A stretch of 64,000 bases of DNA from Syncephalis fuscata S228 (lineage: Eukaryota; Fungi; Zoopagomycota): positions 1 through 64,000 of the forward strand of contig JAHLTZ010000026.1 in assembly GCA_025786725.1 (NCBI GenBank). Direction: 5' to 3'. Under the pieces are notes generated by a model. That model worked only from the letters and a program-made list of their open reading frames with translations, did no database searches and was not told the origin of the DNA. Below are positions 1-64,000 of this stretch, piece by piece (positions within the stretch are counted from its first letter, which is position 1; every line of letters starts with the position of its first letter). A program made the translations under genes and the position numbers.

Positions 1-1
1 T

Positions 2-1168
2 CATAATAACCATTTATATCGTAAAATTCGTAAAAATATTAATAATTTATCTCCACTACTTGTTGTTCAACCATCAGAAGCTCTACAAGCTCTTCAACTT
101 TGTCATCGACAAGCTGGTCATCCTGGAGCCGACGCAACTATTCGACGATTGCAACAATCTTATTATTGGCCCACACTAGCCGATGATACTCGCGCTTATG
201 TTCGTGGTTGCCCCCATTGTCAATTACATCGAAATGAGGCACCTACTGAACCGCTACATCCTATACCTGTTTATTCACCTTTTTACCGATTAGGCGTTGA
301 CCTAGTAGGTCCATTACCTGTATCCGCCCAAGGCTATCGTTTTATTGCCGTAGCTACCGATTATTTAACTAAGTGGTCTATTACTAAAGCCATTCCCGAT
401 AAATCCGCTACTAGTGTTGCCGCTTTCCTGTACAAACGTATCTTTCTGATATACGGCGCGCCACTACACATTCTTACTGACCAAGGACTGGAGTTTAAAA
501 ACCAAATCCTTCGCGAGTTGTGTCGATTATTCGATATTAAACACACGTTTGCTACTCCCTATCGTCCACAGACCAACGGGTTAGTGGAGCGTTTCAACCG
601 AACTTTAGGACAAGCTTTAGCTCGTTCTGTAGCTCTAAGTAAAGATCGAACAACATGGCCGCAGTATCTAGCCTCTATCACATTTACTTACAATATCAAT
701 AAGCAAGCTACTACTGGCTTCTCACCTGCCCAACTGTTACTCGGTTATCAGCCAAAAGGACCTGAGTTACTTACCTTACCTATTGCGCCGTACGATGAAG
801 AAGTTTATACGCGTGAGTTATACGCACGAGGAGCGCAGTTACAACAACAGCACGACGAACAGTTGCCGCTAGCTAAACAACGCATTGAAGCGAAACAACA
901 AAAGCAGAAATCGAAACACGATGCCCGACGTAAGATCGACAAAAATGAACTGACTGTTGGTGATCAAGTCTTTCTACGAAAAGACGAATTGCAGAATCGT
1001 TTCGACGCTAAATTACTACCTAAGTGGGACGGACCGTGCACTATTATTACTAGACACACCCCAGCCGTCTATACGATTAAGATTAAAGGTCAACTTCGTA
1101 AGGTTCATCGTGACCGTCTGAAACCGGCTCACACCTTTGATGCTTTTCCTGACGCTATAGAGGACTAG
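2..1168 (+). CDS. Retrotransposon Pol C-terminus: integrase (HHCC zinc-binding domain, DDE core, GPY/F-like motif)
   Basis: The frame is open from position 2. Motifs: CHRQAGHPG...CPHCQ, GVDLVGP, TDQGLEF, PQTNGLVERFNRTL, PKWDGPC. Confidence 0.95.
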   Translation, partial: HNNHLYRKIRKNINNLSPLLVVQPSEALQALQLCHRQAGHPGADATIRRLQQSYYWPTLADDTRAYVRGCPHCQLHRNEAPTEPLHPIPVYSPFYRLGVDLVGPLPVSAQGYRFIAVATDYLTKWSITKAIPDKSATSVAAFLYKRIFLIYGAPLHILTDQGLEFKNQILRELCRLFDIKHTFATPYRPQTNGLVERFNRTLGQALARSVALSKDRTTWPQYLASITFTYNINKQATTGFSPAQLLLGYQPKGPELLTLPIAPYDEEVYTRELYARGAQLQQQHDEQLPLAKQRIEAKQQKQKSKHDARRKIDKNELTVGDQVFLRKDELQNRFDAKLLPKWDGPCTIITRHTPAVYTIKIKGQLRKVHRDRLKPAHTFDAFPDAIED

Positions 1169-1189
1169 GCGCGTCTTAGAAGAGGGGCA

Positions 1190-1503
1190 TGTAACACCCG
1201 GAACTTACCCCGACCTTTTTTTCCCAAGTAATATTAATCATTATTAATGGGAAAATAATGTTAAGTCCGCTCGTATCTATAATCTCTATTTCAGTATAAG
1301 TACTTCACATTCATAACAAATAATAAAAACAGTAGTATTAGTATCATATTAACCTTGACTCTACTCCAACTTTGATTTTATTCTTTATTTTGGTGCCTTA
1401 TCCAATTAGCAATTAAACCATTGTTGTAAAATTAACAACAGTGCACCAAAATTTACACTATCTTAAAGAGACCCTACCTACTCGTTTAACAAGTCGTTTT
1501 ACA
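1190..1503 (+). repeat. 3' LTR (~314 bp)
   Basis: Starts TGTAACA right after the PPT and ends TTTTACA, with short inverted termini. Host MFS coding sequence resumes at 1504. Confidence 0.8.
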
Positions 1504-2334
1504 ACAGAGGAAGAACAGGGATTGCTAGATAGTCAGCAAACTGTACAACAGCCTATACTTCCTAAACTATACTCTTTTCTGCCGACCATCGATAAAGCAG
1601 GTCTTTATGTTATAGGACCGGTAATTCTGTCCTATACCGCTTATACACTATTGTTTTCCATTTTTGATTCTATTTCTCTGTTATGGATGTCTACAGCCAC
1701 AAATCTTCAAGGACTTGGTTTAGATTCAAGTCAGATTGGCTGGTTATTGACTGCAACAAATGTGGCAGCTTTTCTTGGACAATGGTTCATCTATGTTCCT
1801 GTTCATTATCGCTGTGGATCACTTTGGCTATATCGCTATGCACTGATCTTTTATATTCCATTTTCACTATTGCTTCCACTTTTAGGCCTTATGGTTCATC
1901 GTTCATTGATACCAAGTGATACAGGAAATAGTGTTACAGGTGGTTATTGGCACATGCTTTTAATTCTAATAGCCATTCGAGCTATTGTAAATGTATTTGC
2001 AGTGACTTGTCTACAAATGATGGTAAGCAATGTGTATTAATATAAAATTGTAAAAGATAATACTTATAATTAGGTGGTTAATGTTGGTCTTAAAATCAAT
2101 GCATTGGGCGTAGTCAACGGCATTGCCAATAGTTCAAGCTCGTTAGCTTTAGCCTTGGGACCTATAATTTCAGCGGTCATATGGGATTGGTCTACAAATG
2201 CTTCGGGGCTGTTATATCATGGAGCACTGGCCTGGCTGTTTCTTACGGTTGTTGCGCTGTCTAGTCTACTATTCTCCATCTGGCTTCCGTCAGAGTTGTC
2301 ACCTCGTCAACTTTTAGCAGAAGATGCTGACTGA
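1504..2334 (+). pseudogene. C-terminal half of an MFS transporter gene interrupted by the retrotransposon (exons 1504-2022, 2074-2334)
   Basis: About 6 hydrophobic helices, with GLGLDSSQIG and GVVNGIANSSSSLALALGP motifs typical of MFS TM7-12. GT-AG intron at 2023-2073. The N-terminal half is replaced by LTR sequence. Confidence 0.75.
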
Positions 2335-2779
2335 TAAAGTAATGTTTGGCTTAATCAACTCTAGTGCATTATTAAGTTTTTTGTTATTAATGTTGCATAT
2401 TCAACTAAAAATAATAATTTATAATAATTCTAGCGTATTGAAAACATTTAACTTTGCTGTACTACTATTGTAATGCTATCGATGTGTAATCTATAAACAA
2501 AACATAGTATGAGAACACATTGGACATTTGACATAGATTGGTTATCGTTAAACTAGTAGCCGAACTATAACGCAACAAGCCTTTGCTAATTTATTATCAA
2601 TTGTCTTTATTTATAAAAAGACCAGTCAGGCACGTGAGCACAGCTTTTATTTAGAACCTTCAACTTGTATTCTGCAGTCCCTGTGCTTTTTACTTTCTTT
2701 TCTTCAAATAATTTACCTTCTACATCATTACTAGTTCATCCAACATAATATTAAAAGTACTTGCTATTTAAGCAAAAGT

Positions 2780-4498
2780 ATGCTAGGACTACCGATATTT
2801 ATTAAAGTAAAAATTGAACCAGAGCGTGGTGGACAAGACAATGACGGCGTTACTTCTGTACACTCATTTGTAGAAACGCACTCGCCACCGCCGGGATATT
2901 TACACCGCCAAAGCATAGATCAATTTCTTTTTGATCAACCATCGGAAGATGGACCGGTTGCACCAAATAATAGCAACGGAGAGTTATCGCATCCACTTCA
3001 GTTAAATCCTTACGCTACACGATCAGCTTCTAATTTAGATTCACTTCGGCCACCCGATTACTTTATCAACGATAAGGGTGTATCTAATCGAGATCCGTTA
3101 ATAGTAGGTATGCTTGGTCGAACACCATCTTACATCTGTGGTCGTGTGCGCGTTTCCTGGAAAGCATCCAAACCAACTGGTAATTCTACCAACTCAAGCG
3201 GTCAATGGAGTAGTAGTGAATCGCCCTATCAGCCATTGCAGTTAAAAATACTTTTTTCTGGTGTTTTATACGTATTCGGTTCTAAAAAGTATGTTAATGC
3301 GGAAAATTCATTTATACGAAAAGCTCCTATACGTAAAAATATAATTGATAAAAAGTTTGTTATATGGAAGGAGGGAAGTGCAGAAGGTGCGCGCAATGCT
3401 CATATATATCCTGTATATGATTTTGCTAAAAAACAATACACATTATTGGTGCCATTTAAAATTACTATTCCAGATCCTGTTGCTAATAGCTATGTATCGA
3501 CATTCGCCTTAGTAAGCTATTCGCTAAAAGCCACGCTTAACTATCAATTTAGCAGCTTTTTCTCCAATTCACTTAGTCTTAAAACCTCAAGTTCTCGTGA
3601 TTTGAAGATAAGACGGTGGCCTGGCTTTGAACAGTCTGAAAATGATACATCCGTCGAAGCGCGCAGCATAGGACAGCAGGCGTCACAAATGGGCTTTGTG
3701 TATAATGTTCGTATCCCACACTCATATTATGCTGGTGGTGACACGGCCAAGATAGACTTGTGTGTTGGCCCAGGTCTTATAAGTTTATTGAATACCGACT
3801 CAAATAACAATATTAATAATGTAGATCAAACAGATAATCCATTCCAATCAACATCGCAACAAACATCGGTAATTACAGCACAAAGTAGCCAAAATTCCGG
3901 TGATCTTCCACCAATGCCACCAGCTTACACTGTTGCAGCAGTTAACTCATTAGAGCCAGGAGTAATTGCAGACTTGCAAACACCCGATACGGTAACAGAT
4001 AATTCCGCTGTAAAACCAAGTGTTGAATTAAAACGTATAATTGTAAAGTTGGTGCGTCGAGAAAAGGTTATTTATCTCGATTATTTTGGAAAATCCTCAA
4101 GTACAATGGCTGAAATGTCTTTTGATGCACCACCTTACGATCCTGTAACAAAAACATACAAGCACACAGTATTTCTTACTATTCCCCGGGTTAATTCACC
4201 AACACTTCGTACAGTTGCAATACATACCAACTATTTTATAACCGTAACTATGGTCATGCGTGGGACGTCGAATACAACGGCCGAACTCCCGATAAAGTTA
4301 ATGCCGATTACACGAGATGAACGTCGTATGCCAGCAAACACAGAATATGGCTTGCCACTATGCGCTCAATCTGCAAACGGCCAATCAATAAACGGAGGTG
4401 GTGATAGCAATCTTGCATCATCATCAATGCAGCAATCGTACAGCCAAGGATGGGATACGGCCTACGTTGAACCGCCACCACCTTACTCTGGCGAGTAA
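2780..4498 (+). CDS. Alpha-arrestin-like (ART) adaptor with PY motifs
   Basis: 572-aa ORF with arrestin-like beta-strand segments (ICGRVRVSW, VPFKITIP, VSYSLKATL, TNYFITVTM, AELPIKL) and the PPxY motifs PPGY, PPDY, PPAY and a C-terminal PPPY. Confidence 0.7.
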   Translation: MLGLPIFIKVKIEPERGGQDNDGVTSVHSFVETHSPPPGYLHRQSIDQFLFDQPSEDGPVAPNNSNGELSHPLQLNPYATRSASNLDSLRPPDYFINDKGVSNRDPLIVGMLGRTPSYICGRVRVSWKASKPTGNSTNSSGQWSSSESPYQPLQLKILFSGVLYVFGSKKYVNAENSFIRKAPIRKNIIDKKFVIWKEGSAEGARNAHIYPVYDFAKKQYTLLVPFKITIPDPVANSYVSTFALVSYSLKATLNYQFSSFFSNSLSLKTSSSRDLKIRRWPGFEQSENDTSVEARSIGQQASQMGFVYNVRIPHSYYAGGDTAKIDLCVGPGLISLLNTDSNNNINNVDQTDNPFQSTSQQTSVITAQSSQNSGDLPPMPPAYTVAAVNSLEPGVIADLQTPDTVTDNSAVKPSVELKRIIVKLVRREKVIYLDYFGKSSSTMAEMSFDAPPYDPVTKTYKHTVFLTIPRVNSPTLRTVAIHTNYFITVTMVMRGTSNTTAELPIKLMPITRDERRMPANTEYGLPLCAQSANGQSINGGGDSNLASSSMQQSYSQGWDTAYVEPPPPYSGE

Positions 4499-4907
4499 TG
4501 TTGTTATTTGTCTAAATCTTGTTACCACCCTAATAAAACTAATTAGTACGATAGATACATGGTTGATTGATAGTTTTGTATTCAGATAGCCATGAGATTG
4601 CTATTTATAACACTTTTGCACCATATTTATTATTATTCTACCGGATAATACTACATCCAGTTTATTTGGTATCCCGACTCTACCATAAAAGTAAATTGGC
4701 TAGATATTTATTGATGTCCCAATCTGTATCGATATTCTATCGTGTATAATCACATGTGCGTTCACAACATAGTTGTTTACCATTAAAGGAACCATTTTTC
4801 TATAAATTCGATTGAAATGCGTCCATTTTTTGTATTTGCCAATTAGCCTTCAATACCATTTTTTAAACCAGCTTTATTTTCCAGCTATCAAGCGACCGCT
4901 GATTAGA

Positions 4908-5885
4908 ATGTTTTCCACTAAACTTACTACTGCTGCAATAGCTATTTGCTTAGCAGTAAACGTATTACTAGCTACACAAATTAGCGCAGCTATACCCAAA
5001 ATATTTAAAAAAAATGGTATAAGTTTATTATTTATTTGATAATAATATATACTAATTGTAAATGGATCTAGGATATGAAATAAACGACCTTTTAAGCTTT
5101 TCGTCCGATAATCAGGGATTAACTAAATATGGGATTAGTCTGACAACGTCTTTTACTTCTTCCGATGGGCTACTACGTGCCAAAGCAAATTATGGCTCAA
5201 TGGCGGTTATGGTTTTGTGTGGCAGTAATGGCGAAAATCAACCCAAAGATCAAGTTTTTCAAATTTACAAGGTAAATAGAATCTAGTAAAACAATCGTAC
5301 TTTAGCCAATTTGCAATATTAACTAAAAAAAAAACATAGAAAATTTACAAGACAACGGTAAAAAGTATAATGCTATCCTACTCGAGCCAGTATCTTTTAC
5401 GACCAAAATCTAGTTTTTCGCTAAAAGACGGTATTTGTTACGTGGTGCCAAGTGAATGTAAAACAACGCTAAAACAACATCTATTAAAGCCTACTAATGA
5501 TACGCCGGAAAAGAAACGTACCTATGCACGTCAACTACTGGAGGATATTTGTCGTGGTAGGTAATTTGAGTTGGCACTATTGAAGTAGCTAATCAACGAG
5601 TAATTAGGTATTGTTTATCTTTTATTGCACGGATGGCTTTACAACCCAAGTTTAACAAGTAAGTACTACTAATGCTAAATCACTTAGGCTTATTAACTGC
5701 CGTTAGATATTTGCATGGATGCAAGCCAACCGTTGTTTATCGACTATACTGATGCTCAATCAGTGACGCCGGGTAAACTTATCAGAGGTAATGCCGTTTT
5801 TGACGAGGCAACTGATTTAAAGTTTGAAGAAAAAGTAACCAAAATTGAAACCGCTATAAATCGAATTTACTTAACCTTTTTGTAA
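4908..5885 (+). CDS. Secreted kinase-fold-like (pseudokinase) protein, multi-exon
   Basis: Signal peptide MFSTKLTTAAIAICLAVNVLLATQISA. Spliced exons give CYVVPSECKTTLKQHL...QLLEDICRG/IVYLLLHGWLY.../ICMDASQPLFIDY, resembling kinase subdomains V-VII without HRD/DFG. Stop TAA at 5883-5885. Confidence 0.6.
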
Positions 5886-7163
5886 ATTGCTCTTATTGTA
5901 ATATGCCAACGTTTACAAAATAAAAAGTTTTTTAATTTAATTTAATTAATAATAATAATATAGAATGATATTCTGAAATAAAACATCAATTATAAGCATA
6001 AATAAGTACAAAGAATATGAGCCAAAAGGTTTAAATATTTTTTATTGATAACAAAAACGAACAATTATATAAATAGATTTTGTTTAAGTAAAGAATGATG
6101 CTTGAAATGTGAATAAAAGTGCGCAATTACAATTATTGGCATTTTTTGTTTAAATTGGTGTTAATTATTACATTTATACCATCGTGAACGAGTTTTATAG
6201 CAGCAATACAAGCCTACAGATCATTTGTCTAATTTTTATTTGAGCTGATGAATAATACAAAATTGCTTTAATTATTAACATTTACATTTTGGAAGAACTT
6301 ATTCACAAGTGATTAACTGAAGTTACAATGTAGTGTTTTCGTTTTCTTATACTTAATTACAGCATATTGATTGGTGATGTTCGACTACTTGCGTTGTTCA
6401 TTCATCCCAATGACATTCACTGTTCATTTTCATCCATCTTGCTTCCTTTCCACTTAATATCCTTTGTCTCTAGCAGTATCATTGACTAGTACGCACACTC
6501 GGTTCATTTAATATACAATTGTTTAACTAGCTAAATTGAATAACATTATAGCCAACATAAAAGTGCCAATTATACAATGTTCAATGATACAGTATCTATT
6601 TCACAACATTGCATACATTCAAGTCAAATGATATAGTAACGTTGTTATATACAATCTATATCGTTCGTGAATAAGCAGTAATTTAGTAGTAGTTTGTGTT
6701 AATCAAATGGCGACTTTATTAAGTAATAATGACTACATACTAATTGCTATTTAAATAACAATGCTATTACAATCACTTTAGTTTACATTGTTCACTAACA
6801 TAGCGTATTTTTACAAGTATATTGTCAATATATTTAATCAATTAATGTTAGTCTTTGTAAGCAAATAGAATATAAACATAGCTATAATAGCTTAATCAAA
6901 CACAATTAAGATGGAACCACATGTTTATTACTACAAGTTTGCATACTTGATTGTATACAGACAAATACAGACTTGTTGGTAATATAAGAAATCCATCGAT
7001 TAAGGGTTGAATAAACCAGGGCATTGGCTGGGACTTGGTAGCTGAGTGGGCTGAGTGGTGTAGTTGTCAAATGATCTTGATTCTTGCCGAATATATACCT
7101 AAAATATATATAACTCGCAGTCCAATCATACTATCAGTGCCAATATTTTGAATGCGCCAGTTA

Positions 7164-9045
7164 TTCTATAGTCATGAGCACATATAAAATATTATATGGT
7201 TAGCGTATGAGTTAGCATTATATGATTCTACTTACAATCTATTAATACAAGGCATCAAACACGTAAAGTGTACAGTATATATTTAATGCATCGTCAATAA
7301 TATACAGTATTACTTACGAGCTATTAATACAAGTCATCAAACACAAAGAATATGATGGTTGTTTAACGTATAGCCAATTAATATACAATGCCACTTACAT
7401 TCTATTATGTTAAGTTATTGATAAGCACAATACAAGTATATAATTAGTGTATAGCCAGTTAATATACAATACCATAATTGTTAAGTGAAACCCCCCTCCC
7501 TGTTTTTTAGGTAAAACAATATGCAAGCCAGTTTAAACAAGTAGGTCCAAAAACAAGACCTTGGCCAGAATAGCCAAGGAAAAACAATTAGGACCAACTT
7601 CAAGAGAATAGTGCTGTGTAGCACCATTCAAAAAAAGATGGTCCCGCATGAGATCTATATGGACCGGATTTTGCGCAAAAACGTAGCAGTCCACCCGTTA
7701 AAAGTTTGGAAAAGTCCAAAAATAGTGGGAAGCAGCGCAAATGCTTTAATTATGTGCAGCGGGGGCTCACAAGCTTTTCAAAATAAAATAAAAAATATAA
7801 TATAATATTACTTACTGCCTATTAATAAAAGTCATCAAACACGCAAAATGTACGGTATGTATTTAGTGCATAGTCAATTAATATACAATAACACTTACCC
7901 TCTATTAATACAAGTCATCAAACACGTAAAGTGCACGGTATATGCTTAGTGTATAGTCAATTAATATATAATACTACTTACGACCTATTAATACAAGCCA
8001 TCAAACACACAAAATGTACAAATATGTTTAGTGCATAGTTAATCAATATATAATGCCACTTACCAACTATTAATACAAGTCATCAAACGCAAAAAGTGCA
8101 CAGTATATAATTAATGCATAGTCAACTAATATACAATACTACTTACAACCTATCAATACAAGTCACCAAACACACAAAATGTACGGCATATGTTTAGTGC
8201 ATAGTCAATCAATATATAACATTACTTACCAACTATTAATACAAGTAATCAAACACGCAGAATGTACGGTATATATTTAGTGCATAGTCGAGCAATATAC
8301 AATGTCACTTACAAGCTATTAATACAAGTCATCAAACACGCAAAGTGCACAGTATATATTTAGTGCATAGTCAATCAATGTACGATATCACTTACGAGCT
8401 ATTAATACAGGTTATCGAACACACAAAGTGCACAGTATATATTTAGTGCATAATCAATTAATTATTACTATTGCTATTTACCTCCTATTAATACGAGTAA
8501 TCGAACACACAAAGTGCACAGTATATATTTAGTGCATAATCAATTAATTATTACTATTGCTATTTACCTCCTATTAATACGAGTAATCGAACACACAAAG
8601 TGCACAGTATATATTTAGTGCATAATTAATTATTATTCATATTGTTATTTACCTCCTATTAGTATAGATAGGCAATGTTAGTATCAGCAATATAATTTGT
8701 TTTATATTAAACCTACTTTTAACCAATGGTGCTATTTTATTTGTTTTACATTAAAAACAACAATTAATTATTATGCCAATAACTATGTGCAATCAACAAT
8801 TACCATCTATTTGCCATGTCCATTATTTGGATAACATACGATAAGCGCTGGAATAATGAGTCAATAATTGCGACTTACCATCTAATATTATCGTTGGTTA
8901 AACATAATGTTAGCAAACATTTCAAATTTCAAATTTATGACTACAACATACCACGACGAACCAAAGTTGGCTTAGCATCCACCATGGCTGTACTGGCTAC
9001 AAGGGCCACGAGGACGGTGCAGACGACGGCAATAAAAAGCTTCAT
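7164..9045 (-). CDS. Micro-exon secreted peptide gene, locus A (52 aa: MKLFIAVVCTVLVALVASTAMVDAKPTLVRRDDAPLVKRGGAPFGFGQGKSH)
   Basis: Exon 1 is 9045-8952. 3-nt exons ATG 8881, ATG 8806; a 15-nt exon 8731-8717; then 3-nt exons starting at 8655 GAG, 8570 GAG, 8484 GAG, 8398 CTC, 8315 CTT, 8232 TTG, 8149 GTT, 8066 TTG, 7984 GTC, 7901 AGG, 7818 GCA, 7401 AAT, 7320 CTC, 7238 ATT. The last exon starts at 7165 (AA TAA). All are flanked by AG and GT. Confidence 0.8.
7166..8716 (-). repeat. Tandem array of ~82-86 bp units, each one intron plus a 3-nt exon (locus A)
   Basis: On the plus strand, (C/T)TTAC-NNN-CTAT recurs about every 83 bp with a shared core TTAATACAAGTCATCAAACAC...TTAGTGCATAG. On the minus strand this reads GTAAG...TAG. 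Confidence 0.92.
7475..7800. mobile_element. ~330-bp insertion inside one intron of locus A, possibly MITE-like
   Basis: Breaks the 83-bp period between exons 7818 and 7401. It is more GC-rich and has imperfect inverted ends GTGAAACCCCC (~7485) and GGGGGCTCAC (~7770). Confidence 0.45.
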
Positions 9046-9182
9046 GGTGAGATTGATTTGTTAAGACAAACAAGTAGAGTGAACGACAGAGTATGTCAAG
9101 TGCAAAGTAGGTAGAGTGAGTATTTGGCAGAAAGCAGAATGTGATGATGATACTGCTGGTTAGTTGTGTGTATTTTGTAAGC

Positions 9183-9190
9183 TATTTATA
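9183..9190 (-). promoter_or_regulatory. Candidate TATA box of locus A
   Basis: TATAAATA lies ~140 bp upstream of the ATG. Locus B has TTTAAATA at the homologous position (60449-60442) within an alignable upstream block. Confidence 0.5.
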
Positions 9191-9418
9191 TTAATATTTA
9201 TTTTGAAGCACCAGCAATGTATCCTATAGAATATACCATTGAATACAGTGTAAACCAATAAAATGCATTAATATGACGATTTAACAGGCATGGATGAATA
9301 GCTGTAGTGTGCATTCTATACGTGCAACGGTAGTCTTCAAAGGTATTCACATGATGATTTGAAGTATGCGTATAGCAATGTACTAATGACATGCTAATGT
9401 GCAACCATGCCCTTGATT

Positions 9419-10165
9419 CAACCTGTTTGGCTTTTGCTCAGATGACGCGGCGAACCTAACCACCTGGTACATCTATGGTAGAAATTTGTGTACTATTCTT
9501 TACAATATCGTACATGGTTTGAACATGTAATGCAAACCAAATCCATTGATTCTATAGAAGCAATAATGATACGCCTTTGTGTTCTTGCTATTGCTTTTAC
9601 CGAAAAATTAATCCCCAACTTGACCGTAAGATGCAAACTGAAACAACTGGTTCTACAAAAATAATGATGCTCCGTTGTTGTTTCTTTACTTTAACCTGCT
9701 TACCATTTGCACAAAGGACCCGACAATCTCAATCATTCAGTACACCTATGGTAGAAATTCGTGTACTATTCTTTACAATATCGTACATGGTTTGAACATG
9801 TAATGCAAACCAAATCCATTGATTCTATAGAAGCAATAATGATACGCCTTTGTGTTCTTGCTATTGCTTTTACCGAAAAATTAATCCCCAACTTGATTGT
9901 AAAACGCAAACTGAAACAACTGGTTTTACAGAAATAATGATGCTCCGTTGTTGTTTCTTTACTTTAACCTGCTTACCATTTGCACAAAGGACCCGACAAT
10001 CTCAATCATTCAGTACATCTATGGTAGAAATCCATATACTAATATTTACTGCACTATGCATGATTTGACCATACAATACAAACTGAGTCTATTGGTTCTA
10101 TAGAAGCAGTAGTAACACAACAATGTGTTTTGCTGTTGCTTTTACCGAAACATTTTAATCCCCAA
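9419..10165. repeat. 273-bp tandem repeat (~2.7 copies) upstream of locus A
   Basis: CTATGGTAGAAAT recurs at ~9473, ~9746 and ~10019. The near-identical ORFs at 9577 and 9850 are 273 bp apart. Confidence 0.88.
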
Positions 10166-10871
10166 TATTTGCATCCTTTCAAACTGCGCATAACTCGTAA
10201 GATAGTGCATTGCCTTTGAACAAACCCCGATATAATCTTTTTGTGGAATTAGGTCTGTTTTGACACCAAACTGCATTCTCTTCATTTTATAGATGACTAC
10301 AAGGTTTATTAATAGTCGGTAAATAAAAGCTATTTATTATTATTTCAAACTGCACAACACATATACAAAAGCAACATTAATAAATTGAGTTTCTTTACAT
10401 ACCTATAATGCTGTGCATAATCCAGTTACAATGATTAAATCATGCAATATATTGGTTGGTTCATGTGACCATTCTACTTGCCATTGCAGCTTAGCTACAA
10501 GAATTACCAATTTATTTTTAGTTTTGTATTACTAATCATTGATACAGGCCTTATCGCTATCAGTCAATTCCTGTTATTAATTATTGGCTGCTGCGTAATG
10601 GTATTCCCGATAATGAAGCATTGGGCTCGAGTATTGATGTTGTTGATTTATTGATTATAAAGTAATGTAAAGACACTAAAATTTATTTATCAGATTATTT
10701 AAGTTAAATATATGTCTATTATTGCTAAAATGGATAGTTTAATTGTGTTTGTATTTAATGATTAACCATAACGTATCAATGGCTACAAAAAAACTTTTTT
10801 TAATTAAAATAAAATTAAATTATAATAGCGATAGCATTAAATAAACTAAACATGTGTACTGTAGAATATTA

Positions 10872-12292
10872 CTACGGAATACGTATTGAGCAAATTACGT
10901 GGTCATTTGTCGGCATCTCTTTTTGTAGATTTATGTAAACTAGTTGATACTGCCTAGCTCTTGATATTTTGATTGTATCACACCGGAAAGCATTAAGCCA
11001 TCGTTGAGGATGTTGATTAAGATCCATGGGCACCGGTATCGCTGGATCGAACAATAGCAGATATTGAGTTCCATTTGCCAGTTGCTCCAGACCTACAATA
11101 CAACGGCTATGTCCTGTAAACAGCTGTATTAATGCCCATTGCTTCAATAACCAATAATACAATACCTTGATGTTGCAAGTAAAGAGGTGGCTTTTGTGTA
11201 TAGTAGATCCTGTTGATGGTTGAGCGCTGTGATAAAGGATGATTGTCTACATCAAAATATTTCTGGACTACACAAAATGGTTCATCATGTTGTCCTCGAG
11301 GACCATTTGGACAATGAAAGTCAATAATATGGCATCTAGTGACAATATTAATATTAGTAATCTTTTCGATTGAACACTGCTTACTTGACGCCAAGATATG
11401 AAAAAAACGTGTACATCTCCGTGGCTCCAATCCATTTGCTTGTTCCTTGTAAATAATAGCCAAGTTGTTGCGCGCCTGCCATATCCCAACCTATTATTGA
11501 GCTGTTTAATGCTGAGCGTAGATTGATTGTCTTTGTGTACCTACCCTGTTGCCATGCTTCCTCGATATGCCGTTGGATTCCTAATATTTCCATTACATGG
11601 GATATTCGCTCGGGGCATAGTGATACCAGTACAGACATAAGCATTTGTATATCACAATAGCCACAGCCCCAACACTGATCTTGACGGCCACTAGGAATGT
11701 GCACTATACCAGTATGACATAGATTTGCTGAGTCTATCAATCATTGTTGCATTACTGGCAGCACACCTAGTAGCATATAAATATAAACATTAAAGTCTAG
11801 CAATTAACATTTTGTTGCCGCTCTGCCTACCTAACTGTCCACAACATTCACAGAGATGAACAGTGGATTTTGATGAAGATACTTGTTCTGAATCTTGTTT
11901 AGTTTTATTATCTTGTGATGTAAATGCATCTCAACATGGAGTTCACGTTTATGCGGTGATTCTGTTAGTGCAAGCTAACATACTGGACATTCAGATATTA
12001 AAGCATTGCAAGCATCTTCTGTGGTTATTATGTCACCCATCATTGATTCTATAATGTTAAATTAATCATTAAACCAAGTGCAATACAATTATATACTATT
12101 CCATTAGTAGTTTTAGAATTCTACTGACCAGAAATTATGGTATCATTATAGCTGGGTCGTTGAAATGCTCGTTAGTATGGTGGAGAAAAGCCGGTTTATT
12201 TCTTAAAAATCAAACTGACATACAGGACATTGCCGCCTATCGCTAGCCTCGTCGGTATTATTGAAATAAAAATGCTTATGCCAATCATCCAT
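10872..12292 (-). pseudogene. ZUP1/Mug105-like peptidase C78 deubiquitinase with N-terminal zinc fingers, apparently decayed
   Basis: Family motifs WGCGY, KWIGATE, PPLYLQHQGHSR and LLLFDP are present. In-frame stops occur in ECPVC* and MQQ*LID, there is a frameshift after CPVCQF (~12205), and GYRN is changed to GYCD. Confidence 0.7.
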
Positions 12293-13197
12293 GGTTACTC
12301 TTCTTGATATTATCGCAATTATATACAAACTAAAAAATTAAGTTAATGTAATACTTCATTTTGAACGCTGCAATAGTTGTACTAGTATGTTGAATTGTAG
12401 TCGAAGGGAATAAGAGTGTGATATAGGTCATAGAATATGGCCAAAATATCCCATTCTAAATCAATAAATATATGACTTCAATAAAAATAAAAGGTTTGAA
12501 ATATTGGTTTACAACCAATATCCAGTATAAATAATACTGTGTTACTATTGTAATTACTGTGCAGTCTTTTTGTCTTACTTTTTTCTTTTCTTCTACGTTA
12601 ATCAAGTCAAGCATTGCTGATATTCAATTACTATATTACATCATTTATTTTAACTACTATAATAACAATATTCCATTTTTGATAACATTATAATTGTATG
12701 TGCCACTCATTATTCTAAATAAAATTTATTATAATAAAATAAATATTTGTCAGAATGTAACATATATCGTTTGTTATAAAAGAATATGGTATAATTTTAT
12801 AGCTACTCAAGGACAAAAATAGACAAAATAGCGATGTGCTCATTAGTAATATTGATCATAGTCGACGTAATCATAAATGCTATAATACAATAATGGCCAA
12901 TTAGTTGCCATATCTATATACTAGTACAATCAATTAATTAAAATATTAAAAAAGTGCACGTTATCATCAATTTTCAATTAATATCGGTAACGGTTGTTAA
13001 ATTATCCGATCATTTTATAATAAGAACAGTATACGGATGAAATAAAGGCCTTATTTTGCTTTATTTGTAAATAATCACACGTAGTTTATACTTGTTTTTT
13101 GAGCAGAAATTCAAGCTATTACTAATACATTTGAAGAATAAATAGAACAATTGCTGATAATGTTAAAGCCATAACCTTTTAAATATTCTACACTATC

Positions 13198-14135
13198 ATG
13201 GGTCCTCGCACTAGTTTTAAGTTAAATACCGGCGCTACAATTCCGGCAATCGGCTTGGGTACCTGGCAGCCAGACCCGAAAACAGCAGCAACTGCCGTTC
13301 CTCATGGAATAAGTGTAGGCTACCGTCATATCGATACGGCCGCCATCTACATGCAAGAAACTGAAGTTGGAAATGCAGTAAACAATTCCAAAGTGCCACG
13401 AAGCGAGTTTTTCGTCACATCCAAGCTATGGAACAGTGAACACGATCCCAAAGATGTTCCCGTTGCTTTTGAGAAGACGCTAAACAAGCTTGGTCTTGAC
13501 TATATTGATTTATATCTTATGCACTGGCCGATAGAGTTTGAGAAAGATGTAAATACTGGTGAAGTTAAAATGCCCATTGAAGTTGTTGCAAAAAACGATT
13601 TTGCCGATACTTGGCGAGCAATGGAGGTATGTAGCCATTTTATTACTTGTACATATGTACTTATATATCTATATATTAGAATCTATTAGAAACTGGCAAA
13701 GTCAAGGCTATTGGCGTTTCCAACTTTACCATTAGCAATCTGAAGCATCTGCTTGCTAGTGCACGTGTAGTGCCAGCTGTCAATCAAGTCGAATTACATC
13801 CATATTTGCCACAAGATGAACTGGTTGAATTTTGCCATAGCAAAGGCATACACATGACGGCGTACAGTCCACTTGGATCTCAGGGTGCACCATTGCAATC
13901 GGAACCGATTATCGCGTCTATTGCAGAGAAGCACGGCTGCACACCGGTGCAAGTACTTATTAATTGGGCTTTAGCGCGCGGTACATCAGTAATACCCAGA
14001 TCCGCCAATCCAGATCGTATTAAGTCGAATTTTGTTGAAGTGCCACTAGACGACGACGACATAAAGCAAATAGCTGAAATTAAACGACGTGAGCGCTATT
14101 GTGTGTTTCCATGGACAGAGGGTGCCTTTGATTAA
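13198..14135 (+). CDS. Aldo-keto reductase (AKR1/GCY1-like), 2 exons
   Basis: Motifs IPAIGLGTW, GYRHIDTAAIY, FVTSKLW, DYIDLYLMHWP, NQVELHPY and AYSPLGS. Intron ~13627-13679. Confidence 0.95.
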
Positions 14136-14272
14136 ACATTTAACATGAAATAATAAATAATTATAAGTATATTTGAATGCGTAAAAATAAATGTAATTAT
14201 AATTGTTTAACGTTATTTTGGCACTTTTCTATTATTGATAAAAATTATATAATATTTATTATAACATAGTAT

Positions 14273-17200
14273 TTAATACCATGGCATCCATACACAACTC
14301 ATTTGTGCCATCTTTTGTGGATTAGTTGCTTGAGCAATGAGATCCAGCAATGATTGATCTAATGGAACAATTTCACTAGATGCTACCGGTTGATCCTCCA
14401 GTTCCATGGCATCAGTATCGGACGCAGCTGCAGCTGTTCCAGTATTAATACCATTAACGTTGGCATTAGAAGCAGATGCTTGGTGTGTAGATGTTGTAGC
14501 TAAATGTTTCCATGCCTATTAATGACAGAATATTAGCAAATTAATAGATTAATAGAGAGAGTAACCTACCACATCTCGTTCTGTACGACATGCTAATAGC
14601 TGTATTTTACGCATCAATTGTCCTGTTGCCGCTTTAGCAGCAATGATGGTCGTGTGTCGTTCAGTTGACATATCATCTGATGTATCCATTTTGCCTTCAC
14701 CTCTCTCTTCTGTATCCATAGCCGTGGCCGTATCATTATCGTCATTATCATTATTGATCTTTGGCACTTCTGATGTACCACTCTCTTCTGCTTTATCGGT
14801 CACTTCTTGCGTAATAGCATCAGTCTCTGCTGCTGTAGTATTTGCATCTTTATTTGCCGTCGAATGACCACCTCCAGTCATTGTTGCCGATGATGCTGTA
14901 TTATTCCACGTGTTCAGTTCATCATAAACAAAAATATTTAATAAATCCTCGACTTCCGTCTACATGGATTATATTAGCATTCGTCATTTAACAGCCATTA
15001 TAATACAAACCTTTGATTCAACAAATGCATCGGCAATACATAAAAGTGAAGTAGCAAATACGCCTTCAAGTCCATTAGGTGTCATGAAATGCTGTAGATT
15101 GGGTGTCAATCGGAAAGGTACCGGCTCAGTAATATTGAAATCTTGATCTAATAAACCATATCGTATTAATATTGATGTCCATAAGTTAATAAATAAATAA
15201 GTAACTTACTTGGGAAGAGTTCAGCCGTCCATATATTGCCAGTGGACAATGAAACATGGTACTTGTGTGGATGACGAGCGTTAACACCAAGTACATGAGT
15301 TAGAAAAGTGCTGGTCGCCCATTGAGCAGTGAATCGTTTACGTAACATCCATAGATCGGCCGGTGTCTTTTGACGTGATGAAAAGTAACGAGTCAGTGTA
15401 TCAATTGGTACAAGTGTATTGGCGATAGATTCGACAATCTCGTGTTTAATACTTGGTATCATTGTTTTATCGTCACCAGTCAGCTCAGTAAGTAATTCCA
15501 AGTATTTAAAGACCGGTTCATCCACTAGAACATCCTGTCCATTTAACTGTGTCTCCAATGCTTCATGGAGTGTAACATAGGATGGATCTAGTTGTACCAA
15601 ACGTACTTGAGGGGCCAATGGCACAGTAACCGGTAGATGGAACTGTAATGAACGTCTACGTGTTTCCAAACGTCTTTCCAGCACACTGAGTTCAACCATA
15701 TTAGTGTTATTATTATTAATAAAATATTATTATACAGCTTACCCATTAAGTAGTCTAAATAGCTGCAATAAACGTTCTTCACGACGGCAGAAACGTGGAC
15801 ATGGATGTTGAATCATAAACGGATGAACTGTTCCATTATGACCACGCATAGCAATATGTCTAACAAAACTTGCTTGTTGTCGAATAGTAACTACAGTTGG
15901 TTCAAATCGCTCAATTCTTACAAAGTCATTATTATTATCCTTTAACTAGTAGATTCAATATTATAAATAACTATTACACTTAATAATACTATCTCTACTT
16001 ACTAGAACATATTGTCCCGGTATTTCTACATCATCGAATCGTTGATGTTCAAATTCAGTTAAATAATGTGAATAACTTTCTAGAGGTAATTCCGTTGGTC
16101 GTTCAGCCATCATGGCCACAAATGAATCGCGCCATTCACGTAAACGACGTACATATTGTGGCAGTGTTGGTTGATTCTCTACAAAATCACGTGCAAATGC
16201 CGTCTATACGATATTGATTATTAAATGACACCATGTAACTGCTATTCGCATACCTTTAATTCACCCGATGGTAATATGTCAGCAATACGTTGAATATTCG
16301 ACAATGAAGCAGTTGATAGAGCTGAATCTTTATCGTTATGCGATAAACGTGATGCCAATTGCTATATAACTGTATAAATACCTTTATAATATATACACTA
16401 TCAATAACTTACTTGAATACCATCGGTTAATAGTGCTACCAACAATCGATACATATCCTCTTCAGAAGTTGGCTTTAATCGAGCCAATATTTGATCAATC
16501 ATCGTTTCCATGGTTAGTGCCAGTAATGGATTAGTTGATTTAAGTATTGACATAATATCATCAAGATACTCCCATGGATGCTCACGCTGTAGAACATTTG
16601 TTGTTTGATTTGAAGTAGCTGCCAATGTTTCTGATGATTGCGATAAAGCATTGCCACTATTATTGTCTTTAGCTAGTGCTCCATCATCATCATCATCTTT
16701 ATCTACTTCATCTTTAACTGCATCATCTGTATCCATCATCATAGCACTGTCATCTTCTTTAATAAATCCAGCGGATTCAGCTGGTGTCGCCTCACTTGTT
16801 TCTGTGTCTGTAGCCGTATTTCTTGATAACAAGGTTGTTTTATCATCATTTATGCCATTAAATAAATTTATATTCTTGGATAGATTATTCATAGATGAAG
16901 ATGATTCAGCTGTTAGTGTTGTTGCAGCAGCAGCAGCAGTTGTTGTTGTTGTTGTTGTTGTTGCAGTTGTTGCAGATACAGAAGCTGACGTTGAAGGTGA
17001 TGGTGATACTGATTTTTTACGGGTGGATTTGGCCATTGATGGATTTCTACGTAAAACCATTTCAAATTCTTCTCTCATCGTCCGTAGTTGATAATGCAAT
17101 GCCTATTAAATACATACATATTAATAACTATACCTATAATTAATAGCTATCTAAACAACTTACTTGTGGGAATGATTTGGCAATACGCTCAAGTACTAGG

Positions 17201-20200
17201 CGAGCATGTCTAGCTGTACGGCTTGATAGTTGACTTAATAATTGCGGTATAAATGTAAGCCAGTACCAAATAGCCACATCACCTTTAAACGTTTCAAACG
17301 TTTTGGCCACTGTGCCCTGCTGATCATCCGAAGCAAGTAGCCATAGAATGCGTGCAATATGGCGACGTGATTTAGGACTACGTTGTAAGCAACATGCCTG
17401 TAAGTAGCAGTCCATCGCTCTACTAGCATATTCAATCTGATCAGGATGGTGCTGGAATAATCCATCCAAAAATCGGCCCCAGCTTGACCATGCTTTGGCC
17501 AAACTAAGATCGGCATTTGTGGCGGCCGCATAAGCAACATTTGCCTCATCGTTGCGTTCAAGTCGGGCTAGAAAATCACCTTTTAGCGTAAAGAATTCCG
17601 CCTTTTGTCGTACACCAAAATAGGCCAGATTCGTATTATTAATGACCTCAAGTCCAGAGGTCAATTCGCCCAAGTTCTTTAAATTACACCGTGCCTGTTC
17701 TTTCAATTTAATAAATGCTTCGTGAATTTCAATATTGGGCAGTGTGTAGATACGGGCCAGTTGATTAGTGCACACATCCAGCATGCCATGTTTACGTGCT
17801 ATTCTAGCAAATCGATTAATCATCCAGGCCATTTCATGATAGCCACGATAGGCGAGTGAACTACCCGCCACACCACTCGTCGCAGCATTATTAGCCGTAA
17901 CAGTCGGTGGCAATAATGGGCCCAGCGGTAAAAAGGTACGATTAACGGCACCAAACATCAATTGACGCCATGATACTAGATCACTCCATCGATTCATATC
18001 ATCCCAGTAATTGGGCAGTCGTTCACGCCATGACTGTAGTAGTGCCTTTAATTCTTGGAATCGGGCATCAAAGTTGTTGGCATTGGTGTCGAGTAATAGT
18101 GTACACATTTGACCGGCCTCTTGTAATTCAACAAACATTTGAAATACATGTAGCAACGAAACATGTGATCGATGTACGATAGGCGGTAATGAACGCCATT
18201 GTTGTAAGGCCAATTTCATACCATCGGCACACAATTGATGAAATACACTGGATCGATCTGGTTCACTTACACCACTTTCCTGTAATAGTAAAAATGCTTC
18301 CATACCCTTACGGCGTGGCGATTCAGGTAATACACGTAAACATTTGACCATCGATTCGGCTTCAAATTGTGGACTATCCATTTGACGCCATGCAGCATCC
18401 AGTTGAAGAGCTGGATTGTTTTCATGACGGGCCAAGTCATGTAGAATATCCCATTGCTGTAACTGTTCCGTTGTACGTATCCAATGCTCTTCCCATAGTG
18501 TATACTCGGCCTCAGTAAACGCTTGAATACCGCTACGGGCCTTTAATTGGGCTTGTTCGTACATTTGTTGTGCTACCGGCCATACACTACACTGTTCAAA
18601 AGAAAGTGCATTATTCGTTTCACTAAACATACAACGACGACGCCATAGTCCAAACATTAAATCATCTTCTGATAACTGCGTGTATAGTTCAGTTAGTGCA
18701 TCCAGCGTACTTTCACGTATTAATTCTTCACTACGATTCACTTCATCTAGACCATTTGTATCCATCGAGTGGCCATGTTCAAGATACTCAACGGCAACAT
18801 GCCATGCACCAAAATGTTTAGCAATGTACTTAACAAGCTGTGGTGGTAATCGAACAGCCGGTTGACATAGTGCAGCCGCTTCTAGTAATGCCTGCGGTAC
18901 ATTGGGACGTATGGCCGTTTGTTGCGACTGATACGGATTGGCCAGAAGTGGAATAAGCGATTTTGTAATATCGGTACGCTCTTTAGTCGACAATAACGGC
19001 CAACTATTACTAAATAATTCAATCCATGTATCATAGGCTATGTCATTGTTAAAATGTAACAGCTGTTGTAATGGTCGAATAAGATCAATAAGTGTCAGTT
19101 GACGTAGTTCAGCCATTAATTGGCATTGTTGTTCGACAATTTGCTGTAATGATGTATTTTGTTGCGCATTAGTCGCTATTTTAGCTGTCACTTTAGTTGT
19201 CGTTGTACTATTTGGTAATAAATTCGATAAAGATGATAGTGATAGAATACGTGTCTGGCTCATTAATGGTGCTTCTGGCACAATACCTGCTAATAGTAAA
19301 TCACAAGCTTGGGTAATCCAGAACTGTTTAGCAATAGCATCCCAGTGCTGTACACCTATTAAATAATACAATCGTGGGTAAAGACCACGTCCAGCACTTT
19401 TATGAAAAATAGTGGCAAATCGATTACGTAATTCTGGTTCGTTGAAACAAAGACCGGTAAGAAAGGCGTGTTCTAATCGTACAGTTAATTCAGTACGTGC
19501 AAATAATGGATTTTCATAAATATCAACGACCAATCGAAGGAATTCTTTCATTAATTCACGGTCTTGTCGTTGATCCAATGTCATCAACATTGACATTAGA
19601 TTGGCCTTCTCCTTAGTCGTGGGGAATGCTTCTTGATCATCTTTAATCCATTCGCGTACCATAGTAAGAATGGCCCGTAGTAGTTCTAGATCGGGTGACT
19701 TCTCTATTAACTGTATAAGTGATACGAGTAACCAGCGACGTTGATCGCCCAAATAAGAGACACGTGATTTGAGTAGACGTAATAATAGAATAAGTGCCGG
19801 TACTAAATGTTGATATTCAGGTGATGCTAAATTGGCCGATAAAAGCGATACTGAAGGCATTGTTGTACTGGTAGGACTAACAACAGTCGATAGTGGATTA
19901 CTACCGCTGACTGATATCAACTGAATATGCTCTTTAGTTAGTTTCTGTAATAGTTTACTAAGTGTTGGAATGAAACTATCTAGATATTCTGGTCGTGATT
20001 TACAACATGCTTGTAATAGAATAAGAGCAGCCCGTAAACTTTGACTATTAATACTAATACTTGAACCAAGTGTAGTTGAACCACCATTTGTATTACTGCC
20101 AGTAACAGTACCGGCACCACTCACACTACCGGTACCAGCACCGCCTGTTGCACCACTACTCGTACCACCCAATCCTTCTTGTAAAATAGTATCAATGGCG

Positions 20201-23200
20201 GCATAGAAGGTTGCCACTTCAACTTGAGCCTCATCTGGTGATGGAAGATGAGCGTATAATCGCGTAAGAATAGGAGCCATTGGTTCGCATAAATCAAGAC
20301 GGCCACTTGATAATGCTCGATTAAGTAGTCGTTGTAATAAAGCAATATTTTCAGTAAGCCAATTTGTCGGCTTTCGCTCTAATACAAAATCAAATACTTG
20401 AAGTGCCGCCCCTACACCTGCTACTTTATCTTCTTTAATTTCATCCATATTAGCAACGAGGACTACTTCTAAATAACGTAGATTAATGTCTACTGATTGC
20501 CAAGTAGACAGTTGCATTGCTTCTTTAAGCAAATGTAACGCTCTTGATGACATGTTATTAGGTGTAGCCGATGATGATGATGATGATGATGGTGGTGGTG
20601 ATTCAGCTGTAGCACATGTAAATTGTGCCAAATAATTAAGAATCATTTCTTTAAGCGTAGCATTTGGCGTATATTCATTAGATGGAATAGTTGGTGTAAT
20701 CGACATACTATTCGTATCATTACTATCTGTATCTTCACTTGGTAATGATGCTAATAGTTTCTTCTCCCATCCAAGCATTGTTTCTACTTGATCAAGGGTA
20801 AGTGCACGTGTCTCGGCCGTGGCAGATGGTACTAGTCCAAGTTTCGGTAATGTATTGACCATTTGAGGTAGGAAATATTCACGACAAGCATAGAATTGCT
20901 CAGCATGTCGCACGACTAACTGGTAAATATTGACAAGTTGCGATACGGTGTGGCCATCTTCAATAAGTACTTTACGGGTGTAGCGAGCCCATGTAGGAAA
21001 TCGATGATGATCACCAGGAGCATTGGCTAATCGAGTAGGCAGGGCCGGTGTAAGTACATCTAGTGCTTGTTTTACCAAATGCTTCGCCTCCGATTGATGC
21101 GCACGTAATAGAGCGACAAATATTTGATTAATAATCTTGGGCGGTGTTTCGAATGCTGCAATAAATCGAGCAATTAATACGTAGGCTGCTTGTTTACTCG
21201 TTACATCTTCTAAACGAATATTACCATAGGCGAATTTAATAACATCTTTTCGCATCAATATACGCTGTGGTACATATTGTACCATCATTGCTGTTAATTG
21301 CAATAATTCAATACGTAATGGGTCACCGAAACTCGATCGATCAGCATTGGCTGGTTGATCGGCTAATGGACGCCAGATACGTGTCTGTATCTCTTCGAGT
21401 GTAGGGGCATCCAGTATTTGATCAGCTTGTTGACGTACAAAAGTCGAAAGTAACATCGGATTCACTAGAATACGTAAGGCTTGAGTGCGTATCTCTTGGG
21501 TCTCCGTTAAATGAGCACTATTACTGGCGGATGATTCAAATAAACGTAAAAATCTACGTAAAATGGCCCGTTTACGTTCAGCTGTGCCACGAATGGCCAT
21601 TTCATCACACAAAAATGTTTGTAAAAAGGAGAAATCGACTACACTAGGCGTGGTAAATATATCCAATAAATCAAACAGTAAATCAACTTCATCAGGTACC
21701 CTCTGGCGTAGATCATTAGTGTTTCGGCTAATAAGCGTGATTCTTGTAACCGATGTAGATTCATATGTTCTTCTTGTTGTTGAATACGTATACGGCGAGC
21801 AGGTGTACGCCATAATTCAAGTAATCGATCTACTAAGTCACGATGTTCAACTAGCCATTCTGGATGTACAATACATAATTGATGTACAATAAGTACAAAT
21901 TGGAATCTAACTTCATCTAAATTGGCGCTATCATCGACGGTGGATGGAAATGCTCGAGCAATTAATCGGTCCGGTGATCGAAGCAGTTGCGATCTAAAGG
22001 CCGTTGCTTGTTCCATACCAAGTAGTCCAAGGAATAAGCGGCTCATAGCTGGTTCAGCCAATCGATTTAGGAAATAATCGATTGATTCAGAGGCATATCG
22101 ATTAAGGAATTTGATTAACGGTGCTCTAAATGGACTCGATGCATCTCTACGTAGCATTAATTCCATACGTAATGTTTCAGTTACTAAATCATTAAGGAAT
22201 ATGTTTGATGAAGCTGGCAATAAGTGAAATACATTCATAATAGCCACAATAATCTGCACTTCATGTACTTCAGCAAGCGATTTACCCGCTGCTTCCTGCA
22301 TTACTTGAGGATCGGCCCAACTCTTCATATGATCAAGCAATTTGTTGCCAATTTCTACTTTAAAGTAGCTAATTAGTAGCTCAAGTAATCGGGCCAGTCC
22401 CTCAAGGCCCGGCACCGTTAATCGTTTATGATCGGATAGATTATGTAGAATGGGACGTAGACCGGTTTGTAATAAATCTTTGGGTAATCGATGCTGTTGG
22501 GTAAGTACTTGTTGTAGGCCTTTCTTCGCTGCCTCTACCACTTCAGATGACTTGTTATAAAGTGATTTAAAAAATACTGAAATGATACGTTGTCTAACGG
22601 TACTTTGTCGTGGGGTAAAGAAGTCGGAACACGTCATGGCCGCCGATAGTAAACGTATACAAACAACACGTAAATTGACCAGAGAGGCCGCATTCTTATA
22701 CTGAGATGTACGACTAACAAGTGCTTGATCATCGGCATCGGCCAATGCCAGTGCTTCATGTAATAAACGCAGTAATTCATCATTACACTGTAGGAATGGT
22801 GGTCGTAATGATAAACAATAGGTAACGGCATCAATATTGCCAATTTGCATAGCAAATGGTAAAGCACGTAATGGTTTAGTGAATATAGGCCGTAATAATC
22901 GTTCCCGTACTGGATCAAGTAATTCAGTCACTTCGCACCCAGTAAGATCGGCGAGTAATTGGAATGAGGATTGAATGGTGTCACGTACGGCTGCGTTGGA
23001 ATTCGATAATTCAGTAACGAGTAATCCAACAAGATTGGTAAACTTTTGTTTACGCTCGGCATTCGGTTCACCTTCATCGGGTCGATTACATACTTTAAGC
23101 ACATGAGCTAGTGTTTGAGTGGCTTCTTCAACACCGCTAGTGGATAGTTCAGGTGATGCATCCTTGAGAATATACAGTAAAGCTTTACAGAAATCAAGTT

Positions 23201-26200
23201 CATGCTCAGCATCCATTGGGAGCCAAGATCAAGTTGGGCTGTTAATAGTGAAATACCCAGGCAGCCACCTCGTTTACGGAACCATTGTTGTGTATAACAG
23301 CAGGAACAGAAACGCATAGCCAATTGATGAAAGAATGGAATACGAACGGCCAATTCACGATCTGCATCTGTAAATGGTCCATCGGGTGATTCGGCCACAC
23401 AGTAGAGACAAGTACGATAGAATAATTGAAGGGATGATTCAGCCAAATTACGTAATTCTGTATCTTCATCAGTAATGACTCGAATTAACGTTTCAACAAA
23501 TACACTTTTATCAAGTTGAGTCGGTAATGATCGAGGACCAAATGGACCACCCAGCTTACCACTGGAACTACTCGATGCTTTCCCACTGTTGCTAGTAGTA
23601 TTGACGTCTACATCCATATCTTTATCCGATGATGTATCATTAGATTGGTCATTTAAACTTGATGATTTAGTAGTTGTTTGCGTAACTAGTTCTGCTGCAC
23701 TTAATAAAGCAAATTGTTGCGTTATTCGATCCAACATCGTACTTGCTCTATCTCGAAGCGATTTAGTGGCTGCACATCGAAAGAGTAAAAAGAGTAGACG
23801 GGCCAATTCAGCCTCTTGCGCTTGTTTAATGCGCTGCTGTTCACTATGATTGACTAGTGATGTAGCTGGTAATGATTTACTGGCCGTTGTTTCTACTGTG
23901 TCATTAGTTGAATTACCCGATTGTTGTGATGTTATTCTTAGCGCATCTGTTAATTTATGTGGATTGATGTTGGCATCTGATGTATCAAGCAGTAAAGATA
24001 GACAGCTGCGAATGAATAGATAGGCTTGTTCAAGACTGTGTTCACTCGCTTGTTGATCATCCAAAACAGTTTCTGCTACTGATATGTATCGTTCAATCGA
24101 TAAGGCTAGTCGAATATCATCGGGAAATAGCAGTTCAACGTTAAGTCCACTATCACTGGCTGGTCGGTACGAAAGTACTGGTGGATTAAGTAATAAACGA
24201 CGATTACGGCCGCCTAATTTACCTAGAATCCGCATTGTAGATTGGCTATATTGTTCATTTGTCGTATTAGACTGTAAATGGCTCCACAAAGCACGCATTA
24301 AATCATCAATGACCGGAGCCATAATTGGATCGAGAAAGTCTTGGGTCAAATTGTCAATACACAACTCGAGTGTACGTAATCCTTGGCTGATAAGTTCTGA
24401 ACCAGCTTGTAAGGCAATAACGAGCGGCTTCATAAGGAATGTAAGATAGGGCAATAGTACACTAAGTCGTACAGGTACTGTTAAACAGAGCTCAACGAAT
24501 AATTCACGCATTTCTTGTTTATGAGCCAGTGACAGTAGCGTGTTAAAGCTTTCCAATAGCATTTGCACAAGTGGCAACACCTCTTTGTATAACAGTTCAA
24601 ATCGACCACCACCAATATAGCGAAATAGTGACCGTAATAGTAGGAAATATTTTACGGGATCCTTTGCTTTGGCAGACATTTTCATACTTGACATAATAAT
24701 ATTGCCTAGATGTGGCTGTAATACTTCTTCATTCTGCTGTGGAAACCATGTTACAGCCATAAAGGCAAGTTTTAATAAGCGTAACATCGCTTCAGCACAC
24801 GTAGAATCTGGTCCACCCAATTTATCCAGACGTTCAACCAAAAAGTTAATTAAAATGCCCGAGAAGCTATGTGATACTGATTCATTGGCCAGGAAGCATC
24901 GAGGCACCGCTAGGATGGCTGAATTACCAAGAATACGTTCAAATAAATACGGCATTTGTGCAGTAAATACTTCTTGAAAGATTGCTGGATCAACGGTAAT
25001 AAATACATTGGCAAATTGTTCAAGCGTTTCTTTTTCTTCCTTTGATACTGGACGTGTCCATACGTCTGATATGGCTGATGTAGAAGCTGAAGATGTAGAT
25101 GATGGTAGTGTAGTTGAAGTAAATGTAGTCGTAGTAGAAGATGCAGTGGCGGGTAAACAAGTAGGCAATGGAGAATGAACAGTGGGTGTCATAGCAGTGG
25201 CAGTGGCAGTGGCGGTATTTGCCGTAGCTGTAGATGACAGAGTAGAACTATTTGTATTGCCTTCAGCAATTGACAATAAAGTTGCATCCAATACGTAATA
25301 GTCAAAACAGCGAATACCTTCATGGAATAAACGGCTGAATACGGCCATTTCTTCATGTGAAAACCCAACGGCTACATTGGTATTAGTAACAGCATGGGTG
25401 GTGGTTGTTCCTGTTGGGTTAGTGGCACTAGAGACAGATGGACCCGTTGAGGTAGATGCTGATGCAGGTGGATTTAATGATTTTAATCCAAACATAATAG
25501 TTTTTAATCCTGTAACTAAATTACGGAATAAAAATCGCATATCTATTGATAGATGATTAATATTATGGCATTAATAATATAAAGTGGTACCATCTACCTT
25601 TTAATGTGTCTAAATGACTTTCATTAGACGCTGCAGGTACAGCAATTGATCGATGTGATAGTAAATCTGCTTCAGTTTCTTCAATTTCTATCTTTTTTGT
25701 AAAATCAACCTCCATATGATCGTCAGTTTTGTTTATAGCTGAAGTATCGCGTTCATGTTCCATTGATTTTGAAGAAATTGTTAATGCTGTTTCTTTAGTA
25801 TCTGATTTACTATTAATACTAGAAGATGTTGTTGTTGAACTATTAGAATGAGCCGTAGACAACGTTCTCTAACAATTGGAAATTGAGAATTAAGGGTTTG
25901 GAATTTGTTTGTAAATGTATCAAGTATACGCATTAATAATTGACGACCTATAAATACATAGAATTAATTATTATTCCATTATTATTACTATAGTTCAATT
26001 TACTTACCTTCATTTCGATCTGGTAAATGCATAATACATTCAATAAGATTTAATAGTAATTTGGCACACATTGTCTGAATACTACTGGCCAGCGTATTAT
26101 CGTGCAGGTTACGAGAATACATATATACAGTACGTGACAATTGTGGTAAAGCTAGTTTGGCCCGTACATGATGTACAAGATCTGCCAACATACTGAATGC

Positions 26201-27670
26201 CAATGGTCTATATACATTATACTATATTAATACTCCTAATATAATATTAATCAATTAAAACTTACCGTAGTGTCTCATGAGAGGTGACACCTGTGCCAAT
26301 AAGTACTTTTTCATTCAATAGAATATCCATATGATCAATAAAAGCATTACGGAAATCTGTTGATAAAATATGACGAGTAGCCACCAGTAATTCCTATACA
26401 ATATTAAATTAGCTGTCTAATATCGACATTAATCAAGACTTACCTTGCGTGTAGAAGATGCTTCAGGTGGACAATCTCTTAATAATCGAATAATTGCTTC
26501 TGGAATAACTGATTGATATTGGCGAAGTTGCGCTGCATATCCGCGTAATATATAGGCCAAGAATGAAGCAGTCTAAATAGTGTTAATAGTTAGATGTCTA
26601 TTACTTATTACTATAACACTCTTACTTTAACTTGGGCTATAATGAATTCGGTGTAGACGGCACGATTTTTAATCGATGGACTTACTCCTACAAATACTTC
26701 ACCGCAAGCCGCAGCTGCAGCATGTGCTTCAGTTTGAGGTTTTGCCTGTAAACTAAGCATTTCCATAATAAGTGGAACAAATGATTGGATATTGGCCGCA
26801 ACAGAGCGACGATGTGGTTGAAATAGTAATACCACAATAATGGGACACTCAGTTAACACTTTAAATGAGTGCATACCACGAGCAAGTGATTTGGCAGGTG
26901 CATCACCAAAATCAGCTGGAGAAGATGGACGTGGTGACATTAACATCATCGAACCTGGCTATTTAATACACTTTATATTAATATTATACTATACTATATT
27001 AATTAATTACTTACTGTACCGCCACTTGTAGGGGCTGGTGTACATGGATGATCGAATGTATCAGCCACGGCTTTTGGCATATGACGATACATTTCCATAA
27101 CAATATTAAGAAATGGTTGTACATGTTCTTCAAGTAGTTCCTTATAAGTTCGATGTAGATCAATAATGATCTTTAAACATAATACGGCATTCTCTTCATT
27201 CTCTACTCGAAGTAGACGAAGTAATAAAGCCATTAAATCAGAAGCATGTTGAGCCAAATCGTCATTATGAGGGAATCGATGAATAATCTCCAGTATTGTT
27301 TGTCTTAATCTCTAATATTGTATAACTATTAGCTAAATTTATCTTGTATTATCTGTTCACTTGCCTGTTCTGATGCATTACTACTAAAGGCCGGTTGTCC
27401 ATCGCGTAATATACTGGTAAATACCGGTAATAATAGTGCTAAAAACCGTTTATATTCGACCGATTGAAATATTTCAACTTTATCGCGTAATTCGGTAGCG
27501 ATAGTCACCTTTAATTTAATATCTATGTCAATGATTAATAAAATGGTATAATAATAAGAAGAAGATGTCAAGTTAGATATATTAGTACAGGCTTAAATAA
27601 ACATACCAAGGTGAGGATCGGCCAGTCGCGTTGCGTAAACCTCGCAGTCTGGCACGGTTTGTGCCAGCAT
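14273..27670 (-). CDS. TRA1: Tra1/TRRAP, the PIKK pseudokinase scaffold of SAGA/NuA4; multi-exon, with two apparent 1-nt frameshifts (~23210, ~21700)
   Basis: HEAT repeats with [12 protein letters not shown] and [13 protein letters not shown], a FAT region ([17 protein letters not shown]), a PI3K-like domain ([12 protein letters not shown]) and a FATC end [21 protein letters not shown] at 27670 (MLAQTVPD). Confidence 0.96.
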
Positions 27671-28539
27671 TCTGGCAGTTATACTATACGATAATGTGTA
27701 GTGCAGTACCAGTAGGAATCGTAATAGTACAATAAACGGCGATTATGGTATAACTATGGTTGCTACTCTTATAAGCAATAGCTATTAATAAAGCAATTAA
27801 ATCTATAGATTGTCGCCGCGATTATCGCTATAACAAATAGAGTACAGCGATATAATTGTTAATAGCTTACCTTGTATCAATCACTTTGCTCTAACTATAG
27901 ATCTACAAAAGCGGTGCAATTTCAACACTGTGAACAAATGAAATAATACGTAATATTTGCCAACTACCAGTTGTAGTAAAGAAATTGAATTCAATAAACC
28001 GACAATATAAAGAGAACAAGAGAAAGTGAAAGAGTTGCTGTTATTACGAGCAAATAAGTAAAGTGTAACTTAAAATAGCGCGTACACATAAATACACACA
28101 ATGATTTGACCTTCATCCAATGTGTGGCATCTTGTGCGCAATCTTAATTGTCCCTATAAATTTGGAAACGATTTCATTTCCATAGATTGTTAAGAAATGT
28201 TAATTACTATAGTTTCTAAAGGATTCCATTGGACATTTTCCATCATTTACAACCATTTCCTTATCAATTAGTTTCCAACTGCACAATAAGAAACTAAGGT
28301 TATTTTCTTTACACTGTATATGTAGCAATCATTTGTATGCACTATAAGAACAAACGTTTGACTAAAGTTTATTCCAATCAATAATTATTTAGTTAATTGT
28401 TCTATTTGATTGTAACTAGTGTTGTTGCATTAATATATGGATGTATATATACATGCTATGTACCATTTTATGCTCAACTTTTACTTTTGATACTTGTTAA
28501 TTAAGTTAAACAAACTGCCCTCATCATATAAAATATTGA

Positions 28540-28820
28540 ATAAGTGGGATGTGTAAAGTATATAGAAATATATAAACAATAGAATGTGTCCAATATAGCG
28601 TAGAATGATATATAGTAGTGTGTGATAGAATGGGAGTGATATAGGTGAATAAATATATATAAGTATATTGAGTATATGCATACTGGATAATAAATCTACA
28701 ATGATGAGTATTTTGAACCCTGATGTGAATTACTCCTAGTTTCATGTTCAATAGAAACAAAGTTTAATTTAAAGTGTAAATATTATTAAATGTAGCCATT
28801 TAATCCTTAAATCACAATAA
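28540..28820 (+). repeat. Copy of a dispersed AT-rich repeat family (also at ~52.8-53.1 kb and ~55.5-55.65 kb)
   Basis: Shared core ATATGCATACTGGA.AATAAATCT...GATGAGTATTTT...TGATGTGAAT...AGTT.CAT.TTCAAT. Confidence 0.7.
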
Positions 28821-29752
28821 ATGGTTAATAAATTGTTTAATGTAAAATGGTTATCTTTATTTAATTAATAAATAATGTAATACATACAATTCATAAATAA
28901 AATGGTATTATACATAAAAAACTATAACAAATTGAAATACTAATGAGGGAATTGTTCGAGCGGTAGAATAAAAAAAAGAATAAACATCAATTGCATAAAA
29001 TCAAGTATATTTATAAAACAGTGTCATCATTAAACACTGGCAGCATTACCAAAAAGAGTATTTAAATAGATTATTATTGAAAATCACTATTGCGTAATGC
29101 TTCTAACATACGTAAATGTAACACATTGATACATTTATAAAAGTAAAGCAATGGATTATTGGCTATATAAATAAATAAATGTATTCATTTTAACAAGTCT
29201 AAATCCATTACAATTGTACGCACACACATTTAGATCCTAGTAAATATTTGCAATTTATCGTTTATTTCCAAAAAAGTAAGGGGTCAAAGTAAAATAACAA
29301 CACTTTTAAATAGCGCATTTAATGATCGACCTTATCAGTTTCATAAAAACTGAATGATAGAATGTCAAAAAAGCATCGGTATGTGAATATCCACTGCCCA
29401 CATACACACACATATATACACACACATTGATATCCACACGGAAATCATAATCCCCTTTGACATATTATTTGTAATTCTAGAAAAGCTTGAAGCGTTGCCA
29501 ACCGCCTCCTTTCTTCTTGGCCTCTCTTCTATTACTCGTTTACTTTTTCATTTATATTTTGTCGAGTATTTTATAAGCACTAGTACTATTATTTTCCGCA
29601 ATTATAATCAATATTGTACACGGTTATTACCATCAATTGCGGGCTGACGGCCTTATTAAGGTCTACTCTGTATTGTTCGACAGTTGCTGCCTATCATTTA
29701 TATCGTCTATTTGTATTAGTCGATATCAGCTATTTTGTTGTTTACTCTAGCC

Positions 29753-32623
29753 ATGACAATTAAAAAGGATGACAAGCGTGAACTAATAGAGCTTTCTTCT
29801 AACGACGATAGCCAACAATCGGTAGAGGAACAAATGTCAGAAGTGACCAATAACACTAATAACACTACAACGACAGCAATAACCATTGTTGCTAATGATA
29901 ATAGTTTTAATGATAACCATAATAGTGGTAACGCTACTAACAGCATTCAAAATACGGCCAGCAAATTGGCCAATATGTCTAAAGGACAGCAGCGTAAAGC
30001 GCCACCCATTGGTGAAGTATTTCAACTTGGCGCACGCCAGCCAAAGGCAGCCGAGAAATTGCAGAAATTGCGCCGCTCGGTTGAGGCGGATATTGAGCGG
30101 AGAAAGATTCTTGATTCTATGCGTGGACCTGTAACCAATTCTAACTCATGGACATCACGGGCCTCTTCACCTGTATCATCGCGCATTGCATCGCCTAGAT
30201 CACGTCGAGGTGGTGCGTCTATTTCAAGTGGGCCTTCACCTGTATCGCCTACTTCTCAGTCAGCACATCGCCTGCATGGCCGGTCACCGTTGGCACCACC
30301 GTTATCGGCCCAATTAATACCTGGCACTATGACATCACCGCTAAATGCTGCAGCACGCGGTTATCCATCCATGTTTCCATTACATGGTATGAATGGATCG
30401 GACAAGAATCAGTACGGCTATTATAACATGTATTTACCAAAAACGGCGGATATGCATGATTTAGGAATTAATAAACAGCAACAAGCATCGTCAGAACCGA
30501 TAAGACATCGATTACATCGCTCATCATCAGCGCCAGAACTACCTACCTTTTTGACACGTGGTTCAACAGCAACAGCGGCAGCAACAACAGACAACAATGA
30601 TAAGAACACAGAAATGGCCTGGGAGCCACAAAGTGCCAGTGATTTTATGTCACCTAGCATGCTTGAATCAGGTGACTACGTGGTTATTCACGGCCTTATA
30701 ATTACAAATATGGGCAACATGTAATAAATGATATGCCTCGTCGACGTCTATTACATCGACATTCATCACCGCGTATACCGTCACGGTCTTACGTGTGTAC
30801 AGCGGCAGAAGAGCGTGTTTTGGTACGGAAAACAGATCTTCGTCTTATTCGTAAGTTCTTATTGCCTATTATACTATTATACAATGCTGACCAGTTATTA
30901 AATAGCATTTTTATCAATGCTTTATTTATGTTCATTTTTGGATCGTATTAATATTGGTAAGTAGTTTATTTGAGTATATTAATTAATACAAATAACTAAT
31001 ATATTGAATGAATTAGGTAATGCACGAGCTGCCGGTCTACAAGATGATTTAGGTCTATCAGATGAACAATTCAAGTAAGTTATACGTGTTACGATTAACT
31101 GGCCTAACACTGAAATGTAGTTGGGGATCGGCTATTTTTTTCTTTGGCTATGTCATTTTTGAAGTGCCATCCAATATTTTGCTTGATCTATGGCGTCCTT
31201 CAAAGATTATTGCCTTATCGATGATAGCATGGGGTGTCATTATGCTCTTGAGTAAGTAGAAAGAACATACTGTATTTGTGCAATGCTAATGGTTTATGTA
31301 TAGTGGCCAGTATAAACAACTATTCTGGACTACTCTCTACACGCTTCTTTCTTGGTGTAGCCGAGGCTGGTCTATTTCCTGGTGTCGTCTTTTATCTATC
31401 AATGTGGTATACACGTGCTGAACAGGTAAGCTAAATAGTTAATAATAGGCTGTATATATATCATTAACTAATGATGTTGCTACAGACAGTACGCATGGCA
31501 TTATTCTTTGGTGCTGCCACCTTAGCTGGCGCATTTGGCGGTCTAATTGCCTATGCCATTCTTAAATTAGAAGGCGAAAATGGCCTTACTGGTTGGCAAT
31601 GGATATTTGTTATTGAAGGCTTGGCCACCGTGCTTATTGCCTGTTCTGCACTGTAAGTGCTACTTTCTAACGATTAATGTATATAGCAATAGAGCTAACA
31701 GCAATAATAATAATTAGATATTTTTTACCAGACTTTCCAGAAGGTGAAAATGCTACATTTTTAACGGAACGTGAACGAGCTTTGGCTATTGCTCGATTGG
31801 CTAAAGATGTAACAGAGGCACACAACGGACGAATGGCATCGGGTCTGACCAACTATGAACACTTTTTTCAAGTTGGTCAAGTACTTGGTGCATTTAAAGA
31901 TTGGAAGGTGTATATGTACGCTTTAGTGCATATACTTGGATCGATGCCACTTTATTCGTTTGCGCTGAATTTACCATCTATTTTACAGGTAAGTCATCAA
32001 ATCACATGTACTGCTTGTATAACTAATAAAAAATGATGTGTTTTACTGTACAGGGACATGGCTATGATGGCGTGACATCACAATTGTTATCTGCACCACC
32101 GTACATGTTTGGCTGTATTGTTCTTTTGGCCGTCTCGCATAGCAGTGGTGTGCGAGGAGAGCGCGGCTTTCACGTGGCTGGTGCGATGTTACTTGGCGCT
32201 ATTGGCTTTCTTATTTTAGTATTTGCTCGTAACACGTCCGTTCAGTATACGGCGGCCATTCTTGCCTGTATGGGTGTATTTGCCCAACTGCCACCTGTGC
32301 TATCGTGGTTTTCCAATAATCTTGGCGGCCATTTAAAACGAGCTGCTGGTACGGCTGTCATCATCAGTCTTGGTAATCTTAGCGGTGCACTTGGTGCTCA
32401 TCTTTACCAGGACGACGATGCACCTAACTACGCATTGGGACACACTATATCGGCCTTTTCGCTGTTGGCCGGTGCTGTAATGTCGCTATCGCTCAAATGG
32501 CTACTACATCGTGAAAACAACCGACGAAGGAAAATGCCGCCTGATGAGCGCTACGAGCTGGTAAATAGTGCTGAGTCAGCACTACTTGGCGACAATCATC
32601 CCGACTTTCATTATATTCATTAG
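29753..32623 (+). CDS. MFS transporter, anion:cation symporter (Dal5/Tna1-like) family, with a long disordered N-terminus; multi-exon
   Basis: Motifs GNARAAGL, FEVPSNILL, RFFLGVAEAGLFPGVVFYLSMWY, GWQWIFVIEG, QLLSAPPY and a C-terminal PDFHYIH. Confidence 0.9.
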
Positions 32624-32879
32624 ATGATGTTACTGTCTTTAATTGTTTACTAATTGTATTGCGCGTGCTTTTTTGTTACACATAGTTTATGAAATGTAGT
32701 TTGTTATTTAATATTGTTCACACAAATACACACCAATGTATATATTGCACAATGGCAAGTAACGACAAATTAATAATAAGCAAAAACAAAATTAATGTCG
32801 TGTTTACATATCAGTATTGTATTTATTTAGTATGAATAAATTGGGTTCATTACTAATATTATTGCTAGGAGAAGTATAG

Positions 32880-33919
32880 TTATTTTTGTGGTACCTCTAC
32901 ACCTAGATGTTCACCGACGACACAGTCGGAAAGTGTATTATAAGTAGCACGGGCCACCAAGCTGTGGCAGTAGTCTCTATCGGCCGCCGTGATGACAACG
33001 GTCATTTCGTCATCATCGTCGCCGCCGTTGTTGCCATTGTCGTTCTTGTCGTGCTCGTTGTAGTAGTTATGCTTTGGCTCCTCCTCCTTATAAGGCTTAG
33101 TTTCGTGCGATTCTTCCTCATGGTATGGCTTAGTTTCGTGCGATTCTTCCTCTTGATATGGCTTAGGTTCGTGTTTCTCTGGCTCACTGGTTTCTTCATA
33201 AGGCAGCACACCAGCTTCATCTTCATCCTTGGCCTTCTTGTGATAGTAGTAGCCGTATGAGTGCTTTGGTGAATGTTTAGGATGCTCCTCCATCGAGTGT
33301 TCTTCATATGGTAGAACACCAGTGGGTGGTGCTGTCTCTTCATACTTGGGCTCTTCTTTGTATGGCTTTTCCTCAGTCTTTGGCTTTTCATACTTAGGCT
33401 CTTCCTTGTATGGCTTTGGCTCTTCTTTGTATGGCTTTTCCTCAGTCTTTGGCTTTTCATACTTAGGCTCTTCCTTGTATGGCTTTTCCTCCTCCTTGTA
33501 TGGCTTTGGCTTTTCATATTTGGGCTCCTCTTTGTATGGCTTTGGCTCTTCTTTGTATGGCTTTTCCTCCTCCTTGTATGGCTTTGGTTCTGGAGCTGCG
33601 GTCTCCTCATAAGGAAGTACACCTGATGGATTTTCCTGATTATACAAATCATCCTCAGGCTCTTCATTATGTGGCTTTGTGTTATAATAGCCAGATTTAA
33701 CGTTAGTCTTGTGGACTAGGTGGTTATCTTTGGTTACTGAAAGCTTGTGGGCTGTTGGTCGTGCAATTCGGGAGACTTTGGCTTTGCCATGATGTTGTGG
33801 CAGTGCTAATTTGCAAATATGTCAGTAAAATGCTTAAATGTGGCTTAGTTATAATTACCCGTGGCACTTAACGCCGCCATGACCACGATAGTTGCAACAA
33901 ATAAAACATATTGACGCAT
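32880..33919 (-). CDS. Secreted repetitive Lys/Pro/Tyr/Glu-rich protein (KPYKEE repeats), probably a cell-wall or adhesive protein
   Basis: Signal peptide MRQYVLFVATIVVMAALSA at 33919, intron ~33859-33807, an apparent 1-nt frameshift near 33675, then KPYKEE(E/P) and GVLPYEE repeats and a 2-Cys C-terminus. Confidence 0.7.
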
Positions 33920-35310
33920 TTTAATGGTTTTAAATAATAGTAGTATTATGAGTGATACTTGGTATAGATAAGTTAAAAAACGCAGTAACAATGTGGATAC
34001 TGGTAATAATTTAGTAGTAGCGCTTTTACAGCTGTGTAAATAGAAATAGCTCCTAGTAAGTATGAGAAATAAGAGTAGTGTTCGGTAGACTAAGTGAACT
34101 ACAGATGTAATGTTAGTGCCGATACATACATTTCTGTTCGCAATTTATTCTATTTCATGAGTTCAGGAGATAGAAAACAATGTATATATCCCTTGGCAAT
34201 AACATTTCAAAAGGGGATTGTACAGCCATGCAATAGGTGTAAACCAATTTTCCTAACCAGGTTAGCCTCATCTATTATTTGTTAAAAAAAACGTGCTTCA
34301 GACATCAGGGTGTCTATATTGCATCATTGAAATTATTATGCAGGCGGAAGCTCCTTTTATTGTTAGCAAGTAGCGCCCTTGCATAAAATCTAACCAGTTG
34401 TAAACCCCCTTTATTCTTGTATTGCCGGTCGGTGTCAGTACAAACTCAACGCCAATAGTTAGCCGTGTTGTTCAATTCAAGTCTGCACGTTGTATCCCAT
34501 CAAATTATAAGTATTTTATTACTGTATATTAATTATTACTAGCGTAAGACTATCAACAAATAGATTTACATTAGTATATATATATATTAAAAACATATTA
34601 TCCACTAAATTAATATTAATAAAATGTAAGATAAAGCAGCTTTTGTTTATAATTGTATTAAAACATTTAGATTGTGGTTAGTTTAAAATGAATTAGTATT
34701 TATTAGCACGATACATATTATAATGTTACCATTATTTTTCAAAAGTATCGGAAACCGATTTAGCTTTGAACAATTATTGACTAATGCCTAGCCCACTGCC
34801 ATTTGATTTATAAATAAAAGCTACAGTATGACTAATGACCGGTGGCACCAGAAAGAATAGCATGCTTTATGATTGAAAAATGCTGTGATGCATTACGCTG
34901 CAAACAGTGCCTGCTATACAACTAATTTTCTACGGCTTTTAGCAGACTGCCATTTGAAATAGCAGTGTTCGTACAATGTGTACAATAATATGTTCAGATA
35001 CAATTCTGTAAATTCAAGGCGATGCTAGTCTTCTGCAGCGTGATCGCAGCATCAATTGAATATCACATGAGTCAATCAGTATATCTCATGATTTAAAAAA
35101 CTATAAATGGTTTACGCACAGCACTATATATTCATACAAGTCATATTATTTAATGCATTAATATTTCAACAATATAATAATGCTTTATTTATGGTGCATG
35201 TAAATATGATCATTATACTTTTCAAAAAGGAGAACAAAAACTCAATGATTTTATTTTTATTGTTTCTATAAGAATCGTATGTTTATTTTGCAATAGTATA
35301 ATACAAGTCA

Positions 35311-36040
35311 ATGTATATTCAATAGCCTGCATCAATAGATAGTAAGTAAAACTGTGTATTGACTATCCGCTCTAAACATATACCATGCATCTTGTATGTT
35401 TGATATCTTGTAATGATAGATCGTAAGCGACATTGCATATTGACTGACTATGCGCTAAATATATATATCGTGCATTATGTGTATCTAATAACTTGCATTA
35501 ATAGCATGTAAGTGGCATTATGTATTAGTTTTCATACTCTAAACACGTAGCATTCAATGTGCGTGTTTATTTTTTATTAATAGCATGTAAGCGGTATTAT
35601 ATATTAATTGTTTCTATACTAAGCATATATCATACACTGTTTGTGTCCTAATATTTATATTACCAGTCTGTAAGCAATGTTATATATTCCTGATTTATAC
35701 ACTAACTAGATGTGATATGTTGTGCATATTCATAAACACAGTCTAACGGGCTTTTCAAGGCATTGGTATTGGCAATGTGATTAGACGACTAGTTTGACAC
35801 ATTCCAGCTATACATTCGGCAAAACTCAAATCCATTGGCAATTGCCGTTCAGTCCATTCACATATCAAATTTTTAGCAATATTTTGGTTTATCCGCTTTC
35901 AACCAATAGCGCGATTATATTACTGGCAAACCTGCATTCAATTGTACCTATTCAACTATGCTAGCTTGTAGTAATAAACATATGGTTTTATTTTAGCTAT
36001 AATTGACTGAGTTTTCACAACCATGTTTACGGTTTATTTT
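35311..36040 (+). pseudogene. 5'-truncated inverted copy of micro-exon locus B (last five 3-nt exons, final exon and 3' UTR)
   Basis: Reverse complement of 57628-58357, near identical from 35326. Exons ATA 35339, ATC 35420, CAT 35505, CAT 35584, TCT 35667, and final TC-TAA at 35742. No signal-peptide exon is seen upstream. Confidence 0.88.
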
Positions 36041-36696
36041 AATTAATGATTAACAAATATTAATCACTTAAAAATGCCAATATTAAACCTGTGCAAATAT
36101 ATTGTTTTAGTTTTCAAGATATTCTGACTTATTTGTAGCAACATTCTTATTTAAATAATAATTTATTGTGTGATATTTTAGCCATGCATATCTACAATGT
36201 AGTAAAGTGTATTATTAATAATATCAAATCTATTATCATACAGCCAGTATCACTTTATATTGGCATTATTATATTAACACTTCAATTTCCAATAATTGAA
36301 CGGTACATACTGCCATTTCATTGCTGCTGAGTGAACTAAACAGTATAATAGCATTATAAAAATCTAAATATAAACTAATTAGTAAAAAGTTTGTTACTAA
36401 ATTTCTATTCATTTCTAAATGATGTGGATTGTTTATAGTACAATTAAAATGAAGCACCAATATTGTTTATTATTTACTTTGGCTGTACATATTATTATTA
36501 AACAAAAGCTATTATGAGACCAAAAATAATGAGCAAAGAATAAACAGCGATTATAATAATTAAATTGGTTTCCTTAAATATTTCTGAATATTACATTATA
36601 GTTGCAAGTTATGGAAGTAAATGATGTATTTTAATAATAGTAGATTATTGATATATGCGTTTGCTAATAACTGATAGCTTCATAGCTTGATAGCTT

Positions 36697-39600
36697 TTAA
36701 TGGGCAAAGTCCAGCAGAAATAGAAATTCTGGTGCACGCATCTCCCATACTACGACGTGTGCAGCCGAGGTCCAAAAACGACGATTGGCCGCAGGACGTA
36801 ACGGGAACGGACCTCGTCGATGTCCATTAATACCATCAATTAGCTCGTATTCAATACCGTGTTCCAGGTGGCCATGAGACGTCGTTTCTTGGTTCTTTTC
36901 CTTATCTCGATTGGCTACTGGATGAACTGCTTCGCCCCAGTGAAGTCGACCAATAATTGGCTCGGGTGGATAAGAAAGGCCGTCGCCACGGGAGAATTGT
37001 GGCGTGTAGGCATAGGCTATATCTCTTCCGGTGTGAGCACCCGTCAAAGCCCAGCCATCATCTTCGTGCAAAGCAATAAGATCTGACGCAGAAATAGCCC
37101 GAATATCTATGATACCCGTACGAGTGCACTCCCATAGTAATTGTCCACGGCCCACCAAATTAATTGTACACAGCCAAGTTGGCTGATCAGGATCAGTGTA
37201 GATTGGGTGGATTAAAACACGGCCCATACCAATGGTTTGTGTGCACAACATATCACCAGTCAACCAAGCAGGTGCACGTTTAAGCGAATGTTCACCCTCA
37301 CGCAACACTCGAGTAGGATTATTTACAACAGACGCATCAATGGTGATGGCCGTTTGACATGGCTTAGGCGTGGCAGTTGAGCGTGGAATGTCTATATCTA
37401 TACTGCTAGCAATGGTGATATCAGCGTCAGGTTCTGGTAAGCCGTAGAATGGTGTAGGTAGATTTGCAATGCTGTTAATAATATTGTCATCTACAGTAGT
37501 AGTTTCATCATTAGATTTAACCTCATTAAAATCTAATCCAGCCAATTGATGCTGATCCAATTGAGCAATATCAGCCGTTATAGATTCAACAATGGATTGA
37601 GTATCAGATGAATGATCTAGCGTAATATTGTCTTTATGTATCGATGCATAAACAGCATTGCTCGATTCTTGTTTCAACAAATCAACTTGTTCGTAGCTCT
37701 ATTTTGTTTATCAGTTAGTCAGCCAGCCTATATCTACTATCACTATCTAGTATCTTACCGAAACTGTTTCATTGTGACAAATGTTGAATGGCCGTGCAGT
37801 GATTTCTACATATTCATACTTTAGCGAACCATTTACCATATCGCATTTGAACACACAAATGCGTCGTTGTCGCGGTTCGTCTTGTGTTTGCGAAGCCAGA
37901 AATGATGTTTCGAATCTTTCCAAATGACATGCTTGGCTAATACCCGATAGTGGATAATGTCTAAATCCAATATTAAGTGGCTCACAAAGATCATAGACCA
38001 CGCGTTTAGCGGCATCCATATCCATTGATCGGTGGCGTGTCGCTAATAGCCATCCATCACGTAATTCTTGAACGCTTACGTAAGGTAGCGTTACATGATT
38101 GTTATTATTGTTGGCGATTAATGTTGCTATCGACCAAACACACGTCATAGGTTGAGAATCTGCCGAATTATTACTAGTGTTCATCAAACTGTTTAATCCT
38201 TCCAATGTGGCACTAAGCTTTCTAGACTTTACACTTGGATGATAAGTTATCGCAACAAATTGGTCATCCATTAAAACTTGATCAATACTAATAGGAGAGT
38301 CTACATCGATAAGCAGCTCAATTGGTACATAGGCAGATCTGTAGCCTAGCGACAATGTAGATACATAGTAAAACTTATCGGGAGTAACAACACCCTCTTC
38401 TAGTATGTCATGAGAAATCGATGCAGATGTTGCAAATGTTGAATGAAACTGATGACGCGCTCTAGCTGCAGCTTGGGCCAAAAGTGTACGACGAGGTGCG
38501 CCATGCATCGACGTGTTGCGGCGACTAAAAGCATGGCTTTGTTGATCATCCCAATCAGATTCCACATCTGCATCTCCAGTATCATCGTCCGTAAAACGGG
38601 TACTATCGAGGAAAGACGGCATGGCGTCAGTTGAAGCAAATTCAGGCTTTCGTCGTTTAGTGGATGGTATTCTCGAGTTTTCTGACAAAGAATAGTCCAT
38701 ATCACTATCGCTCCAATCATCGCCTGTTGTATGTGCGTTGAACGAGCTATTCACAGCAGTAGTTGACGATTTGGCACGTGTACGGCTAACTCGAATAATA
38801 AAGCCCCAAATATTACTTAATAATACTTCAACCGACATCTCTGGCTCTTCTAACGGCTTTTTATCCAGTGGAGATGTAGGGGTTAAATTATCAAGTAATT
38901 CGCTAGCAATACCAGTGGCCAAGTCTGATGATGGACCAAAGCTATCCATGTCCAATATGGGCAATTGGATAGTTCGGCTGTTATTCTGACCCTGACACCA
39001 ATTCACTTCTAGCTGTCTCCTTTGCTGATAGAGACAATACCAATCATTGCCCATTTGGTGATATGCCTTTGTATCAAGCTTTCCTCTGGAAAAGAAGCTT
39101 CTTTGGCGAGATAATAGCATACGCGCCTTACACCAACGTAGCCAATCAATTTCTTCATTGGTCAATGGAAAGTGCATCACATAGGATTGCTGCCAGCGAT
39201 AATTATCTCGGCTAACCTTCTGATGTAATCCTTGACAAGTCAGCGCAAGAGATACAGCTGTGGCATCTGCTGCAAAGTGAGCCACTCTTGCCAAGATAAA
39301 AAGTGGCAGAGGTCTAGGTTTCCACAAAGCTACACGGGCCTCCCATGGATTGACTCTTTTGGCAGCAGTTGGTCGACGGTTGGAAATGGAGCGACCTGGT
39401 AAAGAAAATCTATCTTCACTATAAGACCGGCCACCTTCGTCGGATGTGTGACTGAATATGGAGATACCTGGCGATGATGGACCTGAAGTGCTAGATACTT
39501 GGCCAAATGCCGAAAGTCCACCTGGTACCATTAATCGACCTGAGGCGCCTTCAGATCGTGACATAGCCAAAGAAATGCTAGTATCGGTTACAATAGTCTC

Positions 39601-41250
39601 TGTTGAGAGAGATTCTTGTACAGAAATGGCAATTTGAGATGCTGAATCCATAATCTTTAGTAAATCTTCTTCTGTTGCCGCTTCAGATAAATGAATTTCA
39701 ACAGTTGTTGTACTTTCTTCTGTTGTCATTTCATCATTCACCATTAAAGTTACTGTACTATCAGTATTTAATCCAGTTTCTTCTTTTTCACTGACATTTA
39801 CTTCAATTGATCTGCTGTTCGCTTCTATCTCTTCAATTATTATTCCTTCAGATAAATGAGTTTCAATTGCTGTTACACTCTTTTCTACGGTCAAGTCTGT
39901 CTGATTATCAATATCCAATTCAAGTGCTTCTTCCTCACTGACAGCTACTTCAATGGATTCACTGTCTATTATTACCATTTCTTCAGCTGTCGTTACGCTC
40001 TTCTCTCCTGCCACTTCTTCATTTACTATCGAAACTGCTTGAACATTTGTATTTAATTCAAGTTCTTCTTTCTCCTCAATATCCACTTCAGCTGAATCGT
40101 TATTTACTTTTACTATTTCGTTGACTACAATTGCTTCTGTTACTATTATATTAGATAAATAATTTTTGACTATTATTGCACTTTACCTTCAATTATTTTG
40201 TCATTTGCTATTAAGTTTACTTGAGCATTGGTAACTAATTCAGACTTTTCTTTTTCGCTGATAGTTATTTCAGCCGATTCATTATTTACTTCAACTATTT
40301 CCTCAGCTGTTACTTCTTCAATTGTTATCTCTTCAGCTGTTACTTCTTTAAAGTGAGTTTCAACTATTGTTGTACTTGATTCTACTATTGCTTCCTCGTT
40401 TAACATTAAATCTTCTTGGCTATTGATATTTAATTCAAGTTCTTCTTTCTCCTCAATATCCACTTCAGCTGAATCGTTATTTACTTCTACTATTTCGTTG
40501 ACTACAATTGCTTTTGTTACTATTATATTAGATAAATAATTTTTGACTATTATTGCACTTTACCTTCAGTTATCTTGTCATTTGCCATCAACTCTATCTG
40601 AACTTTGGTAACTAATTCAGATTCTTCGCTCTCATTAACATTTACTTCAACTGATTTATTATTTACTTCTACTATTTCCTTGACTAGTATTTCTTCTGTT
40701 ATTACTACACCAGATAGATGACTTTCGGTTGTTATTACGCTTCTCTCTACTATCACTTCTTTATTTACTACCAAATCTGCCTGGTCATTGGTGTTTAATT
40801 CAGACGCTTCTTTTTCATTAACATCTATTTCAGCCAGTTCACTATCTATTTCTACCAGCATATCTGCAGATAATACTGGTGAACCTGGTGGAGATGGTGG
40901 CAACGGTATGTGCAACCAAATTGATGCCATTATTTCGGTATCTTGTTCAATTGATACCATTGAACTAGTTTTATCTACGTTTAGTAATATTAAAAATTTA
41001 TGAATTGAAATATGTTTATTTTTAATAATAACTTACATGGCTCTGGAAGAGTCTCCTTACAGTCAGCAAGTAATTCATCTTCATGGTTATCATCTTCGCT
41101 GATGAGTGCAGTTTGCGGCGGTGTTCGTGCGTTGGGAATGGATGATGGCTCATTGGCTATTGGTACTTCATCCTGCTTACTCTCTAGTGCTGGCGCAAGT
41201 ATAGCTTCATCATTTGGTATAATATCTACGGGCAAAGCCGTATCAGCCAT
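36697..41250 (-). CDS. F-box-like protein with a long acidic repetitive N-terminus; multi-exon
   Basis: LPLFILARVAHFAADATAVSLALTCQGLHQKV is F-box-like and is followed by WQQSYVMHFP..EIDWLRW. Introns at 41036-40975, 40563-40520, 40186-40143 and ~37757-37700. A 377-bp internal duplication is present. Confidence 0.7.
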
Positions 41251-42222
41251 GATGATTGGATGATTATTTGATAACTATACACAAATATGTTGTAACTCCG
41301 CCGATATCAAGTAAGTGCTATTCAATACACTTGTTGTGTTAAACTGCTATATACGTGTTATAAACTGGTACTTTTGCACAATACCAATAAAAGAATACGA
41401 GAATATAAGAACGATGATAGTTTGGCTATAGGGAAGGTAGTGTGCAGAGAAAGAATAAATGAAGGATACAAGGATCAAATATGTAAACACAGAAACGTTC
41501 AAAGTTTAAGGGTGCACTACAAACAATACAATAGTACAACACTGAGCTTCGTTGGATCAAAGGGAAGGAGAAACGAGAGTGAGAGACAGTTGTAAAAGAT
41601 AGGAACATGAACGACTTATTTGTCTGTTTGTGTGAGTCCGGGACTACGGCCGTGCGTGTGTCCGCGTCAGCATCCATCCGAGTCCAAGGCGTGCCGTGCG
41701 TGTTTGTGTGTGGATGTGCTTGTGTGTGTCATTGGCAAAGATGACCACGTGGTCTCCGTTGTTGCCGGTTGATCCATATGGAAACTAACCAATGCCAATA
41801 GTCCTTGTGCACTAAAAGCAGCCTACTGGTTGCTGTTAATGTCAACGTGCATGCACTATTTTGATAAGACGCAACCACTTTTATTTATCACTTTTGTTTA
41901 CTACTATTCAACTGTAGCGAAATTTTAATATATATATAAAATGATAATACTAATAACAGTAGTAATAATATTTCTAATAATTAAAGTCAAGTTTTAGGCA
42001 AATAAACGATTTGGTATAGTAGCATATCAAACACTTTATCGGTTTAAAAAAATCATGTGCAATTGTTTGGTACAATAAACGCATTCTTGTTTATAATTAT
42101 GTAGATAGTTTATGTTGATTGTTTTAATAAAATAAAGTAGCATAAATAGTAATAATTTAGCGTAATTAATTATTTGGATAATGCAATTTGAAATAAAAGT
42201 AGATATCAAAAATTTTATTTAT

Positions 42223-44593
42223 TCAGTTTAGTGTATTTTGTTCAAATGGCTGGCAAGTGGCGTCTAGGAATACATAGCGAGGTAAACGGCGCTGTGGTCG
42301 CATCTTCCATATGGCGCTGGATAGTAGTTCACGTGGCCCCACTCGTCCCTCTTTTACTGAACGCGGCTGTGCGGCCCATTGTGTTAATTCGGCCGATGAA
42401 CGAGAGCGATAGCAGTCTTGTCGATTAGTATTAATGGAGGCTCGTATGTTAGGCTGACTTGCTTCCTCTCCTGCGTTGTAGTTTCTATATGTTTCTTCAT
42501 AGCTTGGTTCAAATTTTCGGGCTGCTTTTGCCCATAAACGCCATTTTAAGTTGTGTGGGGGTTTGATAGGCAAACATATGTGCGTAGAACTGCAATAAAT
42601 GCCTACCGGTTTTTATGAGTTATTGTAGCCGATCGTTTTGCTGTCGATAATGAACGGACTATGTATACCGGTGTATAGTTACTATTTTTAGATGTGTTTC
42701 TAATCATTTGTTGGCCATTATCATTATTATTAGCGGTAAGTAAGCATTTTAGTTCTCCAGTAAGTGCTTTGGCAATTTTGTACTCGCCACCATCCATTTG
42801 ATCAATCTGTATACCGCACTGTAAACCGCCAATAATCATAAAAGTTGAATTTGCTGTGTTCATAGTTGGCCAAATAGAGGTGTAACTGTGAATCATATTT
42901 CCATTTTGTAAACTCAGCACCAATGTTTTATCGTCTGAACTACGAGCTATAATAACGCCACGCTCTGCTATCACGTCTACAGTACAATAACTGGCATAAT
43001 GTTGCCAAACTATACCGTTACTTGAATGGTTCATTGGCACGTCTTTTGTGTTATTGATTGTTAACGTATCCACTGATACATGCTTATTTGTCAAAGATAC
43101 ATCCACCAAAGCCAGCCAGCTTCTACGGTTTATTGCATGATTTCGAATATAAATCACCAATTGATTGTTGTTGCCGCGCAACAACATAACTTTATTGGCT
43201 GTAGGGAGTTTAGTGCGTCGTTTGATGTGTTTTCCTTTGCTTCTGTTGTTTTGTTTTTCACAATTTATAAAGCTAGTGGTTAAAGATGGCTGAATATCAA
43301 ACTGATTGCTAAACAAGATAGTGCAGCTAATAGCTACATCACCATTATTCGTGTTTCGTTCAAAGCAAACTACGTGCCATGAAAACTGTATTTCATTCGA
43401 TTTTTCTTGCCATAAACGAACCACTTGCAATGATGTATTTGTAGAGCTGAGAATAAGCGTTTGACCACGCATGCGGTATGGAAAATGTCCATAGTTTAGA
43501 CGAGTGCCATCATAGTCTTCATTAGTTCCATTTGTTTGCCTCAAGTAGTATACACATAGCTGGAATCTATCATGGTGATTGGCAGAAATGTCTGTCCATA
43601 CGAGCCAGTGCGTAGATATACCGGCTATAATTGCATGCTGACTAACGGATAAAGAAGCACAGGGATCTACTTTAGCAGCTTGCCAAACACAGATACAAGC
43701 TGTAGTATTAACAAAATGGCGCGGAATAACCGCTAAATACATTGAATTTGCCGCTGCTTGGCGAATATAGCTGAATTTTGTCCATTCTTGTGGCAAATAT
43801 ATATCGATTAAATGACAAGTTGCTAATGAATCCTGACTGATTTGTGGCCCATATCATCATTACAATCAGCTTCCTTATTGTGTCTTTTCTTCAAGCCTGG
43901 AATACCAATTGATTGATATTGATTCGCTACCGGTGCAATAAGCAGCCGATGCTGACCTTGTAGCTCGAATGCAGTTCCCCATGTAGCCGATACCAATGGA
44001 AGCAATTTCGAGTGGCGTTGCTTCACCATGATATTTATTTGTTTCATACGTTTATAAATTGAACTTTTTACAAAAAATTGGGAACCTTTTAAGCCTTTTG
44101 CATTTTCCACTGTGGAGTATGGCGTTAATGGTATATTTGATGGATGGACTGGTTTGTCTGAGCTATGGGGTGGCACATGAAGTTCGCGAATTTGGATTGT
44201 ACCATGGCACCATCGTTGTTCAAGCTCTTCTCGCCATTGAAAAGCATTTTTCCATGTCTGGCTCGAGGAATATTTGGGAATAGCCAATGGTGCTGATCTT
44301 AATTCGTAGTCGTTAGAAGCCGGCAATGCAGTAGATGCAAATGGCTGTGACAGTGGAATTAAGGCCAAGCTTTGTCCTATGGCCCAGTCCAACCATTCAG
44401 CCTCTCTTTCTCCCGGAACAACCGGGTACTGAGCCAAATAGCGCTTTTGCCAATAATCATCCTCTAGTAGACCAGTCATAGCGGTACTTATTAGACTATT
44501 TTTACATAATGCTTCGACAGTTGATATATTTGGGAAGCGTTCCTTTTGTTGCTGCTTAGAAAAACTGGACCACCACTTGTTTAATGAGTTCAT
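42223..44593 (-). CDS. Divergent member of the same F-box-associated family; ORF broken near 43820 and 42600 (introns, sequencing errors or decay)
   Basis: DDYWQKRYLAQYPVVPGEREAEWLDW and WKNAFQWREELEQRWCHG match motifs in the neighbouring gene (WQQSY..FP..E..WL.W, WY..YQQRRQLEVNWCQG). Confidence 0.55.
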
Positions 44594-45077
44594 ATTGAAT
44601 AAATATTTGCACAATTGTATATATCGGTTAAAAATAATGAAATGGAATTAAGGCGGTTGTAAAAACGATAAATGTGGCTGTCTGAACACAAGCATGTACT
44701 ATGCACAACAACTCCAAAGGATATAGCCACATATAACCGTTAATGATTGGTTTCAGGTCGACTGGTATGCATATCGAGCCTTGTGATTCACAGTCAACTT
44801 GAGTATTTTAGCAACGCAGTAATACCATTATTAGTGATAATTTATTCATATTCATAAGCAGCACACATAATTGGCGACAATAGCAAAATAGCAAAGGCGG
44901 GCTGTATGATAATTTATACGTGCCGTAATAATGAGTTCTAATACAGATGCTATTATAATCTAATAGATTATATTTAATCTACATTAATTTGTTGCTAATT
45001 AACTAATAAAATTCATAAACTAATCATTTTTAAATCCAAGCTAGATAGTGTATAGTTTATTAAATTTAGCTTTATGT

Positions 45078-46198
45078 TCAGGGTCTATTTTGGAGAGATT
45101 CATAAGAAGGTGGCATTTGTTGATTAGTTGATGAACTTTGTGCATTATCAGGAAAGATGAGTGAGTCACTTTCACTATTTTGATACGACGGCAGATTTTC
45201 TGTTACAAACAAGTCCCAAGTTCTTCTTCAATTTGTTGATATGTAGCAGGGACTTGTTGATTCGGGTAGATAAGATGATAGTAAACACTAAACTGTGCTT
45301 TTATATTTTCTTTGATTGGCTCGCGCATATTTATTCCAACCAATGAATTAAAAAAGCCAGTTTCTGTAGCGAATGCATTTTCAAATCCTCTGATTAAAAC
45401 CTTAATTCCCGAATTAATACATATGCCTAGTAAAAATAAGTATTATAATAAGCAAACTGCTGTTTTAACTCACCTTCACCATGCATATAGTATACGATTC
45501 CAAGTTTTCTCAAGTAACGCAAACCTAATTTACATTTAATTAATGTGTATTTACTACGATTGAATACATACCACTGGCCGCTTGATTCAATACACTTTCT
45601 GCTATTGGTTTGCTTTCTTTGTCTTTTAGCTTAAAGAGATCAAAAGCAAAGTCTTTGAAGGTTCTATCACAACGACTTGGAGTAACATAACAGTGATATT
45701 CATCTACAGAAAAATGGTCTATCGGCCCAGCAATGTTTTGCTTAAAGTTTATCCTCCAATCGTCTAAAGCAAGTGAACGAGTTACAAGATACTATCGTCG
45801 ACATTATTAGCTATCAAATAAATAGTGTTACAAAGACTTACTTTGTACGCTATAAGGCTATTATATTTTCTATGTGCCTCTTCATTTCCACATGTAACTA
45901 CAACATCATTTCCTTCGCGTATTCCTTTTGCGTAACTAACGGATCTCTTACTGCTTGATCCTTCAATGATTTCAATACCGCGTTTAAAAAATGGACTATC
46001 ACTATTTTTTGCGTAGCCAAGAAATGACGTTTCTTATAGATAGCGTTAGTATTATGTTAAAATATTCAAATGAAAATTGCCAAACCTACTTGTGTGAATT
46101 TCATTGGATAAGGAGGGCAATGCATCAATAGCATGGATAGTTGATAAGACTATCAGGGCAAAAGCAGCCGATAAAGCAGGGAATCGTAAAGTAATCAT
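45078..46198 (-). CDS. Second secreted kinase-fold-like protein (paralog of 4908-5885); multi-exon and not in the ORF track
   Basis: Signal peptide MITLRFPALSAAFALIVLSTIHAIDA. VVVTCG, CYVTPSRCDRTFKD and LNQAASG/LRYLRKLGIVY match the 4908 gene. Ends QMPPSYESLQNRP* (TGA 45080-45078). Confidence 0.6.
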
Positions 46199-46867
46199 CA
46201 AATTTATAGGCGTTATTTAATCAACTCTGTCGAGCGTTATGACTCTAAAACTAAATTGTATTTTTAAATGCGAACTAGAAAATAAGAAACAGAAAAATGG
46301 ATTGTTAAAAAATAGTATGATTTATAAAAGGCGACGACACGTGGCCATCACGATTTTATTGTTTTATATGGATATATATACATATATTCGTTGGTACAAA
46401 TATGGGGCCAGAAAAGCCAAGTCCGAACTGCTACTAAAACGGATAACTCGTGCCACATCATCGTAGATTTTGTACAAATTCAACACCTGGTGTTTGATAT
46501 TTTACTCTATATTAGTATTTTTATAAATGGTATAAAATAATGACCAATTAATTAGGTAGTCGGCGCAAAGAACTGAAACTCTGCTTATTTTGATTATAAC
46601 TGGGTATTCGCTGCATCTAAATACAATGTATTTAACATTGCAAAGTAAATAATAATTTAGAAAGCATATTAGTATTTACTAATTGCGCAATACTTCGTAT
46701 ATATAGTTAATCCAACTTTTAAATTATTTTTAACAATGTTTATTAGTCATCTATACAGCAAAAACGTATACACGTAGTTGCAACTTGTCGACTAAGCATT
46801 CCATTTTACCACAAACTACACAAACACACACACACACAGTGGTGTACATACAGATAAAGTTTGCTTT

Positions 46868-49400
46868 CTATCGTTTCCACGATCGTTCACTATCTTCCAT
46901 GGCGTCAAAATCGCCATCTTCATCCATGGCCGCGTTAGTAGATGGTGCTGCGGCTTCTGGTGTTGGTTGTGCAGGTGCTGACTCGTTATACCATGACATT
47001 TTAAGTGTACCAACTCCCTCCATTTGCGCACCACCAAAAGCGGCTCGTTCTGCTTCGTGTCGCGCTTCAAATGTTACGATGGCTCGGTTTTCGGCATCAT
47101 GGTATCGATGGCCGATATAGAACCAAATTTCTATATAAACTGTTATTCCATTTGTATAATGTGTATTATTAGCTATACTTACTGAAAAATGTTCTTGTAG
47201 CCGACCTTTAATATCATCGGTAAGATCGCGTACTTGTATTTTAGTAGTACGATTATCAAGTCGGAATGTTGTCGGGGCGGCTGGAGCAGCAGCACCTGAT
47301 GCCATAGAAGGTGTCCATGTCATGCTACCACGGCCACGGCCACGACCACGCCATCCACCGTAGCTACCACGTCCACGTCCACGTCCGTAGTAGCCACCAC
47401 TTGTATAATCGTATGCACCTGTGCCATCTACGCCCATTCCTCTGCCTCTTTTTGGAGTTTGGCTAGCTTTGCACGTAGCATAGCCTCTTCACTTTCTGGC
47501 TCGCCTTCCTGAGCTATTGCGTTATTGTTGCTCAGTTCTGATTCACGCTGCATATTATCCAGTTCGTTATCCAGCTGTTTACGCTGCAGTTGTTCAGTAG
47601 TTAGATTAGCGTTGTTGATTGCTTCCTGCTGCTGTGTACGCAAATGTTCAGTTTCTGCTTGACTTTCCCTAACCGTTGCCGCCATTTTGTCCAATGCCTG
47701 TTGTAGTTCTGCACGATCATTATCATTCAAATCCGAACGACTAAGCTGAGATTCCAGTAGTTGCTGCTGTTCAAGCTGCATTTGTAATAGCTGCTCTTTT
47801 TTGCGTTGAATATCAAGAATCTGCTCCAGCTTAGCTTGTCTCTGTCTTGCCTTTACGTCAGCCTCTGATTCTGGATTAGCCAATGAATCACTGGCGCCTT
47901 CATTACCCGTTTCGTCACCTTGCCAGCTATCATTATGAAGTTTTTCATGCCAAAACACTTTTACAAATCGATTACCAAATACTGCATCTTGACAACTGTA
48001 CGCTGAGTAAGCTTCAGCATTTGAGCTGAATTGTACTAATGCCTGGCCATTGGGCGGATCAACTTGGATATTAACAATGGTACCGAATCGACGGAAATAC
48101 TCATTAATCTTGTCAAGCGCACATTGCTCTGGCGATATGCTTTCTACGCGTAGTATTGTACGTGAAGTTGCATTGCTGGCATTCGCGTTAAAAGTGTCAA
48201 ATGCGCCACCGCCACGTCCGCCACGACCGCGACCACGGCCCATACGTGCTCCACCACGACCACGAGCTGATGCAAATGCATCTGTCGCATCAGCACCACC
48301 ATTTAAAGAACCTGGATTTTCTGGTGAATATCCAATTACTTCCGGTGTACCGGTAGCTGTATTGGCCGGTACATGCTCGTATGGACAAGTCTCGCCACGC
48401 GAACAGTAACCTTTCTGATCGAATTGATGACAGCGACCGCGTCGATAGCCACTTCGTGCACCAGGTGCACCCGAAGGTATATAATTCACTGCTGGATAGG
48501 CTAGCATACCTGGCATACCCACACCTGCTACCGATCCGGCCAGTGGATTGGGTGTTGCTCCCCAGACTGGAATAGGGCCACCAGTCGACATAACTGGTGT
48601 AGATGATGTGCCTTGTGTTGAACCAGCTATAGAACGTGGCTGATTTTGCCGTGGTGGCAATCGGTCACGTCGCTTTTGCGAACGACGGTCATCGTAACTG
48701 CCATGGCCGTCACGATAAGTATCGCGGCCCATTCTCGAACTAGGCGAGGCAGATCTTCGCCTAGTCGGGCTACGTGTCCAGTTGCGATCCCGTGTTGGTG
48801 AGCCGTGTCGACGATCTCGTCTGGAGTTACGATCGCTATCAGTCCCGCCCATAACTTCGTCATTATCATGTCGACCTCTGGCTCGTGTATAATCATCACG
48901 TTGTGTTCTTTCACGTCCTCGGTCATGTTCCGATGAACTGTAAGTATTTTGTGATTGATTATACTGATGAGAAGTATCTGGTATAAACTTTTGTCGAACT
49001 TCACGTGGTAAAAAATCCAATGTATCCATCATATTTAGTAAATTATCAACAAATGGCGCCGTATCTATCCACAGTAAACGTTTAGTTGGTTAACATACAT
49101 ACATACGCGCTAATATATCATTTAATTAACCTACATTCACTAAGAAAGTCCTCCAGTTGACTGATACATAGCACGCGCATTTCGTCACGTGGTTTGCCAT
49201 TTTTTATCAGTGCAATCACGTAGTCGGCTAGCACAGCAGGTTCGGCATCACACCTATAGATTCATGGCAATACTGAATATTAGCACTTAAGCGACATAGA
49301 TCCCGTTAACCTACAGTGGCTCGAGCTCCGATGCCAACCAGTCCTTAAGGTACTGAATCGCCGTGGCATCATTCAATACGGCCGCTGTCGATTGCGCCAT
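46868..49400 (-). CDS. RBM26/RBM27-like RNA-binding protein (PWI, CCCH zinc finger, RRMs); multi-exon, apparent 1-nt frameshift near 47435
   Basis: N-terminal LKDWLASELEPLCDAEPAVLADYVIAL (PWI-like), CHQFDQKGYCSRGETCPYEH (CCCH), an RRM ending AVFGNRFVKVFW, and a C-terminal LDNRTTKIQV RRM. Confidence 0.88.
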
Positions 49401-50353
49401 AATACACGAGGACAAGATCCAGCAACGAGGCCGGTCGTTACAGCAATCAGTCCGCTTGAAATGCACACAGATATACTAGTGCAGATCCAATCGTTTACTA
49501 GTCTGTAGAGTTTTGTCGACTACAACCTAGAAGAATTGAGGTATACAGTAAATTAGGATGACTGTATGAAAAAAGAACCGCTAGCTGCAAATTCAGTCCA
49601 ATTTTTGTCTTTGTAATTAATCTGGCAAGTAAACTTAATGTTTAACTATTCGGCATTCACACCAGCGAACGTAGAGTGACTACGACTATACATCTTGTAT
49701 GTAGTCATCGTTTGAATATCATGTTGTCGATGATCACACGTACACCACACCATCATGGACATGCACATCGTTATTCCCTGAAGAAGTGCACGTGTATAGG
49801 CGTGTGTATGCTGTTCAATCTACAAGATAGCATAGATGGCAAAGCGCTCTAAATATACCTTTATTTAAGGATGGCCTTGTAGTGTTGTTATTGCTCATCG
49901 GCTGACTGTGTCATATTAGTCAATTCAGATATATTTACATTTTAGAACTTCTTATTTTTCCCCTTTCGTTGCTTTATTACTACGCTGCAATTATCAACAC
50001 ACTACCACTGTTGTTATAACATTACTAAACTTTTATTACCACCAACACCATCACAGTTACTGATATCAGTGTTGATATCAACAACAACAACAATAGCTTA
50101 CTGCCACTATACCGTTCTTCTTTTTGTTCTCTAACCGTCATACTGTCCACTCACTCGCTCACTTGCCTATTTTCACTCGCACTCATTGCTCGTCCACACA
50201 CCACACCATTACCACCGAGCTGGCTGTTGTTCGATCTTTCTTTAAGTTTAAAAGTTCCATCGTTTGAGGCTTTTCTTCGTTCCATAGCATTTCATCTTTT
50301 TACTGTGTATTCATCGACAACTGTTCCATAAACACACGCAATCCTCAACAGCT

Positions 50354-51540
50354 ATGGCGCAACAACGAGACTTGGGCGGCAAAGCTCTCCAATTTAAATT
50401 GGTGTTGCTAGGTAGGTTCATCTGTGTCTATACTCTATAGTCCCGTTTATTGCAGCCTATTTGTCCTGACAACAACAATAACCACAACAAAACATGCTAA
50501 TTATTTGATTGATACCAATAGGCGAATCAGCAGTAGGCAAGTCTAGGTAGGCTTCTATATCCGCCGACTATATGTACTTACTTATTCCTGTGTTCAGTCT
50601 AGTACTTCGATTTGTCAAAGACCAATTTGACGACTATAGAGAAAGTACCATTGGCGGTAAGTCGCTTATAGTCTATACAACCACGAGTACAATACTAACA
50701 AACAAACCATTGTTATTGTATTCAATACGATAATTAATATGAATAGCGGCATTTCTATCCCAATCACTTCATTTGGAGTCAGGCTTGAAAATAACATACG
50801 AGATTTGGTAATTAATATGTAAGCAATAACCAGTATTGTTACTAACTGTAGTGTATCGATAGGGATACCGCTGGACAAGAACGCTACAAGGTAAACAAGC
50901 GTATATCATAATAATGATGGTAGTAGCAATAATGACAGCTAACCTTTAACTTAATATAAAATAGAGCTTGGCACCCATGTATTATCGTAATTCCCACTGT
51001 GCCGTGGTCGTGTACGATATTACTCAAATGGTGTGTACATTGTGTATTTATTCCGTTGATTATCGTTGCTAATGATGACGTATGGTCAATATACAGAGTT
51101 CACTTGAAAAGGCCAAATCCTGGATTGAAGAACTACACAGACAGGCTGACCCTAATATTGTCATTGCACTTGCGGGTAACAAAGCCGATTTGTCAGCTCG
51201 TCGTGCCGTGCCAGTTGAGGTGAATACTAATGCTATACTACTATTGACACTTTTAATAATACTTTTGTTTGCTATTAGGTTGCAAAGGCATTTGCCGAGG
51301 AGAATAATCTATTATTCCTAGAGACGTCGGCCAAGACCGCCGAGAATGTGCAAGAACTGTTTACAACAATTGGTAAGTGGGCCATAACGATCAACTAGTT
51401 GACTGATTAACATATTGATTAATATTTGCTATTTAGCTAAAAAGCTACCAGTGAATGACATGTTAAAGACTGGATCGGGTGTCCGTCCATTATCTACTAT
51501 TGATATGGATGCGGCGGCACGCGGTAACTGTGCATGCTAA
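50354..51540 (+). CDS. RAB5: Rab5-family GTPase (Ypt5/Vps21-like), multi-exon
   Basis: Motifs [56 protein letters not shown] and a C-terminal CAC prenylation motif. Confidence 0.95.
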
Positions 51541-51747
51541 TATGGACTCGATAGACATGATCTTTATCAGTATGACCCATCCTATTTCTATCGATGAACT
51601 ATCGTATCAGTACCGTATAGTTACTTTATCTCTTTTATCCTATGCTTTCTGCATTACTTTATATCTTTACACTGTTATCTTATAAACTTGGATATTCATC
51701 AAGTGTAATTATATGTATTATCATGTTTTTTTGGTTTATTAAACTGC

Positions 51748-52140
51748 TTAACAGGCTACATTATTTTGTTGCCAAAAACTAAGAAATATGGCACCTTGAC
51801 GTGCCTCGCACCATCGATTAGATTGAATGCCATTTAGATTGATATATACGCTTAATGCACTGACAAGGTTTAAGTAATTGGCTGGGATGAATTCGCCGCC
51901 GCCATCTTGAGCTATCCGTGCGCAGGAAAGCCACTCGCAGTGCATTACTTGTTTAACTGGTGTTTTAGTCGCGGCCATACTTTCTCTGATACGATTTACG
52001 GCCAATGTTGTGTCTGAAACGGAATTAAAAGCGCAAAACTTGCCATTACCACAAACAATGTCTTGGGCGTTGACTAAGAGGGTAGATAAGCCTGTACAAA
52101 GCAGGACACAAATAAGAATAATGCTATTAATGATATTCAT
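51748..52140 (-). CDS. Small secreted cysteine-containing protein (130 aa), effector candidate
   Basis: Signal peptide MNIINSIILICVLLCTGLSTLLVNA. The mature part has 6 Cys and ends in Cys. Single exon. Confidence 0.7.
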   Translation of the reverse strand: MNIINSIILICVLLCTGLSTLLVNAQDIVCGNGKFCAFNSVSDTTLAVNRIRESMAATKTPVKQVMHCEWLSCARIAQDGGGEFIPANYLNLVSALSVYINLNGIQSNRWCEARQGAIFLSFWQQNNVAC

Positions 52141-52538
52141 CGTATTTGGAAAGACTATATTGCAGTAGATGAAAGGGAAAACTGGTACTGGCATAATTGT
52201 ATGGCTTGTGCTATTCGATGAATATATAAATAGACAGACAGACAAATAATTGATGTGTAAGTTTTGCAAATGACTCCGCAAGAGAAAATACTCTCATTCT
52301 CGTGACCAATAGCAGTAACAATGGTGTTTAATAATAATAACATTTGTAGCAGAGTTAATGTAAAATTCCCAAGCTGTGACAGTTACATAGTAGCCAGTCA
52401 TAGCAAAGGTAAACACTGTTTTTTTGAATCATTAAATACAATAACTAAATACTCTACAACAATAATGCTTATATATATTAACATTATTAATATTGTTTAT
52501 CTATCTATTGATTATGGCTATTACTAAAATAATAAACC

Positions 52539-53105
52539 ATTTATTGTCCAGTATGTATATATCCTCTATCCACCTATATCATTCCTATTCTATTTCATAT
52601 TGCTATATATCATTTTATGCTATACCGAATACATTATATTGTTATAGATTTAAAATACATTTAGCTTGTTAAACGAATAAAGTGAATAAGTTGAGATTCA
52701 TAAATAAGAAAGCTAGAACCAAATAAAATTGTTTTAAATAGAGAAAGTATAGAAGAATATAAAACGATATGGAATAGAATGAATATACAATGGGAAAATA
52801 CAATAAATGGTCTTGAAGCTATAGTACATATAGCGCAATGAGGAAAATGAGTAAATTATACTAGAACATATAATAAATAAAACGTGTCTAGTGTATCATA
52901 AAATGACATGTAGTAGCGTAGAAATACAATTGGAGCATATAGGTAAATAGAGAATATATGCATACTGGACAATAAATCTGATGAGGAGTATTTTAGACTC
53001 TGATGTGAATCGCCACCCAGTTCCATATTCAATGGAACAAATTTGTAGTTCAGCTATGTGAATATTGCTAAAAATGGTTGTTTAGCCCCCAAATCATACT
53101 AAATG
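52539..53105. mobile_element. MITE/fold-back-like element of the dispersed repeat family
   Basis: ATTTATTGTCCAGTATGTATAT (~52539) is the inverse of ATATGCATACTGGACAATAAAT (~52957-52978). The right arm matches the 28.6 kb and 55.5 kb copies. Confidence 0.55.
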
Positions 53106-53508
53106 CGATGATTTGAGCACGAATATCATTTACCGCCCGCTCCATACTCAATAGAACAAATATACAATTTAATTAAGCATAGCACTGGATGGCGAGTAAT
53201 ATCAAGTATCAAAATAATTAACTGACCAGTAGTTATTAATAATTCCATCGGTGCCAAGACAAGATTTGAATCCAATCAATTGGACAATAATGGTCCTAAA
53301 ATAATAAAGATTTGCGTGCACATATTACCTTTTTCCTTATCGTGCCACATCTATGATTACCAAGGTTGGCTACTGGCCTCGTTGTTACTTTTATTTTGCT
53401 ATTTCATTCCATCTTTTCTTTTGCATCATCTTCCGCTAGTCGGAATTCTCCTCTAACTTACATTATCTGACCACTATATTGCTACTGAGCAGCACTTTCC
53501 TTTTTACA

Positions 53509-54766
53509 ATGCGACTTTTATTGAAGGATTTCATTCAAACTGACAACAAAGGTCGTAGAAAATACTCAAATTTAATTATACTGGTAGGAATACTACTAGT
53601 GTTATGCTGCTGTTTTGCCAGTATCAAAGAGGTAACTATATTATAAATTAGCAACAAATACAGTACTTATACGACAAGTAGGTATCAGCCTTGGAGCGTC
53701 GTTCAATTGTTACAGAGCAGAATTACGACGCTTCTTTGACAGCAGTTGAAGCAGTACCAGCCGTTATAACCAATAGGCCATTACATGTTACACGGGAAAG
53801 TTCAGAAGATAGCAAAGAGACGTTTAGGCAAGAAGAGAAGCTACAGGCACACGATCAGCTTCATCATATTGCAGATGCAGATAAAAATGATCAATCTAAC
53901 CAACGTGCTACTGAATCAACAAGTGCACAATCGGTCAATTCGCCCATGCGTGATCTTACACTGTCATTTTTAATGATTTTGGGATCAGAAATTGGTGATA
54001 AAACGTTTTTAATTGCTGCAGTATTGGCAATGCGTCAACCGCGCCTTCTTATCTTTACTGCTGCCATGACAGCTATGATTGTTATGTCGGTGTTGTCAGC
54101 GCTATTAGGACATGTATTGCCTAATTTATTACCACGAAGAGCGGTCGATCTTGGTACAGGTATATTATTTTTGATATTCGGTGTAATGATGCTACGAGAA
54201 GGATGGGACATGGAAGCCGATGAACAACAAAAAGAGCTAGAAGAAGTACGTGCTGAATTGGAGGAAGGAGAATGGAACAACGATGATACAAAAAAAACAC
54301 TAGATATGGAGTCGGGAGATAGCCACAGTAAATTAAAAACCACTGGAAAATCAGAACTACATATAGTTGCCCGAAGATTATTGTCGCCAGTATTTGTTCA
54401 AACATTTATTCTTGTTTTTCTTGCCGAGTGGGGAGATCGTTCGCAGTTTGCAACAATTGCTATGGCCGCCGCACAGGTAAGCTAGTGAACAAATACAGTG
54501 CCGTTTTATTTTACTGATAATGTAATAGGATGTTACACTTACGATTATTGGTACCATAGCTGGCCATTCCGTTTGCACTGGTATAGCCGTCGTTGGTGGC
54601 CGTTTTCTTGCTCAGCGTATATCAGTGCGTACAGGTAAGCACAACAAACAATTGCATTGTAATAAAAGCTTACTATAGTCTATCGCCCATAGTAACTATA
54701 GCTGGAGCAGCGCTTTTCTGTTTGTTTGGTTTAATATATATTGTAACCAATAGCAACATAGACTGA
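53509..54766 (+). CDS. GDT1: GDT1/TMEM165 (UPF0016) Golgi Ca2+/Mn2+ transporter, 4 exons
   Basis: Both family motifs are present (SEIGDKTFLIA, AEWGDRSQ). ATG at 53509, introns at ~53632, 54477 and 54634, stop TGA at 54764-54766. Confidence 0.93.
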
Positions 54767-55489
54767 TTTGATTATAAATATACGTTTTTGCTAATGATCA
54801 ATTATTAGCAAAATATTACGTATCTTAGTATTGTAACCACTCCGCTTAAGTGACTATCGTTTGCTTATGCTTACTCGTATCGCTTATGCATTAGATAATT
54901 AATAAAATAGCTGCTTCCTTAGCACAACATGAACCCAATGCTATGATAAAGTAAAAATTAAGCAATTTTTGTTTTTAGGTATCAATAATTACAGTTCAAT
55001 TATAATAAATTGAATAATAGTTGTAATTAAAGGAAAGAAATGTATATATATAACCAAAATAAATTTTGTTTATTATTGTTCCAATAAAGCTAGTATTTTA
55101 CTGTTGTAGGATGGGTATGTATGCTCATATAGCTACTTGAGCATAAGGACTAACACAATATTAATAGTTTATTTAGCTGTTTATTTATTATGTCGTTGGT
55201 ATTACATTGTACTCATCCCCCCATTACATTATATGTATTATAGCTTTAACATTGTTTTATATGCCTTCCCACCGTACATTTATCATTTTATATATCATTA
55301 TATACTCGCATAACCTCGCTCTATACAAAACTGTTTTTGTTTTTGTTCTAGTGCTTTTTTAATAAACCTCAGCTCATTTACCTCATTTATTTAATAAGCT
55401 ATATGTCATTAAAACTTATAACAAGTAAAATGCGTCTAATATAACATAATAGTATATATAATAGTATAGGCATGCATTGTTAGCGATAT

Positions 55490-55655
55490 AAATGAATAGA
55501 GTATATATGCACACTAGATAATGAATTTATGATGATGAGTATTTGATGGTTGATGTCACTCACCACCCAGTTCCATGTTCAATAAAAAGAAAGTTAGCTT
55601 AATTGTGAAATTGTTATCGATTGCAGCTATTCAATCGCTAAATCACGCTAAGATT
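55490..55655 (+). repeat. Third copy of the dispersed repeat family
   Basis: ATATGCACACTAGATAATGAATTT..GATGAGTATTTG..TGATGTCACTCACCACCCAGTTCCATGTTCAAT aligns with the 28.7 kb and 53.0 kb copies. Confidence 0.65.
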
Positions 55656-55824
55656 TGTCAATAGATTGTTTAATGTTAAAGAAAATAAACAATAAAAATA
55701 ACTAAAAACAGTAACAGCAATTAAAATATACTGTAAATTATAAAGTTACGCTTAGCATGATAATTAAATATTCATTAGGTGTAATAAACTACAATTGAGT
55801 AGTTGTATGATGATTGCTTTATCA

Positions 55825-55979
55825 TAGTCAATGTATATCAATGTATACAGGTAAGCACAACAAATGATCATATTGTAACATTAGCTTACTGCAGTCTATT
55901 ACCCATAGTAACTATGGCCGGTGCAGTGCTTTTTGTTTGTTTGTTTAACATGTTTTTATTCGTTTATGGCGACATATAA
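55825..55979 (+). other. Duplicated copy of the last intron and last exon of GDT1
   Basis: ACAG|GTAAGCACAACAAA...CCCATAG|TAACTAT.GC.GG.GCAG.GCTTTT matches ~54630-54720. Confidence 0.75.
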
Positions 55980-56333
55980 TAGCATTTTAAAAGCTGCGTC
56001 ATCATCACTCGGTGCTTAATTACAAGTATTCTCATTAATGGCAATAATAGTTTTTAATAAATGGATAATTTTTACTATCTCAGCTCCATACGTTACCATG
56101 CCACTCAGAGGTAAAGTTTAAAGTATGCTACCAAGGAAGCACGCTGGTAGTAACAAGGAAAATGACTGTTGTCTTGGAATTTGTCCTCATGGCAATCGGC
56201 TACTTTTCTATATGAATAAAAACATATAAAAGTTGTAAACAATTTATTTACAGTATCATTATTTTTGCTTAAAGTTGTCTGCATTTGCATATTCTATTTT
56301 ATAGAAATATTTTATATCAACTAGTAGTTAAAC

Positions 56334-57149
56334 ATGGCTATGATTGGAACAGGACTAGGCATAGCGAGCAATTTCAGTCCCGCGCAACTTGTTTGTATAA
56401 TCAATAAGGAGCGTGTAAACTATGGACTTAATCCATTGGGACTATTGCCTGGTTTGAATAGAGCTGCGGAATACCATAACGGCTTTATGGTTAAAAATCA
56501 TAATTTGGCCATTCAGCTACCTGGAGAAACAAACTACATTGACGAAATTATACAAAAAACGCCCAATTTGTCATGGCAACGCTTTGGCATTTTGGTGGGT
56601 CAAGGATTTCCCAATGAGGCTAATTATGTAAAGTATATGTTGCAAGACGAATTGTCACGCCCAGTTATTCTAGGCGACTTTTCACACTATGGTGCAGCCA
56701 AGATTGATGCTCAAGATGGCCCGTGGTGGACGCAAGAATTTACAGATGATGGACGTCAGCACGACTTCCCAGTTTGTCCTGGGCTATCGGATGTTCCGAT
56801 AGCTACTCCTATCATTGAGCCAGCACCGTTGCCATCACCTACACCTACACCATCACCACCATCACCACCTGCACCAGTTGCTACATCTGTCCCTCTTACT
56901 CCCGAGCCCGTAGCTCCCAATCCAACAGCAACACAGCCGGCCAAAGAGCCAGTAAAGACGCCAGCTCCAGATACTACTGAGCCATCACCACCACCACCGC
57001 CACCACATTCACGCCGCATTCACTTCCCTCCGTCTGCGCTTCATGCTTCATCCTTCGCAGGTTCTTCAAAGAACAAGAAAGTAGACACAATGGCAGAAAC
57101 GACAAATACTCACAATCGGTGGATTAAAAGAAAAGGCCACAGAGGATAA
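56334..57149 (+). CDS. CAP/SCP-like domain protein with a Pro/Thr-rich tail, probably secreted
   Basis: LVCIINKERVNYGLNPL, LNRAAEYH and WWTQEF match the CAP fold. A Pro-rich linker follows. Confidence 0.75.
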   Translation: MAMIGTGLGIASNFSPAQLVCIINKERVNYGLNPLGLLPGLNRAAEYHNGFMVKNHNLAIQLPGETNYIDEIIQKTPNLSWQRFGILVGQGFPNEANYVKYMLQDELSRPVILGDFSHYGAAKIDAQDGPWWTQEFTDDGRQHDFPVCPGLSDVPIATPIIEPAPLPSPTPTPSPPSPPAPVATSVPLTPEPVAPNPTATQPAKEPVKTPAPDTTEPSPPPPPPHSRRIHFPPSALHASSFAGSSKNKKVDTMAETTNTHNRWIKRKGHRG

Positions 57150-57921
57150 TTGTATTTAATATTGCTACCGTTGTTGCTGCTTATAGATATTAAAATAAAA
57201 AATAACATAAAGATAGATCTTGTTGCTTTATAATAATTATAAATTAACGACAACCATTAAGTAATTATAGCAAAATTTTCCATTATGACAATGTTTAAAT
57301 GTATTATAGCAATAACTTTTATTTAAATAATTATCAATATTAGCTAATCATTAATCTAGCATGTTTTATTAAATTGTACTAATGTATATATGCTGTTGCG
57401 ACTGAGATCACATATGCTTATAGCAATAAGTTTGTAGGTTCTTGTGATTATTTTAAATAAAATTGATGTTTACGTTAATTCATTAATTTGCAAACAAACT
57501 GAGTTGTTACGTTTTTTAAAACCAATAAATATGATATTATCCATAGTATAGCTGCAAATGAATACCACTGATTACATTGCTAATATGCATTGTTACAATT
57601 TCCAAATTCATAGTTACGAGTTGAATAAAAATAAACCGTAAACATGGTTGTGAAAACTCAGTCAATTATAGCTAAAATAAAACCATATGTTTATTACTAC
57701 AAGCTAGCATAGTTGAATAGGTACAATTGAATGCAGGTTTGCCAGTAATATAATCGCGCTATTGGTTGAAAGCGGATAAACCAAAATATTGCTAAAAATT
57801 TGATATGTGAATGGACTGAACGGCAATTGCCAATGGATTTGAGTTTTGCCGAATGTATAGCTGGAATGTGTCAAACTAGTCGTCTAATCACATTGCCAAT
57901 ACCAATGCCTTGAAAAGCCCG

Positions 57922-60303
57922 TTAGACTGTGTTTATGAATATGCACAACATATCACATCTAGTTAGTGTATAAATCAGGAATATATAACATTGCTTACAG
58001 ACTGGTAATATAAATATTAGGACACAAACAGTGTATGATATATGCTTAGTATAGAAACAATTAATATATAATACCGCTTACATGCTATTAATAAAAAATA
58101 AACACGCACATTGAATGCTACGTGTTTAGAGTATGAAAACTAATACATAATGCCACTTACATGCTATTAATGCAAGTTATTAGATACACATAATGCACGA
58201 TATATATATTTAGCGCATAGTCAGTCAATATGCAATGTCGCTTACGATCTATCATTACAAGATATCAAACATACAAGAGGCATGGTATATGTTTAGAGCG
58301 GATAGTCAATACACAGTTTTACTTACTATCTATTGATGCAGGTTATTGGATATGCATAGTTCATATCACATGGTTAGCGTATAGTTAATTAGTAGACTGT
58401 GTCGCTTACTAGCTGTTAATACAAGTTGTTAAACACACAGATCGTATAATGTATGCTTAGTATATAGCTAGTGAGTATACAATGCCACTTACAATCTAAC
58501 AATATAAGGTATTGGCCATACACAATGCATGGCATGTACTTAGCATGTAATTAGTGAATATATAATATCACTTACTAGCTATTAATATGTGTATTAAATA
58601 CACGTGGTTCATGGTATGTGTTTAGTATATAGGTAGTTATTATACAAATACACTTACAAACTATTGATATAAATTATTAGACACGCACAATGCATGGTGT
58701 ATGTTTAGTATATAGTCACTAATATACAATGCCACTTACTCCCTATCAATACATATTATTAAATATACATGGTGCATGGCATATGCTTAATATATAGCTA
58801 TTGCATACACAATGTCACTTACCAGCTATCAATACAGGATGTTGGGCATTATATGCCATGTCATATGTTTAATGTATAAATAAATGATATACAGTATCAC
58901 TTACGAGCTATTAATACAAGTTGTCAGACACAAACAGTGTATGGCATGCGATTAAAGTACAACTCGTTAATATACGATTCACTTACAAGCTATTAATCAA
59001 AATGATTGAACACACACGATACATGCCATATATTTAGTGTATAGTTAGGTAATGTACAATGCTATTTACCATCTATTAGCACAGATATTGCACACACACG
59101 CAATGTATGATATATTAATATTGTATAGCTAATTAACATACAATATCACTTACTTTCTATCGATGCAAATTATTAACCATATAATGCACGCCATTTTTTA
59201 GTAGATAGCTAATAGTATGCAATGTCACTTACGAGCTAATAATCCAAAGTATTGACCACATATGGCACATAGTATATGATTAGTATATAGCTATTAGTTA
59301 TAGAGCACAACTTACGGGCTACATTGCAAGTTATTAAACACAAACCGTGCATCTTATGTGTTAGTATTAGTTAATTAGCATGAAATGCCACCTACTGGCT
59401 TTGATACAAGTTGTTAGACACGCACAGTGCATAAAATATGTTTAATTTTATAATTAGTTAATACACAATGCTATTTACCATCTAGTGACATAAGATTTGA
59501 ATTATTGTAGCACATTTCATATGTTCAGCACATGGCTGACCAATATGGGATGCCACTTACCAGCTATTAATACAAGTTGTTAAAAGTTACAACACATGTC
59601 ATATAGTTGGCGCATGTCTAATTAGTATACAATTCCGCTTACCTCCTATTAATAAAGTCATTAGAGATTACATCACATGCCATATATTCAGCACATGGCT
59701 GCTTAATACAAATACTACTTACCAACTATTAATACAGGTTGTTAGGCATAAACAGTGCATGGCATGTAGTTAAAGCATAGATAGCCAATATACAGTTCAC
59801 TTACAGGCTAATAATACAAGATATTAAACATATATGGTGCATGGCATGTATTTAATATGTAGATAATAAACATACACTGCCACTTACATGCTATTAATAC
59901 GAGTTAGTAAACACACATCATCACATAGCTTATGCTTAGTGTATAGCCAAGTAATATATAGCGCTACTTACATTCTAATGCTGTTTTATTAAACGCACAC
60001 GTTGCATGATATGTGTTTAGTGTATCATTAATTAGTATATAGTTATACTTACCCACTATTGATGCAAGTTATTAGACATACAAAATAAATAGCGTATAAT
60101 TAGCGCATAAATGATTAGTACATAATGCTACTTACTTTTTATTAGTGTTATTTAGTAATGTAATAGCGTTTAACTAAATGAATAACTATCTTTTGTAATG
60201 ACAACATACCGCGACGAACTAGGACTGGTGTAGCATTCACCATGGATGTAGTAGCCACAAAAACTACAATGATAGTACAAACGGTGGCAATAGAAAGCTT
60301 CAT
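57922..60303 (-). CDS. Micro-exon secreted peptide gene, locus B (MKLSIATVCTIIVVFVATTSMVNATPVLVRR-[EM or V]ESSFGADATPQNASPGISNSNNPSFF)
   Basis: Exon 1 is 60303-60210. 3-nt exons start at 60138 AAA (acceptor reads AA), 60055 TGG, 59974 AAT, 59890 CAT, 59807 CCT, 59725 TTG, 59645 GAG, 59563 CTG, 59481 ATG, 59398 CCA, 59318 CCC, 59235 CTC, 59156 AAA, 59072 ATG, 58989 CTT, 58907 CTC, 58825 CTG, 58742 GGA, 58660 TTT, 58578 CTA, 58495 ATT, 58412 CTA, 58329 ATA, 58248 ATC, 58163 CAT, 58084 CAT, 58001 TCT. The final exon starts at 57926 (TC TAA). Confidence 0.82.
57927..60209 (-). repeat. Diverged tandem array of ~80-85 bp intron plus 3-nt exon units (locus B)
   Basis: TAC-NNN-CT recurs on the plus strand with ~82-bp period. 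Intron interiors are diverged while the splice dinucleotides and the 3-nt spacing are kept. Confidence 0.92.
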
Positions 60304-61133
60304 GGTAATACTAATCTGCTAAAATAAACAAGCGAGATAGACGATAGACTGTGGCTGGCAAAGAGTAGATAGTAGCGAGTATTTGGCAAACAGTAGAGTG
60401 TGATGATGAGGCCGCTGGTTGGTTGTGTGTATTGCATAGACTATTTAAATTGATGCTATTCTGGAGCATTAAAAAATATGGTGCATGAGGTATACCTTTG
60501 AAGTACAATGCAAACCAATTAAACACATGTATATTGGTAGAGCAGTGATATGATAGTATGTAGTCTAGCCCTTTGTTTAAACCCGTTCGGTATGTACACA
60601 AAAGATACGGGTAATAACATCCATTTTATCCATGTGTAGCAGCAATCCATATAGCAATTTTCATAATATTGTTACACAGCTAATCATGCGGTCTAAACCA
60701 AATCTATTGGCTGACTGCAAAAACATAGAGACTGCACAGCTGTGCCTTTGCTGTTGTTTTCACTGACAATCTCAATTTCCAGCATTTGCATGTACTTCAG
60801 ACAACGCTAAACATCAATGCGATACCAAACTAATACGCAGAAATTGTACTATGCGAACATCTACTACGTGAATAAAACAACTGCATTTATTTAAACTATA
60901 AAAATATTAATTGGTCTACATGTGCGTTCAATCTGACATTAAAATTATTGTTACAGAGATGAATAGCATATTTAATTTGCAAAAAATTATATTTTTACAT
61001 ATCATAAAACACGCCATACAATTATCAACATTTAAAATTGCTTTTGAAATTAGTCATTACACAATGTCACAGCTTTTCTACATTGATTTGTATTATATTA
61101 ATAAAAACACAAGTTTATTTTCAGCTGAATCGT

Positions 61134-61778
61134 CTAGCAGTTGCCGGCTTCGGGTACTTGCTGCCAGTATCGCACTGTCAAGCCATATGTTGAGGCGATA
61201 TCAGTTGCATGAGTGCTAGGATTGACTGGTGCACCACCCGTTGTATCACACGAATCAGAGGCAATACGGCCATATAGATTAATGTAGACCATCATTACAC
61301 GAATTCTTTCGGATGCAGCAGTTATAATGGCGTGTTCATCGCCAGTGCGGCGTTTGTCTGGCAATGGTTTCCTTAAACGAATAGAGGCACAAGTACGCCA
61401 GGAGCAGTGGAAAAAGGTATAAGGTGTTGTGCCTTGCATTTCATTTTTTTCTGTTTCGCCGCTGAATTTTGAAGGACTGCCACGTAGCATCACTAGAATA
61501 TCCTCAACTGCTTCTGACGGATTTAAGCCAGTATAAGGCGGTGGCAATGAAGGATCATTTGGAGATGGATTGATAATAGACAGCAACTGTTTTTCAAGAC
61601 CTTCGAGCGCCGAACGCGTATCTTCAATACGGTTTGGAATGCAAATGGCCAAATGGTCATTGCATCGTAGCTGTGGTGGAGGTGTGCCAACAATCGTTCG
61701 TCGTATTAAACTGGCCGCCCATTCTGTGCGAATAAAACGGCTACTGCACAGCCAAGTAGCACGCTGGCTTTTAGCCAT
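61134..61778 (-). CDS. Hypothetical protein
   Basis: A 214-aa ORF in a locally GC-richer segment. No family recognised, and the boundaries are uncertain. Confidence 0.35.
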   Translation of the reverse strand: MAKSQRATWLCSSRFIRTEWAASLIRRTIVGTPPPQLRCNDHLAICIPNRIEDTRSALEGLEKQLLSIINPSPNDPSLPPPYTGLNPSEAVEDILVMLRGSPSKFSGETEKNEMQGTTPYTFFHCSWRTCASIRLRKPLPDKRRTGDEHAIITAASERIRVMMVYINLYGRIASDSCDTTGGAPVNPSTHATDIASTYGLTVRYWQQVPEAGNC

Positions 61779-63471
61779 AGATTTAGAAGCGAGTTATTCA
61801 TTGGGATTTGCAACAGGATCGGACAAGCACCGCAAGCCTTTGATCTGTGATGCTGATAATGATGGCGGTGATGGAACTAAGTGATACTAATAATTGCCGG
61901 AAGGTTTAATGATATTGGCAATTATAATACAGCACGACTGGATGCTTATAAACTAGAAGAGACAAAGACTAGCTATAATAACAATGTGCAGAGCTATGGA
62001 AGAAAAGAAAGAAAAAGGCTAAAGACACGGCTTTATTTGTAGCATCAGGCATTGTCTGGCAAATGCTGTCCACGCTGTAACGAGAATGCGTGGTATACAA
62101 TCCCTGGACATTGCCTTTGTCTGTTTCAATGGCCCATTTCTTTTTAGTCGCCTAAACTTTTTGTACAACGCGTTAATTATTGGACAATGAAGTCAATAGA
62201 ACATGCGTTGTATCACGCTGCTTTCTATGGCCCAAAATAGGCGATGATCCAGGGCGTCATGTTAAAATCGTTTGCCTTTTTTTTATAATTTTCTTTTATA
62301 GTATATCGTTAAAAATCTAAACGCTTTATTATACCGTTCATAAATCCTTATTACCATAATGATATAAAGTATCATAAGCATTAACATTGTGTAGATTATC
62401 AAACAAGTTACTGGTTTCAACTTTGATTTCGTATAACATCATCGACCTTATTCGTAATATTATTGCTACTGTATTTCAATTACTATCTATTCTCACATTG
62501 CTAGATAAAGTACTATTTCTGAAATAAATATGTTTATACAATTCGAATTACACGGACTAGTATACTCATTAATAGCATATAGCTATAAAAACAGACTCAG
62601 CCACAAATGTATGATTGAATTTTATTATGATGAATAGCACAATGCTATAATTATAAACATGTACAAAAACGTGCATACTTAAAGCCAGTCAGCCTTGAAT
62701 ATCATATTCTATGCACTGTTCCATTTTTAAACAGTGTAACCGTCAGCTATACGGCTATTTTAATAAACCAAACGAGCAAACAAAGCGATTGGCTAAAACT
62801 TTATGTATTCGTTACTGTTTTAATAATACTGGTATGTCTAATAAATACGTCATCAAAGCTAGTACAACGTCAGTTACATTTTACCTGTGTTGCATAAATC
62901 TATTATAGGTATAACTGCCAGTTGACATCATTACACCATATTAATAGAATTAATGGCAATCCGGTTAAACTAAAAAGTATTGTAGTTATCAAATAATGCA
63001 AAAATATTCTAAATTAGTATAGAAATTTCTGATTCTTGTACATTGTTCGTATAGTTACAACGATTATCAATACAAGCTACAACACGATTTGAACGCCAAT
63101 TAGAATATCAATATACTTGATTCTATAACGTTATTATCAATTACTTTATAAAAAACTAATAAAATGTTAATTAATTATAATATACTAATTTAGAATGTAC
63201 AAAATAGCCCAATATACATATTTATTAATAGTTAGGCGGTACACTTTTACGAATAAAAGTGTTTATACAAAATTGATTATGCAAAATGAAATTGATGGAA
63301 AAAAATGTTAAGATCACTCGCTGTCCTTTGTTGAAACGGTGATGGTGGTCGTAATTGTGGTTCTTGTATCTTTACCACAACTTGTGTAATTGATCGCTGT
63401 ACCATAAACTGCTCTATCGTTTGTTACTTCTGTTTCTAATAATTGACCTGCAAAGCTATCATCATTGTCGT

Positions 63472-63950
63472 CTAATGTATATAACCATTGGCTATTTCTT
63501 CTTTCAAGTCATTATTCGATTTACATACATTGCTGGTAGAATACTCATGCTGTCTTTTTCCTACAACTTTAGATGGGTAATCGTCATGACTGTTATTAAT
63601 CAAACATGGAGACGTTGAAACACGTCTTAATTGCTGATGCAGTTCGTGGCCATGAAGAGCCCGCCTATCATTGGTATAACTTGTGATAGTGCTAGATGAT
63701 GTAGCAGTTGTCGCTGTCGCTGTTGTTGCCGCTGCTGTAGCCATCGTTATTGTTTCAATGGTCGGTGGATCTTCTTGAATTAATACATAACCAGCACAAA
63801 TGGTTACCTATGGCAAAAACAGTTTATTATTATTATTATTATTATTATATAATATTATTAATTATAATAGCTTACTACTAGAAACAGGATCCAATTGGTA
63901 GCAACATATTCACTAATACCGGCAATATTAACTTCAATCTCCTCGACTAT
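63472..63950 (-). CDS. 3' exons of a membrane protein gene entering from beyond the window (possibly Frag1/DRAM/Sfk1-like)
   Basis: Spliced EEIEVNIAGISEYVATNWILFLV/VTICAGYVLIQED.. followed by a Thr/Ala-rich tail, with a GT-AG intron ~63876-63808. The family guess is weak. Confidence 0.45.
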
Positions 63951-64000
63951 TATTTAAATAGTAAACATTAATTATATATGTCTATTCATTTAACACTGAT

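Follow-up and report, generated by a model that had tools for sequence, protein, structure and literature searches.

Locus A, encoded on the reverse strand of the 64,000-nt stretch of Syncephalis fuscata S228 DNA analysed here (the window), appears to be expressed and to belong to a large group of related secreted-peptide precursors of Syncephalis, in which nearly every residue of the cargo comes from its own phase-1 3-nt exon placed between homologous introns of approximately 79 nt. To this explanation, taken as a whole, we assign a probability of about 0.6.

Exon organization of locus A

Re-reading of the sequence bore out the exon map of the preliminary description, in which a leader exon of 94 nt precedes sixteen exons of 3 nt and a single one of 15 nt, with AG and GT ends flanking every exon. 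As had also been noticed, exon 1 is 94 nt long both in locus A and in its paralog in the window, locus B, and the donor GTATGTTGT is common to both. Introns are 61–83 nt long, with the exception of one of 414 nt that carries an insertion, and all the micro-exons are in phase 1, each triplet supplying the last two positions of a codon and the first position of the codon that follows.

A TATAAA box (9185–9190, reverse strand, as are the exons given below) is found 145 nt upstream of the ATG, a position that is the same in the paralogs L006, L031, L035 and L043. Further upstream, a tandem repeat of 273 bp is present in 2.6 copies at window 9467–10165. Coding exon 1 (8952–9045) carries the 24-aa signal peptide, the KPTLVRR pro-segment and one additional nucleotide, as read from hydropathy and from at least 150 homologs. 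Two ATG 3-nt exons follow, at 8879–8881 (the L031 counterpart, CCG, is joined to exon 1 in RNA) and at 8804–8806 (RNA joint 8486/8804). The 15-nt exon (8717–8731), whose letters are found between the two sides of an RNA joint and agree with L031 at 14 of 15 nt, encodes most of the second pro-segment (APLVK). The three GAG exons (8655, 8570 and 8484, within 8482–8655) are also covered by an RNA joint, and the introns downstream of them are 90–96% identical, the three units being the outcome of a recent tandem duplication. Eight 3-nt exons (CTC, CTT, TTG, GTT, TTG, GTC, AGG and GCA, 7816–8398) are arranged in intron-plus-exon units of 82–83 bp, and the last three (AAT at 7401, CTC at 7320 and ATT at 7238, within 7236–7401) are placed by the model, no locus A joint for them being present among the RNA matches listed. 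The last exon (6924–7165), identified by RNA depth and by one RNA piece that begins at 7165, contains the end of the stop codon, the 3' UTR and an AATAAA signal at 6929–6924. The stop codon itself is split, with T at 7236 and AA at 7165–7164. An alternative last acceptor is present at 7130, use of which would extend the product by one Leu. In alignments, the usual acceptor of the family corresponds to that at 7165, and in L031, where a 33-nt deletion removed the 7165-type acceptor, the equivalent of 7130 is used instead.

The insertion in the 414-nt intron is a 5'-truncated copy (7470–7795, forward strand, ends approximate), devoid of the head, of a SINE-like element of approximately 410 nt with a tRNA-like A-box head, an A-rich tail and a target duplication of 9–16 nt. 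The element is found antisense at the same place in the (long) micro-exon introns of locus A, L036, L039, L045 and L049; 23 of the 41 copies listed are antisense and at most 4.5 kb downstream of a listed leader, with one in the sense orientation.

Predicted processing of the precursor

The modelled product of 52 aa consists of a 24-residue signal, KPTLVRR, DDAPLVKR and a 13-residue cargo. It agrees with the joined product initially proposed, down to the second KR, which exists only across the junction between the 15-nt exon and GAG. The signal peptide, as judged from hydropathy and a rule of thumb, has a hydrophobic core and a VDA site. Signal peptidase would cut between VDA and K, and a Kex2-type kexin after LVRR; in the subfamily of locus A, a further Kex2-type cut would follow the second spacer, xxPLxKR, freeing a 13-residue Gly/Phe-rich peptide, whereas most paralogs would instead free a disulfide-stapled helical hairpin. 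The second dibasic site, to which the preliminary description had drawn attention, is conserved across paralogs, the spacer or a near variant preceding differing cargoes in L031 (APLAKR), L033 (QLLAKR), P0010 (EPLAKR) and P0019 (VPLAKR); the cargo of L031 contains a third dibasic site. Leu is at P4 of both dibasic sites of locus A, a residue that suits Kex2 at this position, and one kexin-type P-domain is encoded in the genome. Cleavage by Kex2 at these sites is a prediction, and a sound one, from the sequence.

Three labels that had been attached to the family at the outset find no support. KEPs (KEX2-processed repeat proteins) are required to contain internal repeats, the pipeline by which they were defined asking for three or more (PMC6339444). 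The two LVxR pro-segments of locus A echo each other; it has no other internal repetition, and its single cargo is not repeated, so that the label does not hold. A RiPP is not indicated either, with no match in the genome to UstYa, the tailoring protein of dikaritin-type RiPPs (PF11807, UstYa/DUF3328, in a search in which the controls were silent too), and no tailoring genes seen beside locus A, and nothing points to a pheromone.

Transcript evidence

RNA evidence comes from one public run (X1), guessed to be RNA, in the form of contigs only and with depth summed over paralogs. With this summation over the family, depth is 7 × 10^5 on exon 1 and 1 × 10^5 to 3 × 10^5 on the last exon, falling to 473 below 6927; in the short introns it is mostly 50–1200, and 5 × 10^4 on the inserted repeat, values that are again sums over paralogs. 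Four sets of junctions could be assigned, none of which is contiguous in genomic DNA. The first contains the predicted junction, with the second ATG, the 15-nt exon and the three GAG exons joined in an RNA-type contig (depth, 207) that retains both flanking introns and that fits locus A or its near-identical second copy, L032, equally well. The others belong to L031: exon 1 joined to its first 3-nt exon, with intron 2 retained; two neighbouring 3-nt exons, with the downstream intron retained; and the last six micro-exons (the first of them partial) joined to the last exon. From these four sets it follows that 3-nt exons are included and that introns are not removed in a strict 5'-to-3' order. 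Among the X1 matches listed there is no fully spliced contig specific for locus A. The joints 7984/8396 (low depth) and 7981/8233 could not be assigned and were kept out of the evidence on skipping. An intronless member of the family was also found in run X1.

The family in the S. fuscata genome

A search of the S. fuscata assembly (29.4 Mb, 371 contigs) with the leader of locus A gave 150 scored matches among 331 candidates, and the leader of locus B brings further ones; haplotype duplicates may inflate these counts. Of the 30 top leaders, 26 precede arrays and the other four belong to intronless genes with the same Cys pattern. A strict 3-nt-exon pattern gave 2,016 exact matches, against one for the reversed control. 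In 27 parsed locus records, partly redundant and drawn from approximately 30 family loci analysed in all, 617 of 667 internal exons are 3 nt long and 655 are multiples of three, with a median intron of 78 nt; the twelve remaining exons were left as they are, some of them looking misparsed, others resembling homopolymer errors or pseudogenes. In 14 non-redundant in-frame models, no stop codon occurs in 393 exons (19.4 ± 3.3 in exon-order shuffles) and 22 CX3C pairs are observed, against 1.7 in the shuffles. A Pfam scan of exon 1 and of the intronless members gave nothing above the cut-off, the best match being TIL (E, 0.018). The layout escaped the public annotation: the model P0004, for the second copy of locus A, runs through intron 1 and yields a wrong protein of 50 aa.

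Locus B (57922–60303, reverse strand) comprises 26 3-nt exons, and its cargo is without Cys and rich in Ser, Asn and Pro. Two further copies are 97% identical, and a leaderless copy of its last five micro-exons and 3' UTR is found at 35321–36040 on the forward strand (718 of 720 nt identical). One protein encoded in the window clusters with KAI9595494.1 of S. fuscata. Elsewhere in the window are a retrotransposon integrase-like ORF (149–1168), a large multi-exon gene that by eye is Tra1/TRRAP-like (16401–26949, reverse strand) and an ORF with Lys/Glu/Pro/Tyr-rich repeats of the KPYKEE type (32880–33647, reverse strand).

Cargo types and fold

Most family cargoes have approximately six cysteines in two clusters, as do those of the intronless members, and most members are thus predicted, from sequence and modelling, to encode six-cysteine, alpha-hairpinin-like peptides. 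The structure model of the cargo of the intronless L021 is a helix-loop-helix (pLDDT, 85), its best fold matches (nigellin-1.1, VBP-8 and the Jug r 2 leader) being weak and below significance. The CX3C-Xn-CX3C motif and the hairpin fold of the paralogs are absent from locus A, whose Gly/Phe-rich cargo of 13 residues is of a cysteine-free minority type; the value of this locus lies in the RNA support for its predicted junction. The initial picture of the family stands for the constant leader and variable cargo, but it had missed the Cys-rich helical hairpins of the majority and the intronless members. That the cargoes of locus A and locus B are dissimilar is correct, and the same applies to L031, the Cys-free, low-complexity cargoes of the three loci being mutually unrelated. 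A likeness of the locus A cargo to insect FGL-amide peptides was dismissed as chance.

Origin of cargo variation

Comparison of locus A with L031 supports the proposal of a constant leader with a varying cargo: exon 1 is 100% and the upstream 150 nt are 98% identical, whereas 24 of 51 aligned micro-exon bases differ, against 13.5% of intron positions, with the reservation that the alignment of units in arrays is uncertain. When units from different genes with approximately 90% identical flanks are compared, 72% of the exon bases differ, which is near random. A unit in intron 1 of locus B (window 60157–60143, reverse strand, coordinates approximate) has AA in place of AG at its acceptor and is apparently a dead 3-nt exon, and in L033 the donor of one unit reads AT. 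Contig C57 carries a second, near-identical version of both locus A and a protein next to it on C179 (57 columns differ over 3.1 kb), which suggests two haplotypes or a segmental duplication; the eight-exon stretch of locus A is identical in the second copy, L032, where the introns differ by 1.2%.

In the mechanism that we propose, the exons would be included constitutively and diversity would arise in the DNA, with units of intron and triplet that duplicate, die by splice-site mutation or exchange between homologous introns, so that single residues of the cargo would change while the leader stays fixed. The exchange of triplets is the hypothetical step, and positive selection on triplets lying between homogenized or constrained introns could look similar without any exchange. 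Tentatively, and with less confidence than in the overall explanation, a genome-wide codon-cassette system may be envisaged, made up of thousands of homologous units of intron and triplet. Recombination or gene conversion between the flanking introns would swap, add or remove individual residues, and would do so in secreted peptides numbering in the hundreds; a system of this kind would have arisen independently in ascomycete HET/NLR genes. If true, it would give a mycoparasite a fast diversifier at the DNA level.

Diversity might instead be generated at the RNA level by alternative skipping of 3-nt exons, with many isoforms per gene. This has precedents in Tuber nank genes and in Schistosoma MEGs, and both the 655 of 667 parsed internal exons that are multiples of three and the existence of partly spliced intermediates are in its favour. 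However, skipping would break the fixed Cys spacing, and all four assignable junction sets fit full inclusion, although contigs drop rare variants and this argument is weak. Furthermore, when one to four exons are skipped, stops arise as often as under the null, and of 360 single skips only 140 delete one residue cleanly. Selection for tolerance of skipping is therefore not apparent, which favours constitutive splicing with change at the DNA level, and the skipping reading is considered unlikely.

Equally unlikely is that the arrays are a tolerated by-product, the intron-plus-triplet unit having spread by tandem duplication in the manner of a minisatellite without conferring an advantage, with selection acting on the peptides only. 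Introns are not needed for function, since peptides of this kind are also encoded by intronless paralogs, and such paralogs, with the same promoter and Cys pattern, are transcribed. Similarity is higher between neighbouring introns (0.77) than between those of different genes (0.70), as expected from such a spread, and the SINE-like element exploits the introns. Against it, the layout has been kept in two species whose introns diverged, it is retained by 26 of the 30 top members at a cost of approximately 80 nt of intron per residue, and in contigs from soil similar arrays occur next to HET and NACHT-ankyrin genes.

Probable role

Members of the genus Syncephalis parasitize zygomycete fungi by means of haustoria, and the peptides most likely act on the fungal host or on microbial competitors, a role that is inferred only. 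Rather improbably, and somewhat more so than the two preceding alternatives, the genes would be real but their products would serve the fungus itself, either as signals (pheromone-like) or as structural peptides (of the spore or haustorium wall), or the second KR of locus A would be left uncut: the very high summed RNA depth and the low-complexity, mutually unrelated Cys-free cargoes of locus A, locus B and L031 would fit, but hundreds of divergent cargoes are better explained by an arms race than by one signal, the X-Ala/X-Pro dipeptide run and the repeats of alpha-factor precursors are absent, and the second site is conserved with an aliphatic P4. That the arrays are a non-coding minisatellite is ruled out by the RNA junctions and the shuffle tests.

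As precursors of secreted peptides, the genes expose a largely unannotated secretome of a poorly studied parasite. They also represent a natural system in which the spliceosome joins 15–50 consecutive 3-nt exons, so that the lower limit of exon size and the order of splicing become open to direct tests, and, with the intronless paralogs as built-in controls, the effect of exon-intron structure on the speed of peptide evolution can be tested as well.

Relatives and soil contigs

A profile search matched 17 proteins; of the ten looked up, nine are from S. fuscata and one (RKP23980.1) is from S. pseudoplumigaleata. The contig of the latter encodes the same leader, followed by 34 phase-1 3-nt exons for a four-cysteine peptide, with introns that are more diverged. 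Among named proteins, homology searches, for which exon 1 and intronless paralogs served as queries, gave no homologs outside Syncephalis.

A pattern scan of metagenomes returned 120 stretches, many of them simple repeats, and 34 with variable triplets. The latter are mostly best read in phase 0, three are beside HET or NACHT-ankyrin ORFs, and the Syncephalis leader was not found in the 34 array loci examined. In soil contigs L087 (2415–7815), L069 and L078, arrays immediately follow a PNP_UDP/ankyrin ORF or immediately precede HET-domain ORFs; those beside HET and NACHT-ankyrin ORFs resemble the Tuber nank layout and are candidate exons. L053, L063, L064, L079, L094, L144 and L148 contain up to 50 identical GGA triplets between splice-like signals at a spacing of approximately 72 bp, either an exon run or a satellite. 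L082, L095, L101, L111 and L160 are very AT-rich (GC, 0.16–0.24), carry variable 3-nt exon-like arrays at a spacing of approximately 90–100 bp and are from another eukaryote. The soil contigs suggest that arrays of codon-sized exons have a broader distribution among fungi than would be concluded from the one report on Tuber.

Comparison with known systems

A search of the literature, thin on subscription papers, found none on this Syncephalis family. In Coprinopsis, 3-nt exons are rare (27 in 26 genes). The nearest fungal parallel is that of the Tuber nank genes, which are reported to have codon-sized mini-exons with runs of tens of 3-nt exons (PMC4986451, PMC13449251). The two share an expanded fungal family, runs of 3-nt exons and a link with biotic interactions, but nank genes encode intracellular receptors of an ascomycete with alternative splicing as the diversifier, whereas the Syncephalis products are secreted, belong to Zoopagomycota and have the whole cargo in phase-1 micro-exons, with no sign of skipping. 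NACHT and ankyrin domains of the nank type are not found in locus A, a 52-aa precursor with no Pfam hit for exon 1.

Schistosoma MEGs (approximately 35 genes) have exons of mostly 15 nt, introns of 0.1–5 kb and alternative splicing (PMC10526429). With them the Syncephalis genes share a parasite origin, secretion, a constant signal peptide, mostly symmetric micro-exons and a tendency to be missed by annotation, and locus A has, as MEGs do, a signal peptide and a coding region made up mostly of short exons that are multiples of three. The family is set apart by its gene layout, with at least 150 genes, dibasic pro-segments, exons of 3 nt (617 of 667) rather than mostly 15 nt, and homologous introns of approximately 79 nt (median, 78 nt) rather than long ones, and a relationship to MEGs in sequence is not to be expected. 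As to the isoforms of MEGs and nank genes, the junctions seen here fit full inclusion, in contigs that cannot show rare forms.

At the level of the product, the family majority shares with alpha-hairpinins and vicilin-buried peptides (nigellin-1.1, 2nb2; VBP-8, 6o3q; PMC7191063) the CX3C...CX3C spacing and the helix-loop-helix, but fold scores are weak (Foldseek E, 2.2; VIA Z, 4.6–4.8), the locus A cargo is without cysteine, and the likeness is probably convergent. KEPs (PMC6339444) are similar in signal peptide, dibasic sites and release of a short peptide, which for locus A is predicted, but each Syncephalis gene carries one cargo with no repeated core, and variation is between paralogs. The layout of locus A works like that of a MEG or a nank gene, but the locus is a member of neither class. 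What is new is that, throughout a large family of secreted products, every residue of the whole cargo has an exon to itself, splicing apparently being constitutive and diversification apparently taking place in the DNA.

Follow-up and report, generated by a model that had tools for sequence, protein, structure and literature searches.

The micro-exon genes (MEGs) of schistosomes have 10-20 exons per gene, mostly of 6-36 nt with a mode of 15, separated by introns of 0.1-5 kb, and the variation in their products comes from alternative splicing (PMC10526429, PMC5825161). One abstract gives exon sizes from 3 nt upward. Aphid bicycle genes form a large, fast-evolving family of secreted effectors encoded on many small internal exons of nearly one phase (phase 2 in the convention of the authors), contain Cys motifs that include a CYC motif, and are better identified from their gene structure than from their sequence (bioRxiv 10.1101/2021.09.24.461719). 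In fungi, 27 three-nt exons have been reported across 26 genes of Coprinopsis cinerea (PMC12230235) and the Trichoderma gene Xlr2 has a micro-exon (PMC11121469), and these isolated cases indicate that the fungal spliceosome is able to splice in exons as small as 1-3 nt. Arrays of one-codon exons were undescribed in a literature search that covered subscription journals only in small part.

We analysed a 64-kb stretch of Syncephalis fuscata DNA (the window) in which a minus-strand gene, locus B, very likely belongs to a large Syncephalis family of prepro-peptides that carry the mature peptide mostly on 3-nt phase-1 exons. Syncephalis fuscata is a member of the Zoopagomycota and parasitises other fungi. 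Like schistosome MEGs, the family belongs to a parasite, has a putative signal peptide and short symmetric exons for most of its coding sequence, and is hard to annotate; however, ~95% of the Syncephalis exons are 3 nt long, with up to 34 in a row, they are separated by homologous introns of 70-85 nt and follow an RR site, and isoforms made by skipping bear no sign of selection. Profile searches with the Syncephalis leaders and intronless members returned no match named as a MEG. As in aphid bicycle genes, the family is large and evolves fast, has Cys motifs and is easier to identify from structure than from sequence, and all Syncephalis internal exons share one phase, whereas bicycle proteins are longer and from insects, and tandem repetition is not among the features described for their introns. 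Bicycle exons also exceed one codon, and neither the paired CYC motif nor bicycle homology was found in the Syncephalis peptides, the motifs of which are CX2CX3C, CX3C and CX4C. The family therefore resembles both MEGs and bicycle genes in outline, and belongs to neither. Isolated fungal micro-exons are scattered singly in ordinary genes, in contrast to the thousands found in Syncephalis, which are consecutive and encode the whole mature peptide. A conserved pre-pro region, a dibasic site and a variable Cys-rich mature peptide are shared with conotoxin-like families and with mussel MgCRP-I (PMC4558851). With the alpha-hairpinins, which are helical hairpins held by two disulfides, there is a likeness only, formed of a CX3C..CX3C motif that is present in the joined product of locus L087 of S. 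pseudoplumigaleata, partly present elsewhere and absent from locus B, and of fold matches that lie below significance. Conotoxin-like, MgCRP-I and alpha-hairpinin families all have an ordinary exon structure.

The first exon of locus B (60210-60303, minus strand) is 94 nt long, comprises 31 codons plus a G and therefore ends in phase 1, encodes a putative signal peptide with a short pro-piece ending in ..PVLVRR, and is followed by a GTATGT donor, in agreement with the original prediction. The 5' flank (60304-60520), where the promoter and 5' UTR would lie, is common to the family and contains a TATA-like TTTAAATA near 60449-60442; it is 75% identical to that of locus A, the other family member of the window, and locally homologous to that of intronless paralogues, reaching ~220 nt upstream of the ATG. 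After exon 1 there are 27 more donors, 74-85 nt apart, with an AG exactly 5 nt upstream in 26 of the 27, and the array of 27 units of ~82 bp, 26 of them intact at AG and GT, was thus recovered as predicted. The exception is unit 1 (triplet at 60136-60138), where AA replaces AG, and this triplet is probably skipped in frame; L002 and L003, which are almost identical to locus B, have the same dead acceptor. The 26 three-nt phase-1 micro-exons (57999-60055) each lie between AG and GTA(A/G), with introns of 76-82 nt, and have their first bases at 60055, 59974, 59890, 59807, 59725, 59645, 59563, 59481, 59398, 59318, 59235, 59156 and 59072 (micro-exons 1-13) and at 58989, 58907, 58825, 58742, 58660, 58578, 58495, 58412, 58329, 58248, 58163, 58084 and 58001 (14-26). 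Of the 26 introns, 18 have a branch-point-like YTRAY 17-20 nt 5' of the acceptor. A last intron of 72 nt leads into a terminal exon that starts with TC-TAA (57922-57926), where two nt finish the last codon and TAA follows, a YAG-NN-TAA design found likewise at locus A, L009 and L030. The 3' UTR (57690-57921, AATAAA at 57695-57690) is common to the intronless paralogues, with local alignment scores of 120-209 compared with 24-32 for shuffles, and the stop codon of intronless L005, L007 and L022 is in register with that of locus B.

As the exons are in phase 1, each codon is formed of base 3 of one micro-exon and bases 1-2 of the next. The joined peptide, predicted to be stop-free up to TC-TAA, stands as written when unit 1 is included (EMESSF..), but its start does not hold if unit 1 is skipped, which gives 27 aa after RR, beginning VESSF.. 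and reading VESSFGADATPQNASPGISNSNNPSFF. This peptide is Cys-free and Ser/Asn/Pro-rich, making locus B a member of a Cys-free subgroup of the family, and the micro-exons account for all of the mature peptide, although for no more than ~45% of the precursor. In a donor-anchored alignment of the units, which have a mean mutual identity of only 64%, AG was conserved at 100/96% and GTAAG at 93-100% (1.6-2.0 bits), compared with ~0-1.4 bits (mostly <1) for intron interiors and 0.05-0.3 bits for the three exon bases. The original prediction had turned on AG and GT being better conserved than other positions of the repeat, as they are. Nevertheless, the joined frame is also open in 28% of shuffled exon orders, so that locus B, taken by itself, argues only weakly for coding and the proof lies in the family.

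It is conceivable, although improbable, that the family is real and locus B itself a decaying or silent copy, given its dead first acceptor, the near-identical copies (three) and a leaderless inverted duplicate of its 3' end at 35311-36044 on the plus strand, which is 99.3% identical and holds the last 5 micro-exons, the terminal exon and the 3' UTR. Against such decay, 26 of 27 units are intact despite the 64% mean identity of the introns, as are the leader, terminal exon and AATAAA, and comparison with L002 showed 22 changes in introns and 0 in micro-exons or splice sites, a difference that is not significant alone. We consider locus B likely to be an active family member.

Locus A (7161-9045, minus strand) has a leader exon of 94 nt at 9045-8952, 16 three-nt exons from 8881 to 7238 and an AA-TAA terminal exon at 7165, and its joined frame is open, giving 16 residues past RR. 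One of its introns contains a GC-richer insertion of ~320 bp (~7795-7475), the splicing out of which would leave the frame intact, and a 273-bp tandem repeat of 2.6 copies (9467-10165) lies immediately upstream of the locus. Elsewhere, the window contains what we take from their translations to be a TRA1/TRRAP-like gene (15166-25540, minus strand) and an aldo-keto reductase (13198-14135, plus strand), together with a retrotransposon integrase (149-1168, plus) and a GDT1 antiporter (53691-54485, plus). There are also two secreted-looking proteins on the minus strand, one carrying tandem repeats of 21-78 bp that are rich in Lys/Pro/Tyr/Glu (33002-33667) and one that is small and Cys-containing, with a leader unrelated to the family (51748-52140).

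Homologues of the leader are annotated as hypothetical proteins of S. fuscata, and the 29.4-Mb genome contains at least 150 leaders related to it (304 candidates, 150 scored). The leader is hydrophobic, 24 aa long with an A-x-A end, and conserved in at least 150 copies, with RR invariant in 15/15 aligned leaders. Scanning the genome for the array pattern, as the original prediction had proposed, yielded at least 2,482 adjacent pairs of micro-exon units, with 0 in the reversed-pattern control, and at least 93 loci in which a donor and then a first 3-nt exon come after RR-G. Most paralogues were viewed over 1.5 kb downstream of the leader, and array size varies between 10 and 34 units. In non-redundant loci, exon lengths were 3 nt in 230 cases and 6 nt in 12, with one exon lacking an AG; hence 242/243 are of 3 or 6 nt, all in phase 1-1. 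The family is characterised by a conserved signal peptide and RR site and a hypervariable mature peptide, and some copies may be pseudogenes, as degenerate units are present in L010 and candidate 2-nt exons occur. Public gene models leave the micro-exons unused; of 15 public protein models examined, none resembles a joined micro-exon product, and one (P0005) visibly runs through the intron sequence of L025. Leader exons and intronless genes served as queries in protein searches, while joined frames were computed locally, and there was no transcript-derived full-length product among the matches. The matches in profile searches were proteins of Syncephalis, metagenome proteins that share the leader, and a single weak match to a repeat protein.

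The codons formed across introns provide evidence for joining and translation of the triplets. There are 693 pairs in which the first exon ends in T and 349 in which the second starts with AR, from which 97 junctional TAA/TAG codons are expected, yet only 5 were seen (P about 4e-35 before correction for paralogue relatedness), at least two of them of the L009 terminal-stop type, whereas the same stops occurred 118 times in a wrong-frame control. Because paralogues are related, we repeated this with 16 non-redundant genes and found stops at 0/297 internal adjacent junctions against 15.1 in shuffles, while junctional Cys codons numbered 37 against 17.9. A frame 0 reading, with each triplet its own codon, was rejected, as the phase of the leader's end is 1 and coupling across junctions is seen in the phase-1 frame only; frame 0, too, is poor in TAA/TAG triplets, partly from the rarity of NTA codons. 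Genome-wide, exons beside a 3-nt unit were 6 nt long in 47 cases and 2 nt in 26, with none of 4 or 5 nt, and at least 6 of the 26 two-nt candidates were doubly called as 6 nt. In 6-nt exons the usual AG is lost and another lies three bases upstream, and terminal exons add exactly two bases and then TAA. About 20 of the genome-wide 2-nt candidates have no upstream AG to explain them and could be pseudogenes, assembly errors or compensated pairs.

Comparison with an intronless paralogue gave a further measure of joining. When joined, the exons of L025 spell CKCQDEDGNCTS; intronless L015 has CKCRDDDGYCTS, and the two are identical at 31/37 nt covering 12 junctions, compared with a mean of 18 and a maximum of 25 when the exon order of L025 was shuffled 5,000 times. 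For dN/dS between paralogues, close pairs offered too few changes and the units of distant pairs are not orthologous. At the level of sequence, these data show the frame, the joining of triplets in order and selection on the joined product, and the spliced gene architecture is in all probability real. The proposal of a fungal gene with 3-nt symmetric micro-exons that annotation had missed is therefore borne out by stop avoidance across the family, exon lengths and colinearity.

Among the 30 best-scoring leaders, nine lack an intron downstream of RR and run on into short, often Cys-rich peptides, which sit exactly at the position of the array with flanks in common. These intronless members retain the upstream flank over as much as ~220 nt, with the TATA-like site in it, and so are not plain retrocopies; they could either be ancestral or have lost their introns in place. 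In intronless L004, L015, L026 and L029 the ORFs extend ~12-30 codons beyond the usual family stop, into sequence homologous to the 3' UTR. The family is also found in S. pseudoplumigaleata, where L062 has a like leader type and 34 consecutive 3-nt exons in phase 1, spaced 57-89 nt apart, with units about 56% alike, and its joined frame is open and contains CX4C..CX4C. A homologue search with the S. pseudoplumigaleata leader gave no matches. We also considered whether the arrays are non-coding minisatellites or tandem mobile units with chance AG-NNN-GTAAG motifs, situated downstream of short single-exon peptide genes. Tandem Repeats Finder does report parts of them as an 82-83-bp repeat, and the micro-exons are absent from public gene models. 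However, a minisatellite would account neither for frame-specific avoidance of stops across 80-nt spacers nor for exon lengths quantised at 3 or 6, terminal stops in register, colinearity with an intronless paralogue and retention in a second species with introns only ~55% alike, and we regard this explanation as extremely improbable.

The original prediction further saw a MEG-like system. On that view, skipping of micro-exons would diversify the product and make a peptide library in which each skip drops one residue and recodes its neighbour. All exons are symmetric, so the frame survives any skip, only 1/26 single skips at locus B yields a stop, dead acceptors are tolerated (locus B unit 1, L010), and schistosome MEGs operate in this way (PMC5825161). 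However, across the 16 non-redundant genes, skip-one, skip-two and skip-three junctions held 17, 14 and 14 stops where 14.4, 13.5 and 12.8 were expected by shuffling, and Cys codons were depleted at skip-one junctions (7 vs 16.9), their enrichment being confined to adjacent junctions; skipping would also disrupt Cys spacing. As stops are absent from adjacent junctions and occur at the random rate in skip junctions, selection acts on the complete in-order splice product. Diversification by skipping is therefore unlikely and this part of the prediction is not supported, although low-level skipping may occur in sequences that appear tuned for the full product.

Diversity more likely arises in DNA than by alternative splicing, judging from the sequences of the repeats. 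Near-identical introns (up to 100%) are found within single genes, which indicates recent unit duplication, and 36/43 near-identical intron pairs precede different triplets, which is consistent with unit duplication, unequal exchange and conversion. Through tandem duplication, unequal crossing-over and conversion, the homologous introns would let arrays lengthen, shorten and swap codons, with the frame always kept. During expression, the 70-85-nt introns would each be recognised singly by intron definition (GTAAGT and a branch point ~17-20 nt before YAG), and since a 3-nt exon is too small for complexes on both sides, they would be removed sequentially, with every step lengthening the upstream exon by 3 nt, and splicing would be mostly constitutive.

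Judging by its motifs, the precursor would be secreted and cut after RR by a Kex2-type protease to release peptides of ~10-40 aa, many of which may form paired-Cys helical hairpins. The model of intronless member P0003 is a helical hairpin (pLDDT 84), and its fold matches are weak, with a Jug r 2 fragment at Z 3.3, nigellin-1.1 at Z 2.7 and all Z at or below 3.5, below significance. Pfam, Foldseek and VIA searches with family peptides gave nothing significant, and no Pfam family. It seems somewhat probable that the peptides act at the fungal-host interface or against microbial competitors.

A three-unit pattern search matched 23 metagenome contigs. Twelve soil contigs of ~40% GC (L064, L066, L067, L069, L071, L075, L077, L080, L081, L083, L084 and L086) have an intron consensus distinct from that of Syncephalis, are in phase 0 with up to 34 units of ~78 nt, and encode Tyr/Asp/Gly-rich peptides, with stop triplets at 0/345 against 9.8 expected; signal-like leaders ending in EAR or KAR are present in L064 and L084. 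The source organism or organisms of these phase-0 arrays are unrelated to Syncephalis. Four others (L076, L078, L082 and L085) are of 17-20% GC with ~91-nt units, are open only in phase 1 and are Asp/Tyr/Asn-rich, and a kinase gene that lies next to the array in one of them, of a type known from arbuscular mycorrhizal fungi, suggests such a lineage as their probable source. A short 3-nt exon array with yet another intron consensus is found at L073:2775-3264, on a contig with a retroelement-like ORF. The matches L065, L070, L072, L074 and L079 are tandem repeats without variation between units and were discarded. We tentatively propose, at somewhat under even chances, that these exons act as codon cassettes, in which the repeated 80-nt introns serve as recombination arms and permit secreted peptides to be lengthened, shortened and reshuffled residue by residue without frameshift, and that such cassettes have arisen independently in at least three fungal lineages, namely Syncephalis (phase 1), the soil fungus with phase-0 Tyr/Asp/Gly-rich arrays and the AT-rich, probably arbuscular-mycorrhizal lineage (phase 1).

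With 34 consecutive 3-nt exons, these genes are a limit case of split genes and a natural test of the spliceosome on exons below the size for exon definition or two-sided assembly, with respect to removal order, fidelity and skipping rate. Tandem duplication can here create an intron along with each codon, and one gene appears able to pass between an intron-rich and an intronless form. A simple search pattern already detects similar arrays in other soil fungi, and repeat masking and short-read aligners would conceal such genes everywhere. These arrays are a newly seen, extreme form of micro-exon genes, and would be a new kind if codon shuffling and independent origins hold; if the codon-cassette reading is true, they imply that fungi harbour an overlooked class of peptide genes that satellite masking conceals. 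For Syncephalis itself, the family amounts to about a hundred unannotated secreted peptides of a mycoparasite, many of them disulfide-rich, which are candidate host-interaction or antimicrobial molecules.
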